Source: Octopus vulgaris (taxonomy: Eukaryota). From it: a stretch of 64,000 nucleotides of DNA. The position numbers were made by a program, and so were the translations under genes. Positions 1 to 64,000 of this stretch are shown here, one piece after another (position 1 is the stretch's first letter; each line of letters begins with the position of its first letter). The notes beneath the pieces were generated by a model. It searched no databases. It saw only the letters and a list, made by a program, of their open reading frames with translations, and was not told the origin of the DNA. The stretch covers positions 15,748,001-15,812,000 of the forward strand of contig OX597814.1 in assembly GCA_951406725.2 (NCBI GenBank), read 5' to 3'.

Positions 1-167
1 TGAGGTACCAAGTCAGTCCGGTTTGGTCCACACAGTGCGAAGTAAGGTGAATAAAAAGCAAGTAAGTAACAAGGATGTCTATTTGCTGTTTATATTTATA
101 TATCGTAAGGAAGATAAAATTGCACAACTTTGCTAAAAAAGTTATATTCCTAATATACATACATACA

Positions 168-222
<55 letters not shown>

Positions 223-1807
223 CAAATAACAAAGCAAATATTTTCATATTTAGTTCATCGCAATCCTTGAGCTACTCAACGGGAAGCAGGGGTCTTTATT
301 TGAAGCACCTTTTAAAAGAAGTTACAGTTTACCGCACTCGTCTTTATAAGGAAACACGTTATTCACAGATATTAATAATCAAACTTTAAGCACGGTTCAT
401 ATTTCTTAATAGATTGCTTAATCTTGCCGATCCACTGTTGCTCTGTAATTGACTTTGAATATTATAAATTAGAAATATTTAAAAATTTAGCTAGGTTCCT
501 GCTCGTATTGCTACAGGTCAATTTGACAAAATTTTTCTGATGTCTTCAGAACTGATTTGCTCTCTGTGTCCTGTCAGTCATTTACTCAATGACAATTCGG
601 TTTGTCAGATGTAATTTTCCAGAAACAAGTTATTGTATAAATTAAATTTTGAGAGGTGCAAGTAAAACGTTTTTTTACTTTAAATATTTAATCCTCCTAA
701 AACTTGAACATAGTTCAATCAAATAGATGTATGTAGTTTAATTTAGTTTTTCACATTTTACAATCATGTTTATTAACTTTGTGTTGTATGTGTATATTTT
801 TATGCCAAAAGTTGACTTTTGCATTTGGTGTTTTGTCTATTTTTTGGAAGCGCTTTCCTATCCGATTTCCGCAAAAAATAGGTCAGTAAAGATATAGTCA
901 AATAGACACATAAGATACCTTTCTGGCAAATTTTGTCTTCGTTTTTCATTTTATTCTTCTTATATCGTGAATATCAACACGTTTTGCTCGTTTTATTCTA
1001 TTTATAGTTAAACTTAGTAGAATATCTCGTAGTGGAAATATTTTTCATTTTTGTGGGTTTCGATACCAATGTCTAAATTCTTTTTGCTAGGTTGAATAGA
1101 TTGTCCCTTCTTGTATGCTTAGGATTACGAAATGTGAAGAAAAGATATTGCTTTTAATCTGTGGGCTTACACTAGAAAAATATTTTTATCTTCTCACCTA
1201 CTTTCGTAATTAAAATTTGTAAAAAGAGTAGCCCCTTCCCGTTGAAATCCACCGAGAATATAATGCTATGATTTATGCGTTTTTCAGGATTATTCTGCCT
1301 TTAAATAAAACAGTCATCTAGATATCGTTTTCAGTTGATGCCAATGTGTAAAATTTGTGAAACGTGTTTCCAAATATTAATAAAGATTTATCACAAATTT
1401 TATTCTCATAGTACACATCACTAAATTGGTGTAAATAGGAGCTGCAGCCATGTTCATTGCAGTTCCTAGTATTTATCATAATTCTTTGTGGTTGTTTTCG
1501 TTTTCATATTAATTATTATTTTTTAACATTTAAGTGCAATTTCTTTATATTCAATAATACCGTATCATTGAAAACAACAGTATTACCTTTATTGTATCCT
1601 TTAATTGTAATCCCAATGTCTTTTTTAAATCGTTTAAATTTTCTATTCTTCTTTTGATAAATTCGATATTATAGTCTAATTTTCAATTATTTTAATACAC
1701 AAATTCATAATATATTCACAATAAATGCCAAGTTATTTATTCCTTCTTTCCATTAGGTACAAAATAAGTCTTCATTTCTAGCTGGTTAGAACTTTGAGCA
1801 GTAAACT

Positions 1808-2016
1808 CTCTTTACTCTTTTACTCTTTTACTTGTTTCAGTCATTTGACTGCGGCCATGCTGGAGCACCGCCTTTAGTCGAGCAAATCGACCCCGGGACT
1901 TATTCTTTGTAAGCCCAGTACTTATTCTATCGGTCTCTTTTTGCCGAACCGCTAAGTGACGGGGACGTAAACACACCAGCATCGGTTGTCAAGCAATGCT
2001 AGGGGGACAAACACAG

Positions 2017-2065
<49 letters not shown>

Positions 2066-2232
2066 TACGACAGGCTTCTTTCAGTTTCCGTCTACCAAAT
2101 CCACTCACAAGGCATTGGTCGGCCCGGGGCTATAGCAGAAGACACTTGCCCAAGATGCCACGCAGTGGGACTGAACCCGGAACCATGTGGTTGGTTAGCA
2201 AGCTACTTACCACACAGCCACTCCTGCGCCTA
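1808..2232 (-). mobile_element. tRNA-headed SINE family A (~430 bp, internal TA/CA microsatellite). Other copies at ~3660-4100(-), 12700-12990(+), 22640-22880(+, truncated), 27160-27380(-), 34463-34812(-), 52255-52645(-), 61490-61895(+), 61957-62368(+)
   Basis: Head GGCGYAGGAGTGGCTGTGTGGTAAG...GGTTCAGTCCC (A/B-box-like) and tail AAACAAGTAAAAGAGTAAAAGAG recur in many near-identical copies in the window. Confidence 0.85.
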
Positions 2233-2792
2233 TGCCACTCCTGCGCCTATGCCACTCCTGCGCCTATGAAGTTATCTTTTTGTTTGTGGCAAGTTAAATT
2301 TTTAGGGTCTAAGTATAAACCTCAGCTCCTTGCTTAATATGTTAATTTGAATATCAGTTAATATTTCTTTGATAAATTAATAACGTTTCGTTTCTTTTGT
2401 CCAGTCGCAATCTTATGTTTTATTAACAGTGAATTCGATTTAAAATCGATTGCTGTAATTACTTCTTCTTCGGTCATATTTTGCTTAGATTGTTCTTCTG
2501 TTTTGAATTAATCTATCGAATTTGTCTCCAGATGTGTCCCAAGCATAGGTATTTTCTAAATTCTCAATAGTTTCTGGTACGGCTGTTTATTCTACTTTTT
2601 TTTTTTTTCTAAATCTTCTGGGACTTCTGCCACGTAACTGTTCCTAGTATATTCTGAGAGATTTAATTCATTACAAAAAATAGTTGCTTGTGTTATAACT
2701 TCTGAACTTAGCATTTTGAGATTATTACACTTTAGCGTGTTAAATTTATTCCTGAGTTTCGTACAACGTCTGCATAAGTTTCTGCTTCGTTT

Positions 2793-2826
<34 letters not shown>

Positions 2827-3137
2827 TGTATGTATGTATGTATGTATGTATGTATATATATAAATGAACACCTCAAGATGTATCCCTTCAAACTCCTCTT
2901 CATAATGTAGGAAACAGTGTTCACTCTTCCCCTTTCTTGGAATGATATAAATTTTGCTTTTCACAGTCTTTTTTTCAAGATTATCAAAAACGTTAGTTTT
3001 TAATTCTTTTTCCCCACCGAATGTTCTTTTCATAAGTTGAATAGTGCCACGCTTGTTAAACAGAATTTTTACTTTCACATTCAGATTGTAGAGAGACATA
3101 TGTTCTAGATCATAAACTGACTTCTGAGCCCCCCACC

Positions 3138-3465
3138 CTTCGGTCATGACTAACCATGGGATTGCACCTAGAAAGTTACCCTCCCAGGCACAAGTCCGGG
3201 AAAGGTTGTGTATGGAAGACCAGCAGTCACCCACGCATACCGGCTTCTCCTCTCCACGCCACAAGTGTTATCCAAGGGGAAGGCAAAAGCCGATACAGCT
3301 TGGCACCTGTGACGTGGCAACTCATTTCTACAGCTGAGTGAACTGGAGCAACGTCGAATAAAGTGTCTTGCTCAAGAACACAACATGCAGCCCGGTCCAG
3401 GATTCGAGCTCACAATCTCACGATCGTAAGCTCGACGCTCTAACCACTGAGCCATGCGTCTTCAC
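3138..3465 (-). mobile_element. tRNA-derived SINE family C (second copy ~60905-61240, -)
   Basis: Minus-strand head TGGCTCAGTGGTTAGAGCG...GCTCGAATCC; the two copies are highly similar. Confidence 0.8.
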
Positions 3466-4146
3466 AAGATCATCAGTTATTGCTTTGATTTTGCAGTTAT
3501 GAGGTAAAATCATTGGAGGGAAGTTCAACTAGTTCTCCTATATGCTGAATGCCGGCTTTCTAATATCTGATTTCATTCACCCAAAGCCAAATATCAAAAC
3601 AAACTTTGCCGATGTTCCACATACTGATACCGACCTCAAAAACAAACATAGTTTTTATTCTTTTATTCTTCTATTTGTTTCAGTCCTTTGACTGCGGCCG
3701 TGCTGGAGCACCGCATTTAGTCGAGCAAATCGACCCCAGAACTTATTCTTTGTAAGCCTAGTACTTATTCTATCGGTCTCTCTTGCCGAACCGCTAAGTT
3801 ACGGGGGTGTGAACACACCAACATCGGTTGTCAAGTGATGTTGGCGGGGGGACAAACATAGACACACAAACATATACATACATACACATACACCCACACA
3901 CACACATAAATATATATATTTAAATATAAATATATACGACGGGCTTCTTTCAGTTTCCGTCTACTAAATCCACTCAGAAGGCTTTGGTCGTCCCGAGGCT
4001 ACAGTAGAAGACACTTGCCCAAGGTGCCACGCAGTGGAACTGAACCCGGAACCATGTGGTTGGTAAACAAGCTACTTACCACGCAGTCCCTCTTACGCCT
4101 ATAGTTGCGAATTAAACTTCCAAACAACGCACGTTTTTATCTTCAT

Positions 4147-4410
4147 CTCTCTCTCTCTCTCTCTCTCTGTCAGACACAAACACACGCACATATACACATA
4201 CATAAACATACATACATGCATGCATGCATACATACATACATACATACATACATACATGCATACATACATACATGCATACATGCATACATACATACATACA
4301 TACATACATACATACATACATACATACATACATGCATGCATACATGCATGCATACATACATACATACATACATACATACATACATACATACATACATACA
4401 TACATACATA
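4147..4410. repeat. Compound microsatellite (CT)n/(CATA)n/(CATG)
   Basis: Directly visible; source of the HTYI/MYVC pseudo-ORFs. Confidence 0.95.
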
Positions 4411-6086
4411 ACTTGGTTGTTGGATTAGAAAATATGGGAATTCCAATATAAGTAATGCACATACTACGCAAAATATAGGTTATTTCAATTTATTCCATAG
4501 TTCTCTCTTACAAGACTAGTACTGTTGCATTTCAAGGGAATTCCTCAATTACAAATAAATTACCCGTCAATACTGCAACGGTAGTCCGTAGGATGTTCTT
4601 ACGAAATCAGTGTATATATGTATATACATGTATATATATATACATAATAAAAGCACACACTTACATACATACATACACATATTGATATATGTATGTATAT
4701 ATCTATATATACAACATAGATATGTAAATAAGTGTGTGTGTGTGTGTGTTAACATTGAGGTCAATTCAAGGCGTTTATTAATAGATTAAATTGTGTAGAT
4801 ATATGTTAGCGTCTTACGTGTGTAAATACGCGCTTGCAGGGATGTATCTGTGTATCAACCTTTCTTTCTATATGAGTGTATATATGGTTATGGTTAGGCT
4901 AGTATATAAGCTAGTATATTTGTGTGCGCGCGTATGTATAATAATGTTATCCGGATTTAATGGTCTGATGGTATATATTTTTGGCAATAAGTGTACGAAA
5001 TCATAACTTTTTCGGTTGTCGGAAACTTATGTTCTCTGTAGGAGATATAACTTCAAAATTATTTTTTGACATGGTTAAATATATTTTCTTACATAGAATT
5101 AAATATTTCCTTTGCTCTGTCTTTATAGTTACATAGATTTTAATAAATATTGTGTTTCACTAGGCATAATGCCACCGATTTACATGGAAAGGTAATCAGG
5201 AAATTGTTATATTCAAACCATTTCTAAAGAGAGATGAAGTAACTACATCAGAATTAAAACCGGATAGTGTACTTAGTTTTGTTCGATCTTACGGCCATCT
5301 TGTGGCGAGGGTGTTAGGGGTAGTGATTGTAACTGTGATGGTAGCAGTGATAGTGTTGGTGGTGGTGGTAATGTGGCTGCTGCTGATAGTGGTGATGATG
5401 GTGATGGTGTAGTGGAGGTGATGGTGATAGAGGTGCCGATGGTGGTGGTGGTGGTGGTGATGATAGAGGTGCCGATGGCGGTGGTGGTGGTGGTGGTGGC
5501 ACTGTTGCTAAACTTAGCCGTATATCACTTCTGAAAATAGAATTTTATTTTTACTCTTATACTGGAAAAAAAAAAGTCGAAGTCCCCAACTCTTTTCAAT
5601 GCCTCGCAGATCGAATGGAGAAAGTAAACAGCCTCAAAGCAAGTACTTGGCTCAAATGTTTGTAAAAGCAGGATCTCCTCTGCTAAAGACACCCACAGCA
5701 CAAGTGATAATGTCAAACCAGCTGACGGATTAAGTCCACCACACAAGTTCGCCACGCCTGGATTTGAACTCAATGTGTCGAAACAAATACCATAAGGAAT
5801 CCTGCTCGACTAGCTAAGAATTCGACCAGTCACATTCCTAGACTGGTTCTTTATTATTGACTCGGAGAGCGTGAATGGCAAAGTTGAAATCGGTTGATCT
5901 TGAACTCAGAACGCAAGGGACCGAATATATACCGCAAGGCATCTCATCTAATGCTCTGGCAACTCTGCCAATTCGCCATACACAAAGCAGAATGATTATA
6001 GAATAACCGGGAGAGAGCGATGATTATTCTGGGTTTTTTTCTTCTTTTTGGGGGTGGGTGGGTGGGATGGGATTCACAACGTAGTG

Positions 6087-7248
6087 TACTAGGGTTGGCT
6101 GTAAAGTTCATAGACTGCACATGATACTCTCATGGAACGTGACCAAATGTGGTTTACTTCTCAACGTACCCACCCCCACTTGCGGTCCACACGATTCTTC
6201 CATCAGTGTTGCAGTGCTTGGATCCCACTGGGGAAGAAGCAGTTATCCTGTTTTGGTCAAAAAAAGTTACCAACAACAGATACGACATTATCAGCGCTGC
6301 CCCACAGCAGCCATTTAAACCAACGACTTGTATGCTGGAGCATTGTCCCGATGAAACAAGATCTCTTTCGTCAGTTTCGCTGAGCGTTTCTTCTGATGAG
6401 CTTTCATAACTGCTTCAGCATTGATAGTATGGCCCTTTTGAAGATAGTCTATGAACACAATGCCTTTTTCATTCTCCAAAAAATGACGCCATCACATTTC
6501 CTGCAGATGAAACAACATTGGCCTTCTTTGGAGCAAGTGAGGAGAGGTGTTTCCGCTGCATGGATTGTCTCTTTGTCTCAGCTCAAAGTGATGGACCCAG
6601 CATGAATGCTGGGTTAGGAAACGTTCATGGAAACCAACTGGATCTTCCTCAAACAATGTCGGATTTCCTCGTGATGTGTTCAACTTAGTGCGCATTTGAT
6701 CAGGTATTGGAAGATACGGCACCCACCGAGCAGAAACTTTCATCATGTCAAGGTCATTACGCAGAATATTCTCAACCCTCTCACGGGATATGCTAATAGC
6801 ATCAGCAATTTGGTTTATAATCAGTCGCCTATCAGCCATCACGGCGTGCTGAACGCAATCAATGTTTTCATTGGAAGGGAAGCGGCAATTGCAAGCCATC
6901 CATATCTTGGGTCCTTTTGCCCTACTAAATTCAGCTGCCCACTTTTGCGCTGTTGATGAAGCTAAATGTCATCCCTTAATGTAGCAACCATGTCTGCATA
7001 AATGTTCTTGGACATTAAACCCATTTTTCTGCAGGTACTTGATAACATTACGTTGCTAAATTTTATTTATGTTTAAGAGTAGTCGTTACTAGTAAACTTT
7101 CGAAGTCTGCTTTGAACAGTGAGATGTCAATTTACTTGGAAAGAAACAATGCAGTTATTCATAAGATTTGAAAACAATGCATGCAAGATTACACAGCTCT
7201 GGCATCACTCCTTCATAGCCAGCCTATGAACTTTTCGGTCCACCTCCA
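6087..7248 (-). mobile_element. Decayed mariner (Tc1/mariner) DNA transposon
   Basis: ORF 6492-6899 contains ISRERVENILRNDLDMMKVSARWVP...ERFLTQHSCWVHHFE (mariner HTH/WVP/first DDD region). Degenerate TIRs are TAGGGTTGGCTGTAAAGTTCATAGACT (~6090) and AGCCTATGAACTTTTCGGTCCACCTCCA (~7221-7248). Confidence 0.85.
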
Positions 7249-7988
7249 TTTCTAGGAGTAAATTTTCCAATGAATCATTTTTAAGAGAATATGATGTCTT
7301 AATGAGGGAGATTTAACTGCTCTTTCTAATGTACTGCCTACAACATATGCTCGGTCCTGTGATGCTCGTTATTGTTTGTAAGATACGCATTCGAAACCAC
7401 AGTAAATGGATAGCAGTTGTTTTCGACAATGAATTTCAGCTATTAACTCAATTGAATTCATTGAAATAGCACGAAAGTGATTGAGTATTCTTTTCTATTC
7501 TAGGCACAAGGCCCGAAATTTGTGGGGGCCAGTCGATTAGATCGACCTCAGTAAACAACTGGTTCTTAATTTATCGACCCCGAAAGGATGGAAGGCAAAG
7601 TCGACCTCGGCGGAACTTGAACTCAGAGCATAAAGACAGAAGAAATACTGCTAAGCATTTCGGCCGGCGTGCTGACGATTCTGCCAGATCACTGCCTTAA
7701 GTAATTGAGTATTCGACATACACGTGAATCTGCCTGAAAATTATACTTTGTATAATTCTCAGGCAGATTCACTGGGAAAGGCTTAACCTTCAAATTTCTG
7801 GTACAATCTATCCGATAGGCTTCTACGTAGTTTCCGTCCACCCAGTTTTATTCAAAAGCCATGAGTCAAACTGAATTTAAGATAAAACACTCTTGCCTGA
7901 GACGCTGTGCGGTAGAATTGATCCAGGATTTTGTGAATGTGAAGCAGACTGCAGTCCGCTAAAGAGGAACGATATTCAAGGGGGACAA

Positions 7989-8219
7989 GGCGGTGAGCTG
8001 GCAGAAAACTTAGCACGCCGGGCGAAATGCGTAGCCGTATTTCGTCTGCCGTTACGTTCTGAGTTCAAATTCCGCCGAGGTCGACTTTGTCTTTCATCCT
8101 TTCGGGGTCGATAAATTAAGTAACAGTTACGCACTGGGATCGATCTAATCGACTTAATCCGTTTGTCTGTCCTTGTTTGTCCCCTCTGTGTTTAGCCCCT
8201 TGTGGGTAGTAAAGAAATA
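7989..8219 (+). mobile_element. SINE family B monomer with 18-bp TSD. Other copies at ~7490-7700(-), 12028-12240, 17535-17762, 24150-24362, 35875-36100, 40185-40412, 60110-60410(-)
   Basis: Head GGCGGTGAGCTGGCAGAA...GTTCAAATTCC, conserved central GGTCGACTTTGYCTTTCATCCTTTCGGGGTCGATAAATTAAGTA; TSD GATATTCAAGGGGGACAA on both sides. Confidence 0.9.
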
Positions 8220-8732
8220 GATATTCAAGGGGGACAAAAATCTGTGGAGAAATGTGTTTTCTAGTAGAAGATTAACCACGGGGTATTAGACTGGAGATGT
8301 AGAATCACCATTATATTTTTCTGCTTTTTTTTTCTGATGAGAGGCCCAACGTTAATTTTCTGGCCCCACAACAAACATTTTGTACTTACTTTGCCGATGG
8401 ACACCATAAAGATTTTCCCTCAAATTTTATTGTTTAACTTTTACATGTAGTTGCGTTTAGCATGGAAAACTGAATAATTTAGAATTCTTAAAATGATATG
8501 TAACTATGAAACCTCAAGTGTATTACGGAAGGTAATGATATCGAAAGTTTTAGGCCTTCAGCAAGAGTGGGTGTGATACATTTTATTTAATTTGTACAAT
8601 GTCACAAGAATATATGCTGAAACAATATATGTACATATATATATATATATATACGCGCGCACACACACATGCGCGCACACGCACACATATGCTCACACAT
8701 ACACTCACACACACATACATACATACATACAT

Positions 8733-8802
<70 letters not shown>

Positions 8803-10109
8803 GTAAACGGCAATTAAAGCATTCACAAAAATATAAGCTCGTGAGACAAATTAAAGTAAAATATTTAAAGACAGTTGAAAGAAACAATTATTGGCACTAT
8901 AATGGGGCTATTTTAAAGTACCTGATAATTGGAACAGACAGTAGCCAATTTTATGTCCGTTTAAAACAATTGTCCCAGTCTGTTCTTGAATACCAGTTAA
9001 TAAATATTCTCGGATACTTAGAAAATCATCCGATATCTCATGCTGGAATCGTTTTTAAAGAAAATTTATTACAATTCTCTCTAGATTTATGTGTGAAAAA
9101 TTATGTCTAATATATTTAAACATTAGTGAAATTTAATGGCTAAAATTAAGCTATGGAATGTGGATCCGGCTCACTGAATGACTCCATACTCTAAGGTACT
9201 TGAATTAATCAATACCGGCTTATTGATATCCAAGAAAGTGACAAGTATTCGTGATCTTCACATAAATGATAAAATTTCCTATTCCTCTTGGTTGAATTTC
9301 TATCGTTTTAGATTGTTAATGTTCTCCTTAAATCTCTATGGTAAAATTTCAAAGGTACATAGAAAAATTTCTATTAAATAATCTTTATTTATTCTTACTT
9401 AAAGAATTGTCTTATTTATATTGTTTAAAAAGATTGATAAAAATAAACAGTAAATAATAAGCTCCATCCGCATTCCCATTTTCTTGAGGCAATTTCCAAT
9501 TCGCTTCCAAGGAAGATAAAAATTAAATACGTTTCTTAAGCAAAAACACTGTCATTTTGAAGTGATTAAGCCTACTGACTAGAAGAGAGATATGAGAACA
9601 GTGACGAAAAAACAAGATAAAAGAAATGCTCTTTCTAAGAACATGAGCTACTCAAGTAAAGCGTAATCATAACCGGAACACGAACTTGACTGGAAAGATA
9701 CAGAAATTTTATGAATATGTGGCGTATTTAAAGAAATTAATTCCCACGAGAAATTGAGAAATGAATAAGGCACCGTAGAAACAAAGACAATAAAATGTAC
9801 TTTAAGCCTGTTTCGGTTAACCGAATTGATAACGTGTTGCAGATGAGTTGATGGTTCGGATTCCAGCACTGTTCCTTCTCTTTAGCAAAGACACTTTACT
9901 TATATCTAGTAAATTGGCGGTTATTGTTCATACGAATGGCGTGTCTTAAAAAATAATATCTGTCCATCAGTTATGATAAATTTTACGTTGACTCGAATAT
10001 ATTGTATATCGAGGTAGCGATTCTCTTGTCTCTAATCTAACAAGTACAGAGTAGACTATTTCACCGAAGAAGATTAACAAGATCGAATCGTATCAGGAAT
10101 TTTCGTCCC

Positions 10110-10415
10110 TACTTGCCTAGAAAGAGCTGTTCTTCACTCCTGCTCCAGAGCGTCGGCTGCGGGGTCATTCCGAAAAGCTCTACCTGCGACGATTTCATCT
10201 CAATCGAAGGAGAGGAGCTTTCTCCGTCCGGGTTGCGGATCCGTGGAACAAGCTGCCAGACGAGATGGTGAAGATGCCGACAACCGCTTTGTTCAAAGCC
10301 TCCCTTGACCTCAAGTGGCCTGAACTCTTTACATGAACACCACCCTGTACTTAACTCCATGTCCCCCTACATGGCCTTGCTATTTGCTTTTGAGCCAAAT
10401 TAATTAACTAACTAA
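10110..10415 (+). mobile_element. CR1-type LINE 3' fragment
   Basis: Near-identical to the 3' part of the CR1-like fragment at 57320-57890; encodes LRGHSEKLYLRRFHLNRRRGAFSVRVADPWNKLP. Confidence 0.75.
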
Positions 10416-11315
10416 GATCATATTAATGTAATCGTCATTGAATTAATGCTTTCTTTCCAATGCATATTAATAAATTGGATTTTTAAAAAAATCACTAATT
10501 ACATTTTTACCTGACTATATTATAGGTGTTTATTAGCTTGGACGATAAAGGGAATTTCTTTCATTGCTTTCTCTCAATAACCTAGTATTCCGCTAAAATC
10601 GACAGCATCTCTTGAATTTCAAATTCTATAGAACACTTTTAATGATATAAAACTTTATAGAAACAATGACCATGGCCATGTATTCAAGAAGTTCCCTTTG
10701 CAGCTACGTAGCTTCGAGCTCCATCGTACAGCGTGTTACCTTAGGCAATTGCTTTTATTATAACCTCAGACCAGACCAAATATTGCGAATGTAATTAGAT
10801 AGGATAAAGGAGGCCATCGGAGGAAATATAGTTGAATAAATTCGTCGCTCGATTTTCAACCTGGGTTATGGGTTTCTTTAAAGAAATCTACTATGTTGTA
10901 AGAGTTTGAACCAGTTCTTCGGTCTGACGACTTCAAGACCATGTCGCTTTCACCTGCACCGGTGTCGGAGATCTTCGAAATGTCCAAAAAGATATTGAAC
11001 AACTGGCACCGAAAATTAACTGCACCTATACTATACGCAATATCTAGAATGCACCTTATCTTTCTCTACTAATCAATAACAGATTCATCTCCTTCTTCCG
11101 TTCTTTTTTTTTCCTATAACACAGTACTTTCGATACATTAGTGGTAATCAACAATCAATATATACATTCAATAAGTTTGTTTTCTTTTATTTACGTTGTT
11201 CTTGTAACTGTTGTCTTACTGCAGACTTGGACCTGATCGAGCAAATATATGATTAAAATACTACCATTCCATTTTTTTAAAGAATTTATTCATTTATCTA
11301 TCTATTTATTTATTC

Positions 11316-11393
<78 letters not shown>

Positions 11394-11399
11394 CATTAT

Positions 11400-11544
11400 C
11401 ATTCAGTAGTTTTATTTTTATAGCGTGCTTTCACTTCACTACCGAGCGCAGCTCTGTGTGCCTTGGGTATGTGCTGTGATTTGTTGTGATGTTCTGATGG
11501 TTATTGTATGGAAAGTGTTCTGCGTAGGATGTGTGCAGTGCCTA

Positions 11545-11545
<1 letters not shown>
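11400..11545 (-). mobile_element. Short 3' end of an R4/Dong-like (restriction-like endonuclease) non-LTR retrotransposon inside (TAA)n
   Basis: Minus strand reads LGTAHILRRTLSIQ* followed by a short 3' UTR; flanked by (TAA)n on both sides. Confidence 0.65.
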
Positions 11546-11620
<75 letters not shown>

Positions 11621-11649
11621 TTATCATCATCATCATCATCATCATTATT

Positions 11650-11945
11650 ATTTTGGTTTGGCTCAAGTTCGGTCTTATTCCTGATAGGATTTATGTGGGT
11701 AGCGAACTACTATCTGAAACAGGTATTCTCAAGTTTTCAGTAGTCCTTTCAAATGCTTAGAAATTTCCTGGTAATCCTTGCTGTACCTAAGAGACAAAAT
11801 TTCTGTAGGAACTCTACCGGGAATTCTATTCCAATCTCATTCAGTCATTTGGCTATACCTTTACTTACTGTTCCCAAAGCACCAATTATTATAGATACTA
11901 CCTTTACTGTTCGCATGCTCCAAATTCTTCCAGTTTCAAATGGTA
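11650..11945 (-). mobile_element. R4/Dong-like non-LTR retrotransposon 3' fragment (REL endonuclease C-terminus)
   Basis: Minus strand reads FETGRIWSMRTVKVVSIIIGALGTVSKGIAK*LNEIGIEFPVEFLQKFCLLGTARITRKFLSI*; flanked by (TAA)n arrays. Confidence 0.75.
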
Positions 11946-12005
<60 letters not shown>

Positions 12006-12247
12006 TTATTATTATATTTATTATTAAGGCGGCGAGCTAGCAGAATCGTTAGCACGCTGGACGAAATGCATAGCGGTATTTCGCCCGTCGCTACGTTCTG
12101 AGTTCAAATTCTGCCGAGGTCGACTTTACCTTTCATCCTTTCGGGAGTCGATAAATTAATTACCAGGCAAGTACTGGGATTGATGTGGTCGACTAGTTCC
12201 TTCACCAAAAATGTCAGGCCTTTTGCCTATAGAAGGAAAGATTATTA

Positions 12248-12311
<64 letters not shown>

Positions 12312-12385
12312 CGTCGTCGTCGTATCATCATCATCATCATCACCATCATGATCTTCATCATCATTATTATTACTATTATTATTAT

Positions 12386-12441
<56 letters not shown>

Positions 12442-12872
12442 TTTACTATTATTATTATTAGGAACGCGGCGAACAGAGAAAATCATTGGCGCCAGCATTT
12501 ATTTCGCCGCTTACCGAGATTTCTTTCGGCACTTATCGTTCTCAGATAACATCCCACCGAGGTTAACTTTGCCTTTCATTCTTTCGCAATCCATAAAAAT
12601 AAAATACCAGTGAAGTACTGGTGTCGATGTAATCGACTCAGCCTCTCTCTCTCTAAGATTGTTGGCTCTGCGCCAGAATTTTAAATAATTATTAAAGAAG
12701 GCGTAGGAGTGGCTGTGTGGTAAGTAGCTTGCTTACGAACCACATGGGTCCAGGTTCAGTCCCACTGCGTGGCACCTTGGGCAAGTGTCTTCTACTATAG
12801 CCTCAGGCCGACCAAAGCCTTGTGAGTGGATTTGGTAGACGGAAACTAAAAGAAGCCCGTCGTATATATGTA

Positions 12873-12950
<78 letters not shown>

Positions 12951-13184
12951 TACATGTGTTTGTGTGTCTGAAACAAGTAAAAGAGTAAAGGAGAGCTATC
13001 AAAATTGTTAGCATGCCGAACAAAATGCTAAGCGGCATTTCTTCCGGTTTGTTTTTCTGAGTTCAAATGTCATCGAAGTCGACTATAAGTAGCAGTCGAG
13101 CAATGGAATCGATGTAAATGACAAGCTTTCTCTTGCAAAATTTCACAGCTTATGCCTGCAATAGAAAGGTTTATTATCATTATT

Positions 13185-14076
13185 ACAAGCAGTGTAGCCT
13201 GGCGTTGCTCGGGTTTGTTTTTTTAGTTGCGCTTAAAACAGCAGACTTTGATGTCACGTTTACAAAGTTTTGACATAGTTTCAATCTATGAATAAAAGTA
13301 TAGTGTGGCGATGCTCGAGTTTGCTCTGAATGTGCTGCAAATGTGTAATGCCGACTTCAATTCTTGGTATTGTTGGTTAGTATTCCTTCTATTAACAGTA
13401 TGGAGAAAAAATTACCCGTAGATTTAAAGCAAAACGAAGCTCAAATTTCGAAATGCACTGAAAATCTATTAAGAAGTTAACACTGCAACAGTATTCATTA
13501 AGAAAAAGTACAGGAAAATCCAAAACGTTAGTAAAAATAGTTTGTGGTTACAAAAAAAAAAAAAAAATGCTATTTTGAAGCCAAACGGGTGGGCAACATG
13601 GATCGTGGCTGTACCTGTAAAATGAATAATATTGGCTATTTTACATCACGTATAACTAAAAAAATCTGTAAAATCAAAACATATCCATTGAAGGTTTGAC
13701 TTGAACATCGTAGATAGTAACAGCGTGCGGATCGCACAAATTCTTTTCGACCCTTTTGAATCAAAATTTTTGAAAAGTAAAAATTTTGTATTATGGAGCT
13801 TGTTATTCTCTATACGTGAACATTTTTCTGGTTGAAATACACCGAAAAATGGCGACACAGCAGTCAAAAAATCGTAAAACAGGGATTTTCATAGAAAAAA
13901 GAAGCACCTTTTTGATGTAAATAATTTTTGGTCTTAACATGGTCCGATTTGAATGTTTTCTTCAACGGAATCAAGAGCAAGCCTTCTATCATACTCTCGG
14001 AGGGTCTCTGAGGGGATAGTGTTAGTTGAAGGCTACCAAACCTGCCACACACATACACACACAGACAACTTCAACT
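13185..14076 (-). mobile_element. Non-autonomous Helitron-like element (long variant)
   Basis: Shares its body and 3' end (AAACAAACCCGAGCAACGCCAGG) with the copy at 56275-56665. Confidence 0.6.
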
Positions 14077-14203
14077 AAGGTCAACTTCACCTTTTATTCT
14101 TTCGGATCCGATGAAATAAGCACCAGCTGAGCAACGAAGTTGATGTAATTATCTAGTCCATCTTCCTCACAATTTCAAGCCTTGCGCATTTAGTCTAACA
14201 AAC

Positions 14204-14281
<78 letters not shown>

Positions 14282-14503
14282 CATCATCATTATTATTATT
14301 AATGTGTTGCGTTAGAGGTGGAGATGATATCGAGTTAAAATACATCATTTCGTTTCGAAAATAGTAATAAATTTCAATGAGTATTACTTACTCGGATGCA
14401 GTCCAATCCTTTGTTAATAAATCTTTGGCTCCATACGATGTCCTTGGTTTCGATGTTTGTGGATAGATTTCGGAGCTCTGTTTTTATAGATTTCGGAGCT
14501 CTG

Positions 14504-14567
<64 letters not shown>

Positions 14568-14621
14568 CATTATTATTATCATTATCATTATCATTATTAT
14601 TATCATTATTATTATTATTAT

Positions 14622-15175
14622 TGAGTGAGAGAGCAGTGCATGCCATCAAAGTGACACTGGGGTAAAATATATGAATCCCAGTATACCTATCATGACTATC
14701 CGTCTGATGAAGGTACACCAGGCACATGCATCACAACCATGTGTGCGACATGGTGATCTCATATCAAGATAAACAGGACATGACCTTGCAGCTGGGGCCC
14801 AGTTAGAATTTTCTTCAGGTCGAATAGCCCATCCCGCTCAAAAGGTCCCTGAATAAGGATTGTTTAAGGATGTTGAACGAACCACCCCTGTTTCCAAAGA
14901 CGAATTATCCAAACCTCTAAGAATTTTTTTTCAACACACGGCTATGATGCTCCCCCACTACTTCTGCTCGTGATCAGAGATGCACATATCGTCAGCCACT
15001 AAGGGACATGCTCAACTGGTTAAGGTCACACAACTGACAAGCAAGTCTGTGGTATTGAGCAGAATATTTGCTGTAGCTCATCTTTTATACCAAAACAAAA
15101 CAACGTACATGATAACACTTCCAATCAGTTAAGATGAGAAGCCATGATAGCCGCTGCCTTGTACTGCATCAGGGC

Positions 15176-15178
<3 letters not shown>
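14622..15178. mobile_element. ~555-bp unclassified insertion inside a (TAA)n array
   Basis: Complex sequence bounded sharply on both sides by (TAA/TAT)n runs. Confidence 0.45.
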
Positions 15179-15242
<64 letters not shown>

Positions 15243-15306
15243 GTCGTTGTTGTTGTTGTTGTTACTATTTTTATTGTTATTGTTGTTGCTGCTGCTATTA
15301 TTATTA

Positions 15307-15358
<52 letters not shown>

Positions 15359-15559
15359 TACTACTACTACTATCATCATCATCATTTGTCTGAAGTCCGC
15401 TTCTGACAATGCCGTAAAAAGCAAGAAAACATTTAAAACAGAATCGTTCCTTTTAAAGTTTTGTTTGTATTTCTTGTATATTTTATTATTTACAATGTAT
15501 CTTAAAAAGATTGCTTTTCGTTCTTTCTATCCCTTTCTTTTTCTAAATCTCTGTTCCAG

Positions 15560-16671
15560 GTTATGGACAATTGGCACCGAAAAGCAAATGGGGTCGCGTG
15601 GCAACCATACTCTACGCCATAGTTGGAATACCGCTTACCTTCCTGTGCTTATCAATGATCGGTTCATCTCTGGCTAGTATTTTCAAGTTTATCTACAAGA
15701 ATTTGTTCTACGCAATCTATCGCAAATGGCTCCGCCTACGAACCTACGTAGACTCGGCGGAATCACTCAATTATCATTCAACGGTAGCAGCCGCCGAAGC
15801 AGTACCTGTAACGATAGCTGCTGCAGCTGCTGCAGTTGCCGAAATTGATAATAACGATGGCTATAACGAAAACGACCATAAAATAGTAACATTAGATATT
15901 CCAACGCTAACATGCCGAAATGATATTTCAGATCATTCTACGCAGAAGCAATCAACCAATACTGACTGTAGTGAAGATGTCTGTGAAGACTTCTCTAAGG
16001 AAGTTGGTAATGGTGCTTTCTCCTCGGCATATAAGCAAAGTGAGCAAGACAGGATTGAGAAACATTTCCTTCGACGCAGCAACAGCTACGTGCGTTCAAT
16101 TCTCGGAGACGATGAACTTTTGGAAAGACAATTTTTGTTTAAATGTACTGAAGATATTGCATTAGTACCTCCAACAATACAATGCAAAGACAGTTCAAAG
16201 ACGGAACTCTGTGAAACTGGATCTATGGGGCATATTTCTCCGGAGTCTAAAGATGCTCTTTCTCCAATCGATGAAGCGAAACCAGTAACGGGGTTAACAG
16301 AGGAAACAGCAGTTGAGTCATCGGAAAGCCACGAACATATTCGAGTGCCCGTGTCTGTTAGTCTTTTAGTATTCGGGGCATACATATGTATCGGGGCTGC
16401 CCTTTTTTCATTTTGGGAACAAGAATGGGACTATTTTATTGGTTCGTATTTCTGTTTCATTACACTTAGTACGATTGGGCTGGGTGATTTTGTTCCGGGT
16501 TCGAATGGTAATTCGTGGGCAAGTGAGGAGAAACAAGCTATTTGTTCACTTTATCTGTTGTTCGGTATGGCAATGACAGTTATGTGCTTGAAATTAATGC
16601 AAGAAGAAATACGGTACCAGTTTTCAAATCTAGGCCGTAAAATAGGACTCATTGAGAATGACAATGATTGA
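15560..16671 (+). CDS. Terminal coding exon of a two-pore-domain K+ channel (K2P/TWiK family, TRESK/KCNK18-like architecture)
   Basis: Polypyrimidine tract and TTCCAG acceptor at 15559; the exon opens (G)GT TAT GGA = GYG of pore 1. It continues with M2 (GRVATILYAIVGIPLTFLCL), a long cytoplasmic loop, M3 (VPVSVSLLVFGAYICIGAALF), pore 2 (YFCFITLSTIGLGDFVPG), M4 and a TGA stop at 16669-16671. I did not find the upstream exon(s) in the window. Confidence 0.93.
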
Positions 16672-16681
16672 GATTCTTGAA

Positions 16682-16687
16682 AATAAA
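16682..16687 (+). promoter_or_regulatory. Possible AATAAA polyadenylation signal just after the K2P stop
   Basis: AATAAA 10 nt after the stop; it could be chance in AT-rich DNA. Confidence 0.2.
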
Positions 16688-16880
16688 TTATTGATTCACA
16701 GTATTACCTGAAACAAAATCTACAAAAATGACATTAAGCATATTTATATGATTGTCTTATATATGGATTAAAAATAATTAAACTTCAAACGCATAACTTT
16801 TTTGATGTTTTTTTTTTTCCATCTTCGGATTGCAATGATAAGGGTGACAGACATCGGTTGAACAATGGAGAAAATTAGTT

Positions 16881-17297
16881 ATTTCTTTATTGCCCGCAAA
16901 AGGCTAAACATAGAGGGGACAAACAAGGACAGACAAACGGATTAAGTCGATTACATCGACCCCAGTGAGTAACTAGTAGTAAATTTATCGACCCCGAAAG
17001 GATGAAAGGCCAAGTCGACCTCGGCGAAATTTGAACTCAGAACGTAACGGCAGACGAAATACCTATTTCTTTTCTACCCACAAGGGGCTAAACACAGAAG
17101 GGACAAACAAGGACAGACAAACGGATTAAGTCGATTAGATCGACCCCAGTGCTTAACTGGTACTTATTTCATCGACCCCGAAAGGATGAAAGGCAAAGTC
17201 GAACTCGGCGGAATTTGAACTCAGAACGTAACGGCAGACGAAATACTGCCAAGCATTTCGCCCGGCGTGCTAACGTTTCTGCCAGCTCGCCGCCTTC
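16881..17297 (-). mobile_element. SINE family B dimer with ~20-bp TSD
   Basis: Two ~185-bp units; TSD AACAATGGA(G/C)AAAATTAGTT. Confidence 0.85.
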
Positions 17298-18605
17298 AAC
17301 AATGGACAAAATTAGTTTTAGAATATAGTCACGTCTCTTTACACTCGAAGATTTAGTTTACCTTTTAATCCACGGTTCTTTCAGAGTATATTTATGGATT
17401 CGTGCTTATGCTTGAAATTTATATTTATATCAGATAACGTTGATGGTGAAATGGCAGACTTAGAAGGATGCCAGAAACGTGCTTGTAGTATTGAGCAAAT
17501 CCTGAGCTCAAATCTCGCCGACTAATTCATCTTCTGGCGAGCTGGCAGAAACGTTAGCATGCCGGGCAAAAATGCTTAGTGGTATTTCGTCTGTCGTTAT
17601 GTTCTGAGTTCAAATTCCGCCAAGGTCGACTTTGCCTTTCATCCTCTTGGGGTCGATAAATAAAGTACCAGTTTCGCACTGGGTCGATGTAATCGACTTA
17701 ATCCCTTTTTCTGTCCTTGTTTATCCTCTCTGTGTTTAGCCCCTTGTGAGTTGTAAAGAAATATATTTTCCTGGGGAAGCTAGAATAGTACCTTGAAAAT
17801 TCATTTAAAACATTACGGCGTATTGATTCTGGCTGATGGGATAATCCAAAGTTTCAGACAGGATTCTTCTTTCAGAGCGAAACAATACAGAGACAAATAA
17901 TAAAGACGTAGAAAGGTAAGTAGCAACCAAATATTGGAGCCAATAACTTAATCTCCATCCTCATACAACGTGTAACGTTGTTATAAGTTAATATTTATAC
18001 CAGAGCAACAGGAAGGAGAAACAGAAGAGTGATATTTCGTTTCATTTCTTTCATCCAGAGATTAAACACAGCCAGGATCGATTCCGCTTTCATTCCTCCC
18101 GGGTTATTAAATTAATCACGAGCACTATACAAAGATTAATTAAATTGATTATAACTCACTGACCAAAGATTCATAACTTTGGGTCAAATGTAGAAATCAA
18201 TATTTTAATTATGATATTGCTCCGAAAGCGGTTGTTGTTTTAGCCTCCAGATCGAGCGAACCTATGAGTAAATGGTATTGCAGCATCTAGGTATCTAGGT
18301 TGGTGATTCTGAACCTTTTTCTTTTTTTACCACTTGACCCCTTTGATTACTGTTTTATTGTCGTGGACCCTTAAGGCCATTCAATGTTTAAAAACTAGTT
18401 TTATAGCTACTTCTTTCAAAATTCCTATTTTACTTTTGACACATTACCTTACATAGGTTGAACTATGTAAAACATTAGAGAAAAAAAAAAACAGCTGTTT
18501 CTGGCAATAAATACGTCTAATGCACAATTTTTTCATGGACCCTTAACCCTTTGACCTCTGACCTCCTGAACCTTATTTTACCATACACCTGGCACTCCAC
18601 CAGTG

Positions 18606-19335
18606 CCGGCGAGCTGGCAGAATCGTTAGCACGCCGGGCGAAATGCTTAGCGGTATTTCGTCTGCCGTTACGTTCTGAGTTCAAATTCCGCCGAGGTCGA
18701 CTTTGCCTGTCATCCTTTCGGGGTCGATTAAATAAGTACCAGTTACGCACTGGGGTCGATATAATCGACTTAATCCGTTAGCACGCCGGGCAAAATGCGT
18801 AGCAGTATTTCGACTGACGTTACGTTCTGAGTTCAAGTTCCGCCGAGGTCGACTTTGCCATTCATCCTTTCGGGGTCGATTAAATAAGTACCAGTTACGT
18901 CTGGGGTCGATATAATCGACTTGATCCGTTTGTCCTTGTTTGTACTCTCTGTGTTTAGCCCCTTGTGGATAATAAAGAAATAGGTATTTCGTCTGCTGTT
19001 ACGTTCTGAGTTCAAATTCCGCCGAGGTCGACTTTGCCTTTCATCCTTTCGAGGTCGATTAAATAAGTACCAGTTCCGCCCAGGGTCGATATAATCGACT
19101 TAATCCGTTTGTCCTTGTTTGTACTCTCTGTGTTTAGCCCCTTGTGGGTAGTAAAGAAATAGGTATTTCGTCTGCCGCTACGTTCTGAGTTCAAATTCCG
19201 CTGAGGTCGATTTTGCCTTTCATCCTTTCGGGGTCGATTAAATAAGTACCAGTTACGCACTGGGGTCGGTGTAATCGACTTAATCCGTGTGTCTGTCCCT
19301 ATTTGTCCCCTTGTGGGTAGTAAAGAAATAGGTAT
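18606..19335 (+). mobile_element. SINE family B multimer (4 units), inserted in a probable MITE (~18295-19510)
   Basis: Repeated GTATTTCG..TG...GGGGTCGAT units. Confidence 0.85.
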
Positions 19336-19853
19336 AGAGCGGTGCTACAGTGTAGAGAAAAATAAGCTATCAACCGATAAACCGTTGTTGCGTGCTCAAA
19401 GGGTTAATATACTACTGTGTGTCATCAATTTACTATTTTGCTTACGTGGACCCCCAAAATCTTATATGGACTCGCAGGGGTCACGTTAACCCCGGTCAAG
19501 AACAACTGATCTAAGTGATCATTATCTAATGTTACAGTTACAGTCATTATATTTAATGCACTAAGGTGTGGTGTGAAAGAGATTTGGCAAGCAATTTCCA
19601 TTAGATCGATCGAATGCGTAGAGGCTCCCTCTGTCGTGATCGCCTTTTTAAACCAGATATGTTCTGAATTTAAGGTGAGACACGGTAGTCATTGTAAAAG
19701 GAAGAGAAGTGCATCGAATTTTAAACACTACTTGAGGAAGTTTTTGCCCACTAATTACCTGGATAATCTGTTGATTGACGTTTTCCTATATAGATCCTAC
19801 TGTATTTTAATATAGAGAATGCTTACTTGAAGCATTTTCCCTCAGCATGCCCA

Positions 19854-19898
<45 letters not shown>

Positions 19899-19981
19899 GG
19901 TCCCGGGTTGATTCGGGGTTAACCACAGTAAATAAGGTACTCAATACATAGCAGAGTAAAATTAATTTATTATATAGAAGG

Positions 19982-20032
19982 AGCTTCTACAGGACTAGAA
20001 CTGTTTCATTCAAGAGAAATCTTCAGGAAGCT
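19982..20032 (-). ncRNA. Type I hammerhead ribozyme motif (left arm)
   Basis: Exact reverse complement of the motif at 22546-22596. Confidence 0.75.
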
Positions 20033-20212
20033 AGTTAACAAGAATTGTATTGGCATTTATACATTTAGGCAGGTTTAAAGGGGTGGTGGTGGGGGACTTT
20101 TGGGGGGTAGGCATAGCGCAAAAAAATCATACTTGGGGGAGTGGTCAAGGAGTCAGTGGTAAATTAGATAGAAGAATAAATAAAAGAATAAAAAAAAAAT
20201 AATAATAATAAT

Positions 20213-20288
20213 ATGTGTGTGTATATATGTATATGTAAGTGTGTGAGTGTGTATGAGCATGTATGTATGTTGCACACATGTATGTGTA

Positions 20289-20335
<47 letters not shown>

Positions 20336-20466
20336 ATATATATGTGTATGTATGTGTGTATGTATATGTATGTGTGTGTGTGTATATATGTATGTGTGTG
20401 TGTATGTGTGTATATGTATATGTATGTGTATGTATGTATGTGTATATGTATATATATGTATATGTG

Positions 20467-20497
<31 letters not shown>

Positions 20498-20558
20498 ATG
20501 TGTGTGTGTATGTGTATGTGTGTGTATGTATATGTATGTATATATGTGTGTATGTGTG

Positions 20559-20591
<33 letters not shown>

Positions 20592-20762
20592 GGGTATATA
20601 TATATATATATGTGTATATATGCGTGTATGTATATGTATGTATGTATATATGTGTGTGTATGTGTATGTGTATATGTACATATACGTGTACGCTCGTGTG
20701 TTTAGGTATATGTAGGTACGTAGAGTTATGTATGTGTGTATGTATATGTACATATGTGTAAG

Positions 20763-20845
<83 letters not shown>

Positions 20846-21203
20846 AAGTTTATATGTATGTATCCGTCTGTATAATAGGTAACTGCACGTATATATACTT
20901 AATATTTATTATTTATTATTTATTTTTTGAGTATGCATGTATGAATAACTGCACGTATATATATTTTATTACTTATTTTTGAGTCTGCATGTAAGTATGA
21001 ACATAAGGAGTGGCGTGTGTGTGTGTGTATGTGTAAGCATAGATATATGTATACTTTTACGCATGTCTGTACTTATGTGTATATATGGATGCGCGTGTGT
21101 GTGTGTGTGTATGGGTACGCATGTATATGTGTATGTGCGTGTATGTGTATATGTGTATGTATGTGTGTGTGTATATATGTATATGTATGTATGTATATGT
21201 ATG

Positions 21204-21246
<43 letters not shown>

Positions 21247-21322
21247 ATGTATATGTGTATGTGTATGTATTTGTATGTGTATGCATGCGCGTATATGTAT
21301 GTATATGTATACGTGTGGGTGT

Positions 21323-21382
<60 letters not shown>

Positions 21383-21914
21383 ATGTATGTATGGGTGTAT
21401 GTATGTATGTATGCGGATATGTATATATATGTATATATATATACATATGTGTGTGTATGTGTATATATATATATATGTGTATATATATGTATGTATGTAT
21501 TTGTATGTAGGTGTATATGTATGTGTGTATATATATTTATTGGTGTATACGTATAGACTAGTCTTCTAAGATTGTAGACATGCATCTGTAGGTACGCGTA
21601 CGTATGTGTATATACGTGTATGTATGTAGATGTATGTATGTATGAATATAACGCGTGCGTGCGTGTATGTGTATGAGTGTACGAATGAGTGAGTGTGCGT
21701 GCTAATGAGTGTGCGTGCGTGAGTGAGTGCTTGTGCTCAAGTAGAAAGATAAAAGGGACTAGCTGTCGTAGCCAAGATGCTTGTGACCAGCGGTCAAAGA
21801 TAACAAAAGTAATAAATGAAGATAATAAAATTAAAATTAGGGAATGGGTTTGTATTTCTATGTATATGTGTGTATGTGTAGGTATGAGTAGGTACACATA
21901 TGTATGTATATATG

Positions 21915-21952
<38 letters not shown>

Positions 21953-22141
21953 TGTGTATATGTATATATGAGTATATAGGGACTTGTGTGTTGTGTGAGC
22001 ATGTGTGTATGTGGATTTGTGTGTGTATGTGTGTATGTGTATGTGTGTGTATGTATATATTTTTTTGTGTGTATGTGTATGTGGTGTCGTGTGTGTGTAT
22101 ATATACATGTGTGTGTGTATATGTATATGCATGTATATGTG

Positions 22142-22177
<36 letters not shown>

Positions 22178-22194
22178 GATATATGTATGTATAT

Positions 22195-22238
<44 letters not shown>

Positions 22239-22310
22239 GTGTGTGTGTATGTATGTGTGCATCTATATGTGTGTGTGTGTGTGTATATGTATACATATGT
22301 GTATAGGTAT
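20213..22310. repeat. Complex (TG/TA/TATG) microsatellite block with a short unique insert (~21730-21860)
   Basis: Directly visible. Confidence 0.95.
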
Positions 22311-22545
22311 AAGTGAGAATTTCCTTATTTACCTAAAACTCTATTCTTCTATATATTTTTTTATTCCCTTTTTTTAATTTTTTTTTATTCTTTTATTTAT
22401 TCTTCTATCTAATTTACCACTGACTCCTTGACCACTCCCCCAAGTATGATTTTTTTTTGCGCTATGCCTACCCCCAAAAAGTCCCCCACCACCACCCCTT
22501 TAAACCTGCCTAAATGTATAAATGCCAATACAATTCTTGTTAACT

Positions 22546-22596
22546 AGCTTCCTGAAGATTTCTCTTGAATGAAACAGTTCTAGTCCTGTAGAAGCT
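22546..22596 (+). ncRNA. Type I hammerhead ribozyme motif (right arm); predicted cleavage after GUA at 22590
   Basis: AGCUUC-CUGAAGA-U.UUC UCUU GAA.U-GAAA-CAG UUCUAGUC CUG-UA-GAAGCU: 6-bp stem I, CUGANGA and GAAA cores, 4-bp stem III and GUA triplet. Stem II is weak (U-U at its base). Confidence 0.75.
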
Positions 22597-22601
22597 CCTT
22601 C

Positions 22602-22641
<40 letters not shown>

Positions 22642-23146
22642 ATTTGGTTGACGGAAACTGAAAGAAGCCCGTCGTATATATGTATGTGTGTCTGCGTTTG
22701 TCCCTCCAACATCGCTTGACAACCGATGGTAGTGTGTTTACGTCCCGTAACCTAGTGGTTCGGCAAGAGATCGATAGAATAAGTACTAGGCTTACAAAGA
22801 ATAAGTCCTGGGGTCGATCTGCTCAACTAAATGCGGTGCTCCAGCATGGCCGCAGTCAAATGAGTGAAACGAGTAAAAGAGTACATGTATGTATATATAT
22901 ATATTGGGAATAAGAGCAGGAAGGAAGGCATGTAACACAATAAAGGATGTGCCCCAGACCCTACAATAGCACCGTGTTACTTGCGCTCTTATGCGTAAGT
23001 ATGACGTGGGCTACAGCAAAGAGAATATAACATCGATTGGCCACGACGCAAAGGACCATGGAAAGATCCATACTAGGGACATCATTAAAAGTGCACATTT
23101 GAAATGAGATCATTTGAGGACGGAGAGGAATGATGAGACAGCAGAA

Positions 23147-23559
23147 TACCTATTTCTTTATTACCCACAAGGGGCTAAACACAGAGGGGACAAACAAGGA
23201 CGGACATAGGTATTAAGTCGATTACAACGACCCCAGTGCGTAACTGGTACTTAATTTATCGACCCCGAAAGGATGAAAGGCAAAGTCGACCTCGGCGGAA
23301 TTTGAACTTACAACGTAACGCAGACGAAATACCTATTTCTTTATTACCCACAAGGGGCTAAACACAGAGGGGACAAACAAGGACAGACATAGGTATTAAG
23401 TCGATTACATCGACCCAAGTGCGTAACTGGTACTTAATTTATCGACCCCGAAAGGATGAAAGGCAAAGTCGACCTCGGCGGAATTTGAACTCAGAACGTA
23501 ACGCAGACGAAATACCGCTAAGCATTTCGCCCGGCGTGCTAACGTTTCTGCCAGCTCGC
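23147..23559 (-). mobile_element. SINE family B dimer/multimer
   Basis: Two ~183-bp tandem units plus head. Confidence 0.85.
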
Positions 23560-23819
23560 AGAATACTGATAGCTCAAAGCTCAAGTTCTGCTGTGCCGGA
23601 CGTGTCACAAGGCTCATTAACAACACATGGACTCGTGCAGTTGCCAAGAGATCGGAAAAGACCACTTGGAAGGCTTCCACGACGATGGGGAAGACGATAT
23701 GGTCAAGCAATTTGGGTCACGTTGGAAAAGAATGACGCAATCAAGACAAAATTGGTTGGGAGTGCATTATGACCAGCCGTGTATTAGAGCATCTGATGGT
23801 CAATTCGATAATGCGATGC

Positions 23820-24120
23820 TGTTGTTGTTTGTTCCTTCTCGAACCACGCCTGGCTCATAAGGGCCGGTTTCCCGGTTTCCTTGGCGTATAGTTTCCCCAC
23901 CTGGACGGAACGCCGGTGAGCTGCAAGACGCAGGAGGAAAGAGTGAGAGAAAGTTGTGACGAAAAAGTCAGCAGAAGTTCGCCAGTACCTTCTGCCGGAG
24001 CCATGTGGAGCTTATGTGTTTCGCTCCATAAACACACATATCGCCCGATCTGAGATTCGAAGCCGCGATCCTCTGACAGCGAGTCTGCTGCTCTAACCAT
24101 TAGGTCATGTTCCTCCACAC
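23820..24120 (-). mobile_element. tRNA-derived SINE related to family D
   Basis: Minus-strand head with GGATCGCGGCTTCGAATCTC and similarity to 29950-30330. Confidence 0.65.
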
Positions 24121-26036
24121 TGCAATGCTGTGATATATGTATAAAGTAAGGCGGCGAGCTGGCAGAAACGTTAGCACGTAGGGCGAAATGCTTAGCCGTA
24201 TTTTATCTGTCTTTACGTTCTGAGTTAAAATTCCGCAGAGGTCGACTTTGCCTTTCATCCTTCCGGGGTCGATAAATTAAGTACCAGTTGCGTACTGGGG
24301 TCGATCTAATCGACTGGCCCCCTCCCCCAAAATTTCGGGCCTTGTGCCTAGCGTAGAAAAGAATATATGTATAAAGTAAAGCAAATACAAATAAAAAAGG
24401 CAACAAAAGACCAAGTTGATATCATTAGGTTGAAGCTCAAGGTAGAAATAAGAGTTATATAGTCATAACGTTTCGGATATGGTCTTTCGTCAAATACCAG
24501 AGAAAGTTCAAGTGAGACAGGGAAGAGAAAAAAGAAATTATATAACCCTCTTAGTCGTAGCAACTGTGTCAAATACTTCCCCGAAGAGGTATGTGTAGAC
24601 TGAAACATGTCGAGTTTGCATGATCCTTCACCTACATTCTCTATCTAGTTCAAAAATTTGGTGCAGCCATCTTGTTCGCGAGCCCTCAGTCAAAATCGTC
24701 CAACCCATGCTAGCATGGAAAGCGGACGTTAAATGATGATGATGATAAATTGTCGAGTTTTCAACCTTGCTTTTTATTGTTAGATTTTAAAGTCACCTAC
24801 AGGGAAATTTTATCTTCTACATCATCATTTAACATCTGTCTTCTATGCTGGAATGGACTGGACAGGTCAACAGAATCTGACACACCAGAGGACCGCGTCG
24901 AGCTCCAGTGTTAGTTTTGGCATGACCTCTCCTGTCAACTACTTTACAGAGTGTATTGGGAACTTTTTCAGTAATGCTAGATCTGGCTGGTCTGGCGTTA
25001 ACTGGGATGTATTGATCAGATTTTCAACTCACTGGATCACATATATGAGAGCTTACTGTATTTACATCAGCTACAAAAGCATCGGTAACACATTTAGTGC
25101 TTCTAAGACTTCAGCTGGATTCAGTAGAGTTCAAAGTAAGGATAAAATATTTCTAGCATCATAATGTTGAAACTTTGATTAAAACACACGAAGAAACAGG
25201 AAAAGAATTATAGTTTTGAAGTTTGTGAATATGCAAATAAGCTCTAATTTTTGCTTGTTTCTTTCTTTCATTTTTTTTTTTTCCTTTTATCATAACCTTT
25301 CTTCTTTTGTTCATTCACAAATCAATATCCTGTTGTTAGAATTCCGGTGTACACGATTTTAATCTAGATACAAAATAAAAAAAGTGATTTAACAGAACTG
25401 ACTAGTATAATCATGGTTCATTGACTTATAAATTGACCAGTCATCCATGACTCCATAATAGACACGTAGAGATTTTTTAATTATTATTATTATGATTATT
25501 GTTGTTGTTATTATTATCATTTTATTTTGTCTTCTCCCTCAAATTTTCTTAGTAAGCGGCCAGTTGTGGATAGAACTCGTTTTCTGTTAAGCAAGAAAAG
25601 TTGGTTGTTATTCAGCCAAATCTGATACAGAGATTAATAATTTGGTGGTGGTGGTGGTGGTGGTGGTGGTGATGGGGATGAAAGAAACAAGTTACAATAA
25701 ATATGAAATACTAAGATTCTGAATTGAATATTGAGTTAAGTTTGTGTGGTGGTGGTGGTTAATCGCCGGTTATTTTTGGGTATGATTAAAGGACCCAGGG
25801 AAGAAAACCTTAGGAGTTGTATCTCATTACTTTCCTTAGAACCATAAGATTAGAACTGATGACAGCAACCTATATCTTCTTGCAGTATACATTTATAGTT
25901 GTTTAGCCCCAGGTCAGTCTTTGCCAAGCAAGAGGACTTAGGGTCAAAAGCATTTTAGTTGCGATTATGTTGAGATTTCAGGGAAAATTAGGACAATATT
26001 TTAGTGCATCTCTCTCTTTTAAAACAATAGGGTGTG

Positions 26037-26274
26037 GGGGCGCGTGGCTTAGTGGTTAGGGTGTCAGCACCATGATCGTAAGATTGTGGTTTCGATTCCT
26101 GAACCGGGCGACGCGTCGTGTTCTTGAGCAAAACACTTCATTTCACGTTGCTCCAGTCCACTCAGTTGGCAAAAATGAGTAACGCTGCGATGGACTGGCG
26201 TCCCGTCCAGCTGGGAAACACATACGCCATAGAAACTGGGAAACCGGGCCCATGAGCCTGAAAAAAAGAAACAA
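26037..26274 (+). mobile_element. tRNA-derived SINE with 16-bp TSD
   Basis: A/B boxes TGGCTTAGTGG / GTTTCGATTCC, A-rich tail, TSD AAAACAATAGGGTGTG. Confidence 0.85.
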
Positions 26275-26902
26275 AAAACAATAGGGTGTGACCTGCGGAA
26301 AATTTAACTTAGTTGATGCAAGTGCCGCTCGACTGGCTCCCGTGCTGCCTGACCGGCTCCCGTGCCGCTGGCACGTAAAAAGCACTATTCGAGCGTGGCT
26401 GATGCCAGTGCAACCTGACTGGCCCCCGTGCTGGTGGCACATAAAAAGCACCCACTATACTCTCCGAATGGTTGGCGTTAGGAAGGGCATCCAGCAGTAG
26501 AAACTCTACCAGATCAGATTGGAGCCTTGTGCAGCCTCCTGGCTTGCCAGTCCTCAGTCAAACCGTAAAATCCAAACCAGCATGGAAAGCAGACGTTACA
26601 CGACGATGATGATGATTTCTGTTAGACTGAGTAAACATGTATAGGTTTTCTCGTTGGCTTTTGCTAAATTTCTTGTATGTAGTGGCAACACTGACGTAGG
26701 TGAGGGCCTTACACCTCTGTGATGCTAAGATTAACTACTTCTGTGGAAATACTCCAGATCCAGTTTCATTTAAATAGACTAACTACTAGGTGAAAATGTA
26801 TCTGCTTAGCCCAAGGTCAGATTTGATGAAGCAGATCTATTTTCAAAATGAATTTTCAGCCATGACCATCCTTCTTTTTCGATCTAATAAACAGTCTGTC
26901 TA

Positions 26903-27155
26903 GCATTATTTACATTCAACGGATATTTGTCCTCATCTTGTTTGTTGATAACACAATGTTTCGGCTGATATACCCTTCAGCCTTCTTCAGGTATCTTGGG
27001 GAAATTTCGAACCTGGGTTCTCATTCCTAAGGTATTTTTCGATATTATTATTATTATTATTAGTGTTGTTGTTGTTGATCAGTCACTGCATGGAATCGAA
27101 CTCGGAATCTTGGGGTTAGTAGCCTGCACTCTTAACCACAACGCCATATGTCCAT
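26903..27155 (-). mobile_element. tRNA-headed SINE-like element with a hammerhead-like (Penelope-type) 3' region
   Basis: Minus strand: A-box TGGCGTTGTGG, B-box GAGTTCGATTCC, an (AAC/AAT)n linker, then GATAC-CTGAAGA-A-GGCTG..CAGCC-GAAA-CATT-GTGTT at 26995-26950. Confidence 0.55.
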
Positions 27156-27182
27156 ATGAAACAAACAGACACACAAACATGT

Positions 27183-27215
<33 letters not shown>

Positions 27216-27869
27216 GGACTGGCTTCTTTCAGTTTCCGTCTACCAAATCCACTCACAAGGCTTTGGTCGGCCCGAAGCTATAGTAGGAGACACTTGCTCA
27301 AGGTGCCACGCAGTGGGACTGAACCCGGAACCATGTGGTTGGTAAGCAAGTTACTTACTACACAGCCACTCCTACGCCTATTGTTTATTTTTCACAAGTA
27401 ATTAAAACATATAAGCAGCAGGAATTTCAACCATGTTTCGTGGTCTGCTACAACAGCTCCTTTGTAGGTTCCAGTTAGCTCAAAACATCATCAGGATGAA
27501 TCACGTCCGGTTTCGGCCCCTACTCCTCATTTCATTGGAACTATTATCAGAAAAAAAAAAACATGAAAGAGCTAAGGTAGAGAGGTGAACTACATCAATT
27601 ACAGTATTTAGCCTGTTGTTTTAATGCCAATGAAGGTTAATTTCTTTTCTTTCCTCTGAGGGCATATACTTCACCATCAGAAAATTGTCCCAGTTATATA
27701 ATGTAGTGAATGCAAGTCAACTACCGATGTCTGTAGCTCCTGTCATACATCATTTCTTTCTACCTTGTTTCTTGCTATACTTCAGCCATCCTTTCTCTTA
27801 CTATCTTTCATAGCTCTACCTAGAACCATTGACAACTCCTTTGCCATTATAGTGGCCCTTTAGGCCCCT

Positions 27870-29110
27870 CATCATCATCATTTAACGTCCGTTCTCCATG
27901 CTAGCATGGGTTGGACGGTTCGACCGGGGATCTGGGAAGCCAGAAGGCTGCACCAGGCTCCAGTCTGATCTGGCAGTGTTTCTACAGCTGGATGCCCTTC
28001 CTAACGCCAACCACTCCGTGAGTGTAGTGGGTGCTTTTTACGTGCCAGGCGAGGCTGGCAACGGCCTCGATCGGAATGGTGCTTTTTACGTGCCACCGGC
28101 ACGGAAGCCAGTCAAGGCGGCGCTGGCATCGGCCACGTTCGGATGGTGCTTTTTACGTACCACCGGCACGGGAGCCAGTCTAGGCGGCGCTGGCATTGGC
28201 CACGTTCGGATGGTGCTTTTTACGCGCCACCGGCACAGGGATCACAACTGCAGTTTCCATTGATCTTTGATGTTGGTGTCCTTGACTCAATGGATCTCCT
28301 CAAGCATAGGGTGAAAACGGTGTTTCTTTACTTGCCACCTGCACAGGAGTCAGTCCAGCGGCCCTGGCAACTGCCGGGTACCAGTCATAGGATTGGTTCA
28401 ATTTCGAATTCGACTTCGCTTGCCTCAACAGGTCTTCGTATGTCCAAGTGGGCTGGCTACATCCCTGGCAAGGGACACGGGATGGACTCACTTGTCCTGC
28501 CAGGTCTTCTCGCGCATAGCATATTTCCAAAGGTCTCGGTCACTAGTCATTGCCTCGGTGAGGGCTAAAGTTCGAAGGTCGTGCTTCACCACCTCGTCCC
28601 AGGTTTTCCTGGGTCTACCTCTTCTACGAGTTCCCTCAACTGCTAGGGATTGGCACTTCTTCACACACCTATCTTCATCCGTTCTCGCCACATGACCATA
28701 CCATCGCAATAGTCTCTCTTGCACACCACAGCTGATGCTTCTTAGGTCCAACTTGTCTCTCAAGGTACTTACACTCTGTCGAGTATGTACACTGACATTA
28801 CACATCCATCGGAGCATACTGGCTTCATTCCTCATGAGCTTACGCATGTCCTCAGCAGTCACAGCCCATGTTTCACTGCCATGTAGCATGGCTGTTCGTA
28901 CACATGCATCATACAGTCTGCCTTTTACTCTGAGCGAGAGGCCTTTAGTCACCAGTAGAGGTAAGAGCTCCCTGAACTTTGCCCAGGCTATTCTTACTCT
29001 AGCAGTTACACTTTCAGCACACCCACCCCTGCTACTGACTTGGTCACCTAAGTAACGGAAGCTATCAACTACTTCTAGTTTTTCTCCCTGGAAAGTGACG
29101 GAAGTTGGTG
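27870..29110 (-). mobile_element. 5'-truncated RTE-clade LINE with 3' UTR ending in (GAT)n
   Basis: ORF 28488-28952 reads KGLSLRVKGRLYDACVRTAMLHGSETWAVT...LRWYGHVAR...RRRGRPRKTW (RTE C-terminus). The 3' UTR with ~50-bp subrepeats recurs as a free repeat at ~26300-26615, 33760-34230, 35330-35590, 36780-37355, 39557-39870, 43160-43540, 44420-44695, 46727-47000, 49530-49780, 55335-55890 and 59316-59782. Confidence 0.9.
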
Positions 29111-29949
29111 ATTCTCACTAGTGCTAGTGCCATGTAAAAAGTACCCAGAACTCTCTATAATGTGGTTAACATTAGGAAGGGCATCCGGCTGTAGAAATCA
29201 AGCCAAAACAGACACTAGAATGATTCAGTTTTCCAACTCATATCAAACTGCCCAATCCATACCAGCATGGAGGTTGGACATTAAATGGCAATGACGATGA
29301 CATCGAACACTGCTGATAAACTGAATAGATAAGATGATCATAACTGAAACACAATTTGATGATAAAGTCACCTTGATCCAAACTGACCTGGAGCTATACA
29401 GCTCATTCACAAGGCAATGAGTCTACTTACCTATAGCTGGATCTCAGGTGTATTCTCATAGAGGTTCATGATTTTAGTACTACAACACAACACAATACTT
29501 ATTTAGTCCTTAGTCTATCCTGATCAACTAAACTCCAGCCCTGACCATCCCATTGACTAACCTATAGACTTGCTTCCTTCTAAGGTATAACTTGAAGGAG
29601 ATTTAACTACTGTTTCTAATTGGTCAAGCAAATGCATAGAGACTCCTTTGTTGAATACAAAAATACAAAGTCAATGCATTCTGAGCAAACCCTAATCAAT
29701 TTTCAAACCTTATTGGGTTATCATCAGGGGTGTGTACTTCAACTTGACCAGTCCCTGAATATCCAGTCAATGTATAAGGTAAAAGATAACTAGATGATTC
29801 CAGTTGTCCAAAGAATGCAGCTAATTACAACTTTTTATGAAAGTGGTTGAGTATTCCACAGACATATGCATAATGTAATCATGAGGTAGATTCTGTGTAA
29901 CACATTCTGTGACAAGACTAGTTCTTTGAATCATATGAGGATCAATCAG

Positions 29950-30330
29950 GAGGCGCAATGGCCCAGTGGTTAGGGCAGCGGACTCGCGGTCATAGGATCG
30001 CGGTTTCGATTCCCAGACCGGGCGTTGTGAGTGTTTATTGAGCGAAAACACCTAGAGCTCCGCGAGGCTCCGGCGGGGGATGGTGGTGATCCCTGCTGTA
30101 CTCTTTCACCACAACTTTCTCTCACTCTTACTTCCTGTTTCTGTTGTACCTGTATTTCAAAGGGCCGGTCTTGTCACTCTCTGTGTCACGCTGAATATCC
30201 CCGAGAACTACGTTTAGGGTGCACGTGTCTGTGGAGTGCTCAGCCACTTACACGTTAATTTCACGAACAGGCTGTTCCATTGATTCGCATCAACCGGAAC
30301 CCTCGTCGTCGTAACCGACGGAGTGCTTCC
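29950..30330 (+). mobile_element. tRNA-derived SINE family D with 15-bp TSD (second copy ~48540-48918, -)
   Basis: Head GAGGCGCAATGGCCCAGTGGTTAGGGCAGCGGACTCGCGG...GTTTCGATTCC; TSD ATGAGGATCAATCAG at 29935-29949 and 30331-30345. Confidence 0.9.
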
Positions 30331-30396
30331 ATGAGGATCAATCAGAAGGTAATGCAAGTTTTAATTTTGCCTTCGTTTTTGACTCAACCCTGTGTA

Positions 30397-30460
30397 TATG
30401 AGGGGTGAGTCAAAAAGCAATGCAAATAGAAATTGCATTACTTTCTGACTCACCCTCATA
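30397..30460. mobile_element. Mariner-type micro-MITE (two ~28-bp TIRs, 7-bp spacer)
   Basis: TATGAGGGGTGAGTCAAAAAGCAATGCAA-ATAGAAA-TTGCATTACTTTCTGACTCACCCTCATA. Confidence 0.6.
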
Positions 30461-30532
30461 GTTACAATCCATTCAACAGATTTCCACATTAACTCACTCA
30501 ACCCAATACTGTGACAATATTCTTACATAAAG

Positions 30533-31586
30533 TAAGGCAGCGAGCTGGCAGACACGTTAGCATGCAGGGCGAAATGCTGAGCAGTATTTCATCTGTCTTT
30601 ACGTTCTGCATTCAAATTCCGCCAAGGTCGACTTTGCCTTTCATCCTTTCGGGGTCGAATAAGTACCAGTTACGCACTGGGGTTGATGTAATCAACTTAA
30701 TACCTATGTCTGTCTTTGTTTGTCCCCTCTATGTTTAGCCCCTTGTGGGTAATAAAGAAATAGGTATTTCATCTGTCTTTTCGTTCTGAGTTCAAATTCT
30801 GCCAAGGTCGACTTTGCCTTTCATCCTTTTGGGGTTGAATAAGTACCAGTTACGCACTGGGTTGATGTAATCAACTTAATACCTATGTTTGTCTTTGTTT
30901 GTCCCCTCTATGTTTAGCCCCTTGTGGGTAATAAAGAAATAGGTATTTCATCTGTCTTTTCGTTCTGAGTTCAAATTCTGCCGAGGTCGACTTTGCCTTT
31001 CATCCTTTCGGGGTCGAATAAGTACCAGTTACGCACTGGGGTTGATGTAATCAACTTAATACCTATGTTTGTCTTTGTTTGTCCCCTCTATGTTTAGCCC
31101 CTTGTGGGTAATAAAGAAATAGGTATTTCATCTGTCTTTTCGTTCTGAGTTCAAATTATACCAAGGTCGACTTTGCCTTTCATCCTTTTGGGGTTGAATA
31201 AGTACCAGTTACGCACTGGGGTTGATGTAATCAACTTAATACCTATGTCTGACTTTGTTTGTCCCCTCTAATGTTTAGCCCCTTGTGGGTAATAAAGAAA
31301 TAGGTATTTCATCTGTCTTTATGTTCTGAGTTCGAATTCTGCCGAGGTCGACTTTGCCTTTCATCCTTTCGGGGTTGATTAAATAAGTACAAGTTATGCA
31401 CTGAGGTCAATGTAATCGACTTAATCCATTTGTCCCCTCTGTGTGTAGCCCCTTGTGGGCAGTAAAGAAATAAGAAACGTCAGCACACCAGGCGAAATGC
31501 TTAGCCGTATTTCGTCTGTCTTTACGTTCTGAGTTCAAATTCCGCCGAGGTCGACTTTGCATTTCATCCTTTCAAGGTCAATAAAT
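30533..31586 (+). mobile_element. SINE family B multimer (about six ~180-bp units)
   Basis: Units start at ~30583, 30763, 30942, 31122, 31303 and ~31507. Confidence 0.85.
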
Positions 31587-32293
31587 TAAGTACCAGTTGC
31601 ATAATGGGGTTGATCTAATTGACTGGCCCCCTCCCCAAAAATTTCGGGCCTTGTGCCTAGAGTAGAAAAGAATATTCTTACATAAAGTAAGTACCAGTTG
31701 CATAATGGGGTTGATCTAATTGACTGGCCCCCTCCCCCAAAATTTCGGGCCTTGTGCCTAGAGTAGAAAAGAATATTCTTACATAAAGTAAGTACCAGTT
31801 GCATAATGGGGTTGATCTAATTGACTGGCCCCCTCCCCAACAATTTCGGGCCTTGTGCCTAGAGTAGAAAAGAATATTCTTACATAAAGTAAGTACCAGT
31901 TGCATAATGGGGTTGATCTAATTGACTGGCCCCCTCCCCAAAAATTTCGGGCCTTGTGCCTAGAGTAGAAAAGAATATTCTTACATAAAGTAAGTACCAG
32001 TTGCATAATGGGGTTGATCTAATTGACTGGCCCCCTCCCCCAAAATTTCGGGCCTTGTGCCTAGAGTAGAAAAGAATATTCTTACATAAAGTAAGTACCA
32101 GTTGCATAATGGGGTTGATCTAATTGACTGGCCCCCTCCCCCAAAATTTCGGGCCTTGTGCCTAGAGTAGAAAAGAATATTCTTACATAAAGTAAGTACC
32201 AGTTGCATAATGGGGTTGATCTAATTGACTGGCCCCCTCCCCCAAAATTTCGGGCCTGGTGCCTAGAGTAGAAAAGAATATTCTTACATAAAG
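31587..32293 (+). repeat. 7 x 101-bp tandem array made of the SINE 3' end plus the insertion TSD
   Basis: Unit TAAGTACCAGTTGCATAATGGGG...GTAGAAAAG-AATATTCTTACATAAAG starts at 31587, 31688, 31789, 31890, 31991, 32092 and 32193. Confidence 0.95.
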
Positions 32294-33173
32294 AAAAATG
32301 TTGTGGATTTGAACCCAAGACTTCATGATTTAAATATGAATTTCTTACCAATTCAGCCTGCCTGCAACATTGTCAATGTATACAAATGCAAATACACATG
32401 AAGAGAATATAGAAGAATATAACACAACAATATTTTCTTTAAAAAATATTAATGTTCATAACATACATTTAAGACAATACAAATGAAATTTTTGATTTTT
32501 ATATTTTTACAGAGACGTAGAATGGTGTGGAATGAAGTAATTTAAATATGATTAAAAGCAGTTATGTGTATGTACATATCGATCCAGCATGATCAGAGAC
32601 CACTGGCTAAAAATAGTAAAATAACACACACACTGAGGAATAGGTAAGGCTGTACAGGTATAGGCTTAATTGTGTAATTAAGAAGTTTGCATCCCAACCA
32701 CACTATTTCTGGTAGCTCCAAGTCAACCAAAGCCTTGATGTGGATTTGGTAGAAATTAAGAGCCTATTGTATGCATACAAATATACATGTCCGTGTGTGT
32801 GTTTCCTTGTCTTAAGATTAAATGCTAGTTGAAAAATGAATGCCACTGCTATATATGCAGTGTCATTCATTTACACAGACATGTCTATCCATGGTGAAGT
32901 ATTTACTTTGCTTGGTTACAGGCGAATCTTAGTGACAGAAACAGCATTCAGCCATTGAAAATCTGCTTCAATATGCTGTCCAACGCATGCAATCATGGAA
33001 AAGTGGACATTAAACTAAAGATCGTGATAATGATAATGATAAATATTACAATTATTATTATTATTATTATTATACTAGTTTCACCTTGTGGTCGATATCA
33101 CTGTTGGGGATATATATACATTGCAGGTGTATAAAAATGTCAATGACTTTCTCGCTTTAAATGTTAATTTTCC

Positions 33174-33545
33174 CTATTCGAAATTACTCAGCAAATCCTC
33201 AAAACTGCCTGAGCAGTTTCTTGGAGGTGGTTTTGCAGGCTGCTTTATGAAGATGCCATGGACAATACCATAGAAAAAGATGATTAAGAACAAAATGATG
33301 AAGTAAGTAATGAAACTGATGTCATAGCAGAGATAGAGTATCAAGTACAGCAGCAACAGTCGAAAGAGGATGTAGTAGCTGGCAAAGAGACGAAGACTTA
33401 TGTGTGGTTTGCTCGACATTGATGTGATGCGTAACTTGTTTGGTGAGTAGAAATCCCGGAGGCACAACGGTGGTTGGATATAAGCTCGCATAACTCGACC
33501 GAGGAAATCTTCACGGTAATACAAATTGTGGATGGTTGTAGAACA
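33174..33545 (-). CDS. SMPD4: SMPD4 (neutral sphingomyelinase 3) last coding exon, C-terminal membrane anchor
   Basis: TTTCAG acceptor; CSTTIHNLYYREDFLGRV...HISLRLFASYYILFRLLLLYLILYL...* resembles the recalled vertebrate SMPD4 C-terminus (SLRFLGSYRTL + hydrophobic tail). Confidence 0.88.
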   Translation of the reverse strand, partial: CSTTIHNLYYREDFLGRVMRAYIQPPLCLRDFYSPNKLRITSMSSKPHISLRLFASYYILFRLLLLYLILYLCYDISFITYFIILFLIIFFYGIVHGIFIKQPAKPPPRNCSGSFEDLLSNFE

Positions 33546-35281
33546 CTGAAATAAAAACCAAACGTAATTATAGTGCAAGAAGAGAAGAGAAAGAATTTTT
33601 TTTTTTTTTTTTTAAACTTTTTGATATATTTGAAAAGTCATAACAACTAGGGATGGAAAGCTTTACAAGGACATGGCTTTCTGAAGTTTCATGGTAGCGA
33701 ATAATTGTTATTACTATTATTATTAATGTACCTTGGATCCCGGAACGTCTCGCTGTGCTTGGAGAGACCTCTTGAGTCAAGTGCATGTACACGAACATCG
33801 AAACAAATATCAATGGAAATAGTAGTTGTGATACCTGTGTCGGTGGCACATAAAAACCACAATCCGAACGTGGCCGATGCCAGCGCCGCCTCGACTGGCT
33901 TCAGTGCCAGTGACACACAAAAAGCACCATCCGAACGTGGCCGTTGCCAGCGCCGCCTTGGCTGGCTTCCGTGCCGGTGGCACGTTAAAAGCACCAACCA
34001 ATCGGGACCGATGCCAGACCCCCCCTGGCACCTGTGCAGGTGGCACGTAAAAAGCACCCACTACACTCGCGGAGTGGTTGGCGTTAGGAAGGGCATCCAG
34101 CTGTAGAAACACTGCCAGATCAGACTGGAGCCTGGTGCAGCCTTCTGGCTTCCCAGATCCCCGGTCGAACCGTCCAACCCATGCTAGCATGGAGAACGGA
34201 CGTTAAATGATGATGATGATGATGATGATGTAGCGAGCAGGCAGAGTTGTTAGCACACAGGGCAGTGCTTAGCAGTATTTTGTCCAGCTTTTATGTTCTG
34301 AGCTGAAGTTCTGAGGAGACTGATTTTGCTTTTCATCATTTGGTGGGGGAACAATAAAATAAGTACCAGTCAAGTACTGGTAGGCACAGGAGAGGCTGTG
34401 TGGTAAGTAGCTCTTGCTTACCAACCACATGGTTCCGGGGTTCAGTCCCACTGCGTGGCACCTTTTAGTCGAGCAGATCGACCTCAGGACTTATTCTTTG
34501 TAAACCTAGTACTTATTCTATCGGTTTCTTTTGCTGAACCACTAAGTTACGGGGACGTAAACACACCAGCATCAGTTGTCAAGCGATGATGGGGGAGGGG
34601 GGACACAGACACACAAACATATACTCACATATACATATATATACATATACGATGGGCTTCTTCCAGTTTACATCTACCAAATCCACTCACAAGGCTTTGG
34701 TCGACCCGAGGCTATAGAAGACACTTTCCCAAGGTGCCACGCTGTGGGACTGAACTCGGCATCATGTGGTTGGTAAGTAAGCTACTTACCACACGGCCAC
34801 TCCTGCGCCTATCTATGTCTATGTCTGAACATGATACATGCCAGGCCTTCCTGACTGGCTCCTGTGCCAGTGGCATGTAAAAAGCACTCACTATACTTTC
34901 GGAGTGGTTGGCGTTAGGAAGGGCTCCCAGCTGTAGAAACATTGCCAGATCATGTTGGATCCTGGTGTGGTCGCTGGCTTTCCAGACCTCAGTCAAACCA
35001 TTCAACCTATCCAGCATGGAAAACGGACGTTAAACGATGATGATAATGATGATTCCATATGGATTTCACAGCTGCAATCAGTCATCCATTCTAATGATGG
35101 CAGCAAACGCAAGTCATCTACAATGTGTGTGGCTATTAGCTGTCAGTGAAATCGATGTGGTTGATATCCATTCTGAACATCATCAGATCAATGCCTGATA
35201 TTTGTTTTTAATAATAACATGTTTAAATATCAAAATTTCTAGGTTAGTTAACACAAATCGGATTATTTGTGCATGTGTGTC

Positions 35282-35334
<53 letters not shown>

Positions 35335-36160
35335 GTGGCACATAAAAGCACCATCCGTTCGTGGCCGTCTTGCCAGCCCTGTCTGGCACCTGTGCGGGTG
35401 GCACGTAAAAAGCACCCACTACACTCACGGAGTGGTTGGCATTAGGAAGGGCATCCAGCCGTAGAAACACTGCCAGATCTGACTGGGCCTGATGAAGCCT
35501 TCCGGCTTCACAGACCCCAGTTGAACCGTCCAACCCATGCTAGCATGGAAAACGGACGCTAAATGATGATGATGATGATGATGATGATATATATATATCT
35601 TTGTACAGTGTTGGTATTAGATGCTGTGGTCCCGACTTATGACTTTACAGTACAATGAAGCTAGTAGGATTCATGACATTCATGAGGTCAAAACAAAACT
35701 GAAAGATAAACAATATAGCTGAAGTAAGGATTCGACACAAAATTACACAATCAGTAGATCAATCATCTCAACTCCATATTGAGTGGATACAACAGTGTCA
35801 CCCACTGATACCAGCAATTTTTTTCATCCCATTCACTCTGCTGGAAAGGAGTGAATAGGTTTGCAATAAGAAAAGGCGGCGAGATGGCAGTATCGTTAGC
35901 GCGCCGGGCGAAATGCGTTGCCGTATTTCGTCTGCCGCTACGTTCTGAGTTCAAATTCCGCCGAGGTCGACTTTGCCTTTCATCCTTTCGGGGTTGATAA
36001 ATTAAGGACCAGTTAAGCACTGGGGTCGATATAATCGACTTAATCCGTTTGTCTGTCCTTGTTTGTCCCCTCTGTGTTTAGCCCCTTGTGGGTAGTAAAT
36101 AAATCATGTTTGCAATAAGTTAGCAATATTCTCTGTACAAATCAAACTGATCAACATTAC

Positions 36161-36289
36161 CTGGTTGTTGATCTGACAGCAAATGTTGTAAAGATTCTGT
36201 ACCAAGAATCCATTCTCAAAACTTCTCACTGGTTGTAGGTCTGGATCACCTTGGTAACTCACGTTGGCTGTACGCAGCCTGTTCATCAG
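36161..36289 (-). CDS. SMPD4: SMPD4 exon (129 nt, phase 0-0)
   Basis: AG/GT; LMNRLRTANVSYQGDPDLQPVRSFENGFLVQNLYNICCQINNQ (conserved YQGDPxLQPxRSxE). Confidence 0.93.
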
Positions 36290-37845
36290 CTAACAATTGA
36301 ACAGATATGCATACACAATTTAGTTCATTGCTTTATTTGTAAGTACAAAAATACATATACTGAAGTTCTTTACAGTATTATCAACATATAAGCATGCAAC
36401 ACGTCTCTGCCATGTAAAAAACAGAGAAATTGAAAAGAAAAATTTTTTTTAAATCATTCATCGTCCACAAAGCAGAAACCTTTAGTGACAATGAAAATTC
36501 AATAAGACTGAATTTTCAGTTCAAGCTTAATTTCTTTCTGCCTCAATTGGAGCTAAATAAAGTTTTGATGTTCTAAGAAGGTAAGTGAAGTAACAAGATT
36601 GATATAATCTGTTACACTCATAGCACAACACAATATATACAACGATATTATGTGAAAAAACAACAGATGCAGATATACAACTCCAACACACTCATGTGCT
36701 TTGTGCACACTCATCAACATACTAGCAATAATAATCAAATCTCCAGCAAATGACACCCTTAAACCTTTAAATAACAAGTATCATCATCATCATTTAACGT
36801 CCGCTTTCCATGCTAGTATGGGTAGGATGATTTGACTGAGGACTGGCGAACCAGATGGCTGCACCAGGCTCCAGTCTGATCTGGCAGAGTTTCTACAGCT
36901 GGATGCCCTTCCTATCGCAAACCACAGTGTTGTGGGTGCTTTTATGTGCTATCGGCACAAGGGCCAGTCTGGCGGTCCTGGCAACGGCCACGCTCAAATG
37001 GTGTCTTTTTACGTGCCACCTGCAGAGGAGTCAGTCCAGCGGCACTAGCAACGACCTTGCTTGAATGTTTTGTTCACGTGCCACTGGCACAAGTGTCAGT
37101 GAGGCGACGCTGGTAACAACCATGGATACATCATCATCATCATCATTTAGCGTCCGTTTTCCATGCTAGCATGGGTTGGACAGTTAAACTGGGGTCTGTG
37201 AAGCCGGAAGGCTTCATCAGGCCCAGTCAGATCTGGCAGTGTTTCCACGGCTGGATGCCCTTCCTAACGCCAACCACTCCGTGAGTGTAGTGGGTGCTTT
37301 TTACGTGCCACCTGCACAGGTGCCAGACAGAGCTGGCAAACGGCCACGAACGGATACATTATACAATATAGTTCTTCATATAGAAAGACAGGATGGTCAT
37401 AGCTGAAATGCTGTCATTTGAAGGTTTTCTCACTTGGGAGAAACATCTCCTACTACAAATCCTTTCTGTCAATATAAAATGACAATCTTTTCTATTGAGA
37501 AGGCAGCTATTACAATCTTCATTTCGTAAAACTTTCAACTCCAAATTCTGAATGGGTATCCTTCGGTTCTCTTGCTAATTTAATCACAGCCAACTTAACA
37601 ATTGTTTGAGGAATAAGTTGAATAAGTAATGACTGATTTATCAAGGTGACAGCTAGGAAGAGAGAAACAGAATATTTTCTCAACCACTCGTATGAATAAA
37701 TTGTAAGTCTAAGGGAGATAACTCACGGACATTGAAATTGGTTTCTATTTCATTTAAGGATACCAAGTTGCCACTACATAGCCGTTCGTCCTGCTAGAAA
37801 TAGAAGCCAACTACACTATTCTACAAATAGAAGTCAAACTACACC

Positions 37846-38036
37846 AGTTGTTCCCAACCCTTTTATTTAAATAAGTTTTCTCGCAGTTCGTAACTCCGAC
37901 TCCGACTCCAAGCCGCAACAATTTGTTATATTTATCCTTATGTATATAAGAGATTTTGAATTTAGTTCACCGACACACACACCCAGTACCATTGCAGACC
38001 GCCAGGGGTCCACAGACCCCATGTTGGGAACCACTG
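37846..38036. mobile_element. Small hAT-like MITE
   Basis: Termini CAGTTGTTCCCAAC ... GTTGGGAACCACTG. Confidence 0.55.
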
Positions 38037-39302
38037 AATTACACCCTACTATCGTAAAATAGGAAAGGATATAGATGAAAATATAGTCCAATATACTTCT
38101 AGAAACACAAACATTTTTAGGTCTGTTCAATCAAGGCTAACCTGATTGCCAAACGAAAAAGACCTCTTCAAATTGATTGGGCGGTACAATAAAAAAGACC
38201 TCTACAATTGATTAGGTGGTAACAGCTATATCATGTTCAACCTCTTATTTTTCATCATCCATACTGGCATAAGTTGGACAGTCTGCATCAAATGATCCTG
38301 AGGCTCACCTTTGACCTACTTTATCTTATATACAAAGCTCTGCATACATGAGACCCTACCTCAATATTTCTTCTCAATCAACCAGCCAACTTTTACTGCA
38401 GACAGATATTTAAATAGTGATGTTTGATCAGTTATCTCACTTTCCATTACACTTCACTACATCGCTCCTATTCTCTCAGTTTATATGTATTTCAGAATTC
38501 ATTTACAGTACATAGTTTTCGTATTAGATGCTGTGGTCCTGACTTATGACCTTACAGTACAACCAGTACATGACCTAAACCATTACAACTGTTTCACTGT
38601 GATTCAGTGAGAATTTTTATTCTACAATTCTGCAGTTTACCAACCTAGTTGTCAAGAGAAGGTTCTGAAAGCAAATATTTCTCAAACATATTTGAACTAG
38701 TCTTAAGTCTGTATACTTTCTGTCACTACTTCGTACATCTATTAGTATATTTTGTTCTGGGCTGGCAACCAAGGTTGGCTGTCAGTAGCTTATATTTTAC
38801 TGATTTATGATAAAGGAAACAAAGTTTTTTCTAAGCTCAGAGTTGCCTATCTTGGTATCTGATACTGGGGAGAGCTAACGAGTTTGATACGCATCCATCA
38901 GTCCAATAAAGAGCTGACAATGATGTTTTGACACCAATTTTGTCTTCAGCAATAATTATTTTCTCCATGACAAACTACAGTGGAAAGGCCTTTACAGGTC
39001 CTTTGAAGTATATTCCAACTGGCCTTAAGTTTTTAAATATTGATGACAATGATCTTAAGTGAAAACTGCATTCAAAAATAAAATAGCAAATAAGGATCTC
39101 TTCAACAATTAAACTTTTTTATAAAAATATTTGTAAAATAAACAATCATTGAGTTTCTGTTTCAATATAAACACTTTAAAACAGTTTGGTATCGTAGAGG
39201 CAGATGAAGACTCAGTCAGGTTCATAACATTAACAAAAATGAAATCAAAAGAGAGCATGGATATAAAATCAAAAATTTCTAGAAGAAATGAAAAATAATT
39301 AC

Positions 39303-39461
39303 CTGGTGTCTTCCAACATCAGTTAGGCGTTTACCTTCGTATGTAGTTTCAAAATCAGGTAAAGTTTCATCATGTTGGCATTGTTTATGAACATCACCGT
39401 TTGTTAAATTTGAATTATTATCTTTGTTGTCATCATAGAATAAAACTTCTGGAGGTGCAAT
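39303..39461 (-). CDS. SMPD4: SMPD4 exon (159 nt)
   Basis: AG/GT, in frame; IAPPEVLF...LPDFETTYEGKRLTDVGRHQ. Confidence 0.85.
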
Positions 39462-40109
39462 CTTTGTTTTGAAATAAAAAAATGGGATAGAAAACACTTA
39501 AGGTTGACCACATCAGTAAATATTACAGTAAAACATATGATTTTTCTTTCTCAATTCATCATCATCATCGTTTAGCGTCTGCTTTCCATGCTAGCATGGG
39601 TTGGACGGTTCAACTGGGGTCTGGGAAGCCAGAAGGCTGCACTAGGCCCAGTTTGATCTGGCAATGTTTCTACGGCTGGATGCCCTTCCTAACGCCAACA
39701 ACTCCATGAGTGTAGTGGGTGCTTTTTACATGCCACTGGCACAGGTGCCAGACGAGTCTGGCAAACGGCCACGATCGGATGGTGCTTTTTATGTGCCACG
39801 ATCGGATGGTGCTTTTTATGCACGGGGGCCAGGCGAGGCTGGCAACGGCCACAAACGGATGGTGCTTTTTCATAAAAACAACACCAACAACCCAATTCCT
39901 TGGCAGAGTAAGTTATGGTTGGTTGCAATAAGAAAGGGCACATTGGAATAGCAAATAAACCTTAGATCAGAGATGTGGTCTGAATGCTTGCAATGGCCTC
40001 TAAGGACAAAGTTGCAGTTTAGGCAGATGCCAATCACTGGTTCACTACCATTATAATAGTGAGAGTAAGAAGAATATCACTGGTTTTCAGTTTCTTGATG
40101 TTCCTTTGC

Positions 40110-40140
<31 letters not shown>

Positions 40141-40587
40141 AGCATGTATGTAAGTCAAGGATATCCAGCTACAGTCAAGGATATGTAGCGAGCTGGCAAA
40201 ATCGTTAGCACGCCGGGCGAAATGCGTAGCCGTATTTCGTCTGCCGTTACGTTCTGAGTTCAAATTCCGCCCAGGTCCACTTTGCCTTTCATCCTTTCAG
40301 GGTCGATAAATTAAGTGCCAGTTACGCACTGGGGTCGATGTAATCGGCTTAATCCGTTTGTCTGTCCTTGTTTGTCCCCTCTATGTTTAGCCCCTTGTGG
40401 GTAATAAAGAAACGGATATCCAGCTACAGAAACCAAACCAAGTAACACAAGTGAAACACCAGAAGCATCAGTCAATGGAAAGAGCAATAAGATCTCCAAA
40501 AACAGAAAAGACTTGGACTGTGACCCATGCTAGCATAGAAAGATGTTAAATGATGATGTGTGTGTGTGTAGTCTGAAGCATACTTAC

Positions 40588-40809
40588 ATCAAATATATAT
40601 TGTAACTGGTTTTCTACCATCTCCAAATGTTGCCTGGTCTTCCTCTGTAGTTCAATGGAATCACTATCACCAGAAAAGTTGTTAGGGTTGAAAAAAGATG
40701 CCATTTTTAACCAAATGGTTGGAAAATTAAACTGTGATGACTTCTCGGCCTGTTCAGAAGTTCTAACTTCTTTTTTGGCATGGGCAATGTTTATCAGTAA
40801 TTTCCGGAC
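40588..40809 (-). CDS. SMPD4: SMPD4 exon (222 nt)
   Basis: GACAG/GTAAGT; VRKLLINIAHAKKEV...QRKTRQHLEMVENQLQYIFD, in frame. Confidence 0.88.
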
Positions 40810-40889
40810 CTGTCAAAGATAAAACAGAAAAAATGCAAATCACAAACATCAAATTGTTTTGATTAGGTGATGAAAGTCATGGAGAGAGA

Positions 40890-42660
40890 GAGAGAGTTAG
40901 CCTAGAAGAGAAGCAGTTTGGTTTTGTGCCAGGAAGAATCACAACTGATACTATATTTCTGGTAAGACAGCTGCTGGGGAAATACCTAGCCAAAGATAAA
41001 CCTCTGTACTTCGCTTTTGTTGACATGGAGAAAGCCTATGACAGGGTCCTCTGAACCCTTATCTGGTGGTCAATGCACAAACTAGGGATAGATAGATGAT
41101 TGGTGAGGGCTGTACAAGCCAAGTACAGGGATGCTACCAGTAAGGTGAGGGCTGGCAATGAATAGTGAAGAATTCAGGGTACAAGTAGGGGTTCATCAAG
41201 GATCGGTGCTCAGCACACACCCCCCCTCTCCCTTGTTCATCATAGTCCTCCAGGTAATAACAGAGGAATTTAAGACAGACTGCCCCTGGGAGTTCCTCTA
41301 TGCTGATGACCTTGCTCTTATTGCTGAATCACTCCCAGAACTAGAGACGTTCCAGGTATGGGAACAAGGTCTAGAATCAAAGGGCCTTAGAGATAACCTC
41401 GTAAAGACCAAAGTCTTAGTAAGAAGGGAGCCAAATCACAAATCCCTTCTGACAGATGAGCCTGCACTATCTGTAGAAAAGGAATAAGCAGAAACTCCAT
41501 AAGATGCATCTGGTGTAAGCTTTGGACACACAAAACGTGCAGCAATATCAATGGAAGGTTAACAGGGAAACTAGCTTTTGTATGTGGAAGATGCACAGGT
41601 ACAATAACCACTGAAAATGTGCAGTAAACAGACTGCATCAACTGCTAGGTGGGCAAACTACAGGTACTGAATTGCTTCTGTTATCTAGGTGACCAAGCTA
41701 GAAGTGGAGTGGGGTGCTCTGAGAGCGTAGCTGTAAGAATAAGATTAGGCTGGGCAATGTTCAGAGAGCTCCTACATCCGCTGGCAACAAAGGGTCTCTC
41801 TCTCAGAGTAAAAAGCAGATTGTATGATGCCTGTGTGCGAACATCTATGCTACATGGCAGCTGAGGTCATGCATAGGCTTGAAAGAAATGACATTATCAT
41901 GCTTCATTGGATGTGCAATGTCAGTGTGCATATTTGACAGAGTGTAAGTGTCTGTAAAGAAAAGGTAGGTATAAGTGGCATCAGATGTGGTGAGCAAGAG
42001 AGATGACTGCACTGGTATGGTCATATGATACATATGGATGAGGACAGTTGTGTAAAGAAGTGCTGATCTATAATTGTTGAGGAAACATCTGTAGGTAGGC
42101 CCAGGAAGACATGGAATGATGTGGTGAAGCATGATTCTTGAACTTTGCGCCTCACAGAGGCAATGACTAGTGAGACCTTTGGCAATATACTGTGCTTGAA
42201 AAGACCCATCAAACCAAGTGAAATTGTAGTCATTGATGATGCTGGTGTCGTGTAAATGGCACCCATGTTGGTGGCACATAAAGAGCACTGTTAGAGCATT
42301 GGGCCTCAGGGAGGCCAAGTGACTGAGTACTTTTCGAGCGTTGGGCCTCACAGAGGCAGAGTGGCTGAGTTCCTTTCAAGTGTTGTGCCTCACAAATGCA
42401 ATGACCAAGACCATTGGGATTTCGTCGTGCTTGAGAAGACCCATCAAGCTGAGTAAAATCGCAGTCATGGCAGATACTAGTGTCACACAAAAGCAGCAAT
42501 TACACTCTTGGAATGATTGGCATGAGGAAGGGCATCCAGCCATAGAAAACCATGCCAAATCAGGCTGGAGTCTGGTGCAGCATTCCAGCTTACTAGCCCT
42601 GGTCAAACCGTCAAATCTATGCCAGCATGGACAACGGAGATTAAATGATGATGATGATGA
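40890..42660 (+). mobile_element. Decayed RTE LINE (RT domain + 3' UTR)
   Basis: QFGFVPGRITTDTIFLVRQL...FVDMEKAYDRV, GVHQGSVLS and LYADDLALIAES, with stops and frameshifts. Confidence 0.9.
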
Positions 42661-43714
42661 AATAACAATAATCAGATTTTGTAGATCGCAATATGTTAAT
42701 TAACGACTAAGATAAATAATCACCCAGAGAAATTAAAATGAGGAGTGTGGTTAGAAGCATTATGATAATATAGAGTTTAGAGCATTGATTGAATTCATGT
42801 GGCATTCACGGTGCTTAGAGTATGGTTTCTAGTGATGCAATCAGTGTGGTCTTTGGAGCAAGGATTGAAGTGATGTGGTAAGTATAGTGCTCGGAGTGTG
42901 GATTGAAGAGATATGTAACATAGGGTGTAGACTGAAATGAGCAGTGTGAGGTGCCTGGAGCAGGGACTAAAGTCACGTGGTTCACGCAGTGCTCAAAGAC
43001 AGAGACTAGAGAGGGTATGAAATCATTAAGATGTTGGGCTTTAGATTTAGTGATGATGGATTTAAGTCATGTAACACAACAGACTGGTACCAAGTAAAAA
43101 TCATTTGAGATGTAGGGCGACCTGCTGTTCTACCCTGGATTGTAGGGCAACCTGTTGTGCTTGAGGAGACCTATTGAGTCAAGTACATCAACATCAAAAA
43201 ATCAAATGGAAATTGTAGTAGTAATACCTGTGCCAGTGGCACGTAAAAAGCACCATTTGAATGTGGCTGATGCCAGCGCCACCTTGACTGGCTTCTGTGC
43301 CAGTGGCACATAAAAAGCACCAGTCAACCATGGCCATTGCCAGCCTCCCCTAGCACCTGTGCCGGTGGCACGTAAAAAGCAGCCAAACACTCATGGAGTG
43401 GTTGGCGTTAGGAAGGGCATCCAGCTGTAGAAACACTGCCAGATCAGACTGTTAGGCTGGTGCAGCCTCCTGGCTTCCTAGACCCCTGTCGAACCATCCA
43501 ACCCATGCTAGCATGGAAAACAGACGTTAAACGATGATGAAGATGGTGCCACTTAAATAGCACCTAGTACACTCTGTAAAGTGACTGGTGTTAGGAAGGG
43601 TATCCAGCCATAGAAACCTTGCCAAAACAGACAATTGGAGCTTGAGGCAGCTCTTCAAATCGCCAGCTACAATCAAACTGTCCAACCCAGACCAGCATGG
43701 CAAATGGAAGTCAA

Positions 43715-43941
43715 TTAACCCTTTAGTATTTAAACCGGCCATATCCAGCCAAAATAGTTAATCTGTTTTATGTTCAAACTGACCAGATCCAGGCTCTCAC
43801 ACCTACCCTACAATGTTATTCTACATTAAGTAATTACACCATCAAGATCTTGAAGATATGGGATAATGCATGATTAATTAAAATCAATGGGAATCAATAG
43901 GCATTATGTTTGATAGAATAATATGAACACTAAAGGGTTAA
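43715..43941. mobile_element. piggyBac-like MITE (TTAA ends); other copies ~47213-47443 and, degraded, ~60416-60560
   Basis: TTAA-CCCTTTAGT ... ACTAAAGGG-TTAA. Confidence 0.7.
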
Positions 43942-44108
43942 AGATGACAATCATGATGATGCCCATAAATCCAATCAAACAAGTACCTGCTAATAAGGTT
44001 TTACTAGGGACCACTTGCAATCTATAAACACAGAATTGTATTTAGTCAACACAAAAGTCAAAAAAAAAGAGTAATGAAGTAACATGTAAAAAAACAAAAT
44101 TAGCTTAC

Positions 44109-44284
44109 TGTATCAACAGTAGTTCGATCAAACAGTGGCAAGTATTGGAATCCAGGTCTCTCCAATTCTGATATTTGAACATTGAGAGCAGCATTTAATC
44201 TGTGATCAGGAGACAAATAGCTACCACCTATATCTCTGGATGTACTGGCTTGAAGGAATATTGGTTGATACATTTCCTCTTCAG
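44109..44284 (-). CDS. SMPD4: SMPD4 exon (176 nt, phase 1-0)
   Basis: TTTCAG/GTAAG; AEEEMYQPIFLQ...ELERPGFQYLPLFDRTTVDT. Confidence 0.88.
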
Positions 44285-45611
44285 CTGAAAGAAAAGAGCA
44301 ATAAAATATAAAGTTAAAAGCCAGTTTATATATTAACTCTCTTTTACTTGTTTCAGTCATTTGAACTGTTGAACTGTTCAAGATACTGACAAGAGATAAC
44401 AAAGGACCATGGTAAATATCATCATCATTATCATCATCGTTTAACGTCTGTTTTCCATGCTAGCATGGGTTGGACGGTTCGACTGGGGTCTGGGAAGGCA
44501 GGAGGCTGCACCAGGCTCCAGTCTGATCTGGCAGTGTTTCTACAGCTGGATGTCCTTCCTAACGCCAACCACTCCGTGAGTGTAGTGGGTGCTTTTTATA
44601 TGCCAGCGGCACAAGTGCCAGGGGAGGCTGGCAACGGCCACGATCAGTTGGTGCTTTTTACGTGCCACTGGCACGGGAGCCAGTCAAGGTGGCGTATGGA
44701 ACATACGGTAATTCACTCCACCCAGGTATGCTTGTCCAAGCTGACATTAAAATGAAGGTAGTGAAGGAGGCTAGGAGGTAGGGTATCTGGTATATAACGT
44801 CCCCATCAATTCTACATTTGCCCTACCACCTGCCTCCTTAACAATCTATTATCTCTATCATGCAATCCACACATCCTCTCTTCTGTTCATTGCCTATATA
44901 ATCTGAGATGACAGTGAATCTCTTGTATTCACTGCACAATGCTGACTTAGGTCAGTACTTCATCTGTCTGACCCTCTTGTCCTCTCCCCTATTCTCTACT
45001 CCTTGTCAACCGAATAACAAAGGATGGCACTAGTTTTATCCACACTCAATTCCAAAACACTACCACCCCAATCATTACCACTCTACCTCTCTCATCCATC
45101 ATGAGGCCTATGTATAAAGGACAGTATAAAATCTATTTATATCCCATACACTATACATCATCTCTATTCTGAATTGTCAGTCTTCACTCCCTCACAGCGA
45201 AATTACTCATTACTGATATTAATTATTCAGTTACCACATCTCCCACCCTCTAACCCCATTCATTATATTTCAGCCATTATACTCTTGCTTCATCAATTTA
45301 ACGTCCACTTTTCCATGCTTGCATGGGTCTGATGAAACCTGGGGGTTTTTCCTGTTGCCAACCCCTATCTGTTCCCAAACAACAAACATTGGACGTGCTT
45401 TTCTAGGGAATTATAAACAAATGACACCATTTGTATGAAGGTGACTTTTGTTTACAATCAGCATGCACATGTCAAAGCAAGAGGAATATGCACACACTCT
45501 CTCACATAAACACCCCCTCAAATACACACATCTACATGCACACATACCCATACACACACCCTTATACAGACTTAATAACAGAATAATTAAAAACAAGGGT
45601 ATTTCACAAAC

Positions 45612-45651
45612 CTTTGTGAAGCATAGCTACAAGGTTAGGATTGCTGAACAC
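45612..45651 (-). CDS. SMPD4: SMPD4 small exon (40 nt, phase 0-1)
   Basis: CTAG/GTTTGT; VFSNPNLVAMLHK. It is needed to reconcile the phases of the neighbouring exons. Confidence 0.85.
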
Positions 45652-47477
45652 CTAGAAAGAGGCAAAAAAAAGGACAAAATCAATATTCAGACTGCATTCA
45701 GTATTCTGATATAACATGAAGAATATGGTAATTAACCAATGAGGGTTAATAAAATATGTCATAGCTACATTTATGATTAAATAAAAGAGAGAGAGAGAGA
45801 GAATATCTAGTTTAATGAAGATTTCATAAGTAGCTATAATTACAAACAAAATCTGTGACTAAATCATTATCGAAAGTTTAAAAAAATAACAGAGGCGTTC
45901 GAAATAAATAGAAACTGTCTCAGTGAATTAGTTGAAACAAGTAAAAGAATAAAATAATATATATTTTCCTATAATTTTTATGAAACTGTAAAATATTGAT
46001 TCATTCAGAAAAACTCGCATAATTTTTTAAAGTAGGAGCACTTTACTCTATACCCCACCTAGCTCATCAACATGTATACTTACATGCCAAAGGTGAAACT
46101 GTCTTTGCTTCAAACCAGCCACTGACCCTATCAGTGTCCCTTTCATTACTCTTAAACAATGTACCACAGAGTTAGCTCCGCACCTAAGGGATCTATCCAG
46201 AACACTATAAATAAGAGGTCACAATATCTCACCGAGACAATCCCAGAATCAGAAATGACCGGCTTTCCTTTCCAGGATCAGAAAATACTTCAGTCCCCAA
46301 CAATTATCAACCCTTTACAAAGCTCAACCAAAATCCACACTGAAATACTGAAACTACATTTGGAATAAATGCTGCTATTTCACATACAGATAACCAAAAC
46401 TGCATCCAAAACAAGTCACCCACTTCAGCATCTGGCTCTCTGATGTTATGCCTCCTTACTTTGCATCTACTGCTACAGCAGCCAGTGCTCCTCAGGGGCT
46501 GGCTAATGCTCCTTTGAGACCCACCTAACTAAGAGCATTATCTTTGTGACAGTCACACAGTGAATGTCATATTCTGATATAAGCTGTTTCAGCATTCGTG
46601 GATTTTATTTATAATCTTTGTCTATACCTATATATATATATATATATACACCCACTATCCTGTCTTGCTTTCCTTACTTATTTTAAGAGTGTGAATTGCT
46701 GTTTGAAATAAAGGAGCATGTGTGGACATCATCATCATCATCGTTTAACGTCCGCTTTCCATGCTAGCATGGGTTGGACGATTTGACTGAGGACTGGCGA
46801 ACCAGATCGCTGCACCAGGCTCCAATCTAGATCTGGTAGAGTTTCTACAGCTGGATGCCCTTCCTAATGCCAACCACTCTGAGAGTGTAGTGGGTGTTTT
46901 TACGTGCCACTGACATGAAGGCCAGTCAGGTGGTACTGGCAATGGCCATGCTCAAATGGTGTTTTTTATGTGCCACCTGCACAGGAGCCAGTCCAGCGGC
47001 ACTGGAAGTGCCAAATAAAGTGCACTATGTTACTACAAGAAGATCAACATATTGCCACAGCTTTGACAAGAATGTTGAGTATCCAAAGATAACATGACAT
47101 AGTACTTTTTAGTATCATGTATATTCTTGTAAGTATACTTTTGTACTTATTGTGGAAATTTAAATACAATACCCAATACCTACCTACCAACATATCATTC
47201 TACTTCTATGCATTAGCCCTTTAGTATTCAGATTATTTTTGTCAAGTGTAATGCTTATTTATTTACGCTGATTTAAATCAATCATGCATTATCTTGTAGC
47301 TTTGAGATTTTGATGAGGTTGTTGCTTATTTTTAGCATGGCATTGTAGGATTAATGTAAGAGGCTGGATCCAGTCAGTTTGAATGTAAAACAGGTAGAAT
47401 ATTTTGGGCCAGATATGGCCGGTTTAAATGCCAAAGGGTTAATTTTATTAAACAAAACATCATGTATCAAAGCTCAC

Positions 47478-47601
47478 CTTTGTTATTCTGAACATCATGT
47501 AAGCATTGTGGGGAGAAGTAAGATCCATTCGGAAGAAACGTGGCAGAATTTGATGGAAAATTGCAGAGTAGAACAGTAAGTTATCAACAACAAAACTGTA
47601 C
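47478..47601 (-). CDS. SMPD4: SMPD4 exon (124 nt)
   Basis: (W)YSFVVDNLLFYSAIFHQILPRFFRMDLTSPHNAYMMFRITK; AG/GTGAG. Confidence 0.92.
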
Positions 47602-49275
47602 CTGAAATTAGATTAAATTATAATAAACATAACAAAAAACAACTTGTCTCTCCTCCACTCATTACTTTACTTACATGAGCCCACCACTCCTCTAGTTTTC
47701 ATTAACCATCATGACTAATGATTAGGAGAAAAGATTCTCTCTCTAAAAATGTCATTCTTCAAGAATGCCCACTCTGTTCTTGTTTTTTTCTACCACTTTC
47801 TATTTATAAATATTCAAGCGATGCATCAACCATGTCAATTCAACTCACCAGTCTTAGAGGTACTGCAAAGATCATGGGTACAGACTATTCCTCCAAAATG
47901 GTTTGGACCTATGCTATTAAAAACTATACAATGTAATATACTGCACAGCAACTATGGAGAGAAAACAGTTATTGAAAATGACCTTTATAATTTTAGCATG
48001 ATGAACCTACATTTCAAAGCATTTAACCAATAGATTCTCTATTTCTAGCAAATAATATTTTTAAAATTCTAATTAGATCCAGGGACTACTTTCATAGGGA
48101 CAACCAAAGTCAAGTAAATTGATTTCCCAACAAATAGCTGACGAAAAAGTTAGTCACTGTTTCAGATGCTACCATTTGATATCATTCACAATGCAACAAT
48201 AACTGTTTTCTAATTGATAGTTGTCTATTTATAATTCTAATTTATAATCCATAGTGTATACACCTGTAAACTGCATAACAACCTCATAAGTGCTGGTGGC
48301 ATGGAAAAAGCACCCAGTACACTCTGTGAGTTGGTTGGTGTCAGGAAGTGCATAGAGCTAGAGAAACAATGCCAAAGCAAACACCGGAGCAGAATGCAGT
48401 TCTTGGGCCCACTGGATCTTGGTAAACTGTTCAACCTATGCAAGCATGGAACATGGATGTTAAATAAACTTGATAATGATAATGATGACCTTTACTTAAA
48501 TATACTGAACCAAGATGACTGACATCAATCAGTTGATATGGAAGCACTCCGTCGGTTACGACGATGAGGGTTCCGGTTGATCCGAATCAACGGAACAGCC
48601 TGCTCATGAAATTAACGTGTAAGTGGCTGAGCACTCCACAGACACGTGCACCCTTAACGTAGTTCTCAGGGATATTCAGCATGACACAGAGAGTGACAAG
48701 GCCAGCCCCTTGAAATACAGGTACAACAGAAACAAGAAGTAAGAGTGAGAGAAAGTTGTGATGAAAGAGTACAGCAGGGATCACCACCATCTCTTGCCAG
48801 AGCCTTGTGGAGCTTTTTAGGTGTTTTCGCTCAATAAACACTCACAACGCCCGGTCTGCGAATCGAAACCGCGATCCTATGACCGCGAGTCCGCTGCCCT
48901 AACCACTGGGCCATTGTGTGTAAATTTGTGTGTTTAACTATAAATAATCAGTTGATATACTTTCTTAAAGGAAAGAGAAAAAGAAAAACGTTTTTACAAT
49001 GCATGATTTAATGACAATTGAAAATTGTCTGGTGAGGAATTAACAAATGACACTATCAGGAATCTGATCCCCAGAGTAACCAAAAGCCAAATCTCTGGTG
49101 ACAACAAAAATTTACACAATTACAAAAAAAAAAAAAAAAAAACAGTACCAAAACTGGCAATGCCAAAATTAATCTGTCAAAAAAGAGTATTTGTAAAACA
49201 GTCTTCTCAAATCTTTCTCAAGATCTACCTTCAGTTACATATCTATGGGGTGAAGATACATATAAAAGAACTTAC

Positions 49276-49388
49276 CATCTGTCTTGTATAATTGCATTAT
49301 CATCCTCTTCATTATTACTCCGTAAGTTAGGCTTAGTTTGGCTAACATAGCGCCAAGGCTGAATGTAACTTAACCAGGTCTCTAATAG
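49276..49388 (-). CDS. SMPD4: SMPD4 exon (113 nt)
   Basis: LLETWLSYIQPWRY... (hallmark SMPD4 motif); AG/GTAAG. Confidence 0.95.
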
Positions 49389-50189
49389 CTGTAGGAATAC
49401 AATGTCATAGAAGAAAATAAGCACAAAGAAAAATTAGCTGAATAGAAAACAGAAAGAAACCAACAGAAGTTGGGTATAATCAAGAACTTTGACAAACTTA
49501 GGTGATTGATTGACTAACTAAATGACTAATCATCATCATCGTTTAACGTCCGTTTTCCATGCTAGTATGGGTTGGACGGTTCGACCGGGGTCTGGGAAGC
49601 CAGGAGGCTGTGCCAGGATCCAGTCTGATCTGGCAGTGCTTCTACAGCCGGATGCCCTTCCTAACGCCAACTACTCCGTGAATGTAGTGGGTGCTTTTTA
49701 CGTTTCACCAGCAGAGGGGCCAGAGGAGGCTGGCAAATGGCCACAATCGGTTGGGGCTTTTTATGTATCACCGACAAGGACGCCAAAGATAACATGACAT
49801 AGTACTGTAAATATTGAGAGATGATAAACCTTATAGAGGAATTTTTTCAATCTGGTTTCATTATTCATATCATGTATTATGACCAAGAACTGTAGTCTCA
49901 TTTTATTTGCAATAACCTGGTGCATCTTGAAAAGTCTAGAGATCACCTGAACTTGTAGGTAGACCTGTGGATTGAAAGAAAATACCCCAGACTACAACCT
50001 AAAAAGAACATTTGATAATGTAGTCTTAGATACATTATGCATTAAGAAAAGGTGATAGTCAAGGCTAGAATGCAGTGCATTGTAGGTCTATTTAATTATG
50101 GATGGCCTGGGATAAGCAACAATGAAATCAATAAGAAAAAATTATATATAGCTAAAAGAAAAACAAACATACACCCAAAATGACCTTAC

Positions 50190-50280
50190 CAATCGAAATG
50201 AAGAATCCAGTGGCCACCAGTGGAAAGCATGACGTAAAAATGTATAAAGGCGCTTCTGAATGATTCCAAGAACTGTAGTC
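50190..50280 (-). CDS. SMPD4: SMPD4 exon (91 nt)
   Basis: TTVLGIIQKRLYTFLRHAFHWWPLDSSFRL; AG/GTAAG. Confidence 0.95.
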
Positions 50281-51002
50281 CTAGTAATTAAAAGAGAGAA
50301 TTTAACTAACAAAACGAAAATGTTAAATATATAATCAAAACGAATATGACTTTTTTTTTTTATACTGAAAACTGAATTGTCATTGCTCTTAAATAAACAT
50401 CAACACATTAATATAAATAAATACAAACACACAAAATTACTGTGAAATTACCAAAAATCCTCAAGTATAATCCCCTTTGTTTCCCAAAATTTAAAGGCCA
50501 AAATCCCTAATGTGTACTATATACGAGGTTAAAAATGAAAAATATTTTCTAAGCAGTGTCCGAGTCTCTCTTTGCTGTCTGGCAATGTTTATTCAGATGC
50601 ATTTTGTGATGTCAGGTGCGAAAATACCTTAAGCTAAACCTGAAAGTCATAAAAGAATCATACATAACTTGCAGTAAGCAACATTTATTAAAATAAAAGT
50701 ATTCAGAACACAGAATAACATGTAACTAAAACAATTTGCAAACATATTTACATTCCCATATAACAGTTAAGAACATCACCATTATTGTATTACGCATGCG
50801 CAGAAGTGTTTGTTCGACTAGGTGCTGCTGGCTTAATTACGCACGACACAAGTTAGAGAAGGGGTGCGTATTATACACAAGGTTTAGATTTTTCAAAGGT
50901 ACAGCCCCCTAAAAATACCCTGCATATTATACTCAAGGGCGGACTATACTCGAGGATTTACGGTAGTTAACAAGAGGGAAAAAAAATTTGGAGGCAGCTC
51001 AC

Positions 51003-51148
51003 TTTTTGAATTGATCAATTGATGTGGGGAGCTGTTGGTAGTAAGGCGGTGATGATATTGGAGGTAATGCACTGTTCACAAAATAGTGCAGATGTTTTAC
51101 AAGCACCCGTGCTATTCGAATGTGGTTGATTGTCGGTACATATAATTC
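51003..51148 (-). CDS. SMPD4: SMPD4 exon (146 nt)
   Basis: ELYVPTINHIRIARVLVKHLHYFVNS...IDQFK; GCAG/GTGAG. Confidence 0.93.
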
Positions 51149-52823
51149 CTGCAGCAAAAGAGGGAAACAAAATAATTTAAGAACATAAAAGAATGTCAAT
51201 CTGAATTCAAAATTAACCCAAATGAATTTTAATTGTTATTGTAACTGCACAGAAAATTAAAATATTCTTCTTTATCACTTGATAAAATGCATGAATGTAT
51301 AGGATTAGAGAGCAAGTGAAGAGAAAAGAGAAAGAGTAGAGGGAAGGGAAAGATAGAAAGCTTCTAGTCATCTTGTTATTCAGGACATAATTTTTAATAA
51401 CATAACCAATTGGCTAATCATAATATTAGGCTTGCAGTATCCAAATGCCAGACTCCAACATTTCTGTTCTTTCAATCCTTCCATAGTTTTGACAGAGTCA
51501 TCTGACTGAATAAAAGAGAGTTATGCAAACCTTTCCTTCATTGGACACTAAACTCTGCTTGCGAAGACCTGCTGAGGCAATCGAAATCGAAATTAAATTT
51601 GATGACTGGCATCCGTGCTAGTGGAGCACTAAGAGCACCATCTGAGCATGATCATTGCCGGAGCGGCTAATTGGCTTCCATGTCAGTTGCACGTAAAAAG
51701 CACCATTCGAGCATGATCGTTACCAGTGTCGCCTTACTGGCACCTGTGCCAGTGGCATGCGAAAAAACATTCGTGCGAGGTTGTTAGTGTAACTTAGTGG
51801 TTCGGCAAAAGAGACCGATAGAATAAGTACTAGGCTTACAAAGAATAAGTCCTGGGATCGATTTGCTCGACTAAAAGCGGTGTTCCAGCATGGCCAGAGT
51901 AAAATGACTGAAGCAAGTAAAAGAATAATGTCATTTGCAGATACGCTCTGCATCTATGCACTTTTAGTCTTCCTGGGGCTTCAAAATCCTCTGAGACTGG
52001 ATTTAAGCTGAGAAAAGTTACTCCCCAGAATGCAGGCCTGGGCTTTACTTTTGCTGAAAAACCAACAGTAGTCTGTGCATGCCAATCTCCCCTCACTATG
52101 TCACTGTTATTGCTCACAGGAAAGATAAGAAATGGTAGAGCTTGGCATGAGTGTCAAAGCAGACATTATCTTCGGAATGCAAAGAGCCTGAACACAAAGC
52201 AAAATCTTCCACTCTGACAATTCTGCCAATTGACATCATCAGGACAGATATTTACTCTTTTACTTGTTTCAGTCATTTGACTATGGCCATGCTGGAGCAC
52301 CGCCTTTTGGTTGAAGAAATCTACTCCACGACTTATTCTTTGTAAGCCAAGTACTTATCATATTGATCTCTTTTGCAAACCGCTAAGTTACAGGGACATA
52401 AACACACCAGCATCGGTTGTCAACCGATGCTGGGGGACAAACACAGACACACAAACATATACACATATATATATATATAGGATGGGCTTCTTTCAGTTTC
52501 CATCTATCAAATCCACTCACAAGGCTTTGGTCGGCCCGAGGCTATAGTAGAAGACACTTGCCCAAGGTGCCACGCAGTGGGACTGAACCCAGAACCATGT
52601 AGTTGGCAAGCAAGCTACTTACCACACGGCCGCTCCTGCGCCTATTTTAATACATTTTAGTAAATAACTAAATATATATAAACCTGTATATTTAACCATA
52701 TACAAGGTGTGGTCACTTTTCAGCCTTGTGTATTTGGCAATTCTAAGGTACTAATTTTCACCAAACTTCAGATAGCAAATGCACAAATATAATGAAAAAA
52801 TATTAATAAATAAATAAACTCAC

Positions 52824-52895
52824 CTCATTTTGATACAAAACACCAAGTTGGTTGACATTTGCAGAGTTCTGATTCAGCCAAAAATCAGAAAATAC
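52824..52895 (-). CDS. SMPD4: SMPD4 exon (72 nt)
   Basis: VFSDFWLNQNSANVNQLGVLYQNE; TTAG/GTGAG. Confidence 0.9.
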
Positions 52896-53529
52896 CTAAA
52901 TGAAAATAAATCAAGTAAAAACCAAAAATGATTAACAAAAGTTTATGAAAATGTCAGCAGCAGAAAATGCAAGACAATACTGTAAACTTGTTTGCTAGCA
53001 CAGATACACAACATAAATAGATTTTCTTTATGACTCTTAGTTTAGGCTATAGGTTTTAAGATGTCAGAGTTAAAACATGACTGAAGTAACTTTTTAATAC
53101 ACGAGGTAATTAGGCCCATTAGCTTTAATTTATTCTCAACATAATTAAGTTTCAATGCAATTACACAATCGACCATCAGGTTTTAGGGATCTTTACTATT
53201 TGACCAGCAGATTTAGAAAATAATTTTTTGTAACCAAACACTTTCAAACTTCGTATACTGGTATAATGTTTCATATAAAATATCTTTTATTCTTAGCGTT
53301 TTTGAGAAAACTTTATGTTTATGAAGTTATTTCATGTTAAAGTTGTCGTATTTCGGTAATTTCAACCAATCAATGACGTGTATTCAGCTGAATAAAATTA
53401 CTGCCGTCGTTTGTCAACAACAACTATTGGTGGTGTATTTTTCGTTTGTCACTATTATTTATGACATCGTTTGTGCATTTGTTCAGGTTTTAGCTTTAAG
53501 GTTTTAGGGTTAGGGCATCACATGCCAGG

Positions 53530-54630
53530 GGAAGAAACTAGTAGTTAATAGCTTCTGCTACCTAGGCAACCAAGTCTGTAGTGGGGGTGGTTGCTCTGAG
53601 AGTGCAGCAACTAGAGTAAGAATAGCCTGGGCAAAGTTCAAGGAGCCTTTATCTCTGCGGGCAACTAAGGCCCTCTTGCTCAGGGTGAAAGAAAGACTGT
53701 ATGATGCATGTGTGTGAACTGCCATGCTACGTGGCAGTGAAACATGGGCCATTAATGCTGAAGACATGCGTAGGCTTGAAAGAAATTAAGCTAGTATGAT
53801 CTGCTGGATGTGTAATGTCAGTGTGCATACATGACAGAGCATAAGGGCCCTGAGTATAAAATATTGGACATAAGAAGCATCAAATGTGGTGTGCAAGAGA
53901 GGCATCTGTGCTGGTATGGTCCCGTGTTAGGTATGAATTAAGAGAGCTGTGTGAGGAAGTGCCACTCTCTAACTGTAGAAGGAACCTGTGGAAGAGGTAG
54001 ACCCAGAAAGACATAGGACGAGGTGGTGAAGCATGACCTTCGAACATTGGGCCTCACAGAGGCAATGACAGGAGACCAGGACCTTTGGAGTTATGCTGTT
54101 ATTGAAAAGACCCGGCAACTAAAGTGAGATCGCAGCCACGCACTTACAGCCTTGTTAAGAATACTTCTCATGTGTCAGGCGATATGATATGTTAGAGAAG
54201 ACCTGTTGTGTCAAGTAAAATTAATATAGCGGGGCCAGTGTCCCCTGACTGGCTCCTGTACCGGTGGCACGTAAAAAGCACCATCTGAACATGGTCGATA
54301 CCAGGTCCGCCTAAGTGTCTCCTGTGCTGGTGGCACATAAAACCGATCGTGACTGATGCCAGTACCCACTGACTGGCTCCTGCACCGGTGGCATATAAAA
54401 AGCACTATTCAAACATGATCATTGTCAGGCACGTTTTACTGGCCCCTGTGCCAGTGGCACATAAAAAGCACCCACTACACTCTTGGGGTGGTTGGTGTTA
54501 GGAAGGGCATCCGGCTGTAGGAGCTCTGCCAGACCAGATTGGAACTTGGTGCAGCCACTGGCTCTCCAGACCTCAGTCAAACCGTCCGACCCACAGCAGC
54601 ATGGAAAATGGACATTAATCGTCATGATGA
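53530..54630 (+). mobile_element. Decayed RTE LINE 3' portion
   Basis: Similar to 28300-29110 in the opposite orientation; RLYDACV*TAMLRGSETWAINAEDMRRLE. Confidence 0.85.
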
Positions 54631-55068
54631 TGATATATGTATATATGTGTGTCTTTGTGTTTGTCCCCCACTATCATTTGACAATCAGTGTTGGTTTGTT
54701 TACATATTAGCAGTCGAGCAAGGCAGAAATTAAAATATGTATTAGGATTGATTAGCTCAACTAAAATTCTTCACAGCAGTGCCCCAGTATGGTTGTAGTC
54801 CAATGACTAAAGCAAGTAAAAGATAAAAGAATGTCAAAATATCAAATGCCCAATTTGCCATGCCATATATTGCCATTTTTAGGGGAAGTTTCACAATGAT
54901 TCAAGCTTATGAAAAAAGCTACTTCACCATAAAAACAGAAGATGATTATCCACCTGTAATTTTCTCACAATGAAAAAAGGATGACTGCATGTAAAATATG
55001 AAATTGATAATGAATAAAGAAAGAGACACTGAATTGGAAAATGTAAAGTATGTTTCTTAAGGTTTTAC

Positions 55069-55231
55069 CTGAATAAGGGCTTCCGAATGCCACATTTCTG
55101 TACCAGATTGATCAAGGACTGATGGAGATTTGAAAGGTTGTTTCTGAGCAGTGACAACACTGGATTTGAATAATCGAAGACCAGGAATATATTTTGGAGA
55201 AACAGACGAGTGACTGGACTGGATTGGTGAA
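55069..55231 (-). CDS. SMPD4: SMPD4 exon (163 nt)
   Basis: SPIQSSHSSVSPKY...EMWHSEALIQ; TACAG/GTAAA. Confidence 0.88.
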
Positions 55232-56274
55232 CTGTAAATAGAAATATCAATGAGACTTAGTACCAAGTTAACATAGGCTTTTCTTTATTTTAATTACTTG
55301 AAGGTAAAAGATATAAAGAAAATTATTGTTTCAAGGCAAGTGAAATCAAAATCAAAATCGATGACTGGCATCCGTGCTAGCGGGGTGCAAAGTGCACCAT
55401 ACGAGTGTGATTGTTGACAGAACAGCTAACCGGCTTCCGTGCCAGTGGCACATAAAAGGCACCATTCAAGTGTGATTGTTACCAGAATCGCCTTACTGGC
55501 ACATGAGCCCCGTGCTAGTAGGATGCTAAGAGCACCATCTGAGCGTGATCGTTGCCAGAGCGGCTAACTGACCTCTGCGCCAGTGACATGTAAAAGGCAC
55601 CATTCGAGCGTGATCATTACCAGCATCGCCTTACTGGCACCTGTGCCAGTGACATGTGTAAAAAGATTCAAGCGAGGTCGTTGCCAGTACCGCCTGACTG
55701 ACCCAGTGCTGGTGGCACGTAAAAGCAGACACTACACTCTCAGAGTGTTTAGCATTAGGAAGGGCATCCAGCTGTAGAAACTCTGCCAGATCAAGATTGA
55801 AGCCTGGTGCAGCCATCTGGTTCGCCAGCCCTCAGTCAAATCGTCCAACCCATGCTAGCATGGAAAGTGGACGTTAAACGATGATGATGATTCAAAAAAC
55901 AATATCACAATCTAGTCTGAAAATTATTTGAACTCTCATCCTCTGAATGTGAACTAATGAAGTATAACCAATGCAGAACACTACACTTTATATTACTCCT
56001 AGCAAAATATTATCATCGCTGTTTAGTGTCCACTTTTCCATACTTGCATGTGTTGATCAGCTGAACTTTTAAACCCACAAGACATTTTTGTGCCTCATAT
56101 TACTGGTGCTGTTTTACTGGCTGCATTTTTTCAAGCTTTAAACCAACAATATAATTATTCTACTTTAGTAGTAAGCAACAAGAATAAGAATATCATGCTG
56201 AGCAACAGAGTAGAAAAATTATTGGAGAAGAGGAAGGAAAGTACGACACTCATGTTTTTCACGTGAGAAACTAA

Positions 56275-56665
56275 TCTATATATATAAAGCTGAAGTTGTC
56301 TGTGTATGGCAGGTTTGGTAGCCTTCAACTAACACTATCTACTCCGAGACCCTGCAGTGCAAGTTGACCAAAATTGAGAGTATGATAGAAGAAGGCTTGC
56401 TCTTGCTTCCGTAGAAGAAAAGATTCAAATCGGGCCATGTTAAGACCAAAAATTATTTATATCAAAAAGGTGCTTTTTTTTCTCTGAAAATCCTTATTTT
56501 TTACGACTTTTTGACGGCTGTGTCACCATTTTACGGTGTATTTCAACCAGAAAAATGTTCACTTAAAGAGAATAACAAGCTAAATAATGCAAAATTTTTA
56601 CTTTTCAAAAATTTCAATTCTAAAGGGTCGAAACAAACCCGAGCAATGCCAGGCGATACTGCTAG
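56275..56665 (+). mobile_element. Non-autonomous Helitron-like element
   Basis: A|TCTATATATATAAA 5' end, subterminal CCCGAGCAATGCCAGG and CTAG 3' end; no TIR or TSD. Confidence 0.65.
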
Positions 56666-56695
56666 CTAAATGTAAAAGTAAGACAAAGTACTCAC

Positions 56696-56915
56696 CCAGT
56701 ATTCTGGGACTGAATGACAGGACTTCGTACCAAAGATGGCATATGAGGGATGGCTGGAATTTGCTGTTTCTCCAGAGGTAACAAGTAGTCTAAATAATCC
56801 TCAACCAAAGTTGGATATAAAAAAGCAGAAAAGTGACCCCAAATTGGGCAGTTCAGCCTAGATTTAGGGCTCACAAGCATAAAGGCAAAATGGAAAAGAA
56901 ATAATTCAAATGGAG
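56696..56915 (-). CDS. SMPD4: SMPD4 exon (220 nt), preceded by the AC end of a U12 intron
   Basis: (T)PFELFLFHFAFMLVSPK...LYPTLVEDYLDYLLPLEK...QSQNT; GTGAG donor. Confidence 0.9.
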
Positions 56916-57048
56916 GTAAGAACAAAAGAGTTAAGGGAAATGTTAAATTATCAAGTGAGAAAATGTGGTGCCCCAGCATGGCCGCAGCCTTCGGGCTAAA
57001 ACATTTTTAAGGATTTAAGGATTTATCATAAAAAAAGAAATATATATA

Positions 57049-57303
57049 CAGGGTTGGCCAAAAGTCAACCGACAGTAAATCAAAATTCCATAAATACTTA
57101 ATATTCAATTTTATTTAGTCATTCCAATTATGAATGTTTAATAATTGAATATGCTGTGAGTTAAAATCACCGTTTTTCATTTTTTTTTTTTAATTTTCAA
57201 CTTTGTCTATTTATTAGTGAAGTCTCATATAAAACAATTTTTTGCTTTAATCTTGGAATTAAATGGTTTTGATTTACTATCAGGTGACTTTTGGCCAAAC
57301 CTG
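57049..57303. mobile_element. Tc1-like MITE
   Basis: TA-CAGGGTTGGCCAAAAGTCAACCGACAGTAAATCAAAA ... TTTTGATTTACTATCAGGTGACTTTTGGCCAAACCTG. Confidence 0.75.
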
Positions 57304-57319
57304 TGTATGAGTAGTATAA

Positions 57320-57890
57320 GATGTTTTTGATTCGACGGTCATTCAGAATGCTCACAGCAGCCATATTCCTACTGCTCTATGTCACACTGGTGAGACCCAT
57401 ATTGGAGTACGGGATTCAAGCCTCTTCTTATCTCCTCAAAGACATACATCATCTCGAAAGAGTCCAGAAGCTGGCTACCCACATAGTTCTTGGTCTCAAG
57501 CATTTGTCTTATGAAGAAAGGCTGAAGACGCTCGACCTTTATTCTCTAGAAAAACGACGATCTCATTCTCGCTCACAACATCATAAGCAGAAAGTGTAAC
57601 CTCTCGAAAGAGCTGTTCTTCACTCCTGCTCCAGAGCGTGGGCTGCGGGGTCACTCCGCAAAGCTCTATCTATGACGATTTCATCTCAATCAAAGAAGAG
57701 GAGCTTTCTCCGTCCGGGTTGCGGATCCGTGGAATAAGCTGCCAGACGAGATAGTGAAGATGCCGCCGACCGCTCAGTTCAAAGACTCTCTTGACCAGAA
57801 ATGGCCTGAACTCTTTGTATGACCACCCTCCCTATACATAACTCCCTGTCCCGCTACATAACCTTGCTCTTGCTTTTTGAGCCAATAAAA
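57320..57890 (+). mobile_element. CR1-type LINE 3' fragment
   Basis: LLLYVTLVRPILEYG...LERVQKLAT...LSYEERLKTLDLYSLEKRR. Confidence 0.85.
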
Positions 57891-58370
57891 ATTGAATTGA
57901 ATCGAAGTGGACTCAGTGCTTTTTGTGTGGCACTGGCACAGGGAAAATTAGTTTTGGCATGATTTTTATAGCTGGATGCCCTTCCAAATGCTAACCACTT
58001 TACAGTGTGGACTGGATTCTTTTTACGTGGCACCAGCACTGGCAGGGTCACCAAGTAACTTGCAAGACAAAGAATTTTGAGAGGGGCAGGGGCATTTGAG
58101 GCGAGGAACTAGTGTCAGAGAATAAAAGATTTAAAGTGTGACAGAGGGACAGAGGCGAAAACAGGTATCTTGCTATAATGGAGTGCGGGGCATTAGAGGA
58201 GGTGATCCAGAAATAGCAGCAAAGAAAATTTGTAAAAATCAAATCACTGCATGTAAGGGACAGAGTAGTCAAATTAATCACAGTATTTGATTAGTATCAA
58301 CTCCGGCAGTACGAAAGGCCAAGTCTACCTTGGTGGGATTTAAACTAAGGACATATTTAAATATGCCTAC

Positions 58371-59315
58371 AAAAAACACCACTTGAGCATGGCTGTTGCC
58401 AGTACCGCCTGACTGGCGCTTTGTGTTGGTAGCACATAAAAGCACCCACTACACTCTCGAAGTGGTTGGCGCTAGGAAGGACATCCAGCTATAGAAACTC
58501 TGCCAGATCAGATTGGAGTCTGGTGCAGCCATCTGGTTTGCCAGACCTCAGTCAAATCATTCAACCATGCTAGCAATAATGATAATATTTCAAACTTTTG
58601 GCCACAACTGTATACTGATACTTTAAATGCTGTGTTCACTTATGCTCCAATAATATGTGCTTATGAAATTTTGTGAAAAATGAGGAAATAAAGTGTCAAA
58701 CTGTTAGGTCCCTCTCTCTGCAGACTGTTGTACCTTTTTAGTGTTGGTACAATGACACAATGTTCACTCAGTAAGGTGGTTGGTAGCAAGAAAAGCATCT
58801 GGCCATATGCCACCAGCTCAAATGCCAGTAAGGTGACGCTGGTAACGATCATGTTTGAATGGTGCTTTTTACGTGCCACCAGCACAGAAGCCAGTTAGCT
58901 GCTCTGGTAGCAATCATGCTCGGATAGTGCTCTTAGCACTCCACTGGCACGGGTGCCAATATTTGTTTCTATCTCATGCTGGTAACATGTTAAAGGTACC
59001 TGTGGAGTGGTTGGCATAGAAACCAAGCCAAAACAGACGGGAGCCTGGGGCAGCTCTCCAGTTTACCAGTTCCAGTCAAACTTTCTTACCCATGCCTGCA
59101 TGGAAAATGGATGTTAAATGATGATGATGTCTTTATGTTCTGAGTTCAGATTCTGCTCAGATTACCCTCAGAGATCAGAAAAATAAATATGATGAAACCC
59201 CTGAAAGCAGTGCCTAGGATGGCCACAATCCAATGAGTGAATAAAAGCGTATGATACATGTATAAATTTCTAATTTCTTTTTGCAGGTGGAATTCCAGAA
59301 TGCTATTTCGAAACC
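58371..59315 (+). repeat. Inverted duplication of 62578-63483, including the SMPD4 acceptor and the first 29 nt of the exon
   Basis: Identical ORF-track peptides at 58661-58885(-) and 62969-63193(+); TTTTTGCAG-GTGGAATTCCAGAATGCTATTTCGAAACC at ~59278-59315. Confidence 0.95.
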
Positions 59316-59954
59316 TGTTGGGGCAAGTGAAATCGGAATTGAAATTGAACCAATCCTATGACTGGCACCCGGCAGATGCCAGGACCCCTGGACTGGAGAT
59401 ACGTAAAAAGCACTATCCGAATCGTGGCCGATGCCAGCGCCGCCTCGACTGGCTTCCGTGTCGGTGGCACGTAAAATGCACCAATCCGAATCGTGGCCGA
59501 AGCCAGTGCCGCCTCGACTGGCTTCCGTGCAGGTGGCACGTAAAATACACCAATCCGACCGTGGCCGATGCCAGCCTCGCCTGGCACCAGTGCAGGTGGC
59601 ACGTAAAAAGCACCCACTACACTCACGGAGTGGTTGGCATTAGGAAGGGCATCCAGCTGTAGAAACATTGCCAGATAAGACCGGAATCTGGTGCAGCCTT
59701 CTGGCTTCCCAGATCCCCGGTCGAACCGTCCAACCCATGCTAGCATGGAGAACGGACGTTAAACGATGATGATGATGATGATGTAAGGCATTTTCTCTAA
59801 CCCTTTGCAATTCTGCCATCAAAATGTTTACAATTTAAAAAATCAGTTTCTACAAGACAAATGAATAAAAACATCATCAGCATGGAAGACGGATATTAAA
59901 CAATGACGATGATGATGATGCATAAGTGTGTAGTAGCACATTTAAAAAGGATAT

Positions 59955-60051
59955 TGAGAGTTAGATAAGGACGACCAAATGCTTGCATCTGTAGTTTGTT
60001 GGCGTAAAATACCGGCACAGCTCCTTCTTCAATCAAACGTCTTGTTGGTGC
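59955..60051 (-). CDS. SMPD4: SMPD4 exon (97 nt) ending at the U12 AT donor
   Basis: CTAG acceptor; APTRRLIEEGAVPVFYANKLQMQAFGRPYLTL, then ATATCCTT. Confidence 0.9.
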
Positions 60052-60601
60052 CTAGAATAAATTCAGACAGTAAATATATTAAAAAGTGAAAAGAAGTCAA
60101 ATATTAGTTTCAAATTTTTAGTACAAGGCCAGAAATTTTGAGGGAGAGGCTTAGTCGATTACATTGACCCCCAGTACTCAACTGGTACTTTATTGTTTTC
60201 TACTCTAGGCAAAAGGCCTGAAATTTTGGGGAAGGGGGGGGCAGTCGATTAGATCGACTCCAGTATGAAACTGGTACTTAATTTATCAATCCTGAAAGGA
60301 TGAAAGGCAAAGTCAACCTCGGCGGAATCTGAACTCAGAATGTAAAAGCAGGCGAAATATTGCTAAGCATTTCACCCAGTGTGCTAACGTTTCTGCCAGC
60401 TTGCCACCTTTGGTGCTTAATTTATTGATCTTGAATGGATTTTATTTTTAGAATGACATTGTAGGGTAGGTATGAGAGATTTGATCAGGCTGGTTTGAAC
60501 ATAAAACACATAGAATATTTGTGTTTGATATGACCAGTTTAAATGCAAAAGAATTAAGTGTTTGTAAAACATTAAAAGTAAAACGAAATGTTCATACTTA
60601 C

Positions 60602-60817
60602 TGGTAGACAATGCAAAGGGAAATCATATGATAAATAAGGATCTGATTGTAGGCGATATACCAATTTCATTAAGGGGCCATTTGGTGACAGAAAAGCCCT
60701 GCCATATTCATATTCTTCTGGTGTTTTGATCTTGTTGATATATTCTAAATTCCAACCAGGCTCATGGCCAAATCCGAAAATACTTTCTAATATAGTTGGG
60801 AAAATATGGTGAGCTTC
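60602..60817 (-). CDS. SMPD4: SMPD4 exon (216 nt)
   Basis: EAHHIFPTILESIFG...GWNL...FLSPNGPLMKLVYRLQ...YDFPLHCLP matches the recalled SMPD4 N-terminal region. Confidence 0.95.
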
Positions 60818-61439
60818 CTGCATAAAACACAAAACAGAAATTAAATAAAAAGACACACACATACAACTTTCAACATCAAAATTAATCTTAATGAAACATA
60901 TAAAGACCCCCTTCGGTCACGACACAGACCATGGGATTGCACCTAGAAAGTTACCCTCCTAGACACAAGTCCGGGCAAGGTTGTTTATGGAAGACCAGCA
61001 GTCACCCATGCATACCAGCCTCCCCTCTCCACGCCACCAGTGTTATCCAAGGGAAAGACAAAGGCCGATTCAGCTTGGCACCAGTGACGTCGCAACTCAT
61101 TTCTACAGCTGAGTGAACTGGAGCAACGTGAAATAAAGTGCCTTGCTCAAGAACACAACACGCAGCCCGGTCCGGGATTCGAGCTCACAACCTCACGATC
61201 GTAAGCTCGACGCTCTAACATCTGAGCCATGTGCCTTCACCTAATGAAGCATATATAGAAAAAAAAATTCACTGGAAATTCAGAGAAACAAGCACTAAAT
61301 GAATGCTATAGTTTTTCCTTTAATTATTTCAGTATGCACCTCAACTTTTCTGCTTATATCTACAGTTTTTATGCTATTTCTAATAGTAGACACACCACTT
61401 TTACATACATTTTCATTGGGAAAAAATGACATATAGTAT

Positions 61440-61664
61440 AAGGGTTAAGAAAAAAAGTAGATTGAGTTTTAATATTATTAATCAATATATAGGTATAGGA
61501 GTAGCTGTGTAGTAAGTAGCTTGCTTACCAACCACATGGTTCTGGGTTCATTCCCACTGCGTGACACTTTGGGCAAGCGTCTTCTACTATAGCCTCGGGC
61601 CGACCAAAGCCTTTTGAGTGGATTTGGTAGACGGAAACTGAAAGAAGCCCGTTGTATATTTTTT

Positions 61665-61698
<34 letters not shown>

Positions 61699-62129
61699 TG
61701 CGTCGGTGTTTGTCCCCCAAACATCTCTTGACAACCGATGCTGGTGTGTTTAGTCCCCATAACTTAGCGGTTTGGCAAAAGAGACCAATAGAATAAGCAT
61801 TAGGCTTACAAAGAATAAATTCTGGGGTCGCTTTGCTCGACTAAAGGTGGTGCTCTGGCATGGCCACAGTCAAATGACTGAAAAGAGTAAAGAGTATATC
61901 AGCAAGAAGGGTTAAGAAAAAAAGTTGATTGAGTTTTAATATTATTAATCAATATATAGGTATAGGAGTAGCTGTGTAGTAAGTAGCTTGCTTACCAACC
62001 ACATGATTCTGGGTTCATTCCCACTGCGTGACACTTTGGGCAAGCGTCTTCTACTATAGCCTCGGGCCGACCAAAGCCTTTTGAGTGGATTTGGTAGACG
62101 GAAACTGAAAGAAGCCCGTTGTATATTTT

Positions 62130-62173
<44 letters not shown>

Positions 62174-62382
62174 TGCGTCGGTGTTTGTACCCCAAACATC
62201 TCTTGAAACCGATGCTGGTGTGTTTAGTCCCCGTAACTTAGCGGTTTGGCAAAAGAGACCAATAGAATAAGCACTAGGCTTACAAAGAATAAATTCTGGG
62301 GTCGCTTTGCTCGACTAAAGGCGGTGCTCTGGCATGGCCGCAGTCAAATGACTGAAAAGAGTAAAGAGTATATCAGCAAGAA
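61440..62382 (+). repeat. Tandem duplication (2 x ~467 bp) of a family-A SINE plus flanks
   Basis: AAGGGTTAAGAAAAAAAGT... recurs at ~61440 and ~61907; both units end AGAGTATATCAGCAAGAAGG. Confidence 0.9.
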
Positions 62383-62522
62383 GGAAGAGAAAAATGATGC
62401 TGGCATCCAATATACTGTTAATGAACAATGTATAAATGGTGGAAAACTCTGAGAAAGCACCTCCAGTCTCTTACAGATCCTCAGAGTATTACTAAGATAA
62501 ACATCCATAAGGATGTACTTAC

Positions 62523-62606
62523 CTTTGTACTTATGCTCATGATAATTGAAGTCACCATTTCAAAACGCTTTAACAGTGGTTTCGAAATAGCATTCTGGAA
62601 TTCCAC
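62523..62606 (-). CDS. SMPD4: SMPD4 most 5' coding exon in the window (84 nt; start codon presumably further upstream)
   Basis: TTTTTGCAG/GTAAGT; VEFQNAISKPLLKRFEMVTSIIMSISTK, in frame with the next exon. Confidence 0.8.
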
Positions 62607-63243
62607 CTGCAAAAAGAAATTAGAAATTTATACATGTATCATACGCTTTTATTCATTCATTGGATTGTGGCCATCCTAGGCACTGCTTTCAGGGGGTTAA
62701 TCTGAGCAGAATCTGAACTCAGAACATAAAGACATCATCATCATTTAATATCCATTTTCCATGGGTAAGAAAGTTTGACTGGAACTGGTAAACTGGAGAG
62801 CTGCACCAGGCTCCCGTCTGTTTTGGCTTGGTTTCTATGCCAACCACTCCACAGGTACCTTTAACATGTTACCAGCATGAGATAGAAACAAATATTGGCA
62901 CCCGTGCCAGTGGAGTGCTAAGAGCACCATCCGAGCATGATTGCTACCAGAGCAGCTAACTGGCTTCTGTGCTGGTGGCACGTAAAAAGCACCATTCAAA
63001 CATGATCGTTACCAGCGTCACCTTACTGGCATTTGAGCTGGTGGCATATGGCCAGATGCCTTTCTTGCTACCAACCACCTTACTGAGTGAACATTGTGTC
63101 ATTGTACCAACACTAAAAAGGTACAACAGTCTGCAGAGAGAGGGACCTAACAGTTTGACACTTTATTTCCTCATTTTTCACAAAATTTCATAAGCACATA
63201 TTATTGGAGCATAAGTGAACACAGCATTTAAAGCATCAGTATA

Positions 63244-63752
63244 CAGTTGTGGTCAAAAGTTTGAAATATTATCATTATTGCTAGCATGGTTGGATGATTT
63301 GACTGAGGTCTGGCAAACCAGATGGCTGCACCAGACTCCAATCTGATCTGGCAGAGTTTCTATAGCTGGATGTCCTTCCTAGCGCCAACCACTTCGAGAG
63401 TGTAGTGGGTGCTTTTATGTGCCACCAACACAAAGGGCCAGTCAGGCGGTACTGGCAACAGCCATGCTCAAGTGGTGTTTTTTACATGCCACCTGCACAG
63501 GAGCCAGTCCAGCAGCACTGGCAACGACCTCACTCGAATGTTTTTTCATGTGCCAGGTAACGGTAATGCTTGTATGGTACTCTTAATGCTCCACTAGCAT
63601 GGATGTCAGTCATCAGGTCTGAAAATTAGAAATTTTACATCAAATGCCCAGTTATATTCATTTTGCAATATACTATTACCACTTACAGTAATATGGTGGA
63701 TATAACAATTTTAATTTAATAAATGAATGTTCCAAACTTTTGGTCATGACTA
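63244..63752. mobile_element. Tc1-like MITE interrupted by an RTE 3'-UTR repeat
   Basis: TA-CAGTTGTGGTCAAAAGTTTG ... CAAACTTTTGGTCATGACTA. Confidence 0.5.
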
Positions 63753-64000
63753 TGTGTGACAGAGAGAAGTCAGTGCTGGCAAGGATACATGATGTGAATG
63801 GATCTCGAGTAAAGAGTAATGAGATGCCATCTACTGACAAAAGAATGCAGTGACGGAGGAAGATGTAGGATGAAATGGTGAAGGGTAGATCTTAGGAATC
63901 CGGGGTCTCACAAATGAGATGGTTTTCAAGCAAAATGAATAGCAATATGCTGTGTTAGATCTGTACAATCCATGCCAGCACAGATCTGGCCTCACAGAAG

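Follow-up and report, generated by a model that had tools for sequence, protein, structure and literature searches.

The 64,000-nt window analysed here (Octopus vulgaris contig OX597814.1, positions 15,748,001 to 15,812,000) carries on its minus strand part of a gene identified as SMPD4 from a PF14724 profile match. Three coding exons are relevant to this study: an 84-nt exon of phase 0-0 (62523..62606, assigned from annotated proteins), a 216-nt exon (60602..60817, PF14724 E 8.9e-16) and a 97-nt exon read from the sequence (59955..60051), which ends at a U12 donor. The intron beginning at this donor (56916..59954, minus strand, 3,039 nt) is of the AT-AC, U12 type, with the donor ATATCCTT, a TCCTTAAC-like branch-site motif (CCTTAAC) 15-20 nt ahead of the AC, and an AC acceptor placed where it restores the frame, the joined frame matching the annotated proteins. 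Our literature search found nothing on a U12-type intron in SMPD4, a weak absence that depends on the wording used. The 84-nt exon is included in the annotated SMPD4 proteins of O. vulgaris, O. sinensis, O. bimaculoides and Argonauta, and its skipping would leave the reading frame intact.

Within the AT-AC intron lies one arm of an inverted repeat. This left arm (58371..59315, plus strand, 945 nt) is the reverse complement of 62578-63483 over 906 aligned columns with 11 substitutions, a divergence of 1.2%, and has 8 nt (59091-59098) and 31 nt (59164-59194) that are found in it only. The right arm (62578..63483, minus strand) is the source segment, made up of the 877 nt that end the 3,931-nt intron 66537-62607 and of 29 nt of exon; the 8 nt and the 31 nt kept in the copy have been lost from it, and the 31 nt are present, ungapped, in one contig from organism D. 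The left arm is an inserted copy of this intron end together with the first 29 bases of the 84-nt exon, which are found at 59287-59315. Its plus strand reads in the sense of the pre-mRNA, and it is hence antisense within the transcript. Old dispersed repeats overlap 508 of the 945 arm positions.

These measurements bear out most of the anatomy described in an earlier note on this DNA, which had proposed a recent inverted duplication with one arm in the U12 intron and had given its coordinates exactly. As it claimed, the match takes in the pyrimidine tract, the AG (62608-62607) and 29 coding nt of the exon 62606-62523 and ends within that exon, and the loop between the arms (put at ~3.3 kb, and 3,262 nt by our count) contains the exons 60817-60602 and 60051-59955 and the U12 donor. 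Two non-repetitive arm probes occur only twice each in the 2.8-Gb genome, which makes this a local duplication and not two copies of a repeat. A scan of 104 kb gave 73 inverted pairs (150 nt or more, 80% identity or more, within 10 kb), of which this pair was the longest and the top-scoring, and none of the 39 control loci of 10 kb held an inverted pair reaching 200 nt and 94% identity.

The LINE fused to the left arm and the insertion site

Directly adjoining the left arm, with nothing in between and likewise in pre-mRNA sense, is a young LINE's 3' end, a fusion that the earlier note missed. The LINE piece (59316..59783, plus strand, 468 nt) is 5'-truncated, has a (GAT)n tail and is 96-98% identical to 39 other copies, 40 having been scored of 3,634 candidates. 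From its resemblance it may belong to the RTE clade; a longer sibling copy has an RVT_1 ORF (E 2e-28), together with a PHD match below threshold. In two respects the arrangement is that expected of a chimeric insertion by template switch, with the tailed 3' end of a 5'-truncated LINE on the 3' side and a captured piece of the host adjoining it in RNA sense.

At the junction (59309..59315, plus strand) the exon sequence CGAAACC faces CGAAGACC of the LINE, as seen by comparison with the siblings, in which ACC lies directly upstream of the junction point in 39 of 39 and CGAAGACC in 33 of 39. The arm thus stops inside the exon, as previously noted, because of a CGAA(G)ACC microhomology with the LINE. 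In eight of the 39 siblings the truncation falls 13-22 nt upstream of the same point. None of the 39 has the arm-plus-LINE architecture, so this is not a habit of the family.

The left target flank (58360..58370, plus strand) has an ATG in common with the end of the tail, followed by 5 nt that match the right flank inverted, and it is here that contigs of two public samples leave the window (X2 at 58364, X1 at 58370). The right target flank (59784..59822, plus strand) appears to continue an old repeat that breaks off at 58365: when the flanks were joined, 5 of 29 repeat matches crossed the join, against none of 34 and none of 30 at control joins. The alternative join of 58370 to 59316, crossed by no repeat match, was rejected. 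Around the chimera the search for a direct target-site duplication returned only the ATG, which is shared with the tail, and the 5-nt inverted piece; target duplications of the sibling LINEs range from clear ones of 7-9 nt (L032, L055, L056) to none recognisable.

Public contigs across the left arm

Short-read contigs from 8 of 24 public runs were compared over the left-arm region. Contigs run from the left flank into the arm for 24 nt in X3 and 30 nt in X6, two samples from two studies that enter at the same base; both crossings are shorter than the 31 letters set as a rule, and the genome holds 28 occurrences of the arm's first 24 nt. X3 also carries the left-arm-specific bases at 58601 and 58620, and a contig of X1 ends exactly at 59315, the junction of arm and LINE. 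One of the two samples with left-junction contigs carries another species label.

In X2 the contig that leaves the left flank (record 4, depth 14.4) has 41 letters remaining, and the sole X2 contig at 59795, in the right flank, also has a depth of 14.4 and lies there 14 letters from its end. This contig appears to represent an empty site that lacks arm and LINE together, as judged from depth and leftover length, the joint itself not being among the listed pieces. At least one chromosome under the same species label therefore appears to be without the copy, which would be a presence/absence allele, apparently missing from some chromosomes.

In organism B the listed contigs do not show the right junction: an X6 contig passes 59315 into the exon unbroken, and the arm's depth in X5 (58.5) is close to that of single-copy sequence (47-57). 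Contig depth was rejected as a test of copy number: the arm/flank values (74/40 in X1, 38/14 in X2, 42/34 in X3, 59/about 50 in X5 and 12/about 7 in X7) give ratios that do not track the inferred genotypes, and repeat ends inflate depth. Cover has gaps at 58307 in X5, X7 and X8 and at 58580-58747 in X6, and the tables of contig joints and loose ends were swamped by repeats.

Origin and consequences of the insertion

We consider it likely, with a probability of about 60%, that a single retrotransposition event brought arm and LINE into the AT-AC intron and that they now form a presence/absence allele that is probably neutral, neutrality being judged from drift and polymorphism. The LINE endonuclease would have cut the SMPD4 intron at about 58365/59784, and reverse transcription primed at the (GAT)n tail would have copied 468 nt of LINE. 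Near the point at which sibling copies frequently stop, the enzyme would then have changed templates at CGAA(G)ACC, moving to SMPD4 pre-mRNA that was still nascent, unspliced and tethered close by. From this it would have taken the 29 bases of exon, the acceptor and some 916 bases of intron, before the left flank was attached to the product. Being unspliced and transcriptionally upstream of the insertion site, the copied segment fits the requirement of a nascent-RNA template. The ages are also compatible, since the LINE differs from the sibling majority at 6 of 444 positions and the arms from each other at 11 of 906 (binomial p 0.12, assuming an equal rate per lineage). As for marks of an RNA template, the copy shows no removed intron, the piece spanning no complete one, and the signature of an edited RNA was sought in it and not found, there being no polarised A>G fixed in the copy.

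A functionally identical neutral allele could have been copied from DNA, through microhomology-mediated template switching of the MMBIR/FoSTeS or polymerase-theta type, either during 5' joining of the LINE or later at the 5' edge of the inserted element. The short microhomologies at both ends and the 5-nt inverted target piece at the left junction would suit such an event, as would the L1 5'-end foldback inversions of 52-220 bp that PMC10191854 ascribes to DNA polymerases, and the 33 letters left unaligned in X1 record 1 could belong to a LINE-only allele, left from the first of two steps. A later event, however, would have to hit the LINE 5' edge exactly, the source lies 2.8-3.7 kb off and on the other side of the target, unlike the adjacent foldbacks, and both the sense and the upstream position, each at about even odds under DNA copying, fit an RNA template; we therefore regard DNA copying as possible but rather unlikely. 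Far less credible is an assembly artefact in which both haplotypes of one segment were placed, one of them inverted. The 1.2% divergence of the arms does resemble allele differences among contigs, and none of the listed pieces spans the whole arm, but flank-to-arm contigs enter at the same base in two other samples, the X1 break falls exactly at the right junction, and an assembler would not create a LINE microhomology there. This possibility, which the earlier note had raised, is thus largely refuted.

What the insertion does is a separate matter. Pairing of the arms is predicted for that fraction of carrier transcripts whose upstream intron is still unspliced, and RNAduplex supports the proposed duplex of ~900 bp with -1757 kcal/mol and perfect runs as long as 173 bp, the 29 bp of exon giving -49 kcal/mol by themselves; exon adenosines would thus be base-paired within the same pre-mRNA. 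The earlier note had suggested that this may be a recently born editing-complementary sequence that could recode E/Q/N/I/K codons, destroy the AG or promote exon skipping. In a functional version of this idea the duplex would direct the recoding or the AG editing, together with skipping of the 84-nt exon in frame, and selection would keep the element. The very stable predicted duplex, the 9 exon adenosines and the acceptor A inside it, the preserved frame and the appearance of the allele under two species labels all favour this reading, and the perfect 29-bp exon duplex could outlast removal of the upstream intron in transcripts that keep the U12 intron. Nevertheless, the allele is apparently missing from some chromosomes, and pairing has been neither conserved nor compensated: of the 11 substitutions 7 give mismatches and 4 give G.U pairs, none compensated, and the source arm has two deletions. 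Moreover, microhomology accounts for the exon endpoint, the duplex-paired residues are identical in the annotated proteins of the four species named above, and the sole RNA-like contig on the left arm, which has left-arm bases, lists no A>G or T>C, a weak negative given its 173 nt, 58 editable positions, depth of 3.9 and majority letters only. With both arms drifted, their pairs broken and a chromosome apparently without the copy, we see no sign of function and hold a selected element to be very improbable.

A related idea, that selection had weakened pairing near the acceptor, was dropped, as the 31-nt deletion also appears in X2, whose flank contig is without the arm, to judge from 36 unaligned letters. 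Published SMPD4/NSMA3 editing sites were absent from the parts covered of the supplements to PMC8382921, PMC7703385, PMC9699675 and PMC9068888, whose remaining tables may hold some. Under the retrotransposition account, pairing would yield low-level promiscuous editing, mostly intronic, as in other repeat duplexes. Back-splicing, also suggested previously, is unlikely on anatomical grounds: the repeats that flank circular RNAs leave compatible splice sites free, whereas this duplex would bury the acceptor needed, and the nearest downstream donor is U12-type and the acceptor U2-type.

Implications and known systems

The locus bears on how new recoding sites arise in coleoids. In its boldest form, which we think unlikely, the LINE captured the nascent RNA of its host, so that a single step gave rise to an editing-complementary sequence (ECS) over a coding exon, the allele segregates across sister octopus species, and carriers recode or skip the SMPD4 exon where non-carriers do not. 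If this were true, the birth of recoding sites would be directly observable, and coleoid LINE activity would have a general route to seed them. A segregating duplex over one exon would also be a natural experiment, in which editing and splicing can be compared with and without the duplex, even between the alleles of one heterozygote; should carriers show no effect, this is an ordinary intronic structural variant.

Known ECSs, such as that of the GRIA2 Q/R site, are intronic, lie downstream of the exon and pair with coding bases, and the SMPD4 arm resembles them in being intronic and downstream of the exon with which it is predicted to pair. Those elements are short, imperfect and conserved and direct site-selective editing, whereas the predicted SMPD4 duplex is 900 bp long, near perfect, young and apparently polymorphic. 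Inverted Alu pairs form comparable long intronic dsRNA. In coleoids, editing of introns and UTRs is directed by repeats, long intronic dsRNA being a likely substrate for widespread editing according to Albertin et al. 2022 (PMC9068888). The SMPD4 region is likewise already rich in inverted repeat pairs, but unlike such duplexes this pair holds unique sequence, a splice acceptor and coding bases.

With regard to the LINE, PMC9115989 and PMC13282606 describe RTE-2_OV and other octopus RTE LINEs as recently active, with 13 such RTE families in O. vulgaris; our element, which may belong to one of these families, resembles them in general description, being likewise young, with an ORF for RT and a 3' UTR that is long. 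As a probable chimera it resembles the 3'-LINE insertions (U6/L1, mRNA/L1) of Law et al. (10.1101/2025.02.02.635956), in which cellular RNA lies 5' and a 5'-truncated LINE 3', in the same sense and as one insertion. Those chimeras have target-site duplications and involve mostly small RNAs or spliced exons from elsewhere, whereas the octopus piece is unspliced and local, and no clear direct duplication was seen around it.

A close parallel comes from human tissue, where Nam et al. 2023 (PMC10191854, Extended Data Fig. 9g) describe one somatic insertion of L1 in a clone from an adenoma; there a portion of a nearby pre-mRNA underwent reverse transcription and was inserted along with the LINE, which was ascribed to strand switching. 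On our reading, local pre-mRNA would have been inserted together with a LINE in the octopus too, and the mechanism is already known from human L1; the octopus insertion differs in being germline, in a mollusc, with a (GAT)n-tailed non-L1 LINE, and in forming an inverted repeat over the host's own acceptor. The comparison suggests that switching of a reverse transcriptase onto local pre-mRNA also occurs in the octopus germline, with another type of LINE.

The duplicated arm and its source in SMPD4

The earlier note had described 58371-59315 (+) as an inverted duplicate of 62578-63483 (-), and the alignment bears this out, with 11 substitutions in 906 aligned columns and 8 and 31 extra bases in the left arm relative to the right. 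Two probes from non-repetitive parts of the arm matched only the two arm positions in the 2.8-Gb genome, one search additionally returning two repeat matches of 38-40 nt, and old dispersed repeats overlap about half of the arm (508/945 positions). Among the 73 inverted pairs in 104 kb the arm pair was the longest and best-scoring, and no inverted pair reaching 200 nt at 94% was present in any of 39 control loci of 10 kb. Other close inverted pairs (~230-240 nt, 97%) join 19965-20205 with 22371-22613, and 35353-35580 with 37129-37355, the latter within SMPD4 and flanking its exon near 36116-36289. A tandem array of ~101-nt units at 98% identity occupies 31581-32296.

The minus-strand gene is SMPD4 (PF14724), with coding exons at 66573-66538 (just outside the window), 62606-62523 (84 nt), 60817-60602 and 60051-59955, and a further one starting at 56915. 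The 84-nt exon, with identical first ten residues, is present in named proteins of O. vulgaris, O. sinensis, O. bimaculoides and Argonauta. The right arm takes in the final 877 nt of an intron of 3,931 nt and 29 exon bases. Because the working splice site sits there, this arm is identified as the source and the left one as its copy. At 59954-56916 (-) lies an intron with AT-AC ends whose donor and branch motifs are of U12 type. It is bypassed in one annotated O. vulgaris model, P0001 (761 aa), which splices instead from GT at 60012 to AG at 56800 (minus strand) and loses 58 residues in frame; this reflects either an error of gene prediction or cryptic U2 splicing that skirts the U12 intron. 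At 56728 and at 56937, just upstream of the branch motif, all four sequencing runs of one comparison differ from the window, as do three of four at 59795; the window's letters are either rare alleles or assembly base errors. The intron after the 84-nt exon, within the loop, also contains a direct tandem duplication (61440-61923/61907-62394, ~470 nt, 96%) of a SINE-like repeat with flank.

A young LINE end fused to the copy

Directly after the left arm, at 59316-59783 (+), lies a (GAT)n-tailed element. A genome search with it (40 scored of 3,634 candidates, one 35-nt fragment dropped) gave, besides the window's copy, 39 full-length matches at 96-98% identity. Since a reverse transcriptase ORF is present in a longer sibling, the element represents the 3' terminus of a young, putatively RTE-like LINE. 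Arm and LINE piece share one sense, that of the SMPD4 pre-mRNA. Just upstream of the junction point the bases end in ACC in 39/39 siblings, with CGAAGACC directly upstream in 33, the exon having CGAAACC in that register. Eight of the 39 siblings, which are best matches rather than a random sample and have approximate 5' boundaries, break off 13-22 nt upstream of the junction point, a cluster that suggests a stall site.

Given this anatomy, the junction microhomology and compatible ages, arm and LINE piece most likely represent one retrotransposition event, a reading that is supported rather than proven. Priming at the target would have used an ATG common to target and LINE tail; 468 nt of LINE would have been reverse-copied first, followed by a template switch at CGAA(G)ACC onto nascent SMPD4 RNA, copying of 945 nt through the acceptor, and attachment to the left flank through 5 added bases mirroring the right flank. 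The flanks show no clear direct target duplication. The target site (58359-58371/59781-59794) is an imperfect palindrome, of which the filled allele, that with arm and LINE piece, has a short inverted, not direct, duplication.

The main rival is that a DNA-templated switch produced the arm; for an RNA template, only sense and position speak. A fixed signature of edited RNA was sought in the copy and none was found: seven substitutions have repeat relatives, and four or five of these arose in the copy, none of them A>G; one A/G difference and both deletions arose in the source. None of the 39 siblings has an arm-type architecture (one 184-nt match at 94% and one direct tandem were not counted), suggesting that arm capture is an occasional accident. 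The tandem case is L044 (C1:70262679-70272678), whose 5' side has near-identical direct repeats (300 nt at 100%, period ~460 nt). The family often lies in (TA)n runs, and one copy (L019/L030, C23, near 26.60 Mb) adjoins an open frame that resembles a HECT-domain exon and may be native or captured.

Against the majority sequence of its siblings the LINE piece shows 6 differences in 444 sites, and the two arms show 11 in 906, figures compatible with one age (p 0.12). At 0.0036 per site per million years, the rate quoted in PMC13282606, the 1.2% between the arms corresponds to ~1.7 million years, or to at most that if another allele was the source of the copy; the recent origin previously proposed thus stands.

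Filled and apparently empty chromosomes

Eight of 24 available runs, all short-read contigs, were compared for the left arm only. Contigs of X3 (the window's species label, different sample and study) and X6 (another species label) run from the flank to 58394 and 58400, 24 and 30 nt into the arm, crossings below the 31-letter threshold; the first 24 nt of the arm occur 28 times in the genome, but an independent insertion beginning at the identical base of the identical flank is implausible. X3 also carries left-arm bases at 58601 and 58620, the GAT tail lies beside the right flank in X5 and X7, and an X1 contig terminates precisely at 59315, the break to be expected from a fork at the right junction. 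An assembly artefact is therefore improbable. Under the second species label the filled site rests on the left junction, an X6 contig continuing unbroken past 59315 into the exon; the species labels may include more than one species.

Record 4 of X2 (depth 14.4) departs from the window at 58364 with 41 letters remaining, and the sole X2 contig at 59795, likewise of depth 14.4, has 14 letters left to its end. We interpret the two contigs as the sides of an empty site that lacks both arm and LINE, the joint itself being unlisted. In agreement, the old repeat interrupted at 58365 resumes past the GAT tail, 5/29 matches crossing that join and 0/34 and 0/30 crossing control joins. X1 record 1 departs at 58370 with 33 letters of unseen sequence, 6 nt from the X2 departure, an offset for which a loop micro-inversion distinguishing empty alleles is a possible cause. 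X1 and X2 agree on A at 58247; the letter is C in the window and in X3, X5 and X6. Arm depth in X5 looks single-copy, and depth ratios do not match the inferred genotypes. The insertion is real and young, and the allele is probably segregating.

Predicted effect on RNA and comparison with known insertions

A very stable duplex is predicted for the arms, with stretches of 173, 131, 129 and 122 perfectly paired bp; it would take in the acceptor A and nine exon adenosines, in line with the proposed pairing over acceptor and coding bases. Because the complementary strand is transcribed 3.3 kb after the acceptor, the full duplex would be limited to transcripts with the upstream intron still unspliced; once that intron is gone, pairing with the exon could persist over 29 perfect base pairs for as long as the U12 intron stays in. 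The reading frame would survive skipping of the 84-nt exon. Back-splicing, also proposed, is unlikely, since the duplex would hide the acceptor and the neighbouring donor is of U12 type.

For editing there is no positive sign: the single RNA-like contig on the arm, from X12 and with left-arm bases (173 nt, depth 3.9, one unlisted difference, from a run that may contain DNA), lists no T>C or A>G among 58 editable positions, in majority letters only. The ubiquitous editing of coleoids is concentrated on intronic and UTR repeats (PMC9068888), and repeat pairs are already numerous in SMPD4, so that some intronic editing at a low level is what one would expect by default. The uncompensated drift and the apparently empty alleles speak against a fixed function of the duplex, though a young function would be compatible with both. 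That carriers alone recode or skip the exon is improbable, at perhaps one chance in five.

The insertion is mostly valuable as a natural experiment. Narrow literature searches returned no cephalopod case of a LINE with co-inserted pre-mRNA. Insertions of the 3'-LINE chimera type are catalogued in general (10.1101/2025.02.02.635956), and the octopus insertion is a further instance of an already known kind of LINE accident. Its closest counterpart (PMC10191854) is an L1 that once, in a human adenoma clone, co-inserted with pre-mRNA from its vicinity, as local pre-mRNA probably did with the LINE here.
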